64,000 nt of DNA from Candidatus Micrarchaeota archaeon. GTDB taxonomy: Archaea > Micrarchaeota > Micrarchaeia > Norongarragalinales > SBBD01. The notes beneath the pieces are model-generated. The model had not been told where the DNA came from. It saw only the letters and a list, made by a program, of their open reading frames with translations, and did no database searches. Location: positions 3,897-67,896 of the forward strand of contig JACRGC010000002.1 in the NCBI GenBank assembly GCA_016212475.1. The letters run 5' to 3'. The position numbers were made by a program, and so were the translations under genes. Position 1 is the first letter of the stretch; every line of letters begins with the position of its first letter. Positions 1 through 64,000 of the stretch are shown piece by piece.

Positions 1-510
1 AAACAATGCAGTTCCAATTGTGCTTCCTGACCTTGAAATGCCAGGCATTATTGCAATTCCTTGCGCAATCCCAATCAAAAATGCGTGTTTTGCGCTGATT
101 TTTGCGCTTCCTTTTATTTTTTCGCAGACCATGAAAAAAGTTCCCGTCAAAATGAGCGCAATCCCAATTGAAAACGGGCTTGAAAATGACGATTCGAAAA
201 ATCCCCTGAACGTAAAGCCGATAATTGCGGTTGGAATGCTTGCCAAAATAACAAAGCTTGCCATTTTGAAGTTTTCATCCTCTTTGTCAAATTTCAAAAT
301 AGATTTTACCATCTCAAATATGGTTTTTCGGAAATAAACCACAACCGCAATCAAGGTTCCGATATGCAAAAGTATGTCGAATATTATAGGCACTTTTACT
401 TTCATCAGAATCTGCGCAATTGCAAGGTGGGCCGAGCTCGACACCGGGAGCCATTCCGTAAGCCCTTGTATCATTGCTAAAATTACCGCTTGAAAGATGT
501 CCAATGCCAT
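1..510 (-). CDS. uppP: Undecaprenyl-diphosphate phosphatase (BacA/UppP), 3' end runs off the window
   Basis: Not in ORF track. Minus strand from ATG at 510 reads MALDIFQAVILAMIQGLTEWLPVSSSAHL... and later GIAQGIAIMPGISRSGST, the two BacA signature motifs. Confidence 0.93.
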   Translation of the reverse strand, partial: MALDIFQAVILAMIQGLTEWLPVSSSAHLAIAQILMKVKVPIIFDILLHIGTLIAVVVYFRKTIFEMVKSILKFDKEDENFKMASFVILASIPTAIIGFTFRGFFESSFSSPFSIGIALILTGTFFMVCEKIKGSAKISAKHAFLIGIAQGIAIMPGISRSGSTIGTALF

Positions 511-614
511 ATTCTAACACCAAAAAAAGATGTAAAAATTCTTAATTCAATTAAGCCAACTTAAAATCTAAAATTATTTTTTCCAAACCAAAAAATGTTC
601 CTAAAACCAATTAA

Positions 615-1172
615 TTACTCCTTGATCCCAAATAGTGCATATGCAAATTTCAATCTCTCCTTGACGGAAAGCGTGCCGTATTTTTCGGGAAGCTTTGTTA
701 CATTGATGTAGCTTGCAAGAGCTGCCATGTCGACTCCGGCAAAACTAGCTGCCATCGAAAGGGAAGCGCCATGTGCGTAAATTTGCGTCCCTGCCTTGAT
801 CCTTGCCTTTTCAATAATGGTTGATTGGAATCTGCCGGTTTCCTCATTCAATTTGCCAACATCGGCAATTATGGATTCAAGTATCACTTGGAATTCATCC
901 TCGTGGTTGTTTTTTAGCTCTTCAATAGCTTCTTGCAATTTGAACAGATACTGGGCAAAAAATCCTTCCCATGGCTTGGAATCGCGTATGTAGTGCTTTT
1001 CCAAAAATTTTGCAATCGCGTAGCTAATAACAATCAAATTGACAAGCCGCCTATCCCCCCTAACATAAGCTTCCTGCGCAATTTCGCCTCCAAGCTCCTT
1101 AAGCCTTGGGATGTTGCCGCCCTTTGATTGCTTTGCCAGATCCTGCAAAATGGAAATCAGAACCAAATCCAT
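615..1172 (-). CDS. Conserved hypothetical protein with C-terminal HTH-like segment
   Basis: 185-aa ORF; C-terminal KARIKAGTQIYAHGASLSMAASFAGVD resembles a DPANN-type conserved hypothetical family (recalled, not searched). Confidence 0.7.
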   Translation of the reverse strand: MDLVLISILQDLAKQSKGGNIPRLKELGGEIAQEAYVRGDRRLVNLIVISYAIAKFLEKHYIRDSKPWEGFFAQYLFKLQEAIEELKNNHEDEFQVILESIIADVGKLNEETGRFQSTIIEKARIKAGTQIYAHGASLSMAASFAGVDMAALASYINVTKLPEKYGTLSVKERLKFAYALFGIKE

Positions 1173-1243
1173 GCAATAACCAACACAGAACTCAATTAAA
1201 AAACCAAACCTTGGAAGAATTGAAAAAATTGGCTGTTTTTACC

Positions 1244-1333
1244 TATGCAACTAAGTCCCAATCCGCCAAGTCTTATGCAGCCAATTCCAATGCAGCCAAG
1301 TCCTATGCCGCTAAGTCAATTGGCTTAAGCCTC
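1244..1333. repeat. Imperfect 15-bp tandem repeat, about 5-6 units
   Basis: tatgcaactaagtcc/caatccgccaagtct/tatgcagccaattcc/aatgcagccaagtcc/tatgccgctaagtca/attggcttaagcctc between divergent genes. Confidence 0.75.
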
Positions 1334-1393
1334 CAAACTAGCCTCTCCTTCCAAAAACTCAAAATTAATTAACCGCAATTGATTATTCAATCC

Positions 1394-2203
1394 ATGAATT
1401 CAGAAGTAATAACAAGCAGAATCATGAAAAAGCTCTATGTTGCTCCCGAAAATTCGCACAAGGGCCAAAATGGCGTTCTGACAATAATTGGCGGCTCAAA
1501 AAAATACCACGGCGCTCCCCTTCTTGCAATCAGCGCCGCCTCAAGATTTGCTGACCTATTGTATTTCCACTCGCCCGAAAAGCAAAACAATTCCCTTCTG
1601 CAATTCCTCAAATCCAAAAAAAGCACGTTTATTGCAATTGGCAAATCCGAAATCGCCGCCACAATAAAAAAATCCGATTGTGTGCTTATAGGAAACGGGC
1701 TTGAGCTAAATCCCCAGAACAAGAGGCTGGTAAATTCCCTCCTAAAAAAATTCCCTTCAAAAAAGTTCATCCTTGACGCCGGAGCTTTGCATCTGGTTGA
1801 TAAAAAGCTGCTAAGTGAAAACGTTTGCCTAACCCCTCATATGCTGGAGTTTGCCTCCTTATTTGGAAAACCCGCATCCGAACAAACCGTTGTGGAAATG
1901 GCAAGCAAATGCAATTGCGTAATTCTGTTAAAGCATCCGGATGGCGATCTGGTTTCAGATGGCTATGAAATCGCAAAAAATTTCACCGGAAACGAAGGCA
2001 TGACAAAAGGCGGAACCGGCGATGTTTTAGCCGGCCTTCTTGCAGCAATTGCATGCAAAAACGATCTATTCACATCCGCAAAATCTGCCGCATTCCTAAA
2101 CGGCTACGCTGGCGATTTATTGAAAAAGCGCATGGGAACTAATTTTGATGCGCAGGATTTGGCGGATGAACTTGCCAATGCGTATATGGAAGCTAAAAAG
2201 TAG
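1394..2203 (+). CDS. nnrD: ADP-dependent NAD(P)H-hydrate dehydratase (YjeF C-terminal)
   Basis: SHKGQNG, IGGS..YHGAP, DAGAL, LTPH..EF, GGTGDVLAG motifs; ATG at 1394 preferred over TTG at 1379. Confidence 0.92.
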   Translation: MNSEVITSRIMKKLYVAPENSHKGQNGVLTIIGGSKKYHGAPLLAISAASRFADLLYFHSPEKQNNSLLQFLKSKKSTFIAIGKSEIAATIKKSDCVLIGNGLELNPQNKRLVNSLLKKFPSKKFILDAGALHLVDKKLLSENVCLTPHMLEFASLFGKPASEQTVVEMASKCNCVILLKHPDGDLVSDGYEIAKNFTGNEGMTKGGTGDVLAGLLAAIACKNDLFTSAKSAAFLNGYAGDLLKKRMGTNFDAQDLADELANAYMEAKK

Positions 2204-2285
2204 ATCGATTGGAAATTGGTTGGAATTGGGCGGCTGTTTGTTAAAAATTATTAGGCATTATCTCATTTGCCAATCATTTCCATCC

Positions 2286-3218
2286 TTACAATTTGAATGG
2301 CAAAATGTGGTAGAGGAACAAGAACAAAAGCCCAAAGAAAATCAGGGGCGGAAGCGCAGGCCAGTATCCTTTTTTCTTTTCTATATAGAAGAAAAGTAGG
2401 CTCATTCCAACTGTTGAGCCAAGCATTGTTGCGATCCCATACCATGGAGATATGCCACCTGGAACTGATGAAATCTTCATTGCAGATACCATGAGCATGG
2501 TTGGAAGTGCCAAATCCCCGGTTCCAAGCTCAACTGCGTTAACTTGCACCTTTTTATAAAATTTCTTTAGCTTTTCAGCGCTTACTTTTGGGACCACCAT
2601 GTTCTTTTGGAAGTTTGCTGGGAAAGTAATGCTAAACCCAGCATCCCTATTTCCAAGCTCTTTTGCCATCGTGACCATATGCTTTGTGTAAAACACTGCA
2701 ATAATATCATAAATTGAAAGTGCCATTGCCAAAATTGCAGCCGGAACAATATCAAGGGAAGCTCCAAGCAGTGCGCCTACAATTGATGTAGCAAACAATA
2801 GGAAAATATTCCGGTAGTTTTTAAGAAGCGCGCGCGCAACAACTGCCAAAAGCGCGCCTAAAAATGAAAAATCTATGCAAAACAGCTCCTTGCCGGTGCA
2901 AACATTTGAAAAATCAAACCCGTTTGCCCCAAACACCAAATTCCCAAAACCCATGGTTCCAAAGAATATTCCAAATGCGGTGAATACCAATCCCAGTTCA
3001 AGCAGGTAAAAAAGAAGTTTTCCCTTGTAGACCTTCAAAATAAGCAAAATTACCGCAGCTGTTATGAGAATTGTGAAAAATAATGAAACTGAATTGTTGA
3101 CATCGGAAGGATCTTCAGTAACACTTACGCCAGCTGAAATCAAGATCCATCCCATCACAAATGCGAAGAGCTGGACATTAACAAAAGAGAGCAAAAGGAA
3201 AAAAGAGCCGGATTTCAT
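2286..3218 (-). CDS. Presenilin/SPP-family (GxGD) intramembrane aspartyl protease
   Basis: Multi-TM protein with YD, LGTGD and PALP motifs. Confidence 0.9.
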   Translation of the reverse strand: MKSGSFFLLLSFVNVQLFAFVMGWILISAGVSVTEDPSDVNNSVSLFFTILITAAVILLILKVYKGKLLFYLLELGLVFTAFGIFFGTMGFGNLVFGANGFDFSNVCTGKELFCIDFSFLGALLAVVARALLKNYRNIFLLFATSIVGALLGASLDIVPAAILAMALSIYDIIAVFYTKHMVTMAKELGNRDAGFSITFPANFQKNMVVPKVSAEKLKKFYKKVQVNAVELGTGDLALPTMLMVSAMKISSVPGGISPWYGIATMLGSTVGMSLLFFYIEKKKGYWPALPPLIFFGLLFLFLYHILPFKL

Positions 3219-3222
3219 GGTT

Positions 3223-3531
3223 TCAACTCTTATGCGCCTTGTTCTTCAAATAGAAATTGGAATACGCGTAGCTTGCAGCCCCAATTGCCAAATAGATCAG
3301 GTAAACGGAAATCGTGTTGATTGGCATCCTAAGAAGGAAATTCAAAAAGAACAACACTAGAGGAGGGATTGTTATTGAAAATGTAAGCGAATAAACAATG
3401 CGTTCAAGCTCGTCCACTTCATCTTTTTTGAAGAAAACCAGTGACAAGAAGTATCCGGATGCAAAAAACAATATTACTCCCCCAATCCCCTGAAGAACGC
3501 TGATTAAATCGACCATATTTCCCACATTCAC
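3223..3531 (-). CDS. Small membrane protein (DUF1616 N-terminal-like)
   Basis: 3 TM helices, GY.LS..FF...D.LER...S pattern; 4 bp upstream of the presenilin gene. Confidence 0.65.
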   Translation of the reverse strand: MNVGNMVDLISVLQGIGGVILFFASGYFLSLVFFKKDEVDELERIVYSLTFSITIPPLVLFFLNFLLRMPINTISVYLIYLAIGAASYAYSNFYLKNKAHKS

Positions 3532-3721
3532 AATTAAACGTTAAAAACCGTCAACTGCGGATTTTCTTAGCAAATTGAGTATTTTAAACCTAGTGGTTAA
3601 CCTTTAGAGGATATTATAATAATTTCACCATATTAATAATGCAAGGAATATTGCCATATAATGCACGGAATATTGTAATTGGCATTTTTAGCTGAACAAT
3701 CTTATGGATCAGGGAGTATGA

Positions 3722-4831
3722 ATGGAAAATAAGGCAATCGTCATTGGCGCATCAGCAGTAGGCTCAATTACTGCAAAGGAGCTTTCCCGCAGGGGAATTG
3801 AGGTTGATTTGCTGGAAGAGGATTCGCGCGTTGGCAAATTCGGAAAATGCGGAGGGATTTTTTCAAAGCATGGAATGGATTACACGGGTATCAACTACCA
3901 GGATCTGATTTTGAATGAAATCAAGGGCGCAAGGATAATTGCCGGAAAAGAAGAGCTAAATGTCAGAACGCCACAAACGCAGGCAGTTGTTCTTTCAAGG
4001 CAGGCATTTGATGAACGGGCAGCTGATGAGGCAGTTTCCGCCGGAGCAAACCTGCATTTGAATAGCCGCGCCCGCAATTTTGACACAAACGGCAAAATAA
4101 CCGTTAAAACCACCGATAATCATTCTTATTCTGCAAATGTAGCAATCGGTTGCGATGGCAACTCCTCAATTACCGCAAGAAAACTCGAATTTCCTGAAAT
4201 TCCGCAATCTGATTATGTGATCAGCTACCAAGCAGAATTTGACAAGGCAAATGTCCCAACTCCCGACATTGTCGATTTGATTTTGGATCACAAATATTAC
4301 AAGAACTTTTTTGCCTGGACTATACCTATTTCAGATAAGAAAATCCGAATAGGAATTGCAACAACTGAAATCAAAAAAATCGAGGATGCCAAAAAAGCAG
4401 CTTTTGCAGATCCATACCTTTCTTCCCTAATTAAAAACGCCAATAAAACTTTCGAATTCTACCACATGATTCCCCTAAAATACAGAAAAACAACGCAAAA
4501 AACCTATGGAAGTTCACACGTTCTGCTTGCCGGCGATTCTGCCGGGCAGGTGAAGGCAACTTCCGGCGGTGGAGTCAATTTCGGCGCCAAATGCGCAAAA
4601 GTAGCCGCCGAAGAAACCGCAAATTACCTTCTTCATGAAAAACCCCTCGAATACGAAAAAAACTGGCGAAAAAAACACGGAAAAACCCTCAAATTCCACT
4701 ATATTCTCCACCGGATGTACCGATTGATGCCCAATTGGCTCTCTGAAATGGGAATAGGTGTCAGCCGGCGAATCGGCATGCAGCCCCTGCTTGAAAAATA
4801 CGGGGATATGGATTATGTGTTCAAAATTTGA
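3722..4831 (+). CDS. Geranylgeranyl reductase family FAD-dependent oxidoreductase
   Basis: Rossmann IGAS..G, CGG, R..FD, GCDG, LAGDSAGQVKATSGGG motifs. Confidence 0.88.
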   Translation: MENKAIVIGASAVGSITAKELSRRGIEVDLLEEDSRVGKFGKCGGIFSKHGMDYTGINYQDLILNEIKGARIIAGKEELNVRTPQTQAVVLSRQAFDERAADEAVSAGANLHLNSRARNFDTNGKITVKTTDNHSYSANVAIGCDGNSSITARKLEFPEIPQSDYVISYQAEFDKANVPTPDIVDLILDHKYYKNFFAWTIPISDKKIRIGIATTEIKKIEDAKKAAFADPYLSSLIKNANKTFEFYHMIPLKYRKTTQKTYGSSHVLLAGDSAGQVKATSGGGVNFGAKCAKVAAEETANYLLHEKPLEYEKNWRKKHGKTLKFHYILHRMYRLMPNWLSEMGIGVSRRIGMQPLLEKYGDMDYVFKI

Positions 4832-4966
4832 TTGAGGTTGAGCGCTATTGAGCACATAACTTGCTAAATTTTACCTAACTCTCAAAATCTGTGATTTTTA
4901 CCCGTTTTTGCGCCCATCAAATGTTTTATATTAAGGTAATTCCATAAAACACAGAAGGCAAATCCT

Positions 4967-6649
4967 ATGGCATCGACCGAACAAAATAATCATTTAGAAG
5001 GGGCATCTCCAGAAGAGTTAGTCCATTTGACAAATATTTATAGTGTGTTTGGCACTAAGCATTCCAACCATTATATAGAGGCTGCAAGGCGCCTTAAGGA
5101 TTTAAAATTCCCAATCAGGACACAGCTTGCAGGTTTATATCATGGAATTCCGGGCATTATGAGGAGATTAAACGATAAAAATGAATTTACCCATTTATCT
5201 CCAAAGCAAAGGGCAGCTTATCAAATTAAAGTCAGGCAAGTTTTTGATTCGATTCCAAAAAAAGTTAAACCAATTATAGTAAATTATGATAGGCTAAGGC
5301 GGACAACTGGCGAAAGTGAAATAACTTCCGAGCAAATGGGGGATTTTCTTCACAGAATTTCCGAGCATAGCGCAGATTTATTTTGGATTAGGGCTGTTGA
5401 TCGATACGATCGCATGCGCGATTTTTCATTGCCTGCAAAGCACAGAGAAAACGCCGCAAACGCCGCATTAAACTTTTATGTCCCTTTGCTTAAGAGGATA
5501 AATCATTATGCCTTTGCAGGAATGCTAGAGGATATGGCCCTAAGCACACTTAATCCGACTCTGTATTCAAAAATGGAAAAAGTTATTTTGGATAATTTGA
5601 AAATCAGCGAAAAAAATGCAGAATCTATGCTTCGGCCAATTGCCGAATCAATTCCGGGAGTTACGATCAAGGCCAGGCGCAAATCCGTATTCTCGACTTT
5701 CAATAAAATGTTTCCAAGAGTCAACATGCTAAAAATCAATCCTGAAAAATTAAGCTATAATAAGATTCGGCAAAATTTTAATGATAAAGTCCGCGATTCT
5801 ATCGCTGCACGGGTAATAGTGCCCGTTGCCGATTCCCAGGAAGAGAAATTCCGCTATATAAATGAAGCTGTCGAAAAATTGAGGCAAATGTTCCCTGGGA
5901 CAAAGGAAAATCCATTATTTTTCAAAATTAGGAAGAGATTTATCGAAAATCCAAAGCAAAATGGGTATCAATCCATTCATGCCCAAGTTTATGAAAATCC
6001 AAAAGCTAAAAATCCAATTTTTGAAATCCAAATCAGAGATTATTTAATGGATTGGCTATCAGAATACGGCGGTCAAGCTGAAAAAATTCCTTTGAATAAA
6101 ATTTATGGCAATTTACCATCAACGAATGCCATTTTAAGAACAGATCAGGCTCACGATGATTACAAAAACACTTCCTACGGAACAAAGACTGTCAAGCCCG
6201 ATCTTAACGTTTTGCTAAATTTGCGGCTTTATTCACTTTATTTAAAAACGAATAAATCTGGTACCTTTCCAGACAGTTTTGAGTTAAGGTCATTTTTAAA
6301 AAATAAAAAAGAGCTAATAAGAAAAGAAAAGGTTATCGCCCCAAATACTGTTTTAGCGGATATGGCTGGGCCTCGCTCGCTTCCCGAGGGGTCAAAAGTA
6401 TTCGATTTATTAGTTTCCGCACATCCTTATCAAGCAGATTCAATCCGGGAAATCGAACAGATTTCCCCAAACGGGGAAAAAATTAAGGTTTCTTTGAGTT
6501 CGCCTGTCTTGTTTGGACATACCTATTTGCCAAAATTTGAAAAAACACGGGAAATCGATTATTTCAAGCCCTTTGCAACGACACCGGAAGCAAAGCAATG
6601 GCTTTCAAACAAGCAAAAACTTCTTGATGCTCTGAAAAAGAAAAAGTAA
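4967..6649 (+). CDS. RelA/SpoT homologue: degenerate HD domain, synthetase domain, degenerate TGS-like tail
   Basis: ARRKSVFSTFNKM, RDSIAARVIV, PKQNGYQSIH, FEIQIR, AHDDYK synthetase motifs; AGLYHG and RAVDRYDRMR as decayed hydrolase motifs; LPEGS..D TGS-like. Confidence 0.85.
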   Translation: MASTEQNNHLEGASPEELVHLTNIYSVFGTKHSNHYIEAARRLKDLKFPIRTQLAGLYHGIPGIMRRLNDKNEFTHLSPKQRAAYQIKVRQVFDSIPKKVKPIIVNYDRLRRTTGESEITSEQMGDFLHRISEHSADLFWIRAVDRYDRMRDFSLPAKHRENAANAALNFYVPLLKRINHYAFAGMLEDMALSTLNPTLYSKMEKVILDNLKISEKNAESMLRPIAESIPGVTIKARRKSVFSTFNKMFPRVNMLKINPEKLSYNKIRQNFNDKVRDSIAARVIVPVADSQEEKFRYINEAVEKLRQMFPGTKENPLFFKIRKRFIENPKQNGYQSIHAQVYENPKAKNPIFEIQIRDYLMDWLSEYGGQAEKIPLNKIYGNLPSTNAILRTDQAHDDYKNTSYGTKTVKPDLNVLLNLRLYSLYLKTNKSGTFPDSFELRSFLKNKKELIRKEKVIAPNTVLADMAGPRSLPEGSKVFDLLVSAHPYQADSIREIEQISPNGEKIKVSLSSPVLFGHTYLPKFEKTREIDYFKPFATTPEAKQWLSNKQKLLDALKKKK

Positions 6650-6761
6650 GGAAGCTATAAACCTAACCTCGGATTCGTTTCTTTCCATTTCCGCTATATT
6701 TTTATTACCAAACAAGGCTAACCTATCTAATTAAATTCGCCTGAGCTGAAATGGAATTATC

Positions 6762-9458
6762 ATGCTAACAAAAGAATCCTTGATTAGGGAATTTGAAAAG
6801 GAATACAAGAAATACTACGAAGTTGAGCTGTTTAGGAAGGAAGGTTTTACTCGAAAGAAATGCAAAACCTGCAATAAGGCATTCTGGTCAACAACAGCTG
6901 AAGCGAATTGTGGAGATTCATCCCATAACGATTATTCCTTTTTTGGCAAGCAGCGCCCAAAATCAGAACTGCTTACCTACTCTCAATTCTGGAAAAAATA
7001 CGCTGATTTTTGGAAGAAGAACGGGCACGAACTTTTACCGAGGTATCCGGTTATTTGCAGATGGCGTGATGATCTCTATTTTACAATTGCCAGCATTGTG
7101 GATTTCCAGCGTCTTGAAAAAGGCAAAGTGGTTTTTGAATACCCCTCTTCTCCGCTCATGGTACCTCAAATCTGCCTTCGCTTTGTTGATATTGCAAACG
7201 TAGGTGTAACTGGAAGGCACCTTAGCTGTTTTATGATGGCCGGACAGCATGCATTCAATGAGAAAAAATCTTTAAAGGGGGAAAAATCAAAAGAATATTG
7301 GAAGGACGAAACAATTGAATTCAATTTCAAATTCCTAACCCAAGTTCTTGGAATTCCAAAGGACAAAATCACATACGGCGAGGATCTTTGGCACATGCCA
7401 GATTTTTCAGCATTTGGCCCATCAATTGAAAGCTTTTCCGGCGGTCTTGAATTAGTAAACAGCGTTTTCATGCAATTTAGGGCAACTTCGGATGGCAAAT
7501 TCGAAGAGCTTGACACTCGTGTAATTGATGTTGGCTGGGGGTTTGAAAGATTGCTTTGGTTTTACAACAAGACCCTTTCGGTTTACGATTCCGTGTTTCC
7601 TGAGGAAATCGCATTCATGCGAAAAAAATCCCATCTTGAAATTGATGACAAGCTCTATGAGAACTATTCCAAACTGGCTGCTAAACTAAACATCGAAGAA
7701 GTGCATAACCTTAAGGAGGAAAAGGAAAAAATCGCATCCAACCTTGGGATTTCACTTGCACACTTGGAAAAGACAATTGCTCCGCTTCAGGCAATTTACG
7801 CAATTTCCGACCATTCAAGAAGCCTTCTTTTTGCGCTAACCGATGGGGCGCTTCCATCCAATTCTGCTGGGGGCTACAATTTGCGTATTTTGCTACGAAG
7901 GGCTTTTGGTTTCATTGACGAGTATGGATTCGATTTTGACGTTTTTGAAATCATGCAAATGCAGGCAAAAGGCTACAAGGAAATATTCCCGGAGCTTTCT
8001 GAAAATTTGGAAGGGATCAAGCAGGTTCTCATAATTGAAAGAAGGAAATACGAGGAAACCAAGGAAAAGGCAAAGCGGCTTGCAACAGAAATTCTAAAGA
8101 AAGGCGATTTGAACGCGGAAAAACTCCAGATGCTCTATGAATCGCACGGAGTCACTCCGGAAATTTTGGAAAATGTTGCAAAATCACTTGGCATAGAGGC
8201 AAAAATACCCACGGATTACTACCGAAAAGTCACTGAAAAGCACATAATGGATACGAAAACCAAAAAAGATCCCCTCCTTGAAAACGCAAAGTTCCAAAAA
8301 CTTCCAAAAACCAAATTGATTTACTATGAGGATGTGAACAAACTTGCGGATTTGGCAAAAGTGATTGCAATTTTTGATGATAAAATTGTTTTGGATAAAT
8401 CAATCATCTACCCTGAAGGCGGAGGGCAAGTTGCGGATTTTGGGACAATTGGGCAGGCTAAAGTTTTGGACGCACAGAAAACAGATGGAGTTGTTCTGAT
8501 GAAGGTGGATAAGCCAAATCTTCTAAAGGAAGGCTCAAGTTATGATATTTTGGTGGATAAGGCTCGTCGCATGTCCCTTCGAAGGCACCACTCTGCAACC
8601 CACATAATGATTGCAAGCTGCCGACAAATTCTTGGAAATCACATCTGGCAAGCTGGCGCTAAAAAAGAAGAAGAGGAAGCGCATTTGGATATTACTCACT
8701 ATGAAAAACCTTCCCTTGAGCAGCTCCAAAAAATCGAGCAGCTCGCAAACAAGCACGTCCTTGACAATGTGAAAGTCAACATCAATTTCTGGAACCGAGG
8801 GGAAGCTGAAAGAAAATACGGCTTTAGGCTCTATCAAGGAGGCGGGGCAATTGGGAATGTAATACGGGTTGTCGAATACGTTGGAGTTGATGTCGAAGCT
8901 TGCGGGGGGCTCCACTGCGAATCTTCCGGAATGGTTGGCATAATAAAAATCGTCGGATGTGAACAGATTCAAGACGGAGTTGTTAGGATCAGATACAAAG
9001 CCGGAGAGCAAGCACTAAAATGGATCCAAAAACGCGAGGAAATCCTGAAGAATGCCTCATTTGAGCTAAAGGTGCAAGAAGAGCAGCTTCCAGCAACGGT
9101 AAAACGCTTTTTTGATGAGTGGAAAAGCCTAGGAAAACAGCTTGAAAAGGCTCAGGAGGATATGGCAAACAATTCGGCAATAAAATTGGTGCATGAAGCA
9201 AAAGAGATGCTAAAAGAGGCGCATTCAAAAAAGCTTATCAAATTGGAGCTTAGGCTTTCGCCCCCGCTTCTTGAAAGGGTTGCTCTCGAGGTTTCAAAGG
9301 TTGAGGGGATGGCGATCCTATTAACAAATCCGGATGGGTTTGCAATTGCAGCTGTAAATGAGCATTCCAAACTATCCGCATTAGATCTAATCAAGGAAGC
9401 CGGAGCAAAGGGCGGAGGCAACAAAAACATTGCAAGAGGGAAAATCATTCAGAAATAG
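6762..9458 (+). CDS. alaS: Alanine--tRNA ligase (archaeal type)
   Basis: N-terminal CxxC, RWRDDLYFTIASI, IDVGWGFER, HSATH and CGGLH editing motifs, GGG..ARG C-terminus. Confidence 0.97.
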   Translation: MLTKESLIREFEKEYKKYYEVELFRKEGFTRKKCKTCNKAFWSTTAEANCGDSSHNDYSFFGKQRPKSELLTYSQFWKKYADFWKKNGHELLPRYPVICRWRDDLYFTIASIVDFQRLEKGKVVFEYPSSPLMVPQICLRFVDIANVGVTGRHLSCFMMAGQHAFNEKKSLKGEKSKEYWKDETIEFNFKFLTQVLGIPKDKITYGEDLWHMPDFSAFGPSIESFSGGLELVNSVFMQFRATSDGKFEELDTRVIDVGWGFERLLWFYNKTLSVYDSVFPEEIAFMRKKSHLEIDDKLYENYSKLAAKLNIEEVHNLKEEKEKIASNLGISLAHLEKTIAPLQAIYAISDHSRSLLFALTDGALPSNSAGGYNLRILLRRAFGFIDEYGFDFDVFEIMQMQAKGYKEIFPELSENLEGIKQVLIIERRKYEETKEKAKRLATEILKKGDLNAEKLQMLYESHGVTPEILENVAKSLGIEAKIPTDYYRKVTEKHIMDTKTKKDPLLENAKFQKLPKTKLIYYEDVNKLADLAKVIAIFDDKIVLDKSIIYPEGGGQVADFGTIGQAKVLDAQKTDGVVLMKVDKPNLLKEGSSYDILVDKARRMSLRRHHSATHIMIASCRQILGNHIWQAGAKKEEEEAHLDITHYEKPSLEQLQKIEQLANKHVLDNVKVNINFWNRGEAERKYGFRLYQGGGAIGNVIRVVEYVGVDVEACGGLHCESSGMVGIIKIVGCEQIQDGVVRIRYKAGEQALKWIQKREEILKNASFELKVQEEQLPATVKRFFDEWKSLGKQLEKAQEDMANNSAIKLVHEAKEMLKEAHSKKLIKLELRLSPPLLERVALEVSKVEGMAILLTNPDGFAIAAVNEHSKLSALDLIKEAGAKGGGNKNIARGKIIQK

Positions 9459-9837
9459 TTGAATTTTTCTTTATCTTTTTTTGCCTATTGATAGCTTCCC
9501 GTTCTCTAAACAATGCAGAATTTGTGTCGACCTTTAGAGGGTTGCCCATCGAATCCTGTGAATGGATGCGCCTCATATCTTTCATGAAATTTTTTCCAAT
9601 CGCTTTTTGGATTTCCCTAGAATTTATAGAATCTTGATTTGGCTGTTTTTTTGGCTTGGAATAAAACGATTCCGGAGTCAAATAGTTGATTTTTTCCTTT
9701 TCTTTTACGAGTTTAATCTGCTCCGGGGTTATGATTTTTAGGGGAAGCGGGATTAATGTAAGTGCGCCTGTCAATGCAAGAGTTCTGAGCAATTTGGCTT
9801 TCCTTGATTTTTTTGGTTTTTCCATGTTGTTTGCCAT
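9445..9837 (-). CDS. Orphan basic protein with N-terminal signal/anchor sequence
   Basis: 130-aa ORF; basic n-region then hydrophobic LLRTLALTGALTLIPLP; convergent overlap with alaS. Confidence 0.55.
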   Translation of the reverse strand: MANNMEKPKKSRKAKLLRTLALTGALTLIPLPLKIITPEQIKLVKEKEKINYLTPESFYSKPKKQPNQDSINSREIQKAIGKNFMKDMRRIHSQDSMGNPLKVDTNSALFREREAINRQKKIKKNSTISE

Positions 9838-9974
9838 TTAACCTTGGGTTTTGAAATTTATATGCATTCGGTTTGCTTGGTTAATCCATCATTCCAATTT
9901 CATTGCACTCCATACAACCGTTTTTAAATTTTTTTAGGTTTATTCCAATCAACACCGATTTTCATGTGGGAATA

Positions 9975-12900
9975 ATGGCAAACGAATATAGCAAACTACT
10001 CGATTCCATTTCTGAGGGAGGGCAGCAAAAAATTTCAGTTCCAAAAGCACTGGAAGTTTTGCGCGATCAATTGACGGACATCTCCAAAAACAACAAATCC
10101 CTCCACATTTCAAGGCTTAGCATGCGGCTCCATTTCGACCTATCTGAAATTTTGGAAGGAGATAAATCCGAGGCAATAAAACTTTCCGAAAAAATCGATG
10201 CAAGAAAGCCGCTTCGGCTGGTAAAAGTAATAACCCCAAGGGAGGATGAAATGGCTTCCTCCTACAGATTGACGCATCTCCAGCGTGAAGCGGATTTCAT
10301 TGAAAAAGAAACCGGAAACTATGATGTTTACATAGGCTATCCATTCGTTGAAGGCGCATTTGGGGACGGGACGCATTTCAAGTGCCCGCTTCTTTTGTAT
10401 CCGGCAGTAATTGAAAAGGATTACAAAAAATTGGAATTTACAGCAAAGCCAGATGCCGATAGAACTCCAATTCTTAACAAAACCTTCATCATCGCCTACC
10501 AGAAATTCAACCGCATAAAATTCAATCCTGAATATGATTTTGAAATTGAAGAAGGGGAAAACGGCTTTTTGAAAAATGGCATCAAGAAATGCGAGGAGCT
10601 TGGCATAAAATTCACAAACAAGCAAATTCTTGAATTGGGCGTCACTGAATACGACCCCAAAGGCCAAAAACGAAGTGCAAATAGCATTTCCCTTAGGAAT
10701 TTTGCAATCCTTGGGCTGTTTCCTCAAACATCATCAACCCTTCTTGCGGATTACGAATCACTGATGAAGGAATCCCCCAAAGAAGGCGCGCTTTATTCGT
10801 TTTTCAATGGCGAGGCGCAGGATAAAAGTGAATGGCTAAAATCAAACGAACATGCCAACAAAGCGTATTTGGTAACCGATGTTGATGCCTCCCAGGAAAA
10901 AGCCCTCCTTTCACTTGAAAAACTTGGCGGAATTGCAATCCATGGCCCTCCCGGAACTGGCAAATCACAATTAATTGTCAATATTTTGGCAGATAGCGTG
11001 GCAAAAGGCAAAAGGACTCTTCTTGTCTGCGAAAAAAGAGCTGCTCTTGACGTAGTTTTCAACCGGATGTCATCAATTGGGCTTGGAGACATGGTTGCGC
11101 TTGTGCATGATTACAACAAGGATCGCCATTCGGTTTTCCAAAAGGCAGCAAAAAACATCGACGAATTTTCCTTGCAGGATGTTTTGCCAGAAATCACCGT
11201 TGATGACAAGGGAAATCGGTCTGAAGAGCTCCTAAACCAGCTTGTATCGTATCATTCCAATCTTAACTTGACCCTTCCTTGCAACACTTCCCTAAAAAAC
11301 CTCTATTCCGTTGACGAAGACCCACTCGCGCTTAAGACCGAATACCTGAATTCGCTTGAAAACGACTTTACCTTCCAAGAGCTTTCGGATGGTTTGGAAA
11401 AAATTTCAGACATGCTCCAATTGGTTGGAAAAAGCGGAAAAGGCCTAAAGCCGCAGGAGCGCGATAAATTCTCGTCATTCAATGAGGAAAAGCTTAGGGC
11501 AATTGAAATAACCCTCCGGAAGCTTTTTGGGATTTTGGAAAACCTTTCGGATATCCAAGGCTTCGAACAATTTGCATCCCTCCATTTAGATTCAAACAAT
11601 CTCGTTTATCCCAAAACAGTTGATTTGCAATCAAAATTGCTTTCTCTTCCAAAAAAATCAAAATCCCTCCTCAAATTTGCGGATTCGGATTACCGGCAGG
11701 CAAGCAAATTCCTTGAAACCCTAAAAAACAGCAACCACGAGCAAAAACTTCCAACCGAATTGATCATCAGGGAAATTTCCGGTGAAAATCTCAAGCTTCA
11801 GACAAAAACCTATTCTGCAATCCTTCTCCTTCGAAAATATAATGAATTCATGAAGGAATTCGAATCACTAGCAAAGGATTTGGAATCCCAAATCGGCTCC
11901 CCAATCGCCTCGAATCTTGTTTTGGATGCTTCTTCATCAATAGAAACCGCCCACGCTTTCCTAGATGACATGCAAAGTTCCCTTCGGAACAAGGAAAAGG
12001 CAAAAATCATGCAAACGCAGGCGGAGGATTTAAGCAAAAAGGAAACTAACCTTCTTGCAATAGCTAGGAAATTAATGGATCGTGAAAAAGATCAAGAACT
12101 AGCCCTTAGGATACTTAAGCATTCCTTCTATTCCAAATGGATCGATGCCGCTGAAAACACAATGCCGCTTGTGAAAAAACTTGATAGGGCGGCGTACCAG
12201 AGGTATCGCTTTGAACTTCGCTCCCTCCTTGAAAAACGCAAGTTCAAATCAAGGCAGGAAGTAAAGCGCAATTGGCAGCACATGATCTCTTCGCAAAAAT
12301 ATTCGTCTCTTAAGGAAATCAAATTCCAATGCGAGAAAACGAAAAACCCCTGGTCGATGCGCAAATTGGTCCGCGAATTCAATGACAAGGGAATTTTGGA
12401 TGTTTTCCCGGTTTGGCTAACTTCTCCTGAAACAGCTTCTGCAATTTTTCCCCTGAAAGCAGGCTTATTTGATGTGGTTGTTTTCGATGAGGCTTCCCAA
12501 ATTACTCTTGAGCATGCGGTTCCGTCGCTTTACAGGTCAAAATCAGTTGCAGTTGCCGGCGATGAAAAACAGCTTCCGCCATTTGATTTGTTTTCCTCGC
12601 ATCTGACTTCGGATGATGGAGGGGAGGATGATTCGCTTTCAAAACAAGAGCTAAACGAGCTCCTTTCCGTAAAATCCTTCCTTCAACTTGCAAAACGAAG
12701 ATACCCCGAAGTCATGCTTAATTGGCACTATCGTTCCAAATACGAAGAGCTGATAAGTTTTTCCAATTACGCATTTTACTCCGGAAGAATCAGGACAATT
12801 GCAAACACGCAAAACGACAAAAAAGAGCCATCCATCAAATGGCTAAAAGTGGATGGAAAATGGGACAAGCGAAGGAACAGAATTGAAGCTGAAAAAGTTG

Positions 12901-13763
12901 TCGAGCTGATTTCGCAAACCATTTCAAAGCCAAATCCCCCATCAATTGGCGTTGTCACATTCAATTCATCCCAAAAGGATTTGATTGAAAACCTCCTTGA
13001 CAAGAAAGCGCTTTCCGACTCAAAATTCTACATAAATTACAAAAGGGAGCTGGAGCGTGAGGAAAACGAGGAAATCCAATCCCTCTTTGTTAAAAACATC
13101 GAAAACGTGCAAGGAGATGAACGAGACCTGATTATTTTCTCAATTGGCTACGCCCCAACAGTTGAAGATGGCAAAGTTGTTTCGCAATTTGGAACTCTTA
13201 GCATTGACGGCGGAGAAAACCGCCTGAATGTAGCAATCACGCGTGCGAAGGAAAAAATCATAGTGGTTTCTTCAATTGATCCGCTTCAGCTTCGGGCGCC
13301 TTCGGAAGGTTCTCTGGGTGTTTCCTACCTTCGCAAGTTCCTCGAATATGCAAAGAACATTTCAGAAGGAAAAAATGAGGATGCCAGCGCGATCCTTAGG
13401 GGCTTTGGGAAGGAAAATTTTGATAAAATTGCGCATGACTCATCTTTATTGGCCGAATCAATTGGCTTAATTGAACGCTTGCAAAAATCCGGCTTTGATG
13501 TCAAAAAGAACGTGGGCTATTCCAAAGGCACATTTGATCTTGCTATTGTTGACAAAAACAATCCCCACAAATTCTCCCTAGGAATTGAAATTGACGGCGT
13601 TAATTATTCCGGAATCCTTGATGCAAAAGATAGGGACGTTTACAGCCAAAACATCCTAGAAGATAGGGGCTGGAAAACCTACCGGCTATCGAGCAGGGAT
13701 TGGTGGGCTGATTCGGATGGCGTCATGCGGGAAATCAAGCAGGAGCTGAAATCGAATGGCTAA
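9975..13763 (+). CDS. DUF4011-like domain, Upf1-like SF1 helicase and C-terminal restriction-endonuclease-like domain
   Basis: GPPGTGKS, EKRAALDVV, FDEASQ, GDEKQLPP, HYRS, VQGDERD, NRLNVAITRA; C-terminal FDLAI..LGIEIDG..RD..LEDRGW; ATG at 9975 preferred. Confidence 0.9.
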   Translation: MANEYSKLLDSISEGGQQKISVPKALEVLRDQLTDISKNNKSLHISRLSMRLHFDLSEILEGDKSEAIKLSEKIDARKPLRLVKVITPREDEMASSYRLTHLQREADFIEKETGNYDVYIGYPFVEGAFGDGTHFKCPLLLYPAVIEKDYKKLEFTAKPDADRTPILNKTFIIAYQKFNRIKFNPEYDFEIEEGENGFLKNGIKKCEELGIKFTNKQILELGVTEYDPKGQKRSANSISLRNFAILGLFPQTSSTLLADYESLMKESPKEGALYSFFNGEAQDKSEWLKSNEHANKAYLVTDVDASQEKALLSLEKLGGIAIHGPPGTGKSQLIVNILADSVAKGKRTLLVCEKRAALDVVFNRMSSIGLGDMVALVHDYNKDRHSVFQKAAKNIDEFSLQDVLPEITVDDKGNRSEELLNQLVSYHSNLNLTLPCNTSLKNLYSVDEDPLALKTEYLNSLENDFTFQELSDGLEKISDMLQLVGKSGKGLKPQERDKFSSFNEEKLRAIEITLRKLFGILENLSDIQGFEQFASLHLDSNNLVYPKTVDLQSKLLSLPKKSKSLLKFADSDYRQASKFLETLKNSNHEQKLPTELIIREISGENLKLQTKTYSAILLLRKYNEFMKEFESLAKDLESQIGSPIASNLVLDASSSIETAHAFLDDMQSSLRNKEKAKIMQTQAEDLSKKETNLLAIARKLMDREKDQELALRILKHSFYSKWIDAAENTMPLVKKLDRAAYQRYRFELRSLLEKRKFKSRQEVKRNWQHMISSQKYSSLKEIKFQCEKTKNPWSMRKLVREFNDKGILDVFPVWLTSPETASAIFPLKAGLFDVVVFDEASQITLEHAVPSLYRSKSVAVAGDEKQLPPFDLFSSHLTSDDGGEDDSLSKQELNELLSVKSFLQLAKRRYPEVMLNWHYRSKYEELISFSNYAFYSGRIRTIANTQNDKKEPSIKWLKVDGKWDKRRNRIEAEKVVELISQTISKPNPPSIGVVTFNSSQKDLIENLLDKKALSDSKFYINYKRELEREENEEIQSLFVKNIENVQGDERDLIIFSIGYAPTVEDGKVVSQFGTLSIDGGENRLNVAITRAKEKIIVVSSIDPLQLRAPSEGSLGVSYLRKFLEYAKNISEGKNEDASAILRGFGKENFDKIAHDSSLLAESIGLIERLQKSGFDVKKNVGYSKGTFDLAIVDKNNPHKFSLGIEIDGVNYSGILDAKDRDVYSQNILEDRGWKTYRLSSRDWWADSDGVMREIKQELKSNG

Positions 13764-13767
13764 AAGT

Positions 13768-14568
13768 TTATTTTTTTCCTTGTCTTTCCAGTTCCTTGGC
13801 ATATTCCGCATGAGACGCGTCTAAAATAGTTTTCCAATGAATTGGGAGAATATTCTTATATCTATTAATTGAATTGATTGCGGATTGTGGTTCCATTAAG
13901 TAATGATAAATTTGGCTTGCCCGAACGGATGGTGTAATAAGTGTAAGTGGCTTTTCTTTTGTCTTAATTTTATTTGTTCTTTTTTTGATTCTTTCCCTAA
14001 GAAGGAGTTCTGCTCCCATGATAAGTCCATTCAAATTCAAATATGCCTCAGCGTGCTCTTTTGATCCGGCTATCATCCTGTTTTCTGTTTTCATCCTAAG
14101 CCTCCTTAAAATTTCCCTTTTGGTCTCAAAGGACATGGGCGTATATGATATTTGGGGCAACTGGCCGGATTTTCCGCGTTGCCTTAAAATATCTTTGCTT
14201 AACTTTAACGAATCGGCAATTCCATCCTCCACTATTTGGCTTATGGATCTTAGCTGGGCAAGGGCCCTAAGTGAATCGTAATCAGTTTCCTTGACGAGTT
14301 TTAGTTCGGATCCTCCAATTGCCTTTGCAGATTTGTTGAATTTTTCCGGAAGCCTTCCGACTATGTTCCTGCCCTCGGTAAAAATCTGCCCATTTTTGTT
14401 GACTCCGCTAAGCACATTTTCAAGGATCGGCGAAACCCTTTCCTTTGTTTCCTGATCCATCGGATCGCGGGAAGTTCCAGTTGGCGCCCCTATGATGTTG
14501 AACCGCCGCATTTCCCCATCGTTGATTTTGAGATGAAAAACATCAGCAAGCGCTTTTTCAGGTGACAT
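13768..14568 (-). CDS. Orphan basic protein
   Basis: 266-aa ORF filling the space, convergent with the helicase; no family recognised. Confidence 0.6.
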   Translation of the reverse strand: MSPEKALADVFHLKINDGEMRRFNIIGAPTGTSRDPMDQETKERVSPILENVLSGVNKNGQIFTEGRNIVGRLPEKFNKSAKAIGGSELKLVKETDYDSLRALAQLRSISQIVEDGIADSLKLSKDILRQRGKSGQLPQISYTPMSFETKREILRRLRMKTENRMIAGSKEHAEAYLNLNGLIMGAELLLRERIKKRTNKIKTKEKPLTLITPSVRASQIYHYLMEPQSAINSINRYKNILPIHWKTILDASHAEYAKELERQGKK

Positions 14569-14680
14569 ATAATTAGCATCAGTTCCAAAATTTAATAAGC
14601 TTAGCCTATTGGTAAAAATAAAAAGAAGGAAGGAAAAAGCCGCCTCGACCCCCTAGAAAGATCAAGGCTTGGCAATCCCT

Positions 14681-14821
14681 TTAGTTGCTCCCCTTCTCAA
14701 GCTCCTTGATCCGTTCGGCAACCCCTTTGGCTTCCAGTTCAAGGTTTTTCTTATATTCCTTGAGGGATTCCATCTTCTCTTCCTTGGTCATGTATGACCT
14801 TCCGTACATTCCATTGCACAT
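14681..14821 (-). CDS. 46-aa coiled-coil protein (DUF5320-like)
   Basis: Not in ORF track. MCNGMYGRSYMTKEEKMESLKEYKKNLELEAKGVAERIKELEKGSN*, with SD-like AGGTGG just upstream. Confidence 0.75.
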   Translation of the reverse strand: MCNGMYGRSYMTKEEKMESLKEYKKNLELEAKGVAERIKELEKGSN

Positions 14822-14834
14822 AAAACCACCTATC

Positions 14835-14909
14835 ATATTGGATAACCAATAGATAGTGGGTGCATGTATTTAAATATATCGTATGTCCAATATTATATAT
14901 CCAATATTA
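14835..14909. promoter_or_regulatory. Palindrome and direct repeats in a divergent promoter
   Basis: TATTGG-ataa-CCAATA, two TCCAATATTA copies (14886, 14900) and a TTTAAATA TATA-like box. Confidence 0.55.
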
Positions 14910-14921
14910 GTCGGTGATCAT

Positions 14922-15536
14922 ATGGAAAAATGGAATAATTTGGCAAGCAGGGAAATTGTTGAAAAGACAATTTCAAAATTGAAGGAGAATGGGATCGATG
15001 CATTTTTTGTCCCAAATGGGGAATCTGCACGGAAAAAGGCGCTCGAATTGATTCCAAAGGGTTCGGAGGTATTTTCCGCCACATCCACTACCAATGCAAC
15101 AATCGGGCTAGATGGGGAAATCAACGAATCTGGCAATTATGATTCCGTCCGCAAAAAACTTTACTCAATGGATTCCAAAACCGATGGAAAAGAAATGAGA
15201 AAACTTGGCGCTGTTCCAGATGTGGTGGTGGGCTCAGTCCATGCAATAACGCAGGATGGGCAACTTGTAATTGCCTCGGCAACCGGCTCACAGCTCCCGG
15301 CATATGCGTACGGGGCGGGAAAAGTGATCTGGATTGCCGGATCCCAAAAAATCGTTGCTAATTTGGATGATGCCATGACGCGCATTTATCAGCATGTTCT
15401 TCCGCTTGAATCCGAACGAGCAAAAAAAGCCTACGGCGTAGCCGGAAGCAATGTTTCAAAGCTTCTGATTATAAATAAGGAATTCCAGCCCGCAAGGATG
15501 CACTTGATTATAGTCGACGAGAAGCTGGGATTCTAA
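14922..15536 (+). CDS. LUD-domain (lactate utilization LutC/DUF1121-like) protein
   Basis: GSVHAITQDG.L.IASATGSQL..YAYGA..VI...GSQKIV motif; SD GGTGA before ATG 14922. Confidence 0.85.
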   Translation: MEKWNNLASREIVEKTISKLKENGIDAFFVPNGESARKKALELIPKGSEVFSATSTTNATIGLDGEINESGNYDSVRKKLYSMDSKTDGKEMRKLGAVPDVVVGSVHAITQDGQLVIASATGSQLPAYAYGAGKVIWIAGSQKIVANLDDAMTRIYQHVLPLESERAKKAYGVAGSNVSKLLIINKEFQPARMHLIIVDEKLGF

Positions 15537-15638
15537 TTATACCCCTAATTTGCCTCTTTTTATTTTTTTCTTTTTTTCCTCCCTAATCGATTTCCCCTAA
15601 CCAAAATCGTATTATAGCCTCCTTGCCATTAGTTTTCC

Positions 15639-16562
15639 ATGGCAATTGAGATTGGCTGGATTGGGCAAATTGAATCAAAATACGGCGAGGATGCCGCATA
15701 TCGGTCGGCAAAACTTTTGATCCACAGTATTCGGTCAAAATCAAAAATAATGGCGGCAATAGACCTTCATGGGAAGAGGGCAATTGAGATATTTGTTTCA
15801 GTTTCCAAAAAAAGATATGCAGCAAAGTATTCCGTTTCCTTAGCTGCTGAATTGATGCTGGGCTTCAAAAAAGGGATTGATGTTTTGGAGAAATCCCCGG
15901 AAAAATCAATCCAGCTTATTAGGAAATTCAAGGATAATGAAGGGGATGTCAAAACCATGGTTTCCCTTCTTGCAAAAGTGAAGCCGGACCAATTCGCTTA
16001 CCTAAACAACCCCCGGCTGGTGCGTGATTCCGTCCAGGTTTTAAGCAAATTCGGGCTCGATGGGCACAATGCGATAAAGGCCATTCCTCAAGAATCCATA
16101 GCTGCAATTGCAAAATGGGGTACCCCTGCATTGAAAATTGTGCAGTTATATGGAAAAACCGGAATCGATGCAATAAACAGCTCTAGTTTTCCCCATTTTC
16201 TAAAACTCGTAAAGGAGCACCGGATTCGGTTAACAAAAGGCGATCCGCACGCAATTTTAAATTACCGGCGTGGCGAAAAAAGCAAAAAACCCGGCTATTT
16301 CAATTTCAGCGCCGGTTATTACCGTAAGGAAAATACTCCGCACAGGCTGGCATTTGCAATCAATTCATTATCGATGCATTATTGGGCGGAAAAAAGGGGC
16401 ATTAAAATTGCCCAGAAGCGGGAAAATACCGTCAAGGAAAACGAGCACATTTCAAACATCCTAGTGGGCCCAAATCTTAACCATCTAAAGCCACCATCCA
16501 AACTCAATAGTCGAAAGCAAATTTCCGAACATGGAAAACCTATATCGACAGTATTTGCCTAA
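15639..16562 (+). CDS. Orphan basic protein with short helical (K/L)[YFW]G repeats
   Basis: 307-aa ORF; KYGEDAA, KFGLDGHNAI, KWGTPALKIV, LYGKTGIDAI. Confidence 0.6.
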   Translation: MAIEIGWIGQIESKYGEDAAYRSAKLLIHSIRSKSKIMAAIDLHGKRAIEIFVSVSKKRYAAKYSVSLAAELMLGFKKGIDVLEKSPEKSIQLIRKFKDNEGDVKTMVSLLAKVKPDQFAYLNNPRLVRDSVQVLSKFGLDGHNAIKAIPQESIAAIAKWGTPALKIVQLYGKTGIDAINSSSFPHFLKLVKEHRIRLTKGDPHAILNYRRGEKSKKPGYFNFSAGYYRKENTPHRLAFAINSLSMHYWAEKRGIKIAQKRENTVKENEHISNILVGPNLNHLKPPSKLNSRKQISEHGKPISTVFA

Positions 16563-16619
16563 GGCTTCCTGTCTCTTAAAACCCGCATTTTAGGAATTAT
16601 CATGAATACACTATTTTAT

Positions 16620-18221
16620 TCAGCCCCCAAACTCCTCCCGCATCCTCATTTCCCGCCGTTTTTTGTTATAGCCAATTGAGAATCTGTGCGTCTCATCCCG
16701 GATTTTTCGGAGGAGCAGCATCATCCTGCTGTTTTTATCGAATATTCTGGGTTGGGACTCGTCCGGCAGGTAAATCTCCTCGAATTTCTTCGCAATTCCA
16801 ATCAGTGGGATTTGCAATCCCAATGATTTTTGTGCTGCCATTGCAGCTGAAACTTGGCCTGGACCGCCGTCAATCAACAGAAGGTTTGGAAGCGGCAATT
16901 TTTGCTCAATTAATCCTCGTAATCTGCGTCCAACCACTTCGTTCATGCTCGCAAAATCATCCTGCTGAGCAACTGTTTTGATTTTGAATTTTCTGTAATT
17001 GCTTTTATCCGGCTTCGCATTTGCAAACCTGACCATTCCGGAAACCACATGCTCCCTTCCCAAATTTGAAATATCAAAGCATTCGATGATTAATGGAACA
17101 AGTGGCAAATTTAGCGCTGCTTGCAAATCTACAAGCGCTGAATCCTCCTCCAAATTCACTTCAATGTTCTTTTCCGCAAGTTTAATTAGCGCAAGCTTAT
17201 CCGCCCTTTCTGGAACCGTTAAACTAACCGATGCACCCCTGTTTTTTGAGAAAAACTCTTCCAAGCTGGTTTTTTCGGATTCATCAATCCAGCATTTTTG
17301 GCTTAGCAATATTTCACGCGGAATTGGGTTTGATGAATAATAAGCTTTCAAGAACTCCTGCTCAATTCCGGTTTGCAAATCAAGCGAAAATTCCTTCTTC
17401 CCAAGCAAAACCCCTCGTCTAATTCCCATCTGGACAATCAGCATTTTTTCTCCTAGTTTTCTAAACGCCAAAACATCCTGGTCAAAATCCCTATCCTTAT
17501 CCACAATTTGCCTATGCGTCAGGAGGTTTATGCTCTCAATTTGGTTCCTAAGTTCAAGCGCCCGCTCAAAATGCAAATCATGCGTTGCAATATTCATCTG
17601 ATCGTTCAATTGCAAAAGCGTATCCTCGTATTTTCCCTTAAGGAACTCCCTTGCTTTTTCAACCTGCTCCCCATACTGCGCTTTTGTCACATTTCCAATG
17701 CAAGGAGCGCTGCAAAGCCCGATATGGAAATTCAGGCACGCGCGTTTTGGAAGAGTTTTGCAAACCCTAAGTTTGAAAACTTTAACCGCAGCTTCCTGCA
17801 AGTTCATCCGCATGTATCCTTCCGTGTACGGCCCAAACATCTCCAATTTGCCGGAAGGTTTTCTTGATGTAAGTATTCTTGGGAACGGTTCCTTTGTCAG
17901 CGCAATGTAAGCAAAAGTTTTCGAATCCTTGAGGCTGATGTTGTATTTTGGCAGATGCTGCTTTACCAATTTGTTCTCCAAAAGAAGCGCTTCTACTTCC
18001 GAATCAACAACTATCCAATCAATTGTTGCGATTTTGGAAACCAAAAGTTGCGTTTTAACCGGCTTATCCGAATTTGAAAAATAGCTCCTCACGCGGGCGC
18101 GCAAACTTTTTGCCTTCCCAATGTAAATTATTTCGTTGGAATCATCCCTGTAAATGTAAACTCCAGGGCCGATTGGGATTTTTTCAGAAGAAAATCCATC
18201 CTTTCCGGAAATTTCGAGCAT
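16620..18221 (-). CDS. uvrC: Excinuclease ABC subunit C, lacking the C-terminal HhH domain
   Basis: GIY-YIG (GVY..YIGKAK), UVR motif FERALELRN, RNase H-like ECFDISN, DGG.GQ, RDETHRF. Confidence 0.95.
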   Translation of the reverse strand: MLEISGKDGFSSEKIPIGPGVYIYRDDSNEIIYIGKAKSLRARVRSYFSNSDKPVKTQLLVSKIATIDWIVVDSEVEALLLENKLVKQHLPKYNISLKDSKTFAYIALTKEPFPRILTSRKPSGKLEMFGPYTEGYMRMNLQEAAVKVFKLRVCKTLPKRACLNFHIGLCSAPCIGNVTKAQYGEQVEKAREFLKGKYEDTLLQLNDQMNIATHDLHFERALELRNQIESINLLTHRQIVDKDRDFDQDVLAFRKLGEKMLIVQMGIRRGVLLGKKEFSLDLQTGIEQEFLKAYYSSNPIPREILLSQKCWIDESEKTSLEEFFSKNRGASVSLTVPERADKLALIKLAEKNIEVNLEEDSALVDLQAALNLPLVPLIIECFDISNLGREHVVSGMVRFANAKPDKSNYRKFKIKTVAQQDDFASMNEVVGRRLRGLIEQKLPLPNLLLIDGGPGQVSAAMAAQKSLGLQIPLIGIAKKFEEIYLPDESQPRIFDKNSRMMLLLRKIRDETHRFSIGYNKKRREMRMREEFGG

Positions 18222-18237
18222 TGTTTGACTAACCCCG

Positions 18238-21099
18238 TTATTTCAGCATGTGCTTTAGGAATTTGCCCGTGTAGGATTTTTCATTCTTCACAATTTCTTC
18301 GGGTGTTCCAATTGCAATCACTTCGCCTCCTGCCCTTCCGCCTTCTGGCCCCAAATCAATCAAATAATCACAGCTTTTAACAACATCCAAATTATGCTCT
18401 ATTACAAATACCGAATTTCCCTTTTCCACCAGATTGTTAAGCACTTTGATTAACCGCTTCGTATCATCAAAATGCAGCCCAACCGTAGGCTCATCTAGCA
18501 TGTAAACGATATGCCCGGATTTGTTCTTGCTAAGCTCGCGCGTGATTTTGATTCGCTGGCTCTCCCCGCCTGAAAGCGTAGTTGAACTTTGCCCTAATTT
18601 GATGTATCCAAGCCCAACATCCAAAAGGGTTTGCAGCTTCCTTTTGATTCCATGCATGTTTTCAAAAAATACCGCCGCCTCACTTACTTCCATATCCAAA
18701 ATTTCAGAAATATTCTTCCCCTTATACAAGATTCCAAGGGTTTCCTTGTTGTAGCGCTTTCCTTTGCAATCACTGCACTGCACGTAAACATCCGGAAGGA
18801 AATTCATCTCAATCCTAAGCACCCCATCCCCCTGGCAGGTTTCGCATCTCCCTCCCTTGACATTAAAGGAAAACCTTCCCTCGTCAAACCCGCGCATCCT
18901 GGCATCATTTGTTTGGGCGTAAATTTTTCGTATCTCATCAAACAATTTTGTGTAAGTTGCCGGGTTGCTCCTTGGCGTCCTTCCAATCGGGTCCTGATCA
19001 ATAATGATCACATTCGAAACGAATTTCGGAACTTCAAGCGAATCGTGCTTCCCAACAAAATCAACCTTTTCGCCAAAATTGCGCCTAAGCATGGGCATTA
19101 TAGTTTGGTTCATAAGCGAGCTTTTTCCAGATCCTGAAACTCCTGTAATTCCGCAAAGTATTCCAAGAGGAATATCAACTGAGATGTTTTTCAAATTGTT
19201 CTCCTTTGCGCCTTTGATTTTCAAATAGCCAACGGGCTTTTTTCGAATTTTTGGCACATCGATTGCAAGTTCTCCCGAAAGGTATTTTCCTGTCAGGCTT
19301 TTTTTGCTTGCCATGATTTCCTTTGGGGTTCCTTGCGAAACAATATGCCCTCCGTGCACTCCGGCTCCTGGCCCCATATCTATGATGTAATCGGAATTGC
19401 GGATTGTGTCCTCGTCATGCTCAACAACAATTAGCGTGTTTCCCAAATCGCGCAGCCTATGGAGCGTTCCAATAAGTTTTTCATTATCCCTCTGGTGCAA
19501 GCCAATTGAAGGCTCATCCAAAATGTAAAGCACGCCCATAAGATTGCTTCCAATTTGTGTTGCCAAGCGAATCCGTTGCGCTTCCCCTCCCGAAAGCGTT
19601 CTTGCAGCTCTAGAAAGCGACAAATACCCAAGCCCCACGTTTTTTAGGAATCCCAATCTTTCATTGACTTCCTTTAGCACCTGTTTGGCAATTGCCATTT
19701 CCTTTTCGTTCAACTGTTCCGGAAGCTTTGCAAAAAAATCAACCGCGGCCTCAATTGATAGGTCAGTTGCATCGATTATGCTTTTTCCTGAAATTTTTAC
19801 CGCCAAAACAACCGGCTGAAGTTTTTTGCCCATGCAAATTTGGCACATTTTCGAGGTCATGAACTTTTCAATATCCGCTTTTCTCCATTCGCTTTCCGTT
19901 TGCTTATAGAGCCTCATGGTCTGCGGAATAATGCCTTCCCACCCATCCTTCATCCACATGTTTGCGCCATTCGACCAAGTGCCGTTAATGGTTTCCTTTG
20001 TCCCATAAAGCAATACGTCCAGCTGCTTTTTTGTGAATTTATTCAAGGGTGTGAAAATATCAAACCCGAATTTCTTTCCAACCGCTGAAATTTGCTGCGC
20101 CCTCCAGGTCAAATCGATTTTTCCATAAACCGCAATCCCGCCATCCATAATTGAAAGCGATGGGTCCGGAACCACCAAATCCTTTGAAATTTCCGTGATT
20201 TCCCCAAGCCCATGGCAGGTTTGGCAGGCTCCAAATGGCGAGTTGAATGAGAACATGCGCGGCTCAAGGCTTTCAAAAACAACTTCCGGATGATTTTTGC
20301 AAGCTCCAAATGTCGAGTAAATTGTTTCCGCCCCCCCTCGTTCCAGCTCCTTGCGCTTTTCCTTTCCTTGCGCTTCCTTTGAATCAATCACAAAAATCGT
20401 TCCTTTCCCCAAAATCAGCGCCTGCTCAACTGCTTCGGTAATTCTGGATCTTTCATCATCCCCAATTTTTATTGTGTCGATAACGGCTTCAATCCAATGC
20501 TTCTCATACCTTGCCATTTTGGCATCCTGCTTGGCATTTTCTACCTCGTAAATTTTCTGATCGATCCGAATTTTTGAAAATCCCTGCTTTTTCACATCCT
20601 CAATTACCTGCTCGTGCGTTCCCTTGATTCCCCTAATGACCGGCGCCAAAAAAGTGATGGTTTTCCCCGGTTCGGACATGATGAGCCCGACAATATTTTC
20701 CGCGCTTTGGGGCTTGATTGCTCCGTTGCATTTTGGGCAGTGGTGCGTACCAACCCGGGCAAATAGCAGCCGAAGGTAATCGTAAATTTCAGTAACCGTG
20801 CCAACAGTTGACCTTGGGTTCTTGCTGGTGGATTTTTGCTCAATTGAAATTGCCGGTGAAAGCCCTTCAATTGAATCAACATCGGGCTTATCCATTAGGC
20901 CCAAAAACTGGCGAGCGTATGCGGAAAGCGATTCAACGTACCTCCTTTGTCCTTCCGCGTAAATCGTATCGAATGCAAGGGTTGATTTCCCAGAGCCCGA
21001 AAGTCCGGTTATCACTATCAATTTATTGCGCGGAATTTCAACATCGATGTTTTTCAAGTTGTGCTCGCGCGCTCCCTTGACAATAATGCTATCCCTCAT
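18238..21099 (-). CDS. uvrA: Excinuclease ABC subunit A
   Basis: Two ABC cassettes ([21 protein letters not shown] twice) and zinc fingers. Confidence 0.98.
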
Positions 21100-21284
21100 T
21101 TTTACACCTGAAAATATTTTTTTAATTACGCTTGGTTTTTCACTCGATTGAATTTTCCCCTATTTCAATTTTTTGACCACAAATTTTTACCCATATATTT
21201 TTCCTTTTTTTGCGCCTATATTTATTCCCGATTCCAATCTTATGCCCTTTTTCGAACCTTTCCCATAATCCAATTTTCATTATT

Positions 21285-23354
21285 TCATTTTTTCAATTTT
21301 TTACCCTCAATCAATTTTTCCTTTTCCTTGAACAATTCCCTCCTTTCCTCCGCTGTTTTTAGCTCTGTTAGGGCGTCCCTGATTCTGATTGCCTCTTCGA
21401 ACTTGAGCTCTTCAGCTGCCTGCCTCATTTTTGCCTCCAAATCAATTATCTGCCGCTGGAGCTGGGTTTCCCCAAGATGCTTTATTCCCTTGATGGTCCC
21501 TTCCTTTCGGGAAACCGATTTGATGATTGTTTTTGGTGTTATGTGGTACTTCTTATTATACATTATCTGCTCATGCCTTCTTCTTTGGGTAATTTCCATT
21601 GCGGATTTGATGGATTTTGTCAAAACATCCGCGTACAAATACACTTTTCCATCAACATTCCGAGAAGCCCTTCCAATTGTTTGTATTAAACTGCGCTCGT
21701 CCCGCAAAAACCCTTCCTTGTCGGCATCAAGTATGCAAATTGTTGCTACTTCTGGGATATCCAGCCCTTCACGAAGCAAATTGATCCCAACCAAAATATC
21801 AAATTCGCCGATGCGAAGCTGCCTAACCAGCTCTATCCTATCAAGGCTATCTATATCGCTGTGCATATACCTGACTTTGAACCCTTCCTTGACCAAATAA
21901 TCCGTCAAATCCTCCGCCATCTTCTTTGTAAGTGTTGTAACGAGCACACGATTCCCATTTTCAATAGTTAGCCTTGCAGTGCGCATAAGATGCTTCATTT
22001 GCCCATTGATCGGCTGCAATTCGACAATAGGATCAAGAAGACCAGTTGGCCTTGTGATCAAATCAACTTTCTGCGAGCTTTTTTGCAACTCATACTCGGC
22101 CGGAGTTGCGGAAACAAACAATGTTTGGGGCATCTTCTTTTCAAACTCCTCGAATTTCAATGGCCTGTTGTCAAATGCGCATGGCAATCTGAATCCAAAA
22201 TCCACCAAATTCTTTTTACGTGCAAAATCCCCATTATACATTGCCCTTGATTGTGGTATTGTCTGATGGCTTTCATCAATAATTAGCAAAAAGTCCTTTG
22301 GGAAGTAATCCAGCAACACATACGGGGGCTCTCCAGGCTTTCTTCCATCAAAATGGCGCGTGTAATTTTCAATTCCTGAGCAATAGCCCAGCTCTTCAAT
22401 CATCTCCAAATCATACTTTACCCTCTGGGAAAGCCTTTGCGCTTCGAGGGGAGCCATTTTAGGGAGGACTTCTTCAAGCTCTTGCCTAATCATTTGAATT
22501 CCCTTCTTTTTCATCTCTTCCGGAACAACATACTGCTCTGCTGGGAAAATCACGGTTTCTTCAAGTGAATTTTTTACATTCATTGTGATCGAGTCAAGTT
22601 CCTTCATTGATTTGATTTTTCCATCCAAAAGTTCTATTCTCAAAATATCCTTCTCATAAACCGGGACCACATCGATTACATCTCCCCGCACTCTGAATTT
22701 TCCGCCCTCTAGTGATTGATCATTCCTCTCAAATTGGATTGCAAGAAGCGCCTGCAGAAGGGTTTGACGATTCATTGCCATCCCTTTTTTCAAATCAATT
22801 GACAGCTCCTTGAAATAATTTGGGTTCCCAAGCCCGTAGATGCAGCTGATGCTTGCTACGACAATCACATCATTCCTGCTGATTAGTGAAGAAACCGCAT
22901 GCATCCTCATCCTTTCAATTTCATCATTCCTGCTAGAGTCTTTCTCAATGTACGTGTCGGTTGTTGGGATGTAAGATTCGGGCTGGTAATAATCGTAAAA
23001 AGAAATGAAATACTCGACCCGGTTGTTTGGGAAATACTCCTTAAGCTCGGTATAAAGCTGCGCTGCCAGCGTTTTGTTGTGAGCAACAATAAGGGTTGGT
23101 TTTTGCAATCCCTCTATCACATTTGCCATCACGAAAGTTTTGCCAGAGCCGGTGATTCCAAGGAGGGTTTGCTTATTTGAAATTGTTTTGCCTTCATTTG
23201 ATTGGACTATGCCATTTGTTCCCATAGTTTGTTTTGATTTCCTGTAATTTCCTTTTTGCGGCTTATTTTCTTTACTAAAACCTTCCAGTATCCTATCAAT
23301 TGCCCCTTTCTGGCCGGGGGAAATTTTGAACGGTGCCTTAAGCTGGAATTGCAT
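21285..23354 (-). CDS. uvrB: Excinuclease ABC subunit B
   Basis: GITGSGKT, YDYYQPE beta-hairpin, DESH, QTIGRASR, C-terminal UVR; about 25-aa extra segment before Walker A. Confidence 0.98.
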   Translation of the reverse strand: MQFQLKAPFKISPGQKGAIDRILEGFSKENKPQKGNYRKSKQTMGTNGIVQSNEGKTISNKQTLLGITGSGKTFVMANVIEGLQKPTLIVAHNKTLAAQLYTELKEYFPNNRVEYFISFYDYYQPESYIPTTDTYIEKDSSRNDEIERMRMHAVSSLISRNDVIVVASISCIYGLGNPNYFKELSIDLKKGMAMNRQTLLQALLAIQFERNDQSLEGGKFRVRGDVIDVVPVYEKDILRIELLDGKIKSMKELDSITMNVKNSLEETVIFPAEQYVVPEEMKKKGIQMIRQELEEVLPKMAPLEAQRLSQRVKYDLEMIEELGYCSGIENYTRHFDGRKPGEPPYVLLDYFPKDFLLIIDESHQTIPQSRAMYNGDFARKKNLVDFGFRLPCAFDNRPLKFEEFEKKMPQTLFVSATPAEYELQKSSQKVDLITRPTGLLDPIVELQPINGQMKHLMRTARLTIENGNRVLVTTLTKKMAEDLTDYLVKEGFKVRYMHSDIDSLDRIELVRQLRIGEFDILVGINLLREGLDIPEVATICILDADKEGFLRDERSLIQTIGRASRNVDGKVYLYADVLTKSIKSAMEITQRRRHEQIMYNKKYHITPKTIIKSVSRKEGTIKGIKHLGETQLQRQIIDLEAKMRQAAEELKFEEAIRIRDALTELKTAEERRELFKEKEKLIEGKKLKK

Positions 23355-23587
23355 AACTTAGCCTCCAAAACTAGATTTTCCTAACGATGGTATTAATTCC
23401 ATACCTTACCTTAAAAAGCTGTTTGGGGGGATGGTTTCGGGTGGTTTTGCGAGCCAAATAAGCGGATCGGATTGTGGTAATAAACAGAAAAAAAATTCAT
23501 TTTACAACTGTCCCTTGCTTGCAAACAAATCCAAAAATATATATACTACCCCGTATTGACCTTATTGCCCACAAAAAAGCGCTTAAG

Positions 23588-25780
23588 ATGGAACCGCAAG
23601 TATTTTCCACTCTTACGCACGCCGGATTAATAAAGAAAAGGCGATTTTCAAAAAAATTCGCTTTCGGATCCCGTCGCGACGCTTTCCTAATATTACTGAT
23701 TTCCTTGTTTGCCAATATTGGCGCTGTTGATTATACCTATTCCTTCATTTCCCCAACCCGTCACACAAGCTATGATGTGTTGGATTCGGGGGCATATGCC
23801 CATTATCTCAAGCTAAACCTCACCCACTCGATGGAAAATTCATCCTCTTGCACGATGATTTTGACAAAACCTGATAATTCCCAGCAGAATTATTCCTTGA
23901 ATGTTATTGAAAATAATTGCTTTGGAAATGCAACCCTGTCTCTTCTTGGCAACTATTCCTTCATTCTGGCAGTTGGGGATGCAATTGGCAATTCATTCCA
24001 AACAACCCCGGAGTGGACTGTTGGCCAGTGGTGCGATACGGAACTTTCAGCTAGCTTGAAATTGGCTGGCAATCTGGATGCAAATTTGCTCCAAACCAAT
24101 TATTGCCTTGATATGGTCGCCCCAAACGTTATTCTTGATTGCAATGGCTTTGACATAACCGCAGTTTCCGGAGCGATTGATTATGCAATCCGTCTTGGAG
24201 GCGCAAATTCCGTTGTCAAAAACTGCAATTTCAAGGGCCCATTCCCCAATGCCTATATCCTGATAAGTGATTTTTTGGGCGGCAACCAATCTAATTTCAG
24301 CATTATTAACAATACGTTTGATTCTGCAAATGTTCCGGGTTATGGGGATATAATAACCGATTTTGGCTCGACAGAAAACGCAAATTACACCTTGATTTCA
24401 GGAAATACATTTTCACATTCCGCAATTATTTCCGGGAATATGCTGTATTTGGATTTTATTGGCAATGTTTTTTCATCAGGCTCAAAGGTTGCAACTGAAA
24501 CGATTGCGGGCGGATTGCCAAATGCTCTACTTTTCGAGGAGCGGGGAAATGGTGCAGGTTCGCGCAATTATTGGCGCATGGAAGGCAACATATTCAATGC
24601 AGTGGGATCGGATTCCGGTTCAGGTGGGGGTTGCATATCCGTTGCCGAAAATACACTTGGAGGGAGCCATATCACGGATTTCATCAATAATGCGTGTTTA
24701 ACGGATGTTTCCACGACCCAGATTTACCATGCCGGAGGAGCATCCCAAGGGAACCTTTCCATAATCAATTCCACCTTTTCTCCAAACGGTTTATCAGGAT
24801 GGGAAAACAACGGCGCGGGTATTTTTACGAATGTCTATTGGTGGGTTGAATTAAACATCACCAATGCAACTTCTCCCCTTGAAAATGCAGTCGTGGCATA
24901 TTATGATGCATCTGGGGCTTTGATGGCTTCCGGATTAACGAATTCACAAGGAATTGCCTCTTTTCTTGTCCAAGAAGCTGTGCATATTGACAACTCCCCA
25001 ACGGATATTTACAAAACCCCCCACATGTTTTCAGCCAATCTTTCAGGATATAATGCTTCGGCAGTAAATTCGACAATAAACTCGAGCAAAACTATTTCAA
25101 TCCAGTTGGCCCAAGCAATAATTGTTGCGCCCACTCCAACTCCAACAACTGCGCCTTTGGCAACCCAATCCCAATCTTCCGGTTCCTCATCCGGCGGAAG
25201 GGTGGAACAAAAAGAAATTGAAAAAGCCTCCCCAAAACCAGCTGAAAATCCCCCAACCGCCAAAACAGAAAAAGAAGCTCCCCCAACTCCAAATGCAAAG
25301 GGATTTCAGGCGCTTGTAACGGATATATCCGAATCCTTATTTGACATTGTGGTTTTGGTGCTTGAAAAAAACATCAAAATCGGCGATAACCCTACAGCAA
25401 AGATTTCCCTGACAAAATTCAACAAGCCCGGGCTTTTGCCGGTTGATTTGCACTATGAAATCAGAACAAAATCCGGCGATTTGGTAAGCGCTGAGGATGA
25501 AAAAGTAATAGTTGATGTGAATTTTGATTTCCTAAAAACGCTTCCCCTCCCCCCGGGAATTCGGCCGGGCGATTATTCATATTACGCCAAAGTCACATAT
25601 GAAGGTGGGAAAATTGCCGAATCGTCCGATGCGTTCAAATTGGAGGGGGGGAAGAATGCTTCAGGGGCAGGAATTGGGGAAACTGCGGGTTTATTGGCCG
25701 TTCCTGCAATTGGAGTGATCGCATTCATTGCCGGCATAAGATTGATGAGGAGGAAAGTCGATGCATTTGAAGCCAAATAG
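23588..25780 (+). CDS. Cell-surface glycoprotein: beta-helix region, P/T/S linker, Ig-like domain, C-terminal TM anchor
   Basis: Hydrophobic N-terminal segment, NVILDCNG..I beta-helix start, many N-x-S/T sequons, APTPTPT..SSGSSSGG linker, TM followed by RRK; start uncertain (23474 or 23588). Confidence 0.75.
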   Translation: MEPQVFSTLTHAGLIKKRRFSKKFAFGSRRDAFLILLISLFANIGAVDYTYSFISPTRHTSYDVLDSGAYAHYLKLNLTHSMENSSSCTMILTKPDNSQQNYSLNVIENNCFGNATLSLLGNYSFILAVGDAIGNSFQTTPEWTVGQWCDTELSASLKLAGNLDANLLQTNYCLDMVAPNVILDCNGFDITAVSGAIDYAIRLGGANSVVKNCNFKGPFPNAYILISDFLGGNQSNFSIINNTFDSANVPGYGDIITDFGSTENANYTLISGNTFSHSAIISGNMLYLDFIGNVFSSGSKVATETIAGGLPNALLFEERGNGAGSRNYWRMEGNIFNAVGSDSGSGGGCISVAENTLGGSHITDFINNACLTDVSTTQIYHAGGASQGNLSIINSTFSPNGLSGWENNGAGIFTNVYWWVELNITNATSPLENAVVAYYDASGALMASGLTNSQGIASFLVQEAVHIDNSPTDIYKTPHMFSANLSGYNASAVNSTINSSKTISIQLAQAIIVAPTPTPTTAPLATQSQSSGSSSGGRVEQKEIEKASPKPAENPPTAKTEKEAPPTPNAKGFQALVTDISESLFDIVVLVLEKNIKIGDNPTAKISLTKFNKPGLLPVDLHYEIRTKSGDLVSAEDEKVIVDVNFDFLKTLPLPPGIRPGDYSYYAKVTYEGGKIAESSDAFKLEGGKNASGAGIGETAGLLAVPAIGVIAFIAGIRLMRRKVDAFEAK

Positions 25781-25813
25781 GAAAAAATGCCATATTCCGA
25801 TTTACCCAAGCAG

Positions 25814-26383
25814 TTATTTTTTCCCAATCCTTTTTGAAACAATGCCCCGGATCCTGTTCCTTAGCGATCTTTTCTCAAGGTATGGCGGCAGGTATTTGTT
25901 TAGAAGCAATCCAATTGATAGCAAAACAAAAATCGGTATTGCAAAAAGGATATAGGAATCCTGCTCGTTTTTAAGCCCCTTGATGCCAAAGCTTTCCTCA
26001 CTCGAATAATCCTTTTCAAGCGAAGTGATGGACGCCCTGATGGCATAATTCCCCTCCTTCAAATCAATCGGGATTGCCATGCTATCAACATCCGAAACCT
26101 GCGTTTCAACGGCAATTGTTTTTGTTTTGGACTTGACTGAAAATCCCTTCCCATCCAAAATGTCGAATTTCAATGTTACATCCATCCTGCGCACTGCGCC
26201 ATGGTTGAAAACCTTAGTCGTAAACCAGATCTCATCCCCTGCAACAACGGAATGGTAGTTGTCTGCTATTTCCAATTTGATGGTAAAGGTTTCGGCGGCT
26301 TGGGCGCTTGTTGGGAGCAAAATCCCAAGCAGGCCAAGCAATGCCAGAACCTCCAAAATCCCCCTTGTTGTGATTTGTTTCAT
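25814..26383 (-). CDS. Exported Ig-like single-domain protein with C-terminal TM anchor
   Basis: Signal peptide ending AQA, beta-rich domain ending EGNY, TM and basic tail; overlaps the upstream gene by 4 bp. Confidence 0.75.
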   Translation of the reverse strand: MKQITTRGILEVLALLGLLGILLPTSAQAAETFTIKLEIADNYHSVVAGDEIWFTTKVFNHGAVRRMDVTLKFDILDGKGFSVKSKTKTIAVETQVSDVDSMAIPIDLKEGNYAIRASITSLEKDYSSEESFGIKGLKNEQDSYILFAIPIFVLLSIGLLLNKYLPPYLEKRSLRNRIRGIVSKRIGKK

Positions 26384-26877
26384 TTTCCCTCGACCTTGTC
26401 AAAAAATCCATAAATTTTATTCAAAAGCTCCTCCTCCCCTGTTTTTGGCGTGAATGCCATCACATGGACGCCCTTTTCGGATGAATACTCCGTTATTTCC
26501 TTCATGAATTGTGCAACCTTGTTGTCGTTATTGTAAATCAAAAGGGTTGAAAGCGAATCCAAAATCAGCCATTTTTCGCCCGGGATTTCATGCAAAAATT
26601 CCCTGATTGCAAAGCTTAATTTGCCAAGTTCCCTGGGGTTTATCTGGAGGATATTTTCATCCATTTTTTCGGAAGAGACGCAATCAATCATGAAAATCTT
26701 TTCAACAGAAGCGTTTGTTTTCCCCAGTTCCTCAATTGCCTTTTTTGCGTTTTTATTGAGGGAAACATATATCCCAAAATCCCTGTTGTTGCCCCTGATT
26801 GCTTCCGCAATCTTCCTCTGGATTGCCTCGACTTTGGTGATTACAAGGATGGAGCCCATATTCTCACTGCTTTGCAT
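26380..26877 (-). CDS. Degenerate RecA/KaiC-superfamily ATPase-like protein (DUF835/DUF7504-like)
   Basis: GIYVSLNK, FMIDCVS, ILDSLSTLLIYN; no Walker A. Confidence 0.72.
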   Translation of the reverse strand: MQSSENMGSILVITKVEAIQRKIAEAIRGNNRDFGIYVSLNKNAKKAIEELGKTNASVEKIFMIDCVSSEKMDENILQINPRELGKLSFAIREFLHEIPGEKWLILDSLSTLLIYNNDNKVAQFMKEITEYSSEKGVHVMAFTPKTGEEELLNKIYGFFDKVEGK

Positions 26878-27244
26878 TGATTTTTTCCGATGCCATTGAC
26901 CTGACCCTTTTAATCAAATCATCTTTTTTAAACGGCTTTGTGATATAATCGGAAATCCCCTCCTTTTTCAATTCCTCAAGCCTTTCCTTGGATACCGGAA
27001 TTGCACTAAGGAAAGCATATTTTGATTCGCTTGGGTTTTTTCTGAGTTTTTCAAAAATATCCCACCCCGACATGTCCGGAAGCATGATGTCGAGCAAAAT
27101 CACATCAAATTTCTGTGTTTTCAGAACATCGAAGCATGTTTTTCCGCAATCCGCAATTGTCGTATCAAATCCGGCATGCGTAAGAATGATCCTAACAGCT
27201 TCGGCTGTATCCTTGCTATCCTCCACATATAAAATTCTGCCCAT
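26864..27244 (-). CDS. Stand-alone receiver-domain response regulator
   Basis: VED, LLDIMLPDMSG (phospho-Asp), SA, KPF motifs. Confidence 0.95.
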   Translation of the reverse strand: MGRILYVEDSKDTAEAVRIILTHAGFDTTIADCGKTCFDVLKTQKFDVILLDIMLPDMSGWDIFEKLRKNPSESKYAFLSAIPVSKERLEELKKEGISDYITKPFKKDDLIKRVRSMASEKINAKQ

Positions 27245-27306
27245 TTAAAGACCACCCAAGAAATTAATGCGCATTTTTATCATCCATTTTATTTGAAGCA
27301 CATATA

Positions 27307-30300
27307 CTATTTTTCCATCCCTTTTATAGTTTCCTTTTTCCTGATCGGAAGTTTGAATGAAAAAACCGTTCCCTTCCCAAAAACCGAATCCACCTCGATT
27401 TTCCCTCCGTGCATTTCAACAAGCATCTTGCAAATCGAAAGCCCAAGCCCCGAACCTCCGTATTTGCGGTCAACCGATGCGTCCACCTGGTAGAATTTCT
27501 GGAACAAGTTGCCAACCTTATCTTCGGGTATCCCAATTCCTGTATCAATCACGCTAACCTCCACAAATTCTCCCTTCCTCTCCGCTGTGATTGTTACCCC
27601 TCCGGTTTCCGTGAATTTGATTGCATTGGTTGTCAGGTTTGTTATGATTTCCTTAAGCCGGATTTCATCGCCCTCAATTGTTGGGATATCCGAAATTTCA
27701 GATTTGAGGAAGATCTGTTTTTCCTCTGCCAGCAATCTAATGTCCTCAATTACGCCCTCAATCACATCCTTTACGTTAACATCCGTATAGTTCATCTCAA
27801 ACCTGCCGGATTCAACCCTTGAAATTTCGAGGATGTTTTCAATCAATATCCTAAGCTGCTCCTTGTTCCTGCGGATCGCATTCATGCTCTTTAGGACCTG
27901 CGGATCAACCTTGTCCTTGTAATCATCAATCACATCTATGTGCGCGGATATTGCCGTTATAGGTGTTTTCAGCTCATGCGAAACCATGTTGAGGAATTCC
28001 GTCTTGACTTTATCGAGGCGTTTCAGTTCCTGGTTGCTGTTTTCCATGTTTTCAATTATAGTTGCCCTCTCAGTAATGTCTTCAAATATCATCAAATAGC
28101 CAAGCGGTGCCTGTTTTTCAGTTGACAATAACGGGACTGCAGTGGTATTGATGGTTCGTTTTCCGGTTTTGCGTGTGTTCAAAAGCCCCATCGATTTTAA
28201 CATGTCGAAATCTAATTCAACTATTTTTTCCAAATTTATTCCTGCCTTGAGCTGCCTAACTTCTTCGGGAGTTTGCGCAGGAAGGTTGAATATGCTTTTC
28301 ATACGGCTATCTTCAACAGACTCTATTCCTAATAGCAGCAAAGTTGCCTTGTTCATGCTTTTTAGCAAGCCATCATTGCCGTAAAAAGAAATCCCAAGCG
28401 GTGATTGCTCGTACATGCCCCTGAATAAGGTTTGGCTCTCAGAAAGTTTATCCTCCAATTCCTTCCTTTTTGTGATGTCCTCCTTGATTGCAATGAAGTG
28501 GCTGACTGAACCGTCTTTTTCAAGGATCGGAGTGATTGTCATTTGTTCTATGCCCCCCCTTCCGCCCTTATAGCTGTTGATAATTTCGCCCGACCATGTT
28601 TTTCCGCTATTAATCGTATCCCACAAATTCTTGTAAAATGCCAAATCCTGCTTTCCCGATTTAAGAATTCTGGGATTGGCCCCAATTGCCTCTTCAGAAC
28701 TGTAGCCCGTAAGTTTTGTAAATGAGGGGTTGACGTACTGAATTTTCCCGTAGATATCGGTAATTACAATCGCATTTTCAGCCGATTGCAAAGCGGATGA
28801 TAGCAGGCTCATCTGGTCATTCATTTTTATTTTTTCCGTAACATCCATCAAAATCCCAGCCATCCCAATTGGCGACCCATTCCTTGTTTTGACCGATGCC
28901 TTTGTGCTTAAAGTTATTTTTTTACCATCGGGAAGGAGGATGCTATGAATATCATCGTATTTTTCATTTCTGGAAATTGCGTTTTGGATGCCTAGTTGCA
29001 TTTTTTCTCTTTCCATTGGATCGACATATTTGAGGTAATTTTTGAACGAGCCCACAAAATTTTGGTCAATGCCCTTATACACGGAGCTAAAATTATCCGA
29101 AAAAATAACCTTATCATTGATCATATCCCAATCGAAAGTGACCGCATTTGCCGATGTGATCGAATAGTTCAGCCTCTCCTCGCTTTCCTTAAGCTTAAGT
29201 TCCGCCGCCTTGATTTTGCTTATGTCCCTAACAGTTGCCTGCAAAAGGTCCTTTCCGCCCCAGTTGAACCTGGAAAGGAGAACTGTTGCAGAAAATTCAG
29301 TGCCATCGAGTTTTTTATGCGTCCATTCAAAGAAATTTTTTCCCTCTGTCATTGCCTTCATTATCGCATTTTTTGCCATCTCCCCTGAAGGCTGCCCGTT
29401 TGGCTGCAACAGAGGTGAAACATCCCAAGGGCCCAAATTTGTGAATTCATCAGAATTTTTCGCCCCGAATAATTTGACCGTTGCCGCATTGGCCGAAGTG
29501 AATTTCCATGTGGGCGGCTCTAGAGTCATGATTGCATCCTGGGAAGATTCAAAAACGTTCTTGAATTTTTCCTCATTTTCCCTAATTTCCGTGGATGTTT
29601 TTGATAATCTATCCAGCATGCTGTTGACCGAGATTGAAACATCTGTGATTTCATCATCGGATGCCACTTCCACCCTTGTTTTTATATCTCCAGTTTTAGA
29701 GATGACTTCCAGCTGTGTTTCCAATCTTGAAATCCTCTTGAGGAAAAATTCATCCACTAAAAAGCCTGCAAGAAGGACAAACCCGATGATTACAATAATC
29801 AGGATGTATATGAAATCATTTATGTTCTTCCTCCCATACTGGAAAATCGAACGGTCGTTTTGAACCTCAAGGAGATATTTTGGTTCGCCAAAAACATCGT
29901 TTATGGTCGAATAGCCCTCAATCATTGAATCATTAACCTCCAATATATAGCTGGCGGATTTTTTTTCCAGCAATTCCTTTTCAGCTATTTTATGGTTTGG
30001 GTGCCCATCCTCGCTACCAATCTCGTGGATTTTTATGCTGTATTTTAATTCCTCCCCAAGTTCGGAAATTTCAGTTTCATCCAAGAACCTGCCAATGAAG
30101 AGCCACCCTGTGCTTGGGCCATTCCCCTGGCTGTCAAAAATCGATTCAACGGCTATTATCATGGGGCCTTGCTTTAGGTAAATGAAGCCATCCAGATCCG
30201 TGTGATTTTCCACATTCGCATTTCCGAAATGATCCAATCCTTCGGATGTGAATTTCAAAAGCTTATCCTTGGTCATCAATTCAGCAATTCCATCGGGCAG

Positions 30301-30678
30301 AGGCAGAATTTTCTTATCCGTGTGGTCATAAAATCTGGTTAATACAGGGGAATATGATGAATTGAAAACCATTACCACATCAAAATGGTTGGCTTCGTGG
30401 GTGTATATCCCGATTCCGGATTTTTCGAATTCCGCATCCGGTGCCTTGGCATAATTATACATGTCATCCCATGTCGAATAATCGACAGCCGTCTGGTCGA
30501 GGTGCTCATATTCGGATACAAGCCTATCGTTTGCCTGCCTCACAATGGTTTCCATTTTTTCCTTTTCAAGATTCTTGTAGGTATCGAGCATCGGGCCTTT
30601 TGCATAGAGGAAAATGAGGAGAATTACAAGTGCGGATAGGGCGAGTAGGATCAATAATGTTTTGATGTGCGCCTTCAT
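27307..30678 (-). CDS. Membrane sensor histidine kinase (CHASE4-HAMP-PAS x4-HisKA-HATPase)
   Basis: DYSTWDD CHASE4 motif between two TMs, DEI HAMP, PAS/PAC repeats, SHELKTP H-box, NAIKFT, DTGIG, GSGLGL. Confidence 0.95.
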   Translation of the reverse strand: MKAHIKTLLILLALSALVILLIFLYAKGPMLDTYKNLEKEKMETIVRQANDRLVSEYEHLDQTAVDYSTWDDMYNYAKAPDAEFEKSGIGIYTHEANHFDVVMVFNSSYSPVLTRFYDHTDKKILPLPDGIAELMTKDKLLKFTSEGLDHFGNANVENHTDLDGFIYLKQGPMIIAVESIFDSQGNGPSTGWLFIGRFLDETEISELGEELKYSIKIHEIGSEDGHPNHKIAEKELLEKKSASYILEVNDSMIEGYSTINDVFGEPKYLLEVQNDRSIFQYGRKNINDFIYILIIVIIGFVLLAGFLVDEFFLKRISRLETQLEVISKTGDIKTRVEVASDDEITDVSISVNSMLDRLSKTSTEIRENEEKFKNVFESSQDAIMTLEPPTWKFTSANAATVKLFGAKNSDEFTNLGPWDVSPLLQPNGQPSGEMAKNAIMKAMTEGKNFFEWTHKKLDGTEFSATVLLSRFNWGGKDLLQATVRDISKIKAAELKLKESEERLNYSITSANAVTFDWDMINDKVIFSDNFSSVYKGIDQNFVGSFKNYLKYVDPMEREKMQLGIQNAISRNEKYDDIHSILLPDGKKITLSTKASVKTRNGSPIGMAGILMDVTEKIKMNDQMSLLSSALQSAENAIVITDIYGKIQYVNPSFTKLTGYSSEEAIGANPRILKSGKQDLAFYKNLWDTINSGKTWSGEIINSYKGGRGGIEQMTITPILEKDGSVSHFIAIKEDITKRKELEDKLSESQTLFRGMYEQSPLGISFYGNDGLLKSMNKATLLLLGIESVEDSRMKSIFNLPAQTPEEVRQLKAGINLEKIVELDFDMLKSMGLLNTRKTGKRTINTTAVPLLSTEKQAPLGYLMIFEDITERATIIENMENSNQELKRLDKVKTEFLNMVSHELKTPITAISAHIDVIDDYKDKVDPQVLKSMNAIRRNKEQLRILIENILEISRVESGRFEMNYTDVNVKDVIEGVIEDIRLLAEEKQIFLKSEISDIPTIEGDEIRLKEIITNLTTNAIKFTETGGVTITAERKGEFVEVSVIDTGIGIPEDKVGNLFQKFYQVDASVDRKYGGSGLGLSICKMLVEMHGGKIEVDSVFGKGTVFSFKLPIRKKETIKGMEK

Positions 30679-30911
30679 TTGCCCGCCACCTCAAACCAAT
30701 TTTTAGGCAGAGTTTCAAAACTGCCACTAGTGCTTGTATCATAACCCGACGATCCCAAGAAAAAATCAGCGTGGATTGCATAGCGTCGGGATCCGGGAAA
30801 AACCAAATTTCCCTTTATTAGTCCGCCGTTTGCCGGATATGAAAATTTTCCGGTTTGCATCTTATTCCGTGAATTGCCAAAATGGGTGCATTGAAAGCCA
30901 AGCGCTTCCAT
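30675..30911 (-). CDS. Hypothetical 78-aa protein or gene remnant
   Basis: ATGA stop/start overlap with the kinase; no family recognised. Confidence 0.35.
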   Translation of the reverse strand: MEALGFQCTHFGNSRNKMQTGKFSYPANGGLIKGNLVFPGSRRYAIHADFFLGSSGYDTSTSGSFETLPKNWFEVAGK

Positions 30912-31030
30912 ATAAAGCTACTCGGAAATCCTATATTAACCTTCGGAAAAAAAGGGTTATTCCCCAAAAGCGGAATTTGATGGAAAATTTTATTAAGATA
31001 GCCAAGTTAATCCCGTAAAAAGGTGGTGCC

Positions 31031-31516
31031 ATGCAAAAAATTATCCCGAATCTGTGGTTTGATTCAAATGCAGAGGAGGCTGCAAGGTTTTATGCGGCGA
31101 TTTTCAAGGATTCAAAAATAGGCGCCATTTCAAGGTTTGGCGAGGAGGGCGCAAAAGTCTCGGGCCAAAAAGCCGGATCCGTCATGACAGTTGCATTTTC
31201 CCTGAACGGGCAGGATTTCCTTGCACTCAATGGCGGGCCGATTTTCAAGTTTTCAGAGGCTATTTCATTTGTTGTCTATTGCGATAGCCAATCCGAAATC
31301 GATTATTATTGGGAAAAGCTGACGGAAGGCGGGCAGGAAGTGCAGTGCGGGTGGCTGAAGGACAAATTCGGGCTTTCATGGCAAATTGTCCCAACCGAGC
31401 TGGCAAAAATGATGCAAAGCGGGAATCCCGAAAAATCAAGGAAGGCAATGGAAGCACTGCTCAAAATGGTCAAGCTCGATATTGGGAAGCTGAAGGCGGC
31501 ATATGATTCCGGCTGA
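31031..31516 (+). CDS. VOC-family PhnB/3-demethylubiquinone-9 3-methyltransferase-like protein
   Basis: MQKI.P.LWFD, ALNGGP.F.FSEAISF, CGWLKDKFGLSWQ; SD AGGTGG. Confidence 0.92.
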   Translation: MQKIIPNLWFDSNAEEAARFYAAIFKDSKIGAISRFGEEGAKVSGQKAGSVMTVAFSLNGQDFLALNGGPIFKFSEAISFVVYCDSQSEIDYYWEKLTEGGQEVQCGWLKDKFGLSWQIVPTELAKMMQSGNPEKSRKAMEALLKMVKLDIGKLKAAYDSG

Positions 31517-31559
31517 AATAACTGTGATGATAAAAATATTTCTGAAATATGCTTCAGTT

Positions 31560-32342
31560 TTAACCTTTTGTTTCAAATGCAAGATTGGCTGTTTCCAGAT
31601 TCAAATCGGTGAATTTTTTCAAATTTCCCCTTTCCCGTTCATTTATTTTCATAATCCCAACATCCCAATGGAATGCTATCCAATCTCCAACTGCAATATC
31701 TTCAGTAAGCCTCAAGTTTCCCTCGTAAAAAGAGATGTTGCGCAAAATTTCCTCCCCGAAGAAATATTTTCCCTCCCCGAAAAGTACGGGTTTGTATTCA
31801 ACAATTGCCCCATTAATCCTTTCGTTGTTTTTCCCCTCAATTCCTTCCTTCGCCGTTTTCAACTCAACCACTTTTCCAAATGGCGTCCTGCACCTATCCG
31901 CATTGAACAAATTCCAGTCGACTTTGCCGGTTATGAATTTGATGTAATAAACATGGAATGAATGGTGCGGGTAAACCTTTTTTGGGAGTTTTTCTGCAAG
32001 CATTTGCGCCCTTGGAATTTGCATCTTTCCCTTCCCCACTAAATCATGGGTAATTATTTCAGAAACTGCATCCCTGCTGACCTTTTCAAGCAATTCATTC
32101 CCAAGCCAATAAGCTTCGCAAACCTTGTAATTGAAAGGATCCAGCCCATTCTCTTTCCCAATCAGCTTCAAATACGGGTAATGCCCCTCAAAAAAGGTAA
32201 GTGCATGCTTTAACTGCTCCTCATTCCGCTTATTCTTATCCCCCAAATACTCAGAAAATGCTTTTCCAAAATCAACCGGCCCGCAGTATTTCAAATGGTT
32301 TGTGACGCTCCCAAATCTGGCTGATAGCTCTACTCCTTCCAT
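31560..32342 (-). CDS. DUF6390-like protein with HypC-like C-terminal OB motif
   Basis: N.L.YCGP, EAYWLGN, PHHSFHV, C..GKV, VGDWIAFHW. Confidence 0.75.
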   Translation of the reverse strand: MEGVELSARFGSVTNHLKYCGPVDFGKAFSEYLGDKNKRNEEQLKHALTFFEGHYPYLKLIGKENGLDPFNYKVCEAYWLGNELLEKVSRDAVSEIITHDLVGKGKMQIPRAQMLAEKLPKKVYPHHSFHVYYIKFITGKVDWNLFNADRCRTPFGKVVELKTAKEGIEGKNNERINGAIVEYKPVLFGEGKYFFGEEILRNISFYEGNLRLTEDIAVGDWIAFHWDVGIMKINERERGNLKKFTDLNLETANLAFETKG

Positions 32343-33268
32343 AGCGATCCGTCCCTGACCTCATTAAAGAACATTTTGGGCAGTTTTGCAACCTGCGATA
32401 TTCCAACCACCAGCACTATTCCGGCTGTAATCAATAGCAAACCAAATGCATCCTGCAAAATAGGCGCTTTCCCAAGGAAAATGTAATTGAGCGCAGTTGT
32501 AATCGGGCCGCCAAGAGTCAAAATCGCAGTTGCAGTAGTTGCTTTTGCGTATTTCAATGCGGCATACCAGCTAGAAATAAACAAGAACAGCAAAGCAGAT
32601 GTGATTGCAACCCATTCATAGTGAGCTGTGGTTAAGGCGGACATAAGCCCGATTTTTCCAACCGCTGCCAAATACGCAAAAATGAACGCGGTCCCAAAAA
32701 ACATCCTCCCAAAGCCAACAAACCTTGCTTCTATTTGCTTGTTATTCATTATCCATTTTGATAGCACATATTCAAATCCCCAAATAACCGTTGCTCCCAA
32801 AACCAAAAGCTCTCCGGCTCCAAACGAAAGCAAATTCTCCTTTCCAAGAAGCAAAAAGTTGCCTCCAAGCGCTATTCCAGCTCCAATCAAAACATTTCTC
32901 GAAGCTTTTTCCTTCAAGAGGAAGAATGCAAACACCGCTGAGAAAATGAATAACATCCTAAACAAGAACGATCCCTTAACTGCTGAAATCATTGAAAGCC
33001 CTTGGAAGAACATCAAAAACGGAACGCTTCCCCCAATTAAGCCAATTAAAGCTAGCCAGCCCCATTGCCTTGCAGTCAATTTAAGCAATTTTTCCCTCTC
33101 CTTGAATGCAAAAATAGCGCCTACAATCAAAATTGCAGCCCCCAAGTTTTTCATGGCTGTAAAGAGTGCAGCATCAATCCCCTTCACTGCAAGAGCATTC
33201 AGAAAAACAGAAACTCCTGAAACAATCGCAGTTATGAAAGCTAAAACTATTCCTTTTTGTTCAGACAT
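32330..33268 (-). CDS. EamA/DMT family transporter
   Basis: About 10 TM helices in two EamA repeats. Confidence 0.88.
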   Translation of the reverse strand: MSEQKGIVLAFITAIVSGVSVFLNALAVKGIDAALFTAMKNLGAAILIVGAIFAFKEREKLLKLTARQWGWLALIGLIGGSVPFLMFFQGLSMISAVKGSFLFRMLFIFSAVFAFFLLKEKASRNVLIGAGIALGGNFLLLGKENLLSFGAGELLVLGATVIWGFEYVLSKWIMNNKQIEARFVGFGRMFFGTAFIFAYLAAVGKIGLMSALTTAHYEWVAITSALLFLFISSWYAALKYAKATTATAILTLGGPITTALNYIFLGKAPILQDAFGLLLITAGIVLVVGISQVAKLPKMFFNEVRDGSLWKE

Positions 33269-33358
33269 AATTCCACCACTGAAAATTTAATGCAATATCG
33301 TTAAAAAAGGCTACTGCCTAATTGCAAACGGGAATTAATGTTCCCGACTTGTATTCTT

Positions 33359-33847
33359 ATGGCAAAAAAACTTTCACTTGGGATTTTCTCATTCTCATGC
33401 TGTGAGGATTCTTCGATTGTTTTGGTTGAAATGATGAACGATCATTGGAAGGATTGGGCAAAACTTATTGATTTCAAATACGCGCGCATCCTCCAAACAA
33501 AAAACACCCTCGGCGAAATGGACGTTGCAATAATTGAAGGCGCAATTGCACATGAAAAAGATAGGCAAAAAGTTCTTGAAATCCGAAAACTTGCAAAGAA
33601 AGTGGTTGCAATCGGCTCTTGCGCTTGTGTTGGGCTCCCAGCTGGCCAGCGAAACCTTTTCAATGAGGAAACCAAAAAAGAGATCCAATTCATAATTGAT
33701 AAATTCGGCATGATGGAAAAAGTGGAATCCATACCCCAAATCATCCATGTTGATGACATGGTTGTTGGCTGCCCGATGGACGAGGCAAAATTCCTGGAGG
33801 TTTTGAACAAGTATTTGGTTGAATTCGAAGTGGTTCCTAAACCGTAA
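33359..33847 (+). CDS. Truncated [NiFe]-hydrogenase small subunit (group 3b delta-like, proximal-cluster domain only)
   Basis: FSCCEDS, IEGAI, IGSCA..G, GCP motifs; ends without distal-cluster cysteines. Confidence 0.85.
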   Translation: MAKKLSLGIFSFSCCEDSSIVLVEMMNDHWKDWAKLIDFKYARILQTKNTLGEMDVAIIEGAIAHEKDRQKVLEIRKLAKKVVAIGSCACVGLPAGQRNLFNEETKKEIQFIIDKFGMMEKVESIPQIIHVDDMVVGCPMDEAKFLEVLNKYLVEFEVVPKP

Positions 33848-33989
33848 ATCAATGATATTTTGGATTTTGATAAATGGATGGATTTTGGATTGGTTGGAAA
33901 ATATTGATTTTGTAATTTCGTTTATGTTGGATTGGTTCATTTGTCCAATCCAATTAAAATTGTAAAAAAATGTTTTTTTGGTGGGTTTC

Positions 33990-35264
33990 ATGCATCTTGA
34001 TTTCGACATTAATTTGGACGCAATCAGCAAAATCGAAGGCCATGCAGCGCTTTCACTTAAGGTTCGAAACGATGAGGTTTTGGATGTCCAGTTCCAGATA
34101 ACCGAGCAAAAAAGGTTCTATTCGCAGGCGGTCCGCGGAAAATCAGCTCTCAATGTTGCCCAACTCGTTTCCAGAATTTGCGGAACCTGCTCAATTGCCC
34201 ATCTCTCATGCTGCCTTGAAGCAGTTGAAAACGCGCTTAAAATCGAGCCGACACAGCAAACCAAACTCTTGCGCAAACTTACAACTTATGGCATGTATAT
34301 CCGCGACCATGCAATGCACCTTTACATGTTTTCCCTGCCTGATGTGCTAAGGAAAGATTCCATTTTGGAAATCGCCGAGACCTCTCCAGAACTAGTTGAG
34401 CAATGCTTCAAAATCAAAGCAGCTGGAAACAACCTCTCAAAATTGATTGCCGGCAAAGCAATCCATGCAACATACCCAGAAATTGGCGGGCACGCGCAAA
34501 TACCGGACAAGGAGGCTGTGAAAAAATCAATTGCCGAACTTAAATCTGCCCGCGAGGAAATATTTGACATGATGCAAATCTACCATGAAAGCGATTTCAA
34601 ATTCGAGCGCGAAACAAGGTATGTTTGCACAAACAATGATGATTTTTCCTACACCGGCGATGAAATCATAAGTTCAACTGGCACGCCTGTTCCAAAATCG
34701 CACTATTTATGGCATCTTCAAAGGGTGATTTTGCCCTACTCCACATCAACCGGCTTCCAATTCCGCGGGAAGGAATTCATGGTGGGTTCGCTTGCACGGA
34801 TGAATTTGAAAAAAAACAGCCTGCACAAGGATACGAAGCGCGATGCCTCCTCATATATTGCAGAATTCCCATCAAAGGATGTTTACAAGAACAATTTGGC
34901 GCAGGCAATTGAAACCCTCCATTCAATAGACCATTCAATTGAGCTTTTGGAAACAACGGATTTCAGGCCTGAAACCCCAATTGCCCCAACTATCAAGGAT
35001 GGGATTGGCGTAGCTGCAATCGAAGCTCCAAGGGGAACGCTTTACTATCATGTTGAAATTGGCGATCTCAAAGTCAAGGAAGTCGATCTTGTAATCCCAA
35101 CCGCCCAAAATCAGGTGAACATCGGCTTTGACATAAAGCAATTGGTTGAAACCAACCTTCACCTTCCAAAGCCGGAGCTTGAATTTGAAATTGAAAAGCT
35201 GATCCGCGCATACGATCCTTGCATGAGCTGTGCGACCCATTTTTTGAAGGTCAAGTGGCTTTAA
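33990..35264 (+). CDS. [NiFe]-hydrogenase large subunit, group 3b-like
   Basis: KIEGH, L1 RICGTC..AH, EAPRG.L, PTAQN, L2 DPCMSCATH plus 7-aa cleavable tail. Confidence 0.95.
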   Translation: MHLDFDINLDAISKIEGHAALSLKVRNDEVLDVQFQITEQKRFYSQAVRGKSALNVAQLVSRICGTCSIAHLSCCLEAVENALKIEPTQQTKLLRKLTTYGMYIRDHAMHLYMFSLPDVLRKDSILEIAETSPELVEQCFKIKAAGNNLSKLIAGKAIHATYPEIGGHAQIPDKEAVKKSIAELKSAREEIFDMMQIYHESDFKFERETRYVCTNNDDFSYTGDEIISSTGTPVPKSHYLWHLQRVILPYSTSTGFQFRGKEFMVGSLARMNLKKNSLHKDTKRDASSYIAEFPSKDVYKNNLAQAIETLHSIDHSIELLETTDFRPETPIAPTIKDGIGVAAIEAPRGTLYYHVEIGDLKVKEVDLVIPTAQNQVNIGFDIKQLVETNLHLPKPELEFEIEKLIRAYDPCMSCATHFLKVKWL

Positions 35265-35297
35265 TCGTTTTTAGGTAGTCTAAATTTATTTGAATAA

Positions 35298-36098
35298 TTA
35301 GGTGCGGTTTTTTTCAGTAGATTTCTTTTTCAATTCTGCCAGCCGTGCTTCCATTTTCCTGATCATGGTTTCCAGTTCGGTAATATTTGCGCTTTTTAAT
35401 TTGGGTTTAAAGTAAATCAATCTGTATTTGGTTATTTGATTTCTCATGGATTCAACACTCATCCTCAAAATCTTTGCAGCAATTGATACGTTGCCCATGG
35501 CAAAATGCAATGCCAATCTAAGCCTCCGCTCTTGTTGTTTTTTTCCTTTTTCCACATACTCGTCTATTTTTGGAAAATTCCTCCTAAGTTCATCCCGGCT
35601 CAATGATCCCTTATAGAACTCTTTTGATGCTTTGTGTAAATTTCCAAAATTCCTCAACACACTTTTCAGGAATCTATCCTTAATCTCCGGAGCCAAACTA
35701 GCCCTTGAAAAATCATATCCCGTCATCAGTTTCTCACTTGGTTTTTTTTGTTTTTTTCGAAATTCAATTGCTGATGCGAAATTTTGCAAATTGTATTTTT
35801 TCACTAAGTTACTAACCGTTTTTGAGGAAATCCCAAACATATGCGCTGTCCCGGTTTTGTTTCCCCTAGCTAGGTACAATCCAAGCCTTAAGCGCCTGGC
35901 TTGCCGTTTCTTTCCTTGTGCAATTATTTCATCGATTTCCGGAATTCTTTTTCTGATTTTCGATTTGCCTAATTTGTAAGCGAACAGTTCTTTGTTTGCT
36001 CTACTCAAGACTCCAAAATCCTTAATTACCCTCTTTTTGTACTTGGCAATTTCTTCAGGAGATAGCATTCTAATCTGGACTGATTTTTTCATTTCCAT
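35298..36098 (-). CDS. Basic protein made of a duplicated module with Fis-like HTH motifs
   Basis: GNKTGTAHMFGISSKTV..LVKKYNL and GNVSIAAKILRMSVESM...ITKYRL; internal duplication visible by eye. Confidence 0.7.
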   Translation of the reverse strand: MEMKKSVQIRMLSPEEIAKYKKRVIKDFGVLSRANKELFAYKLGKSKIRKRIPEIDEIIAQGKKRQARRLRLGLYLARGNKTGTAHMFGISSKTVSNLVKKYNLQNFASAIEFRKKQKKPSEKLMTGYDFSRASLAPEIKDRFLKSVLRNFGNLHKASKEFYKGSLSRDELRRNFPKIDEYVEKGKKQQERRLRLALHFAMGNVSIAAKILRMSVESMRNQITKYRLIYFKPKLKSANITELETMIRKMEARLAELKKKSTEKNRT

Positions 36099-36158
36099 AA
36101 TAACTGTTTATTTAATAGCTACTTAATATTGTTTTCCAAATCAGTTTTCCTTCAGAAC

Positions 36159-36569
36159 TCAACCCAGCTTATTTGGCACAATATAGTTTTTTGTGATTTT
36201 CTCCTTCAGCTCAATTAGCGCCTTCTTTTCCGGATATTTCCTTGGAACTGCAAAAATCAATGCGCTATCAAGCTTACCCATCCGTTTCAGCAGCCGAAGC
36301 GTGATTCCCAAATCAAAATCATGCATCGTGTAGATTTTTTGCATGACTATTGCTTCCAAATCCGTGATTATTTCAACTTTTTCAATTCCATCCGCAGAAT
36401 CAATTATTGTCAAATCCCTCCCTTCCTCCTCGATGTTTTCAACCCCATCGATTTCCCGGATTTCGATTTTTGGGAATGCTTTTTTGAGTTGGGGCATGAT
36501 CCTGATTGGCACGCTATCATCCCGAACCAGCGGATTTCCAACAATTAGGATTTTTCCTTTTTTTTCCAT
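36159..36569 (-). CDS. Hydrogenase maturation protease-like (HycI/HybD fold)
   Basis: ILIVGNPL..DD, IIDS, TMHD motifs; next to the hydrogenase genes. Confidence 0.75.
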   Translation of the reverse strand: MEKKGKILIVGNPLVRDDSVPIRIMPQLKKAFPKIEIREIDGVENIEEEGRDLTIIDSADGIEKVEIITDLEAIVMQKIYTMHDFDLGITLRLLKRMGKLDSALIFAVPRKYPEKKALIELKEKITKNYIVPNKLG

Positions 36570-36697
36570 GCCTTGATGCACCAAAATTGGGTGGTTCCCT
36601 TTTCCCTATCTGATCTTCCCCTAATTTCAGCTATTAAAAACAAACTGGACTTTTTTTAAAGGATTGCAGATTAATTAATCCAATTTGCTTTAGTTGT

Positions 36698-37450
36698 GTG
36701 ATTCCCATGGAATTCAAGGCCGAAATAACCGACATCAAAACATTCGTTGACAAATCCGCATCCCTGCAGCCCCATACGCGCATCTACAGGATGAAAATAC
36801 CCGAGGATATCAAATTCGAATTCAAATCCGGCCAATTCATAATGCTTGCAATGGAGGATTTCCCTCTTAGAAGCAACCCAAAAATGCTCAAATGGTCATC
36901 CTATTCGATTGCATCATCGCAATTGGAAAAAACCTACTTGGAATTTTCCATTCGTCTTCTAGATACTCCCGGCTTTACAAACCATCTGAAGGAAAAAGCG
37001 CACATCGGTTCAAAAATAAGCATCAAGGGCCCTTTTGGCGTATTCACAGTTAGGCCGGATGCCAAAAGATTGATGTATGTTTGCACCGGAACTGGCGTTG
37101 CTCCTCTTCTATCTCACATCAGAACGCTTCTTTTTAGCGGATCAACCATTCCAATTTCGCTCTTCTTTGGATTCAAGAACCCGGATGTGTATATTTTCCG
37201 CGAAGAGCTTGAGGAATTAACCAAAAAATTCCCAAATTTCAAATTGGAGCCAACAATTACCGACCCCGGCAGAACGGATTGGCAAGGCAGAACCGGAATA
37301 TTCCACGATTTCTTCCCAACCTATTCATTTGTTGGAAAAGAAGAAACGGATGTTTACATTTGCGGGAACCCCAAGATGGTTGAAGACATCAAAACCATCC
37401 TTCCAACAATTGGCTTCAACCACGATAATATTCATATTGAGCCTTGGTAA
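36698..37450 (+). CDS. FAD/NAD(P)-binding oxidoreductase (ferredoxin reductase/Fre-like)
   Basis: GQF, YSIAS, GP.G.F, TGTGVAP, YICG..MV; no Fe-S cysteines. Confidence 0.9.
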   Translation: MIPMEFKAEITDIKTFVDKSASLQPHTRIYRMKIPEDIKFEFKSGQFIMLAMEDFPLRSNPKMLKWSSYSIASSQLEKTYLEFSIRLLDTPGFTNHLKEKAHIGSKISIKGPFGVFTVRPDAKRLMYVCTGTGVAPLLSHIRTLLFSGSTIPISLFFGFKNPDVYIFREELEELTKKFPNFKLEPTITDPGRTDWQGRTGIFHDFFPTYSFVGKEETDVYICGNPKMVEDIKTILPTIGFNHDNIHIEPW

Positions 37451-37595
37451 ATACTAGAAAAAACGGCAAAACCACAATGATACTTAAGCACATTGCTATG
37501 CCAAAAGGGGAAATGCAGGAAATGTCAAAAATGGGCTGGAATTCATCCTTAGACAAGCTAGATGCGATCCTTTAGGGTTTAAATTTGCCGCCAGC

Positions 37596-38270
37596 ATGTT
37601 CTTTTGGGATTTCTTCATGCTTGAATTTGCAATGCTTGCGCTTACACTTGGGATAAAGCACAGCTTTGATGCCGACCACCTAATTGCCGTTTCAAACCTT
37701 TTAGGCAAGGCAAGTTCGCTTCGCAAATCCGTTTCAATGTCAATTAGCTGGGCAGCAGGCCACATGCTAACTGCCTCGCTGATTACTTTTGTATTGTTTT
37801 CAAACCAAAACTCCCTTCTTCCGCTGATTTTGGACAAATTTGAAATTCTGGTGGGAGCCATGCTGATTTTCCTTGGCGCACTCACAATTTACCATGCTAA
37901 ATTCACGAAAATCCATTCCCATATCCACACACATGGCGGCAAAAAGCACGTTCACATGCACTCGCACGCAATAGCAAACAAAGCGGATCATTCCCATTCG
38001 CACATGCTAGGGATTGGAATAATCCATGGGCTTGCAAGCAATGATGAGCTTCTTCTTTTGCTTACGGTTTCACTTGGCGCCTCCTCTTTGTTGGAAATGC
38101 TTGCAGGCGTAGGAATATTTTCACTCGGGGTTGTTTTGGGAATGGTTGCATATTCCATCCTTCTAACACAAACGATAATTAGCATCCGCGGAATTCAAAT
38201 CCATAGGGCAATCCATGCAACAATTGGCGCAATTAGCATTTTCTACGGCGGAGTTTTGTTATTTGCTTAA
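37596..38270 (+). CDS. Nickel/cobalt permease (NiCoT/UreH-like) with His-rich loop
   Basis: LGIKHSFDADHL signature, WAAGH, HSHIHTH..HVHMHSH, GIIHGLA. Confidence 0.88.
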   Translation: MFFWDFFMLEFAMLALTLGIKHSFDADHLIAVSNLLGKASSLRKSVSMSISWAAGHMLTASLITFVLFSNQNSLLPLILDKFEILVGAMLIFLGALTIYHAKFTKIHSHIHTHGGKKHVHMHSHAIANKADHSHSHMLGIGIIHGLASNDELLLLLTVSLGASSLLEMLAGVGIFSLGVVLGMVAYSILLTQTIISIRGIQIHRAIHATIGAISIFYGGVLLFA

Positions 38271-38986
38271 ACTGTTTTTTCTCCTAAATTAGCGGGTTTT
38301 TCCCCCATGTGCTCTTCAAATGTCTTATGCTCCGGAGTTTTCATGAAAATAATTATCACTCTAAGAAGAAGGGCGGCAATTGGCAGATAGAAAAACAGCA
38401 TCCCAAAAGGCCTAACATCAAGCCCGATATCCGGCTTTGTTTCGTATAGGTAAAAATGCAAAAGAGCAAGGGCCAGCGCAACATATCCAAAGGTTTGGAT
38501 CAGCTTCCATTTTTTGTACCCAAGCTTTACCATCATATTCTTGGTTGATGTTGCTGTCATGATGAAAAATATGAGCAATGAAACCGTTGCGGAAACAATC
38601 CCAATGAACTTTGCATTTTCAATGAACATCAAAACCAGGCTGAATTTGTAGAATTCAATGAATGAATAGATCGCATGCAATGCCGCAATTCCAAAGCCAA
38701 TTATCCCAAGGGTTTTTCGCATGTAAAGGAAATGGCCAAATTTAGCCGGAAACAGCTTCGATAGGGGGCCCATCAGGAAAACAATTGAAATAATTCCAAT
38801 TGCCGCAAGCGCAAAAACCTTGTTGAACTCCTTAAATGAGTTGGCGGGATCTTGGAATGTCAAAACATTCATAAGTTTATCCGGAACAAGGGTTTTGGTT
38901 TTTTTGTCAAATGCGGTATAGAACATCAGCAAAGAGCCAAAAACCAGCAATACGATCAAATATGGGAGGATTTTTTTTAATTCCAT
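38267..38986 (-). CDS. Ferric reductase-like transmembrane protein (MsrQ/YedZ-like)
   Basis: RK.LG...F..A.LH, ATS, LG...WK.IQ...Y...LA.LH; start may be 38986 or 39031. Confidence 0.82.
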   Translation of the reverse strand: MELKKILPYLIVLLVFGSLLMFYTAFDKKTKTLVPDKLMNVLTFQDPANSFKEFNKVFALAAIGIISIVFLMGPLSKLFPAKFGHFLYMRKTLGIIGFGIAALHAIYSFIEFYKFSLVLMFIENAKFIGIVSATVSLLIFFIMTATSTKNMMVKLGYKKWKLIQTFGYVALALALLHFYLYETKPDIGLDVRPFGMLFFYLPIAALLLRVIIIFMKTPEHKTFEEHMGEKPANLGEKTV

Positions 38987-39037
38987 CCAAAGAATAATCA
39001 AAGCGGATTTAAAAATCTTTTTTTCATGCAAAACAAA

Positions 39038-40021
39038 TCATGCAAGCAGTTCGGCAATGACGGAAATCAGATATATTCCAAGAAGCACAAATCCGCCTTT
39101 TTTTGTGATTTTCCCAGACCTTGAGATGAAAATGAATGCAAGCGTTATGAAAATCAGTGCAGGGATTGTAATTAGCTGCACTTTTGGCTCGATTGAAATC
39201 GGAGTCATGATTGAAAGTATCCCAACGGAAATTAGCATCGTAAAAATATTGGATCCGATTGTTTCCGTAACCGCAAGGTCCGTAAGGCCCCTTCTTGTTG
39301 CCTGAAGGGCCGCTGCAAGATTTGGTATGCTCGGCCCAAGCGCTCCAAGGGTAATTCCAATTACCATTTCGGAAATTCCAAACATTTTTGAATAATTTAT
39401 CAATGTATCAGTAAAAAGCATCGAACCAATTATCATCATGATTGCGCCGGCAAGGAAATACGCAAATCCCCGATGCTCGCGAAGAGTAATTCCGGTTTTT
39501 CCAACTAAAATAAGCGCCTCCTGCGCATCCCTTGCCTCCTTTACGGATTCTTTTTTGCTGATGTAGCGCTCCTGTTGATAAACATTCAAAACATATGGTA
39601 CGAAAATTAAAACCAAAATCAATCCATCGATCCTTGTAAGCTCCCCTTCAGCCACTACAAGGAGGGAAACAATGAATGTTGCCGCTAGCATGAAGCTTAA
39701 GTCGCGGATCTGGGTTATTTTGGAAATTTTCAAATCCGAAATCATTGCGGAGGCGCCAACAATCAATCCAAGGTTGATGATTACCGAACCAAGGACTGTT
39801 CCAAGCCCAATCAATGGATATCCTTTCAAAATGCTGGATATGGCAACCACTATTTCAGGAAGGCTAAGAAGCGCAGAAACCAAAATCAAGCCAATTGCCG
39901 CATGGGATACTGCAAATGCTCTTGCAAGATGGGCAATTGAATCCGTAAGCCAATCCGCGCCTTTGATAATCAAGGCAACGCCTATGATTCCAAAAACCGT
40001 AATCAATAGGAAATCGATCAT
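39038..40021 (-). CDS. Ca2+/Na+ antiporter (CaCA family)
   Basis: Two alpha-repeats, SLPE..GS..NL and SIPN..GSNIF. Confidence 0.88.
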   Translation of the reverse strand: MIDFLLITVFGIIGVALIIKGADWLTDSIAHLARAFAVSHAAIGLILVSALLSLPEIVVAISSILKGYPLIGLGTVLGSVIINLGLIVGASAMISDLKISKITQIRDLSFMLAATFIVSLLVVAEGELTRIDGLILVLIFVPYVLNVYQQERYISKKESVKEARDAQEALILVGKTGITLREHRGFAYFLAGAIMMIIGSMLFTDTLINYSKMFGISEMVIGITLGALGPSIPNLAAALQATRRGLTDLAVTETIGSNIFTMLISVGILSIMTPISIEPKVQLITIPALIFITLAFIFISRSGKITKKGGFVLLGIYLISVIAELLA

Positions 40022-40164
40022 ATTCTTGTCCTTCTTGCTTTAAGCCAATTGCGGCGCATAAATTAATGGCGCCTGGATATTAATGTTGACCTAAAGCGCC
40101 GATCTGAAATAATATGGTGTTATTATAGCAAACGAATAAAAATTTGGAAACTATTTAACAATCT

Positions 40165-40632
40165 GTGAAAAAATACAGCATATCGGATCAAAAATCGCTG
40201 GCAATTTGGGCGGTTGAGTGCGCAATGCGTGTTTTGCCGCATTTTGAAAAAGCGTATCCAAAGGATAAACGTCCGTAAACCGCAATAAAGGTTTGCAAAA
40301 CATGGATCCGAACTGGAATATTTAGCATGAAGGCAATCCGCAAAGCCTCCCTTGATTCGCATGCAGCTGCAAGGAAAGCAAAAAATAATCCCGCAGCATG
40401 CTACGCCGCAAGGGCAAATGGGCAAGCAGTTGCAGCCTGCCATGTATCGCAACACGCATTTGGGCCGGCATTTTATGGGCTGAAAATTGTTGCATTCAAA
40501 AATCCGGAAAATCCCAAGCCAGAACTTAAAAAAGAGCTCGTATGGCAAACCCGCCAACTCCCTAAAAACCTAAGGAAAGATTGGAAAAATTTCCAAATAC
40601 AAAAATTTCCAAAAAATCTGAATGTAGATTAA
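40165..40632 (+). pseudogene. Imm5-like protein gene interrupted by an in-frame TAA
   Basis: GTG at 40165 reads MKKYSISDQKSLAIWAVECAMRVLPHFEKAYPKDKRP*TAIKVCKTW... in frame with ORF 40327-40632 (AARA.GQAVA.CH); stop at 40276-40278. Confidence 0.8.
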
Positions 40633-40687
40633 GGCAAATCCATAAGGGAATAAATTATCCGCTCCTAAATTCCATTTGCCCATATAT

Positions 40688-42079
40688 TCAAACTTTGGGC
40701 GCATTTTTAACCGCGCCTAGGGCTTTTTTTAGCATCCAAGGAATTATTATTGTTGTAATGAATGCCATGGACGCAATAATTGCGTATTCGGTTTCCGATA
40801 ACACCGCAGTTCCATCCGCAGTCAATGCTGTCAATCCGTAAAGGCCAATAATAAGGGCAATTTCTCCCCGGGGCACCATCCCTATCCCGACAATTAGGGA
40901 TTCCTTCAAATTGGTTCCGGTCAAGTATGCGCCAAATCCACATCCAATTATCTTGACCAATATCGCAATTATTGTGATGATGATTATTGGCACCAAATTG
41001 GAAAGCAATGCCGGAATATCCACCAGCATCCCAAGTGAAATGAAAAATATTGGCGTAAAGAATGCCTCAAGGGGATAAAATAACTCAAATAGCTTGCCTG
41101 TAAGCCTGCTGAAGTTGAGTGTTATGCCTGCGATGAACGCGCCAACAATTGCCGAAAGTCCGATGAATTCCGCAACGTAGGAATATGCGAGCACATATGC
41201 CAAAATTCCAAGGAATGTTGAATTCGAAATCTTTTCCACATCCAATTCCTTGTCAAAATACCTCTTAACGATCCGCTGGCCGACCAATATTCCTCCAACG
41301 ACGAATATGAATGCGGTGAAAACAACAGTTGCGAGTGGCGAAAGTATTTGCGCATTCAGTTCTGTTGGGAAATTGTTGATCAAACTTAGTACAAGAAGTG
41401 CAAGTATGTCATCTATTACCGCAGCTCCCAATATGACTTTGGAAAATTCCTTTTCCATGACCTTAAGTTCCGATAGGACTGCAACCGTAACCCCAACGCT
41501 TGTTGCAGTCAAAGCCGCGCCAAGGAACATCGAATAGCTAAAACCATGGCCCGTCATGCTTGCATAATAAAACCCTGCAAAAAATGGTATGATTACCCCC
41601 AAAAGGCCAACGATCAGGTTTTTCAAATTGAATATTTGCTTGATTTTGGAATGGAGCCCTATTTTGAACAAAAGTAAAATTGCGCCTAGCTGGGCAAATA
41701 CCTTGACAACCCCTTCAGTTGGGATTAAATGGGGCAATTGCGATGGCTGATTTATTGCAAAACCAAAAACGCCCAATAGCCAGATCAGGATTCCTGAAGC
41801 AAAAGGAAATAGTATTTTGATGGCACTAGGGCTGATTGCAACTCCTACAAGGAGCAATACCATGACGGTTGGCTGTTTTAGGTAAACAACCAGGAGTTCA
41901 GCCATAACAGCCGCTAAAAGAAGCAAGCTCAGCTCAAACCAGATTTTCTTGTCCTCCTGAACATCGGTAAATAGGGATGCACGAAGAACGGAAAAGAATA
42001 GAAGCAGGACTAAAGCGATGATCAGGAATACTGTGAAAGGAGTAAATTTTTTGGATATTTCCTGAATGTTTTTTTTCAT
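40688..42079 (-). CDS. Cation:proton antiporter (CPA2/NapA family)
   Basis: ATSVG.T, AAVIDD, GAF.AG, PRGE motifs; about 13 TMs. Confidence 0.92.
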   Translation of the reverse strand: MKKNIQEISKKFTPFTVFLIIALVLLLFFSVLRASLFTDVQEDKKIWFELSLLLLAAVMAELLVVYLKQPTVMVLLLVGVAISPSAIKILFPFASGILIWLLGVFGFAINQPSQLPHLIPTEGVVKVFAQLGAILLLFKIGLHSKIKQIFNLKNLIVGLLGVIIPFFAGFYYASMTGHGFSYSMFLGAALTATSVGVTVAVLSELKVMEKEFSKVILGAAVIDDILALLVLSLINNFPTELNAQILSPLATVVFTAFIFVVGGILVGQRIVKRYFDKELDVEKISNSTFLGILAYVLAYSYVAEFIGLSAIVGAFIAGITLNFSRLTGKLFELFYPLEAFFTPIFFISLGMLVDIPALLSNLVPIIIITIIAILVKIIGCGFGAYLTGTNLKESLIVGIGMVPRGEIALIIGLYGLTALTADGTAVLSETEYAIIASMAFITTIIIPWMLKKALGAVKNAPKV

Positions 42080-42341
42080 AACTAGTTATAATTTTCCGGA
42101 ATTAAAAAATCCAGCGCCTTGGCCGAGCACGGGGGGCCTCAAGCACAGCGCCTTGGATAAACCTACTCTCAAGTGTTGCTGAATAGCTACTGATTTGTAG
42201 CTGATTGGTACCCATTTATTTTATGCATTTCAGCCATTCAATAATTCAAACCCGATAAAAGCAATGGCAATTTACCCTTCCCTAAGTCTTCTCTATTAAT
42301 CAAACCAAAGCATTTAAAGTTTCATTTTTTGTACTACTATT

Positions 42342-43799
42342 ATGGTTTTCAATAAACCTTCGGAACTTGAATTGGAAAGCCTGCCTATAAAGAGCCGCAG
42401 GCTTGCCCGAATAATCTATTCCGATGGTGATAGCCCTGAGAAACGAGGCGCTTTTGGGGAAATAGGCGACTATACTGGAATTCCAGCCGGGCTTTATCCG
42501 CATACTCTAAACATTGCAAAAAATAGCCCTTCCGAATTTGACCGTATGTTAGCTGCAACTTCATTGGCAGAAGATCATTCCTCCGATGTTCTTGAAATCA
42601 TAAGCGCCGATAAATCCCCTATGGTAAAGGCTGCTTCTGCTATTTCGCTTAGCGAATACGGTGCATCTGAATACTGTACAAAAAAATTGTTCGATCTTTA
42701 TCCGACTGAAAAAAATGAGGAGGTTAGGGCGGCATATATTCAAACAATAGCTTCAGCTGGTTCTGATGATTATGCATTTGAGCCGTTGCTTAAGGCAAGC
42801 CGGGACGAATCGGAACTAGTTCGCGCCCAAGCAGCCATTGGTCTAGCAAAAAGTGAAAAAGGGAAATCAATAGCTGAAAAAATGCTTAAGACGGATAAGA
42901 GTGCATATGTCCGGGTTGCTGTTGCAGAAGAACTTAAATGTATGACTGACGAGCTAGTTTCCGAGGCTAACCGCATCATGAAAACGGCCAAGAACAAGAA
43001 AATGCAGGAAATTGCTTTTTATGCCATGTCATCAATCAGATCCGAACAAGCTCAAAAAGGGCTTCTCGATGCATTAAGGAGCAATAACGAAGTTATTCGT
43101 TGGATGGCGATAGATCGCATAAGCTTCTGGAATACTGAAAAAATATTTGGAGAAATTTTGAACATGACCGATGACAAATATTGGGTTGCAAGATCAAATG
43201 CCTGGGAAGCACTAGGGCGAATGAATCTTGATAAAACGGTTCCCCTTGTTTTGAAGAAATTGCACGAGGAAAAAGAATCCTTTGTTTGGGGGACAATGGT
43301 CAAATTAGTGGTTCAAAAGGACAAGATCAAGTTCCAAGAAATTATTGTTCATGAATTAGAAGGAAAGCGCCCTAAATTCAAACAATCTGCTTTGTTTAAT
43401 TTGTGCTATGAGGAAAAGGACAAAGCACTTCCAATAGTGGAAAAATTATTCATCGAAGGTCATCTAGACGATGTTCTCCAAATGCTCCCTTATCCGATTG
43501 CACAGGCTAAATCTTCAAAGGCTGTTGAAATCATCGATAAAATTATTAAGAAATCCGAAGATCCAGAAGTAAAAGTTGCATGCATTGATGCATTGACCCA
43601 AATCGGCTCATTTGGTGCTTATGATGTTGTAAAAACTCTAATTAAGGATAAAAACCCGGAAATAAGGGAAATGGCAATGAGGTCCGCTGACAATATCCAG
43701 AATTGGGGAAGATCGGATCCAGTTTCAAAACATGCAAATAAGGCTACTAATTCTGTAATTGGCAAGCTATCAACTTTTACTCGAAAACTATTCCGTTGA
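42342..43799 (+). CDS. HEAT-repeat (PBS lyase-like) protein
   Basis: Repeated D....VR..A...L units throughout. Confidence 0.85.
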   Translation: MVFNKPSELELESLPIKSRRLARIIYSDGDSPEKRGAFGEIGDYTGIPAGLYPHTLNIAKNSPSEFDRMLAATSLAEDHSSDVLEIISADKSPMVKAASAISLSEYGASEYCTKKLFDLYPTEKNEEVRAAYIQTIASAGSDDYAFEPLLKASRDESELVRAQAAIGLAKSEKGKSIAEKMLKTDKSAYVRVAVAEELKCMTDELVSEANRIMKTAKNKKMQEIAFYAMSSIRSEQAQKGLLDALRSNNEVIRWMAIDRISFWNTEKIFGEILNMTDDKYWVARSNAWEALGRMNLDKTVPLVLKKLHEEKESFVWGTMVKLVVQKDKIKFQEIIVHELEGKRPKFKQSALFNLCYEEKDKALPIVEKLFIEGHLDDVLQMLPYPIAQAKSSKAVEIIDKIIKKSEDPEVKVACIDALTQIGSFGAYDVVKTLIKDKNPEIREMAMRSADNIQNWGRSDPVSKHANKATNSVIGKLSTFTRKLFR

Positions 43800-43827
43800 T
43801 TCAGTTTGCAACAAAGAGCCTCCTTCT

Positions 43828-43937
43828 TTATTTCCTCCGCCTCTTCAATTCCTCCAGCACTTTCTGAAATTCAATCCTCCTGTTCTCAAGCCCTACTAGA
43901 GTAAAAAAAGCAAATCCGCAGCTTCCCAAACGACCTC
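43828..43937 (-). pseudogene. hisE: C-terminal relic of phosphoribosyl-ATP diphosphatase (HisE/HisIE)
   Basis: Restoring one T in a T7 run gives EVVWEAADLLFFTLVGLENRRIEFQKVLEELKRRRK*; begins immediately after the ATPase stop. Confidence 0.7.
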
Positions 43938-45323
43938 TCAATAAAAATCATCCAAATCGTAAGCCAAATAGCCTGCACTTTTAATTTTCTGTTTCTCCCC
44001 TATTTTCTTTGCTACAATCCCAAATTTTGTATTCGCGGGAAGTTTTGGCACATATTTTGCCTTGTTTTCCAAATTCATCAATACGTTTATAGCCTCGGAA
44101 TAGCCAAGTTCTTGCCATTTGAACTCAAAGGCATATGTTGTTTTTTGGTCTTTTCCGATCAAATCGATCTCATAGGCGTTTTTCCCTTTTTCAGCATCCG
44201 GGTTTTTGCCCCACTGGCGCTTTGCTTCTAAAAGTTTCAATTCGAAGGTCAGGAACTCCTTAGCTACTTTTTCAAAGCACCGCCCATAAGTGGAATTCAA
44301 GTTTTTCTTAATCGCAGTAAGGAATTCGGGCCTTCTGGCAACATAGTCCGAATAGTTTTTGTAAATTTGTGAAAACCAGAACTCAAGCAACGGATGCCTA
44401 ATCCTGTAAAAGCCTCTTTTCCCGCTATAAGGCATTTCGAGTTCAATCAGCTCGAAAAGATCTTTAAGCTCGTTGAGTTGTCGGGTGATCGATGTTGAAG
44501 GGGTATTCAAATAGCCTGCAATAGACGACAATGTGTTGTTTCCTGTTGCAATGGCCTCCAGAATCGAATAATATGTGCCGCTTCTGCCGCCGAATTCCTG
44601 CGAGAGGATGCTGTTCACTTCGTCTTCAAGTGGCGCATCCTTGGCCAAGAAAAGCGCTTCTATTATCTGCTCTGCGGTTTTTCCTTCCAGGCCGTTATCT
44701 TCCATGGAAACATAATATTTCGGGTAACCGCCAAACAGCATATGCGTTTTCAGCAGATTTTCCTTGGTCAGTTTCAATTCCTGCGCAATTTCAAGGCAGG
44801 CAGAAAATGTCAGTGGCTCGATTTTTTTGCTCTTTTTTATCCTCCCATAAAGCGGTTCCTTTGAGCCCTTGAAGAGTTTTTTCATCAAACCAATCAAGGA
44901 ACCTGAAAGAATTATCAAACCCGGTTTATCCTCATTCAGGTCGATGGTTTTTTGCAGGATTCCAAAAACCATTGGCTCGACAAAAGCAAAGTTCTGGAAC
45001 TCGTCAAAAACAATCGGAGGTGTCTTCCTTGTTGCAATGATTTCAAAAAACTTATCCCACGAATCGAGCACTTCCAAATCCTTGAGTATTCCGTTTTTCC
45101 TTAATATCTCCGAAAATTCGGCAAGCAGATCGGCCGAAGTCTTGTTCTTATTGACAAAAAAGTAGATCCCACTATCCTTCAGGAATTCTAAAAGCAGCCT
45201 TGTCTTTCCAACCCTTCGAAGGCCGTAAATGGCTACGGTAAACTGCCTCCTCTCCGAAAGCGTCTGCAATTCCCTCAATTCTTTGAGTTCGGCTACCCTA
45301 TCAATGAACCTCATTCCATTCAC
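43938..45323 (-). CDS. Archaeal AAA ATPase with wHTH and DUF234 PD-(D/E)xK domain
   Basis: FIDR..EL, YGLRRVGKT, FDEFQ, SGS, PLYGR, GGYP.Y, EIDL, FEFKW. Confidence 0.92.
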   Translation of the reverse strand: MNGMRFIDRVAELKELRELQTLSERRQFTVAIYGLRRVGKTRLLLEFLKDSGIYFFVNKNKTSADLLAEFSEILRKNGILKDLEVLDSWDKFFEIIATRKTPPIVFDEFQNFAFVEPMVFGILQKTIDLNEDKPGLIILSGSLIGLMKKLFKGSKEPLYGRIKKSKKIEPLTFSACLEIAQELKLTKENLLKTHMLFGGYPKYYVSMEDNGLEGKTAEQIIEALFLAKDAPLEDEVNSILSQEFGGRSGTYYSILEAIATGNNTLSSIAGYLNTPSTSITRQLNELKDLFELIELEMPYSGKRGFYRIRHPLLEFWFSQIYKNYSDYVARRPEFLTAIKKNLNSTYGRCFEKVAKEFLTFELKLLEAKRQWGKNPDAEKGKNAYEIDLIGKDQKTTYAFEFKWQELGYSEAINVLMNLENKAKYVPKLPANTKFGIVAKKIGEKQKIKSAGYLAYDLDDFY

Positions 45324-45324
45324 C

Positions 45325-45356
45325 TACTGAATTATTCAGTAACTGAATTATTTAAA
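45325..45356 (-). promoter_or_regulatory. Overlapping palindromic operator next to the TATA box of the ATPase gene
   Basis: TACTGAAT-T-ATTCAGTA overlapping ATTCAGT-A-ACTGAAT; TTTAAATA on the minus strand about 25 bp upstream of the start codon. Confidence 0.7.
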
Positions 45357-45777
45357 CCTTTCGGATCTTCTATTGTGCTTTATTTGCATTTCAGTATCAT
45401 TTTTAGCAAAGTTTGCCTTTAACTTTGCGTGTTTTGATACTTTGTACATTTGATTAGGCTATTCCGGAGTCCATTTACATAGGGACATGAATCTCATTAT
45501 TTAGTATACTGAACAATAGTTCGTACTTTCATTCACTATGTAATGCCAAAATAGGCAAAAAGCGAAATATTCCTCTGGCTTTCTAATTTCGGTTACTCTT
45601 AAGAGGGTCAAAAATGCCTTGTTTTCCCCTTTTATGAAGGGGCAAAGTTACCGCACATTTTGAATTTGAATGTAAGGCAACTTTTGTTTTTACGAACAAT
45701 AGCAGGTAACCCCACGGAAACTAATGGCTCACTATATTTGTGGAGTTAATGATGGTAACGTAACTGTAACGTTAACC

Positions 45778-45813
45778 TTTACCACACATTAACGGTCAAG
45801 AATGTGTGGTAAA
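45778..45813. repeat. Perfect 13-bp inverted repeat directly downstream of tRNA-Asp
   Basis: TTTACCACACATT-N10-AATGTGTGGTAAA. Confidence 0.8.
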
Positions 45814-45817
45814 ATCA

Positions 45818-46101
45818 CGCCTTGGCCGGGATTTCCTTGCCTGAAATTGGCGGAGCCGCAAAATCCTTTCTTTGGCGGAGCCACACGCCTTTCAATCAAA
45901 ACTATTTTTGATGAACCTTTTTTGAAAAAGGTTCAAAGAAAGGCAAGGCATTCGGACCCGGGTCAAGGGCTGTTTGTTAAACCGTTTTCTTCGATTCGAA
46001 AAAACTCACTTCCTTTTCTTTTTCCGAAGCGCTTTTTCTTTTCGAGAAAAGAAAAAGGTTTAGCGACAAGCCCCTATGCTGGACCACTACACTACCAAGG
46101 C
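45818..46101 (-). tRNA. tRNA-Asp(GTC) with two introns: 37/38 (46063-45972, 92 nt) and 59/60 (45950-45832, 119 nt)
   Basis: Spliced: GCCTTGGTAGTGTAGTGGTCCAGCATAGGGGCTTGTCG|AGCCCTTGACCCGGGTCCGAA|TCCCGGCCAAGGCG. Strict BHB at 37/38 (TTGT/ACAA, outer TAAACC/GGTTTA); relaxed BHB in the T-loop (TCC/GGA). Confidence 0.93.
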
Positions 46102-46220
46102 ATCTAAGGCTATTTCTTTGGGAAGCAACAAATAAAAAGGACTCGTTGGCGCAAAATCAGGTTGGCTTAATGGGCAAATTTGGTTGCTGTCAAAATCAAT
46201 CAACCCCAAAATAAGTCAAA

Positions 46221-46619
46221 TCAATTCTGCAAAAGTTTTTCCGCAAACTCTTCAAGTGCAGAATCTTCCTGCTCCTTGCTGGCTTCAAACATGATGAAGC
46301 CATCGCGTATGTTGTTTATTGCAAAGTAGAATAGAAAAATTATAAGCCCTGCAAGAAGGGGGTAAAGATACCTTGCAATATCCGGAATCCTTTCGGCAAA
46401 ATAGCCGTATAATACCGCAAGAAGAGTCGCAAGTGAAAAAATTACCGAAAGCACAATTGCCCCAATTGTCATCCTTCCAAACCCCTGGATTGAATTGGCT
46501 CCGGAAGCAGTGCGCAATACGTCCATGTTTTCCCGGATTTTTTGCCTTGTAATTATTTTTTGGGAAGGAGCTTGTGGAGCTATTAGCTGCCTTCTTTGAG
46601 ATTCGGGTGTTATTGCCAT
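46221..46619 (-). CDS. Membrane protein, 2 TM
   Basis: 132-aa ORF between two tRNA genes with two hydrophobic helices. Confidence 0.7.
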   Translation of the reverse strand: MAITPESQRRQLIAPQAPSQKIITRQKIRENMDVLRTASGANSIQGFGRMTIGAIVLSVIFSLATLLAVLYGYFAERIPDIARYLYPLLAGLIIFLFYFAINNIRDGFIMFEASKEQEDSALEEFAEKLLQN

Positions 46620-46670
46620 GAATTGGTAAATGCAAGGCTGCTTATAATTATTGCGAAAAGAAGAAGAAAA

Positions 46671-46973
46671 TCCCGCAGGCCAGAATTCCAGAATTTAATG
46701 AATTCGCCACAAAAACGTTTTCTTTTGTAGCGACCCTACTTTTCTTTTCGAAAAGAAAAGCCGGGTCGTTTGAACTGGCAACCGTCTGATATCTGGCAGG
46801 CGATTCGACTTCATGTGAAGTCAGCCGAACTACAGTTTCGTCATACCCTTTCTTTTTTTCCAAGGTTAGCGCATACGCAAAGGGCAAATTCCCTTTTTCT
46901 TTTCCGAAGCGCTTTTCTTTTTTGGGAAAAAGAAAAGGTTTGCAGACGCTCAGCCAGATTGAGCTACTGCGGG
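46671..46973 (-). tRNA. tRNA-Tyr(GTA) with three introns: 30/31 (46942-46837, 106 nt), 37/38 (46829-46791, 39 nt), 59/60 (46768-46685, 84 nt)
   Basis: Spliced: CCCGCAGTAGCTCAATCTGGCTGAGCGTCTG|ACTGTAG|ATCAGACGGTTGCCAGTTCAAA|TCTGGCCTGCGGGA. C1:G72 and A73 archaeal Tyr identity; BHB central helices CGTC/GACG, CTG/CAG and TTCA/TGGA. Confidence 0.93.
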
Positions 46974-47114
46974 ATAGTATTCATTTGCAGAAGGATATTT
47001 TTAAATGTATCAAATATGCCCTCGGATTTTGCCGCTTAATTCTTATCCTCCCCGTGCGTTTTTTTGGTTAAGTTTATAAATACTTTATGAGTAATGACGA
47101 ACAAGGTTGATCAC

Positions 47115-48608
47115 ATGACCATTAATTTCCGTTTTATTGGGCTATTTTTCTTGCTATTGATTGCAGTTGCCTCTTTTGCGCATGCAGCGGATAAAACCGT
47201 TGATTCCGAAGCGCGCAAATACGTTTTGAAGGGCGAATCGGCGTCATATTTGATTTTAGCCAACATCACCGGAGGAAAAACCTACTATGTCGTGCAAATT
47301 GATGAGAAAAATTCATTTGTTTTTGATGAAAAGATAAACCCTGTGCTTGATGAGTCGATTCTTCTTGAAGTGCTAAAGGAATATTACAAGCAAAGCGGAG
47401 CAACTGGCTTTACTGAAAACAGCAAAACCGAATTACTCTCCAAATTCAACCAATCAGATGCGCTGTTCAACGCTTGCCACTATGAGTTTTACGAATTCGT
47501 TGAGACGAATTTCTTCTGGGCGCAGTTCAGATGCGTTGATGCTTCAACCGGCAAGGTTTGCGATGCCGCTTTTGCGCAAAGGAAAAGATGGAAGGATGCC
47601 TGGGAAATTTACCGAGAAAAAATACAGCTTTTGAAAACCGCTGCCTCCAAGTCGGAAACCGTGTCCGCACTTGAGCAGATTGAAACTGCTGCAAAGAAAG
47701 CAAAAAATGAAACATTATTCATGGATACCCCGGGCGGTTTTGAATACTTCCTTGGAAAGCCGATGAGCGAGGAAAACAAGTGCTTGTTCCAATACGGGCT
47801 TGTTGATGATGTGATTGCGCTTTCAGCGCCCGCAATGAGGAACAAAATCACCGATATCAATACCGAAGCAAAAGAACTAATCAATATCTACAATTCAAGG
47901 AAGGATGTTGTAAAAGTCAAGGAGCTTCAATCTGAAGGCGCAACCGTATTGCAAAAGGCGGTCAATGCAACCGATTTCATTCGAATCAAGTTCGGGCCAA
48001 CCGACCAAAAATTCAAGGAAATTGAAGCCTCCTATGAAAAACTTAGGAGTGCAACCACTTTAGAATTAGCTTCAAAGAATTTCAATGACATGAAAACCAA
48101 ATATGATGAGCTCCAAAGCATAATCAACAACCCGGAAGGGCTGCTTTCGACTTACAACCGGACTTTTACCAACATAAATGCAGCTGAAATTGCAATCGAA
48201 GCTTCCAAGAAAAAATACGGAAACAATGACGATCGCGTGATCAAGATGAGCAATGAGCGCATCGAGCTTTCAAACCAGCTTGGAGCAATTGACAAGCGGA
48301 TGGCAAACAACTCGGTTGTCACTGCAAAGGAAATCAAGGAAATCGGCGACAAAGCTGAAAATCTCAAGAACCGGGCGCTTGGATTGCCATCAAAGCAAAA
48401 CGAGCTTGATCTTTCAGTAATTGCCGCAATTGTTGTGATTGTAGTTGCAATTATCGGCGTAATTCTGATGAAAAAAAGAAAATCTGGCGGCAATCACAAG
48501 GAAGTTAGCATAAAGGATGTGATGGGCTCTGGAACCGAAAAAAGGCAGCTCGAGCGCGAAAAGGTCGACGAGTCGCAAAACAGGAAGGCGATGTTCCCCA
48601 AGCTATGA
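47115..48608 (+). CDS. Exported coiled-coil protein with C-terminal TM anchor
   Basis: Signal peptide ending AHA, helical body with four Cys, TM followed by KKRK; start 47094 or 47115. Confidence 0.8.
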   Translation: MTINFRFIGLFFLLLIAVASFAHAADKTVDSEARKYVLKGESASYLILANITGGKTYYVVQIDEKNSFVFDEKINPVLDESILLEVLKEYYKQSGATGFTENSKTELLSKFNQSDALFNACHYEFYEFVETNFFWAQFRCVDASTGKVCDAAFAQRKRWKDAWEIYREKIQLLKTAASKSETVSALEQIETAAKKAKNETLFMDTPGGFEYFLGKPMSEENKCLFQYGLVDDVIALSAPAMRNKITDINTEAKELINIYNSRKDVVKVKELQSEGATVLQKAVNATDFIRIKFGPTDQKFKEIEASYEKLRSATTLELASKNFNDMKTKYDELQSIINNPEGLLSTYNRTFTNINAAEIAIEASKKKYGNNDDRVIKMSNERIELSNQLGAIDKRMANNSVVTAKEIKEIGDKAENLKNRALGLPSKQNELDLSVIAAIVVIVVAIIGVILMKKRKSGGNHKEVSIKDVMGSGTEKRQLEREKVDESQNRKAMFPKL

Positions 48609-48726
48609 AAAGGCACTTCTTTTTGCTTTTTTTATTTTTTCTTCTTTTCTTGTGTTTACCTATTTTTTTTGTTTTTCAATTGCCCAATTAGGGTTAAAAA
48701 TATCCGCATTCCTATTATTTGCCTAT

Positions 48727-48961
48727 GCAGGGGTGGCAGAGCTTGGTCAAATGCGCAGGGCTTAGGTGAGCCTTTTTCTTTCACGAAAGAAAAAGCTTCG
48801 GGAAAAAGAAAGGTTTCTTAGAAACCCTGTGCCTTAGGGCTGCGAGGGTTCAAACGCCTTGCCTTTCTTTTGTAAAAGAAAGGCGTATGGCGCCGCCAAA
48901 GAAAACAAATTAGCGGCTCCGCCGATTTTGTTGGCAAGGCATGAAAATCCCTTCCCCTGCA
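48727..48961 (+). tRNA. tRNA-Leu(TAG) with two introns: 37/38 (48767-48823, 57 nt) and 59/60 (48855-48947, 93 nt)
   Basis: Spliced: GCAGGGGTGGCAGAGCTTGGTCAAATGCGCAGGGCTTAGG|ACCCTGTGCCTTAGGGCTGCGAGGGTTCAAA|TCCCTTCCCCTGCA. Long variable arm, A73; BHB helices CTTA/TTAG and TTCA/TGAA; T-tract follows. Confidence 0.94.
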
Positions 48962-49053
48962 TTTTTTTAATTTTATTGAATCAGAAGTCTTTTTAAACTC
49001 CATTTGCGATTTAATTTAACAAATGTCTAACTAGTGTTCGGCTGTTGACGATT

Positions 49054-51291
49054 ATGTCTGGAAACGGAAATGGATTGTCCAAGGAAGGCAGGAAAAAGCT
49101 AATGGATCTAGCGAAGCGCATAGTCATAAAGGTTGGGTCTAATGTCCTAACAACCCCTGAAGGCAAGCTGGATTTGAACAAAATGATGGAAATAGCCGAA
49201 ATTGTTTCAAAACTTAAAGAGCAAGGAAAGCAGGTAATTTTGGTCTCATCCGGAGCAGTTGCTGCTGGAAAAATGAGGCTTGGGCTAAACGGAGGGGATC
49301 TGAAAAAACTTACCCTTGGGATGCAGCAATCCTCCGCTGCAATTGGTCAATCCATTTTAATGGAGCATTACAACAATTTCTTTGCAAAGCATCATCAAAT
49401 CGCAGCCCAGTTGTTGCTGACTCCTGAGGATTTTGCTGATGAACTTCGCCATGCAAATGTCCAAAGCACACTTGATATGCTCCTTTCACTGAATGCAGTC
49501 CCAATTGTCAATGAAAACGATCCGGTTTCAGTTGATGAGCTTGGGATTTGCCTTCTTCCTGAAGAAACCCTTTCGGAAAAGATGAAACTAGCTCTTAAAA
49601 ACAAGGGAATTTACCTTGAAAAGTGCCTCCCCGGGCAAAAAGTTTTCGGCGACAATGACATGCTATCCGCCCTAGTTGCAAAAACCGTTTCTGCTAACCT
49701 ATTGGTGCTTTTATCGGATGTTGATGGGCTTTATACCTGCAATCCAAAAGGCGAAAATGCGAACGCTGCAAGGCTGATTGATCACGTGCTGGAAATAGAT
49801 GAGGATATGGAAAAAATGGCAGCAGCTGATTGCGGCGATAACGGAAGGGGCGGAATGGCAAGCAAAGTAAAGGCGGCAAAATATGCAGCATCCCATGGGA
49901 CTCCGGTGATTATTGCAAATGGCAAAAATCAGGTTATGCTTCCAAAACTTTTCCAAGGGGAGCGCGTTGGCACATTTTTTGAAACCAAGCAGTACGCCGA
50001 GGAAAAAACACTTGAAGGAAAGAGGGATGTTAGGGAAAAACTTACCCCCAAGCTAACTGCTGCAAAAAATTCAACAACCGTTCTTGGCATCATGGCAGAC
50101 AAGGAAAAAAACGAGGCCCTATTGGTCCTTGCAAAGGCTATCCGGGCTTATTCGCCCGATATTTTAGCCGCCAACCAGTTGGACGTTGATGCCGCAAAAA
50201 GAAAGGGCGTTAAGGATTCCCTAGTCGACCGACTTACACTAAATGCAAACCGCATAGAAGAAATGGCCAAAATGTGCGAGTTTGTTTCATCCCTAAAAGA
50301 TCCGGTCGGAGAAAAAATGGATAATTGGGCCGTAAAAAGCGGGCTTAACATTTCTAAAATCCGGGTGCCAATTGGGGTAATCGGCGTGATTTACGAATCC
50401 AGGCCAAATGTGACGGTTGATTCGGTTGCGCTTTGCTTAAAATCCGGCAATGCAATAATTCTAAAAGGCGGCAGCGACGCCCTAAATTCAAATATTGCAA
50501 TTGTAAAAATTGTCAGGCAAGCGCTTAGGAAAACCAAAATCCCAGAAGAGGCGGTGCAATTTTTAGACGGTGGACGGGAGGAAGCTAATGAACTGATGAA
50601 GGCTAGCAGCTATGTTGATTTGATTGTCCCTCGTGGCGGAGCTAATTTGATTGATACGGTTAGGAAAAATTCGGTTGTCCCAGTGCTTGAAACCGGCGTT
50701 GGGAATTGCCATATTTATGTCGACAAGGAAGCGGATTTGGAAATGGCAAGGAAAATCGTTCTCAATGCAAAATGCCAGCGCCCGGGCACTTGCAACGCCG
50801 CTGAAAAACTCCTAATTCACAAGGATGTTGCCGCTTCATTCCTTCCAAATGTTGCAAAAGAGCTCCATGAAAGGAAAGTCGAACTTAGGTGCGATAAGGA
50901 GAGCATGAAAATCCTTGAGAATTCTAAAATCCCCCTCAAACTTGCTACGGAGGAGGATTGGAAAATGGAATATCTTGATCTTATTATGGGGATAAAAATT
51001 GTAAATTCGCTTGAAGAGGCCATTTTGCACATAGGCAAATACGGAACCAAGCATTCTGAAGCAATCATCACAAAAAACAGCGCCTCATCAACCAAATTCA
51101 TGAAGGAAATTGATGCAGCTGCCCTTTACCATAACGCTTCCACAAGATTCACGGATGGCTCGGAATTCGGGTTTGGGGCGGAAATTGGAATAAGCACGCA
51201 AAAGCTCCATGCAAGGGGCCCAGTTGGCCTTCGGGAATTGACCTCTTATAAATATTTGATAGAAGGCGCAGGCCAAGTGCGCGGCGGCTGA
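49054..51291 (+). CDS. proBA: Fused glutamate 5-kinase and gamma-glutamyl phosphate reductase (P5CS-like ProBA)
   Basis: KVGS, SSGAV, NEND..FGDND, GGM.SK, then without stop or PUA domain YESRPNVT, PRGG, GNCH, CNAAE, STRFTDG.EFG.GAEIGIST. Confidence 0.95.
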   Translation: MSGNGNGLSKEGRKKLMDLAKRIVIKVGSNVLTTPEGKLDLNKMMEIAEIVSKLKEQGKQVILVSSGAVAAGKMRLGLNGGDLKKLTLGMQQSSAAIGQSILMEHYNNFFAKHHQIAAQLLLTPEDFADELRHANVQSTLDMLLSLNAVPIVNENDPVSVDELGICLLPEETLSEKMKLALKNKGIYLEKCLPGQKVFGDNDMLSALVAKTVSANLLVLLSDVDGLYTCNPKGENANAARLIDHVLEIDEDMEKMAAADCGDNGRGGMASKVKAAKYAASHGTPVIIANGKNQVMLPKLFQGERVGTFFETKQYAEEKTLEGKRDVREKLTPKLTAAKNSTTVLGIMADKEKNEALLVLAKAIRAYSPDILAANQLDVDAAKRKGVKDSLVDRLTLNANRIEEMAKMCEFVSSLKDPVGEKMDNWAVKSGLNISKIRVPIGVIGVIYESRPNVTVDSVALCLKSGNAIILKGGSDALNSNIAIVKIVRQALRKTKIPEEAVQFLDGGREEANELMKASSYVDLIVPRGGANLIDTVRKNSVVPVLETGVGNCHIYVDKEADLEMARKIVLNAKCQRPGTCNAAEKLLIHKDVAASFLPNVAKELHERKVELRCDKESMKILENSKIPLKLATEEDWKMEYLDLIMGIKIVNSLEEAILHIGKYGTKHSEAIITKNSASSTKFMKEIDAAALYHNASTRFTDGSEFGFGAEIGISTQKLHARGPVGLRELTSYKYLIEGAGQVRGG

Positions 51292-51393
51292 TTTTTTAAG
51301 TTGAATTGCAATTTATCTAGTGCTTGGATTCTTGGGAAAATAATACTTATCTTGTTTAAGTGCTTGGAAAAATTGCATTTTTTAGCTGGTAAT

Positions 51394-52188
51394 ATGACTC
51401 TAAAAATCGGGATTTTGGGTTTTGGCAAAATGGGAAGCGCAATTGCCAGCGGCCTTTTGGAAAAAAAATTCGATGCGCAAATTCATGCCCTTGACAAATC
51501 GGCAGTTTTGCCATCAAATATTACTCCGGCAAAAAATGAATTGGAACTTCTGGAAAATTCCGACGTCTTGATTATTTGCGTAAAGCCGCAGGATGTTGCT
51601 AATCTTTTGGATAATTTGAAGAATTCTTTCCGATCTCTTAAATCCGTTCCTATTTTCGTATCAATAGCTGCCGGAATCACATTGGAGCTATTGGGAAAAA
51701 AAATTGGCAAATCACAAAAAATTGTGCGCGTCATGCCAAACATTGCAGCTACTGTTGGGCAGGCCGCCTCTGCAATTGCCGCAAATGGGAACTGCAAACG
51801 AGGCGATGTCGATCTTATCTTGAAAATTTTTAGGTGCATCGGCAAGGCGTATGTTGTTTCGGAGGAGGAAATCGACATCGTAACCGCAACATCCGGGAGC
51901 GGGCCGGCATATTTTTTCCTATTGACTGAAAAATTGACCGAGGCCGCCCAAAAAGCCGGGCTTGAAAAATCGCTTGCCCAAAAACTGGCGATCCAAACAA
52001 TTATCGGAAGCGCTAAAATGCTTGAAAAAACCGGGGAAGCGCCAAAGGATTTACGAGAAAAAGTCACATCGCCAAACGGCACGACTGCGGCTGCCTTGAA
52101 GGTTTTCGAGGAGAGGGATTTTGGAATAATCGTATCCGACGCTTTGAATGCCGCCAAAAAAAGGGCTAAGGAGCTCTCTAAAGGGTAA
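51394..52188 (+). CDS. proC: Pyrroline-5-carboxylate reductase
   Basis: G.GKMG, VKPQ, SIAAG, RVMPN, SGSGPAY, VTSPNGTT. Confidence 0.96.
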   Translation: MTLKIGILGFGKMGSAIASGLLEKKFDAQIHALDKSAVLPSNITPAKNELELLENSDVLIICVKPQDVANLLDNLKNSFRSLKSVPIFVSIAAGITLELLGKKIGKSQKIVRVMPNIAATVGQAASAIAANGNCKRGDVDLILKIFRCIGKAYVVSEEEIDIVTATSGSGPAYFFLLTEKLTEAAQKAGLEKSLAQKLAIQTIIGSAKMLEKTGEAPKDLREKVTSPNGTTAAALKVFEERDFGIIVSDALNAAKKRAKELSKG

Positions 52189-52276
52189 GTGCGAAACAAG
52201 GGGCGCTTGCCTTATTTTTTAAAGGATGGTTTTCATTATTTAGTGTTCATCGCATATTTTCAATTTTCAAAAAAGG

Positions 52277-53743
52277 ATGCCAATTATGGTTGAAATGAAG
52301 CAGCGCGAATTCAATATAGATAAGCAAAACAATTTTTCGGAGTGGTATAACACAATCATTTATGCATCCGAACTTGCGGACATCCGCTACAACATCAAAG
52401 GATTTGTTGTCCATCGCCCCTGGGCGGCTCTTTTTTTCAAGCAACTCTACGATCAATTCGAATCAAAACTCGAGCTAGACGGCCATTTGCCGGTTATTTT
52501 TCCTACGCTAATTCCGGAGGAGAATTTCCTAAAGGAAAAAGCGCATGTCGAAGGGTTTTCACCCGAAGTTTTTTGGGTTACGGAAAAAGGCAGGGAAACG
52601 CTTGACCGCAAGCTTGCGCTTAGGCCAACAAGCGAAACGGCGTTCTATCAGATGTTTGCGCTATGGGTCGAAAGCTTCAAGGATTTGCCAATGAAACTTT
52701 ACCAGAGCTGTTCTGTTTTCCGCGCAGAAAAGGAAACCAACCCGTTCCTTCGGGGCAGCGAATTCCTATGGATTGAAACGCACAATGTGTATGCAACCGG
52801 GGAAGAGGCGCTGGCTCAGACAAGGAAGGATTACCATATAATGAAGGAAGTAGCAACCGATTCGCTTGGGATCCATTTTTTAGCATTTGAGCGTCCGGAG
52901 TGGGATAAATTCGCAGGAGGTGAAAAAACCTTCGCATATGATTGCCTGATGCCGGATGGAAAATCCTTCCAATTCGGGAGCACGCATTTTTTGGGCAATC
53001 ATTTCACTACTGCATTCGATGTTAGTTTTACCGATTCTGAAGGCAACAAGAAAATCCCCTATTCGACCTGCTTTGGGCCGGGCATTTGGAGGGTGCTTGG
53101 GGCTGTTGTTGCAATCCATGGCGATTCGAAGGGGCTGATTTTCCCATTTTCAGTTGCGCCAATTCAGGTGATAATCGTCCCTATTTTGAAGGGTGAAAAC
53201 GCCCAAAAAGTCAAGGATAAGGCGCAGGAAATCAAGGAATCACTGGTTGCAAAAGGAATCCGCACATCAATTGATTTGACGGATAAAACCCCCGGCTTCA
53301 AATTCAACTGGTGGGAGATGCGGGGAGTTCCATTTCGGATTGAACTTGGCGAGCGGGAAGTCACTGAAAATTCTGCAACCTTAGCTCTAAGGCACAGCCG
53401 CGAAAAAATCAAGGTGCCGCTTGCGCAGCTCCATGAAACTTTGATTGCAAAATCAGCTGAAATGCTAAACGCCCTTTCAGAAAAAAGCCAAAAAGAGCTG
53501 AATTCCCAAATTAAAATCGCAAGCACCAAGGAAGAGGCAAAGAAAATCCTGGATGAAAAAGGTTTTGCCAAGCTGTTCATTTGCTCGATGGGAATGGATG
53601 GGAAAAAGTGCGCGGAAGATCTGAAAGATTTCACAAAAGGGGGAAAAGTGAGGGGCACAAGGCTGGAAGAAAAAACAGAAAATGGAAAATGCATTGTTTG
53701 TGGAAGAAATGGTTTAAGGGTCTATTTTGCAAGGCAATATTAG
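52277..53743 (+). CDS. proS: Proline--tRNA ligase (archaeal/eukaryotic type)
   Basis: FSEWY, HVEGFSPE, RPTSET, HGD..GL, C-terminal Zn site and terminal FARQY. Confidence 0.97.
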   Translation: MPIMVEMKQREFNIDKQNNFSEWYNTIIYASELADIRYNIKGFVVHRPWAALFFKQLYDQFESKLELDGHLPVIFPTLIPEENFLKEKAHVEGFSPEVFWVTEKGRETLDRKLALRPTSETAFYQMFALWVESFKDLPMKLYQSCSVFRAEKETNPFLRGSEFLWIETHNVYATGEEALAQTRKDYHIMKEVATDSLGIHFLAFERPEWDKFAGGEKTFAYDCLMPDGKSFQFGSTHFLGNHFTTAFDVSFTDSEGNKKIPYSTCFGPGIWRVLGAVVAIHGDSKGLIFPFSVAPIQVIIVPILKGENAQKVKDKAQEIKESLVAKGIRTSIDLTDKTPGFKFNWWEMRGVPFRIELGEREVTENSATLALRHSREKIKVPLAQLHETLIAKSAEMLNALSEKSQKELNSQIKIASTKEEAKKILDEKGFAKLFICSMGMDGKKCAEDLKDFTKGGKVRGTRLEEKTENGKCIVCGRNGLRVYFARQY

Positions 53744-53763
53744 CTGATTTTTGGTGAAATTCT

Positions 53764-54081
53764 GTGGAGGAATTTGTTAAGGGGCTGAAAAAGTTGGGAT
53801 TCAAGGTAGATGCAACAATTGCCGACCCCAAAGAATGGGACCTAAACCAGATGAATAAATTCGGTGAATTCCAATTTGAATTTGTTAAAGGAAGGTTAAA
53901 CGCAAGCCAGAAGGAAATTCTCAAAAAGCAAATTACCCGGCTAAGCAATTCGCTCTCTTACCGATTAATGAAGCATGTTGATTGGGGATTCAGGGCAAAA
54001 ACAGAAATATTGGGCCAAAACCCCTATAAGCTAAAATTGATTCTGATGAAAATAACCGGGCAACAACAGGATTTTCCATGA
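53764..54081 (+). CDS. Orphan small protein, paralogue of 54537-54860
   Basis: MEEFVKGLKKLGFKV N-terminus shared with the downstream ORF; ATGA overlap with the Nudix gene. Confidence 0.65.
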   Translation: MEEFVKGLKKLGFKVDATIADPKEWDLNQMNKFGEFQFEFVKGRLNASQKEILKKQITRLSNSLSYRLMKHVDWGFRAKTEILGQNPYKLKLILMKITGQQQDFP

Positions 54082-54521
54082 TAATTTCAAAGGAATTTGC
54101 AAAAGCCGCTGTTTTTGATAAGAATGGAAGGTTGCTATTGACAAAAAGATCATCCAAGGATAAATTTTCGCCAAACCACTGGGAAATGCCTGTTGGCGAA
54201 CTAAAGGTTGGCGAATCAACCCTGAAGGCGGCCCTTAGGGAAACAGCTGAAGAGGCTGGAATTGTTCCCAAAATCCATCATCTTTCGCCAATTCATCAAA
54301 AATCATTCCAATTAAGGGAGGGCGGGCTTGGAATAATGACGCTCCATCTTTTCCTGCATAATAGGGCGCGGCCCAAAGTAAAAGTGGATGGAAAAGAAAC
54401 CGTCGATGGCAGGTTTTATACCTTTGAGCAGATCAGGAAAAATAAACTCTTGATAAATGCGAATAATGTGGAATTGATTAGAATTGCTTTCAAGGCGCAC
54501 AAGAGGATTTTCAAAAAATAG
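54078..54521 (+). CDS. Nudix hydrolase
   Basis: Nudix box GELKVGESTLKAALRETAEEAGI, with LLLTKRS and WEMP. Confidence 0.9.
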   Translation: MIISKEFAKAAVFDKNGRLLLTKRSSKDKFSPNHWEMPVGELKVGESTLKAALRETAEEAGIVPKIHHLSPIHQKSFQLREGGLGIMTLHLFLHNRARPKVKVDGKETVDGRFYTFEQIRKNKLLINANNVELIRIAFKAHKRIFKK

Positions 54522-54536
54522 GCAATTTACGCAAAT

Positions 54537-54860
54537 GTGAGTAATATGGAAGAATTCGTCGAACAGCTGAAAAAATTGGGATTCAAGGTTACCGGAACGT
54601 ATGCGGATCAAAAAATAACCAAGCTAAAGGAAGGATCGGATATTGCGAATTTGACGCTGGTTCATGAAAATCCGAATTTGAACCAGAGGGATATTATTGC
54701 AATGAAGAAAAAAATGATCCAGCTTTATTCCTCGCTCGCAGTCCGTTTAAGGGATTTTGATTTGATCGGGCCCGAATTCAAGCCTATACCCTTTAGGGAA
54801 ACCCCGTTTTCAATGCTATTGACAATAAAGAAAGGCTCTGAAAAAAATTCTAAAAAATAG
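54537..54860 (+). CDS. Orphan small protein, paralogue of 53764-54081
   Basis: MEEFVEQLKKLGFKV N-terminus; LN..Q...KK....L..SL..RL similarity. Confidence 0.65.
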   Translation: MSNMEEFVEQLKKLGFKVTGTYADQKITKLKEGSDIANLTLVHENPNLNQRDIIAMKKKMIQLYSSLAVRLRDFDLIGPEFKPIPFRETPFSMLLTIKKGSEKNSKK

Positions 54861-54876
54861 TTTGACTTCCAAATCA

Positions 54877-55362
54877 TCAAATCAATTGCCTATAGTCCTC
54901 CTTTACGACATTGAGTATGATGTGGGTGTTTGTCCGTTCAACTTCTGGAATTGTAAGTATTGCCTTAACCAATTTGCTAAGTTCGCCCCTGCTCCTGGTT
55001 TTTGCCAAAACTATGGAATCACTCCCGCCGGTAATGTCGTAAACCGCAGATACTCCGATCATCCCCGCAATTTTTCGCTGCACATCCAAAAGCGCGCCCT
55101 TCTTGATTGTGATTTCAATCAGCCCCATGTAATCATAGCCAAGTTTTGAAAAATCCAAATTTGCAGAATAGCCCTTTATCATTCCTTCCTTTTCCATCCT
55201 TCCCATGCGCTGCAAAAGCGTTGATGTTGAGATTTTGAGCCTTTTTGCAATTTCCCTAGCGGAATCCCTGCCGTTTTTCATTAACTCTTCGACAATCCTT
55301 CGATCCAGTTCGTCGGGCTCGTAGGGCTTTTTTTGCTCACTTTCTTGGCGTAAATGCTCCAT
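54877..55362 (-). CDS. Lrp/AsnC family transcriptional regulator
   Basis: DELDRRIV..L....R wHTH, YDITG..D and RTNT.I.L RAM-domain motifs. Confidence 0.95.
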   Translation of the reverse strand: MEHLRQESEQKKPYEPDELDRRIVEELMKNGRDSAREIAKRLKISTSTLLQRMGRMEKEGMIKGYSANLDFSKLGYDYMGLIEITIKKGALLDVQRKIAGMIGVSAVYDITGGSDSIVLAKTRSRGELSKLVKAILTIPEVERTNTHIILNVVKEDYRQLI

Positions 55363-55576
55363 GGAATGTAAAACAATTCCAACCCTTATTAATCATTATC
55401 CTTGAAAAAATTCCAAGCCGGATTGCATTTTTTGCAATTCAAGGTTGTTTTTCCAAAAAAGCTTGGAGTTTATGCAAAAGGCGGCCAATCCTTCCAATCG
55501 TTTGGTTTTTTAATAAGGCAATTCCCTAGTTTTAGAAACAATTTGCCAAAATTGGCGATAAAAAAATTGATGATTT

Positions 55577-56845
55577 ATGCTTGATATTAGGCTGGTTCGC
55601 GAAGAGCCAGAAAAAATAAAGGCAGCTCTTAAAAACCGCAATTCGAATTCAGACGTTTTGGACGAACTTATAAAGAAAGATTTGCAGTGGAGGAAAATGC
55701 TCCAATTCGTTGAGGAGCTTAGGGGAAAGCGCAATTTGGTTTCTAAGGAGATCAATGAGCTATTGAAGGCAAAAAAGGACGCAAAGGAAAAAATGAGGGA
55801 GGCAAAGGAAATACCCCAAAAAATCAGCGAACTAGAAGAGCAGCTGCGGGAAGCTGAAAAAGAAAGGCTGGCGCTTGAACTGCTCATACCAAACATCCCG
55901 CAAAACGATGTGCCAATTGGCAAGGATGAATCGCAAAACAAAGTCATCAAAACCGTGGGGGCTCCAAGAAAATTCACATTCAAGCAAAGGGATCACCATG
56001 AAATCGGCGAGGCGCTTGGAATTTTGGATTTTGAGCGGGGTGCAAAATTATCCGGCGAAAGGTTTACTGTAATCAAAAAGGAGGGCGCAATTCTCGAACG
56101 TGCGCTCATCAATTTCATGCTTGATTTGCATCGCAAAAAAGGGTATGTTGAAATTTCCCCTCCTCTTCTTGTCAGGCCCGAAGTCTTGATTGGGACCGGG
56201 CAGCTCCCAAAATTCGAGGAGGATTTGTATAAGATGGAGCGGGACAATTTGTATGCAATCCCAACATCCGAAGTGGTTTTGACAAATCTTCATGCGGATG
56301 AATTCATCGAGCATAAATCATTGCCGTTCAACTACTGCGCCTACACTCCCTGCTTTAGGCGGGAAGCTGGATCGCATGGAAAGGATACGCGCGGAATCAT
56401 CCGGCAGCATCAATTCGATAAAGTGGAGCTTGTCAAGATAACCGATGAGGTCTCTTCAAATTCCGAGCACCTAAAAATGCTAAAGGATGCGGAGGATGTT
56501 TTGGTAAAGCTTGGGCTTCCATACAGGGTAAATGAGCTTTGCACCGGCGATATGGGCTTTTCAGCTGCTCGCACATATGATGTCGAGGTTTGGCTCCCCG
56601 GCCAATCAAAATTCCGGGAAATCAGCTCGGTTAGCAATTGCCTGGATTTCCAATCAAGGCGTGCGAAAATAAAATACCGATCAAAGGACAACACGTTCAA
56701 ATACTGCCACACTTTGAATGGCAGCGGGCTTGCGGTTGGACGGACATTTGTTGCAATTTTGGAAAATTTCCAAGAAGAGGATGGTTCAGTCAAAATTCCC
56801 GAGGCCCTCAAGCCCTACATGGGCGGAATTAGGCAGATTGGCTGA
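55577..56845 (+). CDS. serS: Serine--tRNA ligase (standard type)
   Basis: MLDI, coiled-coil arm, GTGQLPKF, PTSEV, FRREAG, RQHQF.KVE, EISS.SNC, HTLNGSGLAVGR. Confidence 0.98.
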   Translation: MLDIRLVREEPEKIKAALKNRNSNSDVLDELIKKDLQWRKMLQFVEELRGKRNLVSKEINELLKAKKDAKEKMREAKEIPQKISELEEQLREAEKERLALELLIPNIPQNDVPIGKDESQNKVIKTVGAPRKFTFKQRDHHEIGEALGILDFERGAKLSGERFTVIKKEGAILERALINFMLDLHRKKGYVEISPPLLVRPEVLIGTGQLPKFEEDLYKMERDNLYAIPTSEVVLTNLHADEFIEHKSLPFNYCAYTPCFRREAGSHGKDTRGIIRQHQFDKVELVKITDEVSSNSEHLKMLKDAEDVLVKLGLPYRVNELCTGDMGFSAARTYDVEVWLPGQSKFREISSVSNCLDFQSRRAKIKYRSKDNTFKYCHTLNGSGLAVGRTFVAILENFQEEDGSVKIPEALKPYMGGIRQIG

Positions 56846-56904
56846 TGGAATAATAAGGATTATATTTTTCAAATGTTTATTCGTTGGCATTTTTGGTGTT
56901 AGTT

Positions 56905-57309
56905 ATGAATTTGAAGGTTTTGGGCCAGGTATTCATGGCAATGTTCATTGTTTCCCTAGTGGGATATGGTTTTTCTTTCCTAGGGGTTCCGGGCAGTTTG
57001 GTGGATTCGTTTTGGAAATTGATTGCATTATCCCTTGCAATTTCAATAATTGCAGGGTATGCATATCCGCATGTTAGGGGGATTAAAAAGGATGATCAGC
57101 TCCTTGCAACTATTAGGCGCGATGTGATGCACAATAACGCCCTTCATCAGCACGTTGACAATGTGGTGGTTGTTGCAACCGATGAGGGAAGAATTGGCCA
57201 GAAAATAAAGGTCAAGCTTTGGAACGGAAAAAGGGGCGAGGGGGTCATAACGCAATACGCAGGCACACTGACTCCTGCAACAATTAGATTGACGGAGAGC
57301 GAAATGTGA
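56905..57309 (+). CDS. Membrane protein with C-terminal OB/NfeD-like beta domain
   Basis: Two TMs followed by a beta-rich G.IG.KIKV domain. Confidence 0.65.
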   Translation: MNLKVLGQVFMAMFIVSLVGYGFSFLGVPGSLVDSFWKLIALSLAISIIAGYAYPHVRGIKKDDQLLATIRRDVMHNNALHQHVDNVVVVATDEGRIGQKIKVKLWNGKRGEGVITQYAGTLTPATIRLTESEM

Positions 57310-57423
57310 ATCAAATAAAAATATTAATTTTGGGAAATACCTTTAGCAATTCCAATCATTCCGCCAACAATTTCCATTAAATACAATCAAAATTTAATTT
57401 TCCATTAAAATTCGTGAAAAAAT

Positions 57424-57990
57424 ATGGTTATGAAATTCGAGGAAAACGAGCTTTTGCATATTGCCGTTTCAGTCATAACCATATCGCTTGCATTTTCCCT
57501 GTATGCCGGAACGTTTTGGCTAATCCTTGCTACTCTAGGATTGGGCTTTATTTTGCATGAATTAGCGCACAAATACGTTGCGCAATCATACGGCGCATTC
57601 GCGGTGTACCGTGCGTGGACATTTGGACTTCTTTTGGCGCTTGGCCTTGCAATTTTTACCGAAGGAAAATTTATTTTCGCAGCTCCCGGAGCAGTTGTGA
57701 TATTTGGGCGGCACCTGACACAAAAGCAGAACGGGAAAATTGCAATTGCCGGATCGGTTACAAATTTTGCACTTTCGCTTATTTTCCTATCAGTCGCCTA
57801 CGCCGGAATTGGCTATGAGGACCTTGCAAGGACCGGCGCTTACATCAATGCATTTTTGGGCGCATTCAACATGATCCCAATTGCGCCTCTTGATGGCCAA
57901 AAAGTGCAGGCATGGAGCGAATCTGCGTGGCTTGCCATTACAGCTGCCTGCTGGGGGCTGCTGTTCCTTTTGATGTTTGGGGTAATTTAG
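57424..57990 (+). CDS. Site-2 protease (M50 family)
   Basis: HELAH zinc motif and NMIPIAPLDG. Confidence 0.93.
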   Translation: MVMKFEENELLHIAVSVITISLAFSLYAGTFWLILATLGLGFILHELAHKYVAQSYGAFAVYRAWTFGLLLALGLAIFTEGKFIFAAPGAVVIFGRHLTQKQNGKIAIAGSVTNFALSLIFLSVAYAGIGYEDLARTGAYINAFLGAFNMIPIAPLDGQKVQAWSESAWLAITAACWGLLFLLMFGVI

Positions 57991-58006
57991 AAAAAGGTGT
58001 TCGACC

Positions 58007-58441
58007 ATGGCATCTATTTTGCAATTGCTTAAAACGCAAGGTTATTCCAGATTAGCAAACTTGGATGAGCTCATTGCCTTAAAACAAAAAGGCGCTACCG
58101 GCAAATATTATGTCGCTGGCGAACCAATAAGATTTTCAAACACAGGCAAACTACCCCCTCTTCCGCATCCACCTAATATTTTATTTTCTCCCGACATCCT
58201 TGCGGTGCATCTTAAAGAAAATGGCATGGCGCTTGCAAAAATCATTGAACAAAAACGAAGTGGAGTTGGAAGCGCTATTAGGTATTTGGGAATGCCGCAT
58301 TTTGAAACCATGAAGCAACACCTGAAAAAGTTGGGATTTGAGCTTCATAGCGTATGGATAATGAGGGAAAAACACCAGGATGCAACATATTCCCCGGATG
58401 GCAAGCTAATAAATAATGTAAAATTCAGCCATTTCGAATAG
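58007..58441 (+). CDS. Orphan basic protein
   Basis: 144-aa ORF with SD AGGTG; contains LKKLGF like the 53.7-54.9 kb paralogues. Confidence 0.6.
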   Translation: MASILQLLKTQGYSRLANLDELIALKQKGATGKYYVAGEPIRFSNTGKLPPLPHPPNILFSPDILAVHLKENGMALAKIIEQKRSGVGSAIRYLGMPHFETMKQHLKKLGFELHSVWIMREKHQDATYSPDGKLINNVKFSHFE

Positions 58442-58476
58442 GTGGGCGCTGGAAATTCAAACGTTTAATCGAATAA

Positions 58477-61400
58477 TCAGACTTTTGAAAATTTCGCCCG
58501 AACCTTAAGCCCGATTTTAAGCTCGTTCAAATCCAATTCGATGGAATGATTGCCAAGCAGTTCAGAATCAAGCATTTTCAAATCGACCTTTGATGCCCCA
58601 ACTTCCAATGCGAGGGCTGATTTCATGCCTGAAAATGCCTCCCGAACCTTCGCATCATTGAAATTGATTGTCAATGAGATTTTTTCGTTCACAACAAACC
58701 CCGCTTTTTTCCTTTCAGCCTGAACTGCCCTTGAAGCTTCCCTTAAGATAGCGCTGATGATCATTTTTTCAGATAGGGTTTTTGGAATGAAAACGGATCC
58801 TCCCTCAAATTCCTTTTTGCCAAACTCCGAATTTTCGCCAACCGAAACGTTTTGGGCGTTGCAATGATTTTTCAGGACATCGCTTAGCAAAGCAACTGCA
58901 TTTTGCGTCTTTTCATCCCCTGAAATCAAAATTTCCTCAACCGGCCACCTAAGCTTCAATTTCAACTCCTGACGCAGGGAATTCACTGCTTCTGAAACTT
59001 TTGAAACAACCTGGAAGGATTCGATCAATCCAACATCGACAAGTTTCTCATCCATTTTGGGGTAATCCTCAAAATGCACGGATTCTTTTCCATTGACTTT
59101 TAGCTGTTGGTACAAATATTCCGAAATATACGGAGAAATCGGAGCAATCAGCATTGAATACTCTATTAGCACCTTCCTTATGAGGGATAGGCAGGTTAAT
59201 TTGTCAGGCGTTGAACCCTCATCCGATACCCGATCCCTAATCAGCTTGATGTATGTTCTTGAAAAATCATCCACCAAAAACCGGATCATTTCCCTTCCAA
59301 CAAGGTTCATTTCGAATTTTTCAATCGATTCCGCTGATTGCTGCTTTAGGACATTTAGTTTTGCAAGCACCCACTTATCTTCCAATTTCAAATTGGCAAT
59401 GTTCAATTCGGGTATTTTTGCGTTTTCAGAATATGTTTTGTAGAATGCGAAGATGTTGAATAAAATTGCAAATGCCCGTTTTACCTCCTCGGCTGTTTTG
59501 AATGAGAACTTTTGCACTTCCCATGGCGCAATCTCATAGCAATAATACATCCTAATGGCATCCGCTGAAAGCTTTTCGATCCCCTCGATTGCAGGCACGA
59601 CATTCCCAAGGGATTTGCTCATCTTTTCGCCTTTCTCATCAAGCACCCATCCCATCATTGCAACGGATTTGTATGGCGCATTGCCAAACAGCCCAACGGA
59701 TGTGAACATAAGCGAATCGAACCATCCCCGTATCTGGTCTTGCGATTCGTTGATCAAATCAACCGGGAACATGGATTCGAAAAGTTCCTTATTTTTGAAC
59801 GGGTAGCCAAGCGATGCCCATGGCGCAATTCCGGAGTCAAACCAGACATTCAAAATGTCCCTTTCGCGGACCATTATGCTTGCGCAATTTAGGCAATTTA
59901 GTTCGATTTTATCCACCACATGCCGATGCAGGTCAGTTAATTCGGAATCATTCAATTTTCTGGCGCTTCTTTGCTTTAGCTCTTCTTTGCTTCCAATCAC
60001 ATCGAATTTTTGGCAGTTTTTGCATCTCCAAATCGGAAGCGGGATTCCCCAGTAGCGCTGCTGCGATATCGCCCAATCCTCCCTGTCAACCAGCCAGTTG
60101 TGGAACTTTACCTTCCCGTATTCGGGCATCCATTTCACGTGCTTTTCATTTTCCGAAATCATCTTGTCCTTGATTGTTGAAACCTTAAGGTACCATTGCT
60201 TGCTAAGTCTGAAAATCAATGGGAATTTGCACCTCCAGCAAAGCGCTGCCCTATGCGTTATTTGCTCTGAAATCAAAAGCTTGTTTTCTGCCTGCAGCAT
60301 ATCTATAATTTTCTTATCCGCAGTTTTTACAAAAATTCCCTGCAAAATTGATCCGGCCTTTTCCGTGAACTTCCCATGCTCATCAACCGGTGAAACCGCC
60401 TGAAGGCCGTAGTATTTTCCCAAATAATGGTCGGTTTGGCCATGGCCAGGCGCGCAGTGCACAAGGCCTGTTCCCTCTTTCATCGATACAAACTCCTCGT
60501 ATTCCTCCTTTTCTTCCGTTCCGGTGATTTTATCTGCAAAATTGCTTTTTGTTTCAGTTGCTGCAATTGGATTTTTTGATTCCGGCACTAAAACCGGTTT
60601 TGAATTGTCCCCTATCTTTCCATCCGCCATATTTCCGGCGTTTGCATTTTCCTTTTTGTGGGAAAGCTTGTGCTTTTTGTATTTTTTCGTCGTCATGATG
60701 GGGATGCTAAGCCTAACTTTCCTTGCCTTATCGTCCAATTCCTTTTGCTGGGGCACATCAAGAAGCGGCAGGTATTGAAGTCCCTCAAGCTCGGCCCCCT
60801 TTATTTTTCCAACTATTTCAAAATTCGCTTTGAGTTTTTCCTTCAAAATGGCTTCCACGCGTTTTTCAGCGAGGATGAAAATCTCATTCCCGATTTTTGC
60901 CTTGACATATATTTCAAGCGGATGCACAATTACTGCCATGTTGGCAGCTAGGGTCCAGGGCGTGGTCGTCCAAACCAGCAGGTATTCGTTTTGAGTTCCA
61001 AGCAATTTGAATTTTACGAAAATCGAAGGATCCGCCATATCCTTGTAGGAATCGGAAACCTCATAGCCCGAAAGCGTGGTTTCGCAGTGCGGGCACCAGT
61101 AAACCGGCTTTTCGCCCTCGATTAGCAGCCCTTTTTCATGCAATTGCTTAAGCGTCCACCATCCGCTTTCGATGTAATAATCCTTGTAAGTGAAATAAGG
61201 CTCGGCATACGCTCTCCAAGCGCCAAGCCTTCTGTAATATTCCATCCATCCTTTTTCCGTGTTTATGACTTTTTCAAGGCACAATGCATCGAATTTATCT
61301 ATGCCTATTTTTTCAATATCGCCCTTGCTTTGAATTCCAAGCTCCTTTTCAACCATTACCTCGGTTGGAAGGCCGTGGCAATCAAAGCCCGCCTGGAAGT

Positions 61401-61623
61401 AGGATGAAAAGCCCTGCATCTGCTTATATCTAGACCATATGTCCTTGCAAACTGTTGTCTTGACATGGCCTACGTGCGGCTGGGCATTGGCATATGGCGG
61501 CCCGTCTAGCAAAAAGAACCTCTTTGCATTAGGCCGGCGGGACGAAAGTTTTTGGGGTATTTTGTTTTTTTCCCAAAACTCCAGAATCTGCTTTTCTATT
61601 TCAATTTGGTTGTATGTCAACAT
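58477..61623 (-). CDS. ileS: Isoleucine--tRNA ligase (archaeal type)
   Basis: DGPPYAN, HVGH, DCHGLP, WTTTPWT, GTGLVH.APGHG..D, KMSKS; ATG at 61623 preferred. Confidence 0.97.
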   Translation of the reverse strand: MLTYNQIEIEKQILEFWEKNKIPQKLSSRRPNAKRFFLLDGPPYANAQPHVGHVKTTVCKDIWSRYKQMQGFSSYFQAGFDCHGLPTEVMVEKELGIQSKGDIEKIGIDKFDALCLEKVINTEKGWMEYYRRLGAWRAYAEPYFTYKDYYIESGWWTLKQLHEKGLLIEGEKPVYWCPHCETTLSGYEVSDSYKDMADPSIFVKFKLLGTQNEYLLVWTTTPWTLAANMAVIVHPLEIYVKAKIGNEIFILAEKRVEAILKEKLKANFEIVGKIKGAELEGLQYLPLLDVPQQKELDDKARKVRLSIPIMTTKKYKKHKLSHKKENANAGNMADGKIGDNSKPVLVPESKNPIAATETKSNFADKITGTEEKEEYEEFVSMKEGTGLVHCAPGHGQTDHYLGKYYGLQAVSPVDEHGKFTEKAGSILQGIFVKTADKKIIDMLQAENKLLISEQITHRAALCWRCKFPLIFRLSKQWYLKVSTIKDKMISENEKHVKWMPEYGKVKFHNWLVDREDWAISQQRYWGIPLPIWRCKNCQKFDVIGSKEELKQRSARKLNDSELTDLHRHVVDKIELNCLNCASIMVRERDILNVWFDSGIAPWASLGYPFKNKELFESMFPVDLINESQDQIRGWFDSLMFTSVGLFGNAPYKSVAMMGWVLDEKGEKMSKSLGNVVPAIEGIEKLSADAIRMYYCYEIAPWEVQKFSFKTAEEVKRAFAILFNIFAFYKTYSENAKIPELNIANLKLEDKWVLAKLNVLKQQSAESIEKFEMNLVGREMIRFLVDDFSRTYIKLIRDRVSDEGSTPDKLTCLSLIRKVLIEYSMLIAPISPYISEYLYQQLKVNGKESVHFEDYPKMDEKLVDVGLIESFQVVSKVSEAVNSLRQELKLKLRWPVEEILISGDEKTQNAVALLSDVLKNHCNAQNVSVGENSEFGKKEFEGGSVFIPKTLSEKMIISAILREASRAVQAERKKAGFVVNEKISLTINFNDAKVREAFSGMKSALALEVGASKVDLKMLDSELLGNHSIELDLNELKIGLKVRAKFSKV

Positions 61624-61795
61624 ATTTTTTGCCGGTTTTGGCGCATCGCGGATATAGGCACGCGCAGAAGAAAACATTTCACGGTTTTAACGTTATTAAA
61701 TATGACTGGTGGTTGGAAAAATTAACTCTAAACCAATATTGCACACCCAAGGAAGGCTTAAAAAATCATCCTAGCCAAACAGAATGGGGGAAACA

Positions 61796-62392
61796 ATGCC
61801 TATTTTGAACACCAGCGTTGACAAATTGCTAGATTACGTAAAAGCTCGGCGCAACTGCAATGTTGTTGATGCTTCCCGTTTCACAAATTTATCCGTAAAG
61901 CAAGTTGAAAGCATAGCAATTACGCTTTGCGATGCCGGAATGCTCGATATCAAATACGGGCTTACGGGCGTCACATTGATTGCAAAAAAGTCGAATTTGG
62001 GACTTCCATTGCACACTAAAGATGAATATTCGAACCCAAAGAAGAATGAAAATGCGGAAATTTTCGACAACATGGATTTGGTGAATTCAGAGCTTAAGCA
62101 GGCAAGGCTTTTGCTTTCATTATCCGAGCGGGAAATCACCGGCAAATTGCTAAAATCAATGGAACATCTAATAGCGCTTGAAAATACCGAAATTTCAAAG
62201 GATAACTCAAATAAGGTCAGGGCCCAGCTTCAAAACCTTGAAAAAGTCCTAAAGCAAATGGACGAGCACTCGCAATCCCTCCTAAAGGAAGCTGCAATCA
62301 TGAGGAAAAAAACCCTTGCGCTTTACGCAAGCTTGCACATCCAATCATCCAACAGCTCAAGGCTCCAAAACCTATTGAGCTTCAAAAAATAG
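61796..62392 (+). CDS. Hypothetical protein: N-terminal wHTH-like region and coiled coil
   Basis: T.VDKLL.YVK......A....N.....VE.....L...G pattern, then heptad repeats. Confidence 0.65.
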   Translation: MPILNTSVDKLLDYVKARRNCNVVDASRFTNLSVKQVESIAITLCDAGMLDIKYGLTGVTLIAKKSNLGLPLHTKDEYSNPKKNENAEIFDNMDLVNSELKQARLLLSLSEREITGKLLKSMEHLIALENTEISKDNSNKVRAQLQNLEKVLKQMDEHSQSLLKEAAIMRKKTLALYASLHIQSSNSSRLQNLLSFKK

Positions 62393-62522
62393 CCAAATAG
62401 CAACTAAGAAAAAAAATTGGCGCTGCCCGGAAGAGAAGTGTCGTGGAGGCTTATTCTTCCACCGGGCTTTGCCATTTGTTAATTCTTCACGGATTTGGAT
62501 ATTAGCCCTTGCTAGAAAAAAA

Positions 62523-62612
62523 ATCAACCTTTTGTTGATATGTTTCATTGCATTAGTTGTTTTTCTCTCCAAAACACACTATTGGTTGATTTTTCATCAA
62601 CAAAAAGTTGAT
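62523..62612. promoter_or_regulatory. Repeated palindromic operator ATCAAC-N5-GTTGAT
   Basis: Full sites at 62523-62539 and 62596-62612, extra half site GTTGAT at 62585; TTTATAAATA TATA box follows at about 62628. Confidence 0.75.
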
Positions 62613-62665
62613 CGCTAAACTCCAATGTTTATAAATATTTTTAATCGGGTTTATTGCGGGAACGC

Positions 62666-63532
62666 ATGGCATTAACAGAGCTTAATCCAAACAGCTTCAA
62701 AGTGCAATATAGCAATGCACGCAAGGATGCAAGGAGCCAGATTCTGAAGGTTTTAAGCAAGGAATGGCCCCTTTCTGCTAAGGAAATCCATGCCAGAATA
62801 AAAGAATCCAATTCACTTGACATAAGCTACCAGGGAATTCACAAATCAATTTTGCAGCTTATTTCCGACGAAGTGCTGATTAAGAACAATTCAAAATACA
62901 CAATAAGCCAAAACTGGATTGATGACCTTCGCAAATTTGGAGAAGAGCTAAAATCCGCAATGAATGGACGAAGGCATGTGCATTTGGATGAAATCCCCGA
63001 CAAATCAAGCGTCCAATTGGTATTCGATTCGCTGATGGATTATTTTTATTGGCTGATTGATGAGCTATATTCAAACTCCAAAAAAAATGATTTTTCAGAT
63101 TCCTCATACATCAATTCAATCCATGCCCTCCCTGCAATTGGCCTGTCCAAAAGCCAATTCGAGCATGTGAAAATGCTCTGCTCCAATTCGGAAAATTTCA
63201 TTTCCGTCAATGCCCAAACAAAACTTGACCGCGCGCTTTTGGAAATTTGGAAAAACCTTGGTTTTAGCGCAAAAGTGGGATCAAAATCCATCCCCAATTC
63301 CGATACCGTGGTTTTCCGCGACTTTGTTGTCCAATTCTTCATCCCAAGCAAGACCAAAAAGCAGCTTTCAAAAATTTATTTCAAATACAAGGCGAACAAT
63401 TCGGCTATTTCAGAGCTATATTCGCTCCTTTACGAAAATCCAGATTCATTAAATGTGCTTGTCACAAGGAACGCAGACCTTTCAAACGAGATCAAATCGC
63501 AGTTTGAATCCGAATTTGGCAAAACAAAATGA
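62666..63532 (+). CDS. wHTH transcriptional regulator-like protein
   Basis: ILKVLSKEWPLSAKEIH..I......ISYQGIHK.I..L....VL.K....Y.I...W wHTH. Confidence 0.8.
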   Translation: MALTELNPNSFKVQYSNARKDARSQILKVLSKEWPLSAKEIHARIKESNSLDISYQGIHKSILQLISDEVLIKNNSKYTISQNWIDDLRKFGEELKSAMNGRRHVHLDEIPDKSSVQLVFDSLMDYFYWLIDELYSNSKKNDFSDSSYINSIHALPAIGLSKSQFEHVKMLCSNSENFISVNAQTKLDRALLEIWKNLGFSAKVGSKSIPNSDTVVFRDFVVQFFIPSKTKKQLSKIYFKYKANNSAISELYSLLYENPDSLNVLVTRNADLSNEIKSQFESEFGKTK

Positions 63533-63643
63533 CAATTCTTCCTTAGCTGGCGGTATAAATTCCGGTATTTTTTCCAAACCTAATGCTTTATATACGATTT
63601 CTGATTGGTTAATAAAACATTAATTTCCCAAAAGGGTGTAGCC

Positions 63644-64000
63644 ATGAATAAAATGAATTTGAGTTTTGCGCTTGCTTTCCTGATGCTTTTCAATTTTTCA
63701 TCGGCCGCCGACCTGAATGTATTTACCGCAACCCCGAATTCATATATGGCAAACGCATCCACTTTTTACAATTTCACTTTTAATATCTCCTCCATTACTA
63801 ATTTATCCAATGTAACTATAGCCTTTCCACCCGCGTTCCACCTTTCTTTGGCGTCCGTAACCTATGGATCTGAAAACTTAACAAACGGAACTACCACTAT
63901 AACCGGCCAAAACCTTAGCTTTTTGCTCAATCAGTCAAATTATTTCACTTCTTCACAGGTATTTTATATCGGAGTGTCGGGCATTTACAACCCATCAACC
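63644..64000 (+). CDS. Secreted surface glycoprotein, partial (runs off the window)
   Basis: Not in ORF track. MNKMNLSFALAFLMLFNFSSAADLNVF... stays open to the window end, with many N-x-S/T sequons. Confidence 0.8.
   Translation, partial: MNKMNLSFALAFLMLFNFSSAADLNVFTATPNSYMANASTFYNFTFNISSITNLSNVTIAFPPAFHLSLASVTYGSENLTNGTTTITGQNLSFLLNQSNYFTSSQVFYIGVSGIYNPST

Follow-up and report, generated by a model that had tools for sequence, protein, structure and literature searches.

The tRNA introns of a Candidatus Micrarchaeota MAG (G000) carry a module of about 45 nt, a repeated, mobile structured element shared by Micrarchaeota with no fewer than two further archaeal phyla. It consists of a pyrimidine tract (tract 1) and two purine tracts; tract 2 is reverse-complementary to tract 1, and tract 3 is complementary to it in the same direction. 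This three-way pattern is far beyond chance, and at the level of sequence such a rule is the defining one for a fold-back three-stranded helix. To the reading that the module is a portable fold-back triple-helix RNA element we give about even confidence.

Module copies and their host introns

The window, a 64,000-nt stretch of this genome, holds three copies in the introns of three tRNA genes. The BHB calls were made by eye, and the intron bounds come from orthologues and reading. The tRNA-Asp(GUC) gene (45818-46101, minus strand; read by eye and checked against orthologues) has two introns. The first, at 37/38 (45972-46063, minus strand, 92 nt, delimited in the same manner), contains the module and a second hairpin, and its BHB is canonical, with the H helix UUGU/ACAA, bulges CG↓C and AC↓A and the closing helix UAAACC/GGUUUA, all by eye. 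From 46058 to 46012 on the minus strand the module reads CC-T5-C-T4-C, TC, G-A4-G-A5-G, CGCTTCG, G-A5-G-A4-GG. Tract 1 (Y1, 46046-46058) is followed by its reverse complement, tract 2 (R2, 46032-46043), by a CGCUUCG turn with C(UUCG)G inside (46025-46031) and by tract 3 (R3, 46012-46024), the same-direction complement of tract 1, with an exact match of 13 nt versus 9 in the opposite direction.

The tRNA-Tyr(GUA) gene (46671-46973, minus strand, by eye) has three introns, at 30/31, 37/38 and in the T-loop. In the 30/31 intron (46837-46942, minus strand, 106 nt) the module has a local closing helix, GCAAA/UUUGC, and reads, from 46938 to 46891, CC-T4-C-T5, CCCA, A5-G-A4-G, CGCTTCG, G-A4-G-A5-GGG; tract 1 (46927-46938), after which comes a CCC loop, tract 2 (46912-46922) and tract 3 (46891-46904) are all on the minus strand, and the same-direction match of tract 3 to tract 1 is 15 nt, the opposite one 9. 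On the plus strand, the tRNA-Leu(UAG) gene (48727-48961, from orthologue comparison) has two introns, and the one at 37/38 (48767-48823, 57 nt) has a relaxed BHB (CUUA/UUAG, one U.U mismatch), with the module between UGAG and UUUCUUAGAA. This copy (48771-48813) reads CC-T5-C-T3-C, AC, G-A3-G-A5-G, CTTCGG, G-A5-G-A3-GG, that is tract 1 at 48771-48782, tract 2 at 48785-48795, a C(UUCG)G turn at 48796-48801 and tract 3 at 48802-48813, with matches of 12 nt in the same direction and 7 in the opposite one. The original prediction had given all three stretches letter-exact on the transcribed strand and had placed the introns correctly (Asp 37/38, Tyr 30/31, Leu 37/38); its coordinates delimit the modules and not the whole introns of 92, 106 and 57 nt.

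The same three-tract rule is found with another linker in a second intron family, whose run lengths are 3/4, 3/3, 4/4, 3/6, 5/1 and 5/3. The second, T-loop intron of tRNA-Leu (48855-48947, plus strand) belongs to it, with Y1 CCTTTCTTTT at 48862-48871, R2 at 48874-48883 and the third tract AAAGAAAAC at 48898-48906, after a GC-rich stem. In the third intron of tRNA-Tyr another such copy (46718-46760, minus strand) has the hairpin CTTTTCTTTTC/GAAAAGAAAAG (46760-46739) and the third tract AAAAGAAAA (46726-46718), and its symmetric 4/4 run lengths are uninformative on direction.

The window introns interrupt conserved RNA genes which are uninterrupted in some orthologues, as is expected of introns. 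The tRNA-Leu orthologue of genome G004 is uninterrupted at both sites, with the loop CTTAGGA and the T-loop intact, and the T-loop intron of tRNA-Asp is absent from the orthologous genes of G003 and G006. At the Tyr 30/31 site, the intron of the G005 orthologue is a short hairpin that lacks the module, and the Asp 37/38 site of the G003 to G006 orthologues carries different module variants. The variants found at the same intron sites across genomes (5/4, 5/3, 1/5/3) differ, yet each is internally consistent; between orthologous introns the tracts are kept and the turn differs, the Asp turn being CGCTTC in G000 and CACTCC in G004.

Statistics of the three-way rule

We assembled 82 pyrimidine:purine hairpins that are followed, no more than 40 nt downstream, by a purine tract of 9 nt or longer. 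An exact complement of tract 1 spanning 11 nt or more was present in the same direction in 52 of them and in the opposite direction in 7; the same-direction match was the longer in 67 hairpins, the shorter in 6 and tied in 9. When the downstream partners were shuffled among modules (2000 shuffles), the mean fell to 7.3 and the maximum was 17. The three-way, mirror-type covariation that the original prediction described is real, strong and present in many genomes. In all, 48 distinct three-way cores were found, of which 47 are asymmetric, and 45 of 88 loosely called modules have zero deviation at every aligned position. Among alignment columns with all three tracts present, in a set that includes some chance modules and some loop positions, 698 are T/A/A and 177 C/G/G, versus 62 in which one of the three deviates.

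The third tract accompanies homopyrimidine:homopurine hairpins exclusively, in 20 of 48 strand instances, compared with 0 of 100 for mixed-sequence hairpins. It is always downstream of the hairpin and never upstream, and no upstream flank in G000 has a match of 10 nt. The homopurine:homopyrimidine Watson-Crick stems are 8-16 bp long and the tracts about 80% A; the third tract and the purine arm are antiparallel, each G next to a G and each A next to an A, and the register is kept from the stem base onward. The spacing of interior C's is uneven in some modules (2/3/4, 1/5/3, 3/4/2, 6/3/1/3). At two interior positions and in one truncated copy, a G is lost from tract 2 and kept in tract 3.

Turns and strand orientation

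The turns between tracts 2 and 3 are 5-8 nt long, mostly C-rich and C-G closed, and the apical loops measure 2-6 nt. A C(UNCG)G turn occurs in all three window copies and in 15 of 110 distinct modules overall; the cUUCGg turn emphasized in the original prediction is therefore real in the window, although it is not a defining feature. In the same 110 modules, 15 closed UNCG/GNRA turn tetraloops belong to the Y-R-R strand and 4 to the complement, and three of these four come from reversed copies whose transcribed strand is the complement. As had been proposed, a stable RNA tetraloop frequently makes this turn on the transcribed strand. For apical loops the same comparison gives 26 versus 10. At all 19 loci with an ARAGORN-called tRNA, the tRNA is on the Y-R-R strand, and almost every copy in G000 is in sense orientation. 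Turn sequences are common to copies of one genome: CCCTAGG and CCTCAACT in G012, CCTTGG in G020, CGCTTC and CCCTCC in G000.

Reversed copies were found in a tRNA-Ala intron of G000 and in four T-loop introns of Aenigmatarchaeota. In the transcript they are Y-Y-R, which matches the standard U.A-U/C+.G-C arrangement perfectly, with the turn C(GCAA/GCGA)G. The pyrimidine motif, with two U-rich strands and one A-rich strand in one transcript and the Hoogsteen strand parallel to the purine strand, occurs only in these reversed copies; the three window copies, whose transcribed strand has a single U-rich tract beside two A-rich ones, do not conform to it. The original prediction had offered either a purine motif in the RNA or a pyrimidine motif on the other strand; both arrangements occur in RNA, most copies being Y-R-R and a few Y-Y-R.

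Distribution and mobility

G000 has 19 distinct full copies of the module, and the pattern is matched in 17 of 21 relatives and in 55 of 151 genomes of the phylum sample. Searching G000 gave 48+32 overlapping matches, against 0+0 with the pattern read backwards. One exact 5/3 mirror pattern was present at 35 loci among 185,579 species genomes, all in Micrarchaeota, Aenigmatarchaeota and Altiarchaeota, compared with 2 for the direct-repeat control. The hosts of the module, Micrarchaeota among them, are tiny groundwater archaea. Congeneric genomes differ in their module copies. The description as a tRNA-intron element holds for many copies and is too narrow as a whole, since the module is also located in tRNA 3' trailers, in a 16S intron (this copy falls within the SSU rRNA match), in an rRNA spacer and in 3' UTR-like positions. 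Many copies lie 2-6 nt past a tRNA 3' end, and every copy with identifiable surroundings falls in transcribed non-coding RNA, the module being carried in segments that are removed or stay untranslated.

Proposed fold and alternative explanations

In the fold that we propose, the U-rich tract 1 would pair with the A-rich tract 2 as an ordinary hairpin, and a tight, often tetraloop-closed turn would then bring the second A-rich tract back along the first, giving A.A-U and G.G-C triples. In reversed copies, the order U-rich, turn, U-rich, loop, A-rich would give a standard U.A-U/C+.G-C triple helix. One RNA triple helix of solved structure comprises 11 triples, in which U.A-U flanks C.G-C (PMC7583470). 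The triplex would arise in the transcript while the short closing helix of the module is open, during RNA synthesis or following excision. Its role, the weakest step, may be to render the discarded segment compact, self-contained, probably nuclease-resistant and unable to mispair with the tRNA body. The original prediction had named stability of circular introns, splicing control and intron mobility as possible functions. In favour of the fold are the direction and specificity of the tract 3 match, its restriction to homopyrimidine:homopurine stems, the number of genomes and loci, the tracts kept while turns change, the strand bias of the tetraloops, the reversed copies and the second intron family.

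Several points speak against this fold. An A-rich composition is poor for the purine motif. Most intron copies have a closing helix (for example GACC/GGUC, GAGCC/GGUUUC or GCAAA/UUUGC) that leaves a linker of just 0-1 nt to the 5' end of tract 1 and likewise to the 3' end of tract 3, and it is incompatible with a full-length triplex because the latter sets those ends about 30 Å apart; trailer and reversed copies have no closing helix. Nearest-neighbour folding predicts that an ordinary tract 1:tract 3 helix, shifted in register, is favoured over the tract 1:tract 2 hairpin in 13 of the 19 G000 modules, with energies that are blind to triplexes, as ViennaRNA scores Watson-Crick and G.U pairs only. 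The G's lost from tract 2 and kept in tract 3 count in the same sense. RNA-containing purine-motif triple helices are described as disputed and natural RNA triplexes as pyrimidine motif (PMC7583470).

The occurrence of both orientations also counts against an RNA fold, given that a DNA-level role accounts for it with no added assumption. In DNA each strand could form its own triplex, one in the purine motif (Y-R-R) and its complement in the pyrimidine motif; about 45 bp could come out of the duplex, driven by negative supercoiling or in a single-stranded state, possibly stalling replication or transcription or promoting recombination that moves introns. Purine mirror repeats are classically the signature of H-DNA, DNA is well known to adopt the purine motif, and A/T-rich tracts with isolated C/G fit the pyrimidine motif on the complementary strand. 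There would be no topology conflict, as the flanks would remain in their own duplexes. The module is moreover mobile and polymorphic among congeneric genomes, is also located outside introns, and the genome, 91.6% complete, yielded no reverse transcriptase. However, the strong orientation bias at ARAGORN-called tRNA loci and in G000, the RNA-specific tetraloops, which follow the transcribed strand whichever the orientation, and the location of all copies with identifiable surroundings in transcribed non-coding RNA make formation in DNA quite unlikely in our view.

The closing helix and the computed folds could instead reflect a folding switch or timer beside the BHB in which, with no third strand, tracts 2 and 3 compete for tract 1: the tract 1:tract 2 hairpin would form first in transcription, and the tract 1:tract 3 state with its closing helix would be the splicing-competent one. 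RNAfold does favour that state, which is the MFE structure of the Leu anticodon arm, the closing helix abuts the module at both ends, and the end blocks CC...CCC and GG...GGG pair whichever direction is taken. Yet a Watson-Crick competitor is expected to be a reverse complement with swapped run lengths, whereas the observed match is in the same direction (67 versus 6), mirror loci outnumber direct-repeat loci (35 versus 2), the unevenly spaced interior C's make antiparallel pairing clearly worse, and copies lacking the closing helix, in trailers and reversed, are left out; a switch is thus improbable. We find it harder still to believe, and rate as very improbable, that tract 3 is structurally idle, either because it was copied from a few master elements or because a protein binds the U-rich and A-rich runs. 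The turns shared within G012, G020 and G000 fit recent copying, but the 48 different cores are each self-consistent, the tracts stay matched while turns diverge, the rule holds in three phyla and two unrelated intron architectures, and a two-fold symmetric protein would probably need direct repeats rather than mirror repeats.

To our knowledge, few natural RNA triple helices are known so far. With short synthetic RNAs, the modules put the disputed purine-motif triplex in RNA within direct reach of a test: nature supplies a large collection, with dozens of variants from three phyla, apparently selected into exactly the purine-motif form, and the reversed copies are a built-in control that would give the standard motif. 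Only tentatively, and with some doubt, do we suggest that the modules are the first natural purine-motif (A.A-U/G.G-C) RNA triple helices, a portable, orientation-reversible cassette of mobile archaeal introns and tRNA trailers in at least three phyla that would protect the excised or flanking RNA or aid the movement of BHB introns. The module is in addition the conserved core that defines a family of mobile archaeal introns, and it accounts for the near-absence of tRNAs in standard tRNA finder output for these genomes.

Comparison with known systems

The host introns are BHB introns like those of other archaea; they occupy canonical as well as non-canonical positions, a single gene having as many as three or more, and the genome encodes the corresponding machinery, namely a single 414-aa frame matched twice by PF01974 (two endonuclease domains) and RtcB, whose family PF01139 matches in two pieces with stop codons between. 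In ARMAN-2, also of the Micrarchaeota, tRNAs are described as highly disrupted and the epsilon2 enzyme as broad in specificity (PMC3239211), and related introns occur in different tRNAs here, as is described for the mobile tRNA introns of Thermoproteales (PMC3239211). Unlike BHB introns, the module core is also found outside introns. The original prediction knew of no such element in tRNA introns, and in the searchable literature we found no paper describing one and no mention of a three-tract or mirror-repeat core in archaeal BHB introns.

With H-DNA the module shares a homopurine mirror repeat, a short spacer and antiparallel G facing G and A facing A; it differs in adding a pyrimidine tract on the same strand, which would make a single-strand fold self-sufficient, and in its location in transcribed RNA genes, its orientation bias and its RNA tetraloops. 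The polypurine reverse-Hoogsteen hairpin (PPRH), an engineered oligonucleotide, has two antiparallel polypurine mirror arms with a short loop, which bind a polypyrimidine target by Watson-Crick pairing, and an RNA version is reported to be active (PMC8466063). Tracts 2 and 3 with their turn have the PPRH form and tract 1 would be the target, although the module is natural, its target is linked in cis and its tracts are A-rich.

The MALAT1 triple helix adjoins a tRNA-like structure, which RNase P removes (PMC7583470), and many module copies are likewise near a tRNA, 2-6 nt past its 3' end, the order relative to the tRNA being opposite. Like the U.A-U stability elements of the ENE/MALAT1 type, the module would be a major-groove RNA triple of about 10-11 layers, U/A-rich with isolated C/G, and reversed copies have the same strand chemistry. 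In contrast, most modules have one U-rich and two A-rich strands, and they have no U-rich internal loop clamping a 3' tail. Isolated major-groove triples of the A.A-U and G.G-C type are known in natural RNA from yeast tRNA-Phe (9-23-12 and 46-22-13). It is in tRNA-Phe that RNA base triples were first seen (PMC7583470). Those triples are single and part of a tertiary fold, whereas the module would stack 10-12.

Interrupted tRNA genes and their introns

The source genome (G000, a Candidatus Micrarchaeota MAG) comprises 1.37 Mb in 17 contigs, with 42% G+C; the window is C6:3897-67896, and by its ProRS relatives the genome falls within Candidatus Micrarchaeota MAGs. Default ARAGORN called no tRNAs in the window, which also has no Rfam match at gathering thresholds, and only about nine uninterrupted tRNAs were called genome-wide; the ARAGORN tRNA-Pyl and tRNA-SeC calls on contig C7 (14967-15050 and 104285-104501) resemble misread interrupted genes. 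Using same-genus orthologues and inspection by eye, we placed a tRNA-Asp gene at 46101-45818 on the reverse strand (introns 46063-45972 and 45950-45832), a tRNA-Tyr gene at 46973-46671, also reverse, with three introns of which the first is 46942-46837, and a tRNA-Leu gene at 48727-48961 on the forward strand (introns 48767-48823 and 48855-48947). Between the Tyr and Leu genes lies a 504-aa ORF (47094-48608, forward) with a hydrophobic stretch near its C-terminus and no match to a Pfam family.

The three tract sequences of the original prediction were exact as written when re-read. Its stretches do lie inside tRNA introns, as the orthologues indicate, but they cover only part of each. The same comparison shows that the G004 tRNA-Leu is uninterrupted in both the anticodon loop and the T-loop, that the T-loop insert is absent from the tRNA-Asp of G003 and G006, and that an insert at 30/31 is present in every Tyr gene compared. 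The bulge-helix-bulge (BHB) of Asp intron 1 is a textbook one and that of the Leu intron is relaxed. In the sequencing-run listing, the only runs matching a 3.1-kb stretch were three of groundwater metagenome DNA from a single study, and the source may be among them; no RNA runs were listed.

Relation between the three tracts

The element is a module of about 45 nt in which a T-rich pyrimidine tract (tract 1) is followed by a purine tract (tract 2), a turn and a second purine tract (tract 3), in Y-R-R order. A Y-R-R regular expression gave 40 matches in G000, and the relation was visible by eye in 21 of them, of which 19 are full and distinct, one is partial and one is a contig-end duplicate. 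Tract 3 is the same-direction complement of tract 1 across 12-16 nt, which within the stem is equivalent to its being the mirror of tract 2. The match often extends into C-rich loop bases (CCC opposite GGG), and such end blocks are uninformative on direction because they can pair either way.

We scanned G000 (contig C5 omitted) and 20 loci from six other genomes for pyrimidine:purine hairpins and obtained 177 hairpin-strand instances, 82 of them with a purine tract of at least 9 nt no more than 40 nt downstream. An exact match to tract 1 of at least 11 nt was present in the same direction in 52/82 and in the opposite direction in 7/82; the same-direction match was the longer in 67, the shorter in 6 and tied in 9. 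When the downstream segments were re-dealt among modules in 2000 trials, the mean was 7.3 and the maximum 17. The predicted tracking of tracts 1 and 2 by tract 3 extends to this larger, shuffle-controlled set. Among the full set of perfect hairpins in G000 (stem of at least 9, loop 3-8; 148 strand instances), a third tract stood beside 20/48 with a pyrimidine 5′ arm versus 0/100 of mixed sequence, and in no case was it upstream. The three-way cores number 48 different ones, 47 of them asymmetric. The prediction had also specified a mirror and not a direct repeat, and for the exact 5/3 pattern (T or A runs of five and three between isolated C or G) in a one-genome-per-species collection, the third tract was a mirror at 35 loci and a direct repeat at 2.

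No trans Watson-Crick partner for tract 3 was found in G000 beyond its own opposite strand, with the exception of a reciprocal coincidence in which each tract 3 of the Asp (46012-46058, 5/4) and Tyr (46891-46938, 4/5) modules is complementary to the other's tract 1. A scheme with tract 1 as hub, which had the fewest raw deviations, was dropped, the deviations being mostly loop positions, indels or chance modules.

Host sites in G000

Hosts were traced by eye and with Rfam, which at an E-value threshold on 20 G000 loci returned single-intron tRNAs only and gave no match for the host of the copy at the C3/C5 contig ends. Many tRNA genes carry modules in introns, at several insertion sites and with as many as three copies in a single C17 gene; modules are also found inside a 16S rRNA insert, in the 16S-tRNA-23S spacer, and 4 nt 3′ of tRNA-His, 5 nt ahead of the histidyl-tRNA synthetase start codon. 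This tRNA-His, module, histidyl-tRNA synthetase order occurs at G000 C1:3594-3642 (reverse) and in a Norongarragalinales MAG (L189, about 3684-3730, reverse), the start codon lying 5-11 nt after tract 3 in the two genomes; the purine tract could also serve in ribosome binding or as a processing site. On C14 (about 79040-79300, forward), a truncated 5′ duplicate of tRNA-Glu with its upstream region bears a module in the D-loop region and lies directly ahead of the full gene.

A second family, found in T-loop introns and elsewhere, obeys the same rule with different run lengths and another architecture, a GC-rich stem and a 4-nt linker preceding the third tract; two of its copies lie between a stop codon and a T-run.

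Distribution across genomes

The Y-R-R pattern was matched in 17/21 relatives, among which the backwards pattern was nearly absent (0+0 in G000), and in 55/151 genomes of a phylum sample, with many matches in certain families and two large families at background (3/46 and 1/25). The exact-pattern scan also matched Aenigmatarchaeota and Altiarchaeota MAGs, all four Altiarchaeota copies sitting 2-6 nt past a tRNA 3′ end, and a small number of contigs from bacterial MAGs. At L185, L199, L191 and L210, the module with the exact 5/3 mirror lies on contigs assigned to Campylobacterales/Sulfuricurvum, where an identical copy follows a gene end, and to Clostridia/Eubacteriales; these copies may reflect mis-binning, transfer or independent origin.

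An R-R-Y repeat common in another genome, G057, was rejected as a family member, being a different, G-rich intergenic repeat; a triplex in that order would need a longer linker than this repeat has. Each unit (L170-L175) runs from an 11-nt purine tract through 8 nt to the mirror of that tract, and then through 3 nt to a C-rich complement of the 11-nt tract; the units form intergenic arrays of more than 30 copies spaced by about 130 nt. G020 (L058-L060) carries pyrimidine:purine hairpins in tandem, with a short A-rich third tract that is palindromic with the T-run of the next unit; several of these third tracts mismatch their own tract 1.

Transcript orientation and tetraloops

Host orientation was taken from ARAGORN strand calls and reading by eye; the T-loop motif was dropped for this purpose, since the module flank itself generates an antisense motif. 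ARAGORN gave a tRNA no more than 400 nt away at 19/35 exact-pattern loci, all 19 on the Y-R-R strand, with the module within the called intron in 10 and directly past the 3′ end in 5. Reversed copies, which read Y-Y-R in the RNA, were found in the tRNA-Ala(UGC) intron of G000, as a partial copy in a 5′ leader, and in four T-loop introns of one Aenigmatarchaeota MAG. These last introns (L180, L190, L196, L204) are about 230 nt long and have internal repeated units, with a plain pyrimidine:purine hairpin on the 5′ side and the reversed module on the 3′ side. The transcript order of the reversed copies is a Hoogsteen-type U-rich tract, C(GCAA/GCGA)G, a U-rich tract, a loop and an A-rich tract, which, as read from sequence, is a perfect standard triple-helix arrangement.

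In 110 distinct modules, closed UNCG/GNRA tetraloops at the turn between tracts 2 and 3 number 15 on the Y-R-R strand versus 4 on the complement, three of the latter belonging to reversed copies, and apical-loop tetraloops number 26 versus 10. The turn is C/U-rich, so that GNRA on the complement would be expected to be commoner by chance, and the opposite is observed. For two genomes belonging to another family, a UNCG apical loop was counted in 9/12 of the modules listed. Together the tetraloop and orientation data point to a transcript that would fold, with tract 3 turned back alongside tract 2.

Runs of T5-T6 are termination signals in archaea. Within tRNA genes, the transcribed strand of tract 1 has such runs in all modules, so transcription of these genes must pass through them; termination at T-runs may explain the predominance of the orientation with a single U-rich tract.

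A proposed triple helix and its alternatives

All of these sequence facts would fit a module that acts in RNA as a portable triple helix of fold-back form and belongs to a mobile intron and spacer element, and we give this reading about an even chance of being correct; what the module does we can only infer. A review (PMC7583470) states that folded RNAs use the pyrimidine motif and that the evidence on purine-motif triplexes with RNA is conflicting. A further objection is that, in most intron copies, a closing helix of 3-7 bp joins the start of tract 1 with the end of tract 3. For a full-length fold-back triplex these two points must be a helix length apart, so it could form only with the closing helix open. 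Such states would arise during transcription, with a relaxed BHB that has no inner helix, after excision, and in the trailer and reversed copies, which have no closing helix.

One main rival is a two-helix switch in which tracts 2 and 3 compete for tract 1. ViennaRNA, in which triples are unscored, favours an ordinary, register-shifted helix between tracts 1 and 3 in 13/19 modules and in the Leu arm. However, such a helix does not explain the same-direction order of run lengths, above all where there are several unevenly spaced C's. The other main rival places the structure in DNA rather than RNA; the orientation bias and the tetraloop counts speak against it.

Mobility, processing and comparison with known systems

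The Asp site carries a 5/4 module in G000 and G004; in G003 the module there is 5/3, and in G005 it is 1/5/3. Asp of G003 and Tyr of G006 have nearly identical modules, as do Tyr of G003 and Asp of G005 nearly identical introns; the Tyr intron of G005 is a plain hairpin, and the Leu gene of G004 has no anticodon intron. No reverse transcriptase was found in G000 (91.6% complete). RtcB is encoded there, its match falling in two pieces (C17:50332-51668, reverse) with TGA and TAA between or inside them, which could reflect a frameshift, an intervening element or an assembly error.

The three-tract finding is real and large in scale and, to the extent of the literature searched, has no earlier description. 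We found none in work on archaeal tRNA introns, splicing, triplexes and Thermoproteales intron transposition, although such introns may be present among the ARMAN tRNAs listed in PMC3239211, and a term search of the text of a 2026 Asgard intron preprint gave no mention. The splicing endonuclease of G000 is a single 414-aa frame with two catalytic-type domains (C14:41890-42369, reverse), and this single-chain, two-domain enzyme is like the three-unit epsilon2 endonuclease of ARMAN-2, as described in PMC3239211.

Follow-up and report, generated by a model that had tools for sequence, protein, structure and literature searches.

On the evidence of the sequence, the tRNA-Asp, tRNA-Tyr and tRNA-Leu genes of a Micrarchaeota archaeon, each split by two or three long introns, are confirmed as genuine. 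The window, which is the whole 64-kb stretch of DNA that was analysed, very probably carries three functional single-copy tRNA genes (Asp-GTC, Tyr-GTA and Leu-TAG) of a Micrarchaeota-type DPANN archaeon, with seven bulge-helix-bulge (BHB) introns that would be spliced by protein. Exon/intron anatomy, BHB geometry, the enzyme genes and the orthologs that fix the junctions are read directly from the DNA. The host genome has a size of 1.37 Mb and is rated 91.6% complete; the organism is a groundwater archaeon. The features are as follows, in positions of the window.

46101-45818, minus strand: tRNA-Asp(GTC) gene, 284 nt, three exons, 73-nt product
46101-46064, 45971-45951, 45831-45818, minus strand: Asp exons
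45972..46063, minus strand: Asp intron 1, 92 nt, at 37/38
45832..45950, minus strand: Asp intron 2, 119 nt, at 59/60 in the T-loop
46009-46058: Y-R1-R2 module of Asp intron 1
45802-46107, plus strand: 101-aa ATG open reading frame, antisense to the entire Asp gene
46973-46671, minus strand: tRNA-Tyr(GTA) gene, 303 nt, four exons (31, 7, 22 and 14 nt), 74-nt product
46973-46943, 46836-46830, 46790-46769, 46684-46671, minus strand: Tyr exons
46837..46942, minus strand: Tyr intron 1, 106 nt, at 30/31
46791..46829, minus strand: Tyr intron 2, 39 nt, at 37/38, the canonical position
46685..46768, minus strand: Tyr intron 3, 84 nt, at 59/60
46889-46938: Y-R1-R2 module of Tyr intron 1
46995-47005, minus strand: A/T-rich box upstream of Tyr, near-identical to the Leu box, found by eye
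48727-48961, plus strand: tRNA-Leu(TAG) gene, 235 nt, three exons, 85-nt product with a long variable arm
48727-48766, 48824-48854, 48948-48961, plus strand: Leu exons
48767..48823, plus strand: Leu intron 1, 57 nt, at 37/38
48855..48947, plus strand: Leu intron 2, 93 nt, at 59/60
48771-48813: Y-R1-R2 module of Leu intron 1
48694..48703, plus strand: A/T-rich box about 25-33 nt upstream of Leu, found by eye

The genes escape standard gene finders because the long introns break them up. ARAGORN reported no tRNA gene in the window, Rfam at its gathering score gave no match there, and at E values up to 10 the 11 weak Rfam matches in 45600-49100 did not include a tRNA. Annotation that misses these genes had been foreseen in the original prediction, as had spurious reading frames placed over them; the 101-aa frame spanning the Asp gene has no Pfam family match and is probably spurious. 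Spliced in silico, all four sequences submitted to ARAGORN (Leu, Tyr and two junction variants of Asp) were called full-length, as tRNA-Leu(tag), tRNA-Tyr(gta) and tRNA-Asp(gtc), at the coordinates from which the complete cloverleaves had been proposed. The products carry G73 and G10-U25 (Asp), C1-G72 and A73 (Tyr), and A73 with the long variable arm (Leu), which we take to be identity features of the respective tRNAs. The introns range from 39 to 119 nt and account for 64% of the Leu gene, 74% of the Asp gene and 76% of the Tyr gene, in keeping with the proposal that they form the bulk of each; the claim that every gene has a T-loop intron at 59/60 also holds (93, 119 and 84 nt in Leu, Asp and Tyr).

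All seven junctions, predicted to lie in BHB-like motifs at 30/31, 37/38 or 59/60, have the canonical geometry (an outer helix, a 4-bp central helix and two 3-nt bulges) when judged at the junction that preserves the product. The central helix is fully paired in four introns and 3/4 paired in three. On a 10-point scale of our own, Asp intron 1 forms a perfect hBHBh' motif (5/4/5 pairs, score 10) and Asp intron 2 scores 7 with 3/4 central pairs; Tyr introns 1, 2 and 3 score 8 (central helix 4/4), 9, and 9 (central helix 4/4, outer helix 5/5), and Leu introns 1 and 2 score 9 and 8, the latter with a 4/4 central helix. Among 200,000 random junctions in the window, with spacings of 39-119 nt, scores of at least 7, 8 and 9 occurred at 5.3%, 1.5% and 0.23%, and a score of 10 at 0.015%. 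Unconstrained minimum free energy (MFE) folds of the three whole precursors kept just 18/24, 17/22 and 12/22 pairs of the cloverleaves, and from the scored BHB pairs 4/14, 6/14 and 6/21, implying that the BHBs are not the thermodynamic optimum of the naked full-length RNA; as MFE folding failed to recover the BHBs, it is kept out of the supporting evidence.

The cloverleaves were first built by eye in a region rich in low-complexity, A/T-rich tracts, so chance reconstruction or an assembly artefact has to be weighed. A split-tRNA finder returned 61 loci in the real genome, of which ARAGORN accepted 31, against 10 loci in the mononucleotide-shuffled genome, none of them accepted; the 30 real loci that failed ARAGORN were left out. 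The same genes, with Tyr next to Asp, also stand in the same order in at least 12 related genomes that were assembled independently. As far as such comparisons allow, the chance or artefact explanation is refuted, and we consider it scarcely credible. Two ARAGORN-accepted calls elsewhere look wrong and were rejected: a 'Thr(AGT)' with three introns at C8:12184-11863, and a 'Phe' at C12:64922-65287 that was re-read as tRNA-Trp. Split or permuted tRNA genes were also rejected, the exons being collinear on one strand within 235-303 nt rather than at separate loci or in permuted order, and so were self-splicing group I/II introns, given the lack of an Rfam match at the gathering score in the window and introns of just 39-119 nt.

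The strongest evidence for the three genes comes from relatives. The ortholog table was built by spliced alignment, and the finder had mislabelled some relatives' Tyr genes as Thr, Ser and others; rows with no real match were left out (L009 and L010 for Leu, L030 and L031 for Asp, L032 and L033 for Tyr), one Leu ortholog (L012, genome G023) aligned poorly at 70/85, and the Asp genes of G005 and G010 are cut by contig ends. In genome G008, of a related genus, the tRNA-Asp gene carries no intron and agrees with the predicted spliced product at 72/73 positions. Together with the perfect BHB, this ortholog places the Asp anticodon-loop junction at 37/38, with A38, and rules out 38/39. The congener G004 lacks both Leu introns and is contiguous exactly at the predicted junctions (84/85), and G003 lacks the Leu 59/60 intron, is contiguous at that junction and has an identical product (85/85). 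The Tyr orthologs of four congeners are identical at 72-73 of 74 positions, with three introns at matching places. At five of the seven junctions (Leu and Asp 37/38 and 59/60, and Tyr 59/60) some relative reads straight through, and Tyr 30/31 is read through in more distant orthologs.

These orthologs bear directly on whether the genes are real and spliced but some junction, or the Tyr anticodon, is misplaced, for example through a different 7-nt middle exon. Tyr exon 2 is indeed just 7 nt, which counts against the reconstruction, and the anticodon region admits relaxed-BHB alternatives with two introns, 39 for Leu and four for Tyr, including one with anticodon TCG whose BHB scores are 7 and 6 vs 8 and 9 for GTA. 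The chosen solutions have the fewest introns and the best BHB scores, orthologs without a given intron continue across the predicted junctions, and C1-G72 presumably fits Tyr; misplacement is thus a slim prospect, to which we give slightly less credence even than to gene death, considered next.

Death of the three tRNA genes, which a small repeat element would have disrupted by inserting itself and which would now be neither spliced nor used, would account for insertions that belong to repeat families also found outside genes. A further point in favour of this explanation is the predicted tRNA-Asp itself, with C at position 55 (T-loop TCCGAAT), a position that is normally U. T5 runs, which can terminate archaeal transcription, are also present in the introns and count against working genes. 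The sequencing runs listed as containing this DNA were three DNA runs of one groundwater study, one of them perhaps the source sample, and no RNA run was among them. Against gene death, every insertion lies in a BHB, the exons are identical in congeners at 72-85 of 73-85 positions while the insertions vary in length and come and go, and no other gene for the three isoacceptors was found. An intron-free copy elsewhere in the genome would have spoken against the original prediction, and none turned up for Asp, Tyr or Leu(TAG) in this 91.6% complete genome, whether with ARAGORN -i, with the Rfam tRNA model (27 hits) or when the spliced products were searched by blastn. A matching broad-specificity endonuclease is, moreover, intact, and gene death therefore seems very improbable.

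The need for a relaxed-specificity splicing endonuclease had been anticipated, and the architecture of the enzyme was checked. The genome encodes one EndA, of 401 aa, with an N-terminal domain and two endonuclease-like units (Pfam), and its relatives are labelled Micrarchaeota. Residues 26-401 align to 14-387 of PDB 4fz2 (E = 4e-127), which is described as the ARMAN-2 epsilon2 enzyme in PMC3488258 and PMC12397907. Y249/H264/K295 align with the catalytic Tyr/His/Lys Y236/H251/K282 of ARMAN-2, and Y174/K175 with Y160/K161, the Tyr-Lys of the ARMAN-specific loop, residues that are named in PMC12397907. By both its overall alignment and these residues, the protein is an ARMAN-2-type (epsilon2) endonuclease. 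An RtcB match above the Pfam cut-off is present but falls in two adjacent frames, and a CCA-adding enzyme is encoded.

From these elements we infer how transcription, cleavage and ligation may proceed in the cell. Each gene would be transcribed as a single precursor from its own upstream A/T box; by eye, the boxes before Leu and Tyr are read as a putative archaeal TATA-like promoter. Each intron would pair with the adjoining exon, placing the splice sites in 3-nt bulges that flank a 4-bp helix; the homodimeric epsilon2 endonuclease, of three-unit subunits, would cleave at the two bulges and RtcB would ligate the exons; the CCA end would follow after splicing, since none of the three genes encodes it.

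Comparison of orthologs within the lineage supports the view that tRNA introns are being gained and lost, and the intron proliferation originally proposed fares well: intron sets differ among relatives, and paralogous introns occur in different tRNA genes. Exons are near-invariant within the genus and intron lengths variable. Five genomes of one genus show five different intron complements of tRNA-Leu(TAG), with the 59/60 intron at 94 nt in G001. For tRNA-Asp, intron 1 is missing from G008, G013 and G026 and is 91-93 nt in G003, G004, G005 and G006; relatives occur with or without the 59/60 intron, which is missing from the congeners G003 and G006 and is 80 nt in G004. The tRNA-Tyr gene has one intron in other families, two in the same family and three in the same genus. 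Its 30/31 position is interrupted in 9/9 same-family genomes examined and uninterrupted in G013, G037, G029 and G020; an intron at 37/38 or the adjoining position occurs in 13/13 aligned orthologs; and the T-loop is uninterrupted in G007, G008, G009 and G010, all of the same family. Across the genus the three Tyr introns measure 31-106, 37-61 and 43-112 nt.

Introns of different tRNA genes include paralogs. Across 119 nt, the Asp 59/60 intron shares 92% identity with the intron in the T-loop of tRNA-Val(TAC) at G000:C12, and Leu intron 2 has paralogs in tRNA-Leu(CAG) (87% identity) and tRNA-Leu(GAG) of the same genome. Introns elsewhere in the genome reach 181 nt, and one tRNA-Ile gene has five. 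Members of the intron families are found outside genes as well: tRNA-His, Ala and Arg carry them in their 3' trailers, two open reading frames are followed by them after the stop codon, and they also occur beside a C/D-box-like RNA.

Most long introns share a module of three tracts in the order 5' pyrimidine tract, complementary purine tract, and a purine tract that is antiparallel-identical to the second. Since the third tract mirrors the second, it is the parallel complement of the first. A k-mer comparison of mirror and direct repeats (41 vs 28 loci at k=7, 27 vs 11 at k=8) was confounded by low complexity, and a looser module scan (58 mirror, 25 direct and 39 ties among 122) mixed in unrelated tracts; both are superseded by a test on 63 distinct tight modules, in which the mirror was favoured in 49 and the direct repeat in four, with 10 ties. 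Perfect parallel-complement matches of at least 10 nt were found in 28 of the 63 modules, vs 4.3% after permutation. By tract order, the module would thus qualify as a candidate class II intrastrand triplex sequence.

A tentative and rather doubtful extension is that most long introns of the genus are copies of a mobile element of about 45-55 nt with triplex-code tracts, whose intrastrand triplex could drive its spread into tRNA genes. In this element, a pyrimidine tract and its reverse complement would be followed by a short spacer, C-rich or G/C-rich, and a mirror-image purine tract. Tract patterns vary between copies, all three tracts changing in concert, and on this reading the same element sits in tRNA 3' trailers, behind open reading frames, next to a C/D-box-like RNA and within the 16S rRNA gene. 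The triplex may form in the non-template strand of the DNA or, alternatively, from nascent RNA lying on the duplex, and copies in tRNA genes would be removed as introns by the broad-specificity endonuclease. If true, this would provide an origin mechanism for archaeal tRNA introns. None of the literature matches listed dealt with triplexes or mirror repeats in the tRNA introns of archaea, and the sole match for Micrarchaeota tRNA introns and splicing endonuclease concerns group I introns.

Decoding by tRNA-Asp, tRNA-Tyr and tRNA-Leu(TAG) in this organism appears to hinge on the removal of seven introns, and annotation without these genes leaves a tRNA set that is wrongly incomplete, possibly with a false 101-aa reading frame over Asp. 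The congeneric genomes record in unusually fine detail how tRNA introns come and go, the same gene occurring with one, two or three introns in varied combinations, and the shared intron families, with their conserved three-tract module, give a tangible starting point for studying the spread of protein-spliced introns.

The architecture of the three loci is already familiar in the host's archaeal group, and genes of this kind are known in ARMAN-2, Thermoproteales and Asgard archaea; what is new is the intron turnover inside a single genus, the five-intron tRNA-Ile and the pyrimidine/purine/mirror-purine module common to most long introns. ARMAN-2 (Candidatus Micrarchaeum acidiphilum) has the same enzyme type, the same tendency to T-loop introns at 59/60 and 53/54 within strict as well as relaxed BHBs, and numerous disrupted tRNA genes (56%), according to PMC3239211. 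Its examples there are short (for instance an intron of 13 nt at 59/60 and one of 25 nt at 37/38), whereas the introns described here are of 39-119 nt and longer elsewhere, fall into shared families and number up to five per gene; the same text gives three introns per tRNA gene as the archaeal maximum. For Thermoproteales, multi-intron tRNAs and intron transposition are described, as cited in PMC3239211 and PMC4090602. As here, their tRNA genes have non-canonically placed introns, as many as three, different tRNA genes carry related introns, and a broad-specificity endonuclease co-occurs; however, that enzyme is (alpha-beta)2 with a Crenarchaea-specific loop, and the host enzyme, from a different phylum, is epsilon2 with the ARMAN-specific loop. 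In Asgard archaea, a different lineage, annotation-missed introns, repeated gains and up to five intervening sequences per gene are reported in the available portion of bioRxiv 10.64898/2026.10.13.758758, which nowhere mentions DPANN, Micrarchaeota, ARMAN or T-loop. The tract order of the intron module is that of bacterial class II triplex motifs such as BoxC/TMECO, which PMC4666352 describes as G/C-rich intergenic DNA repeats, with the statement that purine-motif triplexes do not form in RNA; the archaeal module, in contrast, is A/T-rich and lies mostly inside transcribed BHB introns.

The tRNA-Leu(TAG), tRNA-Asp(GTC) and tRNA-Tyr(GTA) genes are confirmed to be split by seven introns in all. 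Their exons, and two open reading frames (ORFs) of the same region, are as follows.

48727-48766, 48824-48854, 48948-48961, plus strand: tRNA-Leu(TAG); introns of 57 and 93 nt
46101-46064, 45971-45951, 45831-45818, minus strand: tRNA-Asp(GTC); introns of 92 and 119 nt
46973-46943, 46836-46830, 46790-46769, 46684-46671, minus strand: tRNA-Tyr(GTA); introns of 106, 39 and 84 nt
46221-46619, minus strand: 132-aa ORF between tRNA genes
47094-48608, plus strand: 504-aa ORF, likewise between tRNA genes

As the original prediction held, the introns are 39-119 nt long and make up most of each gene (64-76%), and the exons rebuild three full cloverleaves: all four sequences spliced in silico, including two junction variants of tRNA-Asp, were called full-length tRNAs by ARAGORN. 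The expectation that standard detection would miss these genes was also borne out. In the unspliced 64-kb window no tRNA was reported by ARAGORN or by Rfam at gathering scores, and a permissive Rfam scan of 45600-49100 returned 11 weak matches, none to tRNA. CCA is not encoded in any of the three genes; an archaeal CCA-adding enzyme is encoded in the genome. The 132-aa ORF, which matches no Pfam family, separates the Tyr and Asp genes, which adjoin in relatives. Hydrophobic stretches lie at both termini of the 504-aa ORF, whose only Pfam match is sub-threshold.

Each junction was predicted to lie in a bulge-helix-bulge (BHB)-like motif at tRNA position 30/31, 37/38 or 59/60, and canonical BHB geometry was found at a product-preserving junction for 7/7 introns. 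Four introns have a fully paired central 4-bp helix and three have one paired at 3/4; the motif of Asp intron 1 is a perfect hBHBh'. On a 10-point scale the seven junctions score 9, 8, 10, 7, 8, 9 and 9, whereas among 200,000 random junctions of matched length range drawn in the window, scores of 7, 8, 9 and 10 are reached by 5.3%, 1.5%, 0.23% and 0.015%, respectively. A custom split-tRNA finder (7-bp acceptor stem, D-arm and T-arm, at most three introns, BHB filter) recovered exactly the Leu, Asp and Tyr loci, and no others, from a 4.5-kb test stretch. Genome-wide it returned 61 loci, 31 of them accepted by ARAGORN, against 10 loci and no acceptance in a shuffled genome. Relaxed BHB rules yield many alternative two-intron solutions in the anticodon region; the solutions chosen have the fewest introns and the best BHB scores among the finder's alternatives.

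The strongest line of evidence is the comparison of orthologs. The region was searched for in 40 relatives by BLAST to collect the syntenic loci, and the predicted mature tRNAs were aligned to these with long gaps allowed.

Introns in the source genome (G000), members of its genus (G001, G003-G006), members of its family (G007-G010) and further relatives; matches are to the predicted mature tRNA
Leu, G000: no D-loop intron; 57 nt at 37/38; 93 nt at 59/60
Leu, G003: D-loop 48 nt; 37/38 57 nt; no T-arm intron; match 85/85
Leu, G004: D-loop 21 nt; no 37/38 or T-arm intron; match 84/85
Leu, G005: D-loop 36 nt; 37/38 109 nt; T-arm 30 nt; match 79/85
Leu, G001: D-loop 42 nt; 37/38 19 nt; 59/60 94 nt; match 83/85
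Leu, other families (G026, G038, G028): 37/38 only
Asp, G000, G004, G027: 37/38 and 59/60
Asp, G003, G006, G007, G009: 37/38 only
Asp, G037: 59/60 only
Asp, G008 (another genus of the family): none; match 72/73, A38 confirmed
Asp, G013, G026: none
Tyr, G000, G003, G004, G005, G006: three
Tyr, G007-G010 (other genera): two, 30/31 and 37/38
Tyr, other families (G013, G037, G029, G020): one, at or next to 37/38

Across orthologs the exons are near-invariant, and the introns differ in length and are present or absent exactly at the predicted junctions; where an intron is missing in Leu of G003 and G004, the junction is uninterrupted. The nested Tyr pattern of one, two and three introns looks like stepwise gain. 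The predicted tRNA-Asp of G000 and G004 (locus L016) carries C55 in a T-loop TCCGAAT (45951-45956 in the window, minus strand). In Asp, C55 accompanies the 59/60 intron in these two genomes, whereas the intron-free T-loop alleles of G003, G006 and G008 have T55, and C55 pairs with a G of the BHB central helix. C55 is also seen in tRNA-Lys(CTT) of G000, likewise with a 59/60 intron.

The window is part of contig C6 in an assembly of 1.37 Mb and 17 contigs, rated 91.6% complete. Searches of this assembly by ARAGORN with the intron option (26 calls), by the Rfam tRNA model (27 matches, 19 above cut-off) and by blastn with the spliced products as queries revealed no second gene for Asp, Tyr or Leu(TAG). 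Other tRNA genes are interrupted as well, as judged from spliced products accepted by ARAGORN.

Other interrupted tRNA genes of the genome
59/60 intron: His, 36 nt; Lys-CTT, 181 nt; Leu-CAG, 90 nt; Ala-TGC, 144 nt; Val-TAC, 120 nt
Two introns including 59/60: Met, 58 and 111 nt; Ser-GGA, 38 and 92 nt
Leu-GAG: D-loop 54 nt, T-loop 103 nt
Arg-GCG: two T-loop introns including 59/60
Pro-GGG and Pro-TGG: 53/54 introns in place of 59/60
C12:64922-65287, plus strand (locus L039): Trp(CCA), 163 nt at 37/38 and 130 nt at 59/60
C17:19317-19721, plus strand (locus L040): Ile(TAT), five introns including 59/60

The Ile(TAT) introns (94, 92, 35, 85 and 23 nt at 9/10, 29/30, 37/38, 53/54 and 59/60) have BHB scores of 6, 10, 9, 9 and 9, and the accepted product is 76 nt long. 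By eye, the 163-nt Trp intron has C-box-like and D-box-like motifs. By a rough tally the 35 genes recognised contain about 40 introns, which is a lower bound because about 10 isoacceptors were not found.

A blastn search of the seven introns against their own genome revealed paralogs. Asp intron 2 has a counterpart in the T-loop intron of Val(TAC) (92% over 119 nt), and Leu intron 2 has counterparts in the introns of Leu(CAG) (87% over 92 nt) and Leu(GAG). Tyr intron 1 is similar to a copy immediately downstream of tRNA-His (94% over 51 nt), Tyr intron 3 to the T-loop intron of Trp, and Leu intron 1 to the Ser(TGA) intron. BLAST found copies in relatives too. Introns that differ among congeners and are paralogous across tRNA genes support the proposed heavy intron proliferation; each single difference may be a gain or a loss. 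Like evidence, paralogous introns in different tRNA genes, underlies the intron-transposition proposal for Thermoproteales, as cited in PMC3239211.

Nearly all long introns hold a module of three tracts: a pyrimidine tract Y, CC-T(n)-C-T(m)-CC; its reverse complement R1, 0-4 nt later; and, after a C-rich or G/C-rich spacer of 4-17 nt, a purine tract R2 that is the mirror image of R1, not its repeat, and thus the parallel complement of Y. Besides about 30 other places in the genome, modules occupy these window introns.

46009-46058, minus strand
46889-46938, minus strand
48771-48813, plus strand

Among distinct tight modules, 27 in the genome favour the mirror, four the direct repeat and five tie; at the relatives' loci the counts are 22, none and five. 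Perfect matches of at least 10 nt occur in parallel-complement sense in 28/63 modules versus 3/63 antiparallel, and the parallel rate falls to 4.3% when R2 is swapped between modules. Tract patterns vary by copy (for example 5,4 / 4,5 / 5,3 / 6,3 / 1,5,4 / 2,3,4), with Y, R1 and R2 covarying. In RNAfold predictions the partner of Y tends to be R2, in antiparallel sense and with a mismatch. The order Y-R1-R2 is that given as the definition of the class II intrastrand triplex motif, and purine-motif triplexes are stated not to form in RNA (PMC4666352); we hypothesize that the module could fold as an intrastrand triplex.

The genome has 28 mirror modules: 17 inside tRNA genes, five within 100 nt of one and, at first count, six elsewhere. 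One of these six lies in the hidden tRNA-Arg(GCG) gene, one in the 16S rRNA gene and two directly after ORF stop codons; the last two are an identical sequence, beside a C/D-box-like RNA, at the ends of contigs C3 and C5, which probably join there. Modules with distinct settings are listed below.

C7:296059-296109, minus strand (locus L035): in the 16S rRNA gene; an Rfam SSU match covers the whole locus
C3:64050-64173 and C5:33505-33628: identical contig ends, module and flank
C7:143624-143678 and C1:35886-35938: directly after two ORF stop codons
C1:3594-3642, C7:294786-294826 and C16:19775-19819: 5-9 nt beyond tRNA-His, Ala(TGC) and Arg(CCT), on the 3' side

The module in the 16S gene is probably an rRNA intron, and those after tRNAs and ORFs may possibly have a terminator-like role. 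At C14:79000-79200 (plus strand), the tRNA-Gln promoter and first ~17 nt are duplicated with a module in between, which resembles the trace of a recombination or insertion event.

A relaxed-specificity endonuclease had been expected, and the sole splicing endonuclease gene of the genome encodes an EndA of 401 aa (C14, L001:1207-2412, minus strand) of the epsilon2 type. Residues 26-401 align to PDB 4fz2 (E = 4e-127), described as the epsilon2 enzyme of ARMAN-2 (PMC3488258, PMC12397907). In this alignment Y174/K175 of the ARMAN-specific loop and the catalytic Y249/H264/K295 are all conserved; the corresponding residues are reported to be necessary (PMC12397907). Pfam recognizes an N-terminal domain and two endonuclease-like stretches, and the closest database relatives are proteins of 385-388 aa labelled Candidatus Micrarchaeota or Micrarchaeia. 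RtcB is also encoded (C17:50332-51668, minus strand), its match split over two adjacent frames (profile positions 1-58 and 47-426); a frameshift, an assembly error or another cause may lie behind the split. Gene anatomy, enzymes and orthologs together suggest that the introns would be removed by this machinery.

For ARMAN-2, 56% disrupted tRNA genes with 59/60 and 53/54 introns are reported, together with an epsilon2 enzyme by which both strict and relaxed motifs are cleaved in vitro (PMC3239211). Interruption is described as comparable or heavier in Thermoproteales and in Asgard archaea, with up to five introns per gene in the latter (10.64898/2026.10.13.758758); the text of this 2026 preprint makes no mention of DPANN or Micrarchaeota. 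In the literature searched, no account was found of intron turnover within a genus, of a tRNA gene with five introns in this phylum or of the three-tract module. The interrupted tRNA genes belong to a known kind, with some detail that is new.
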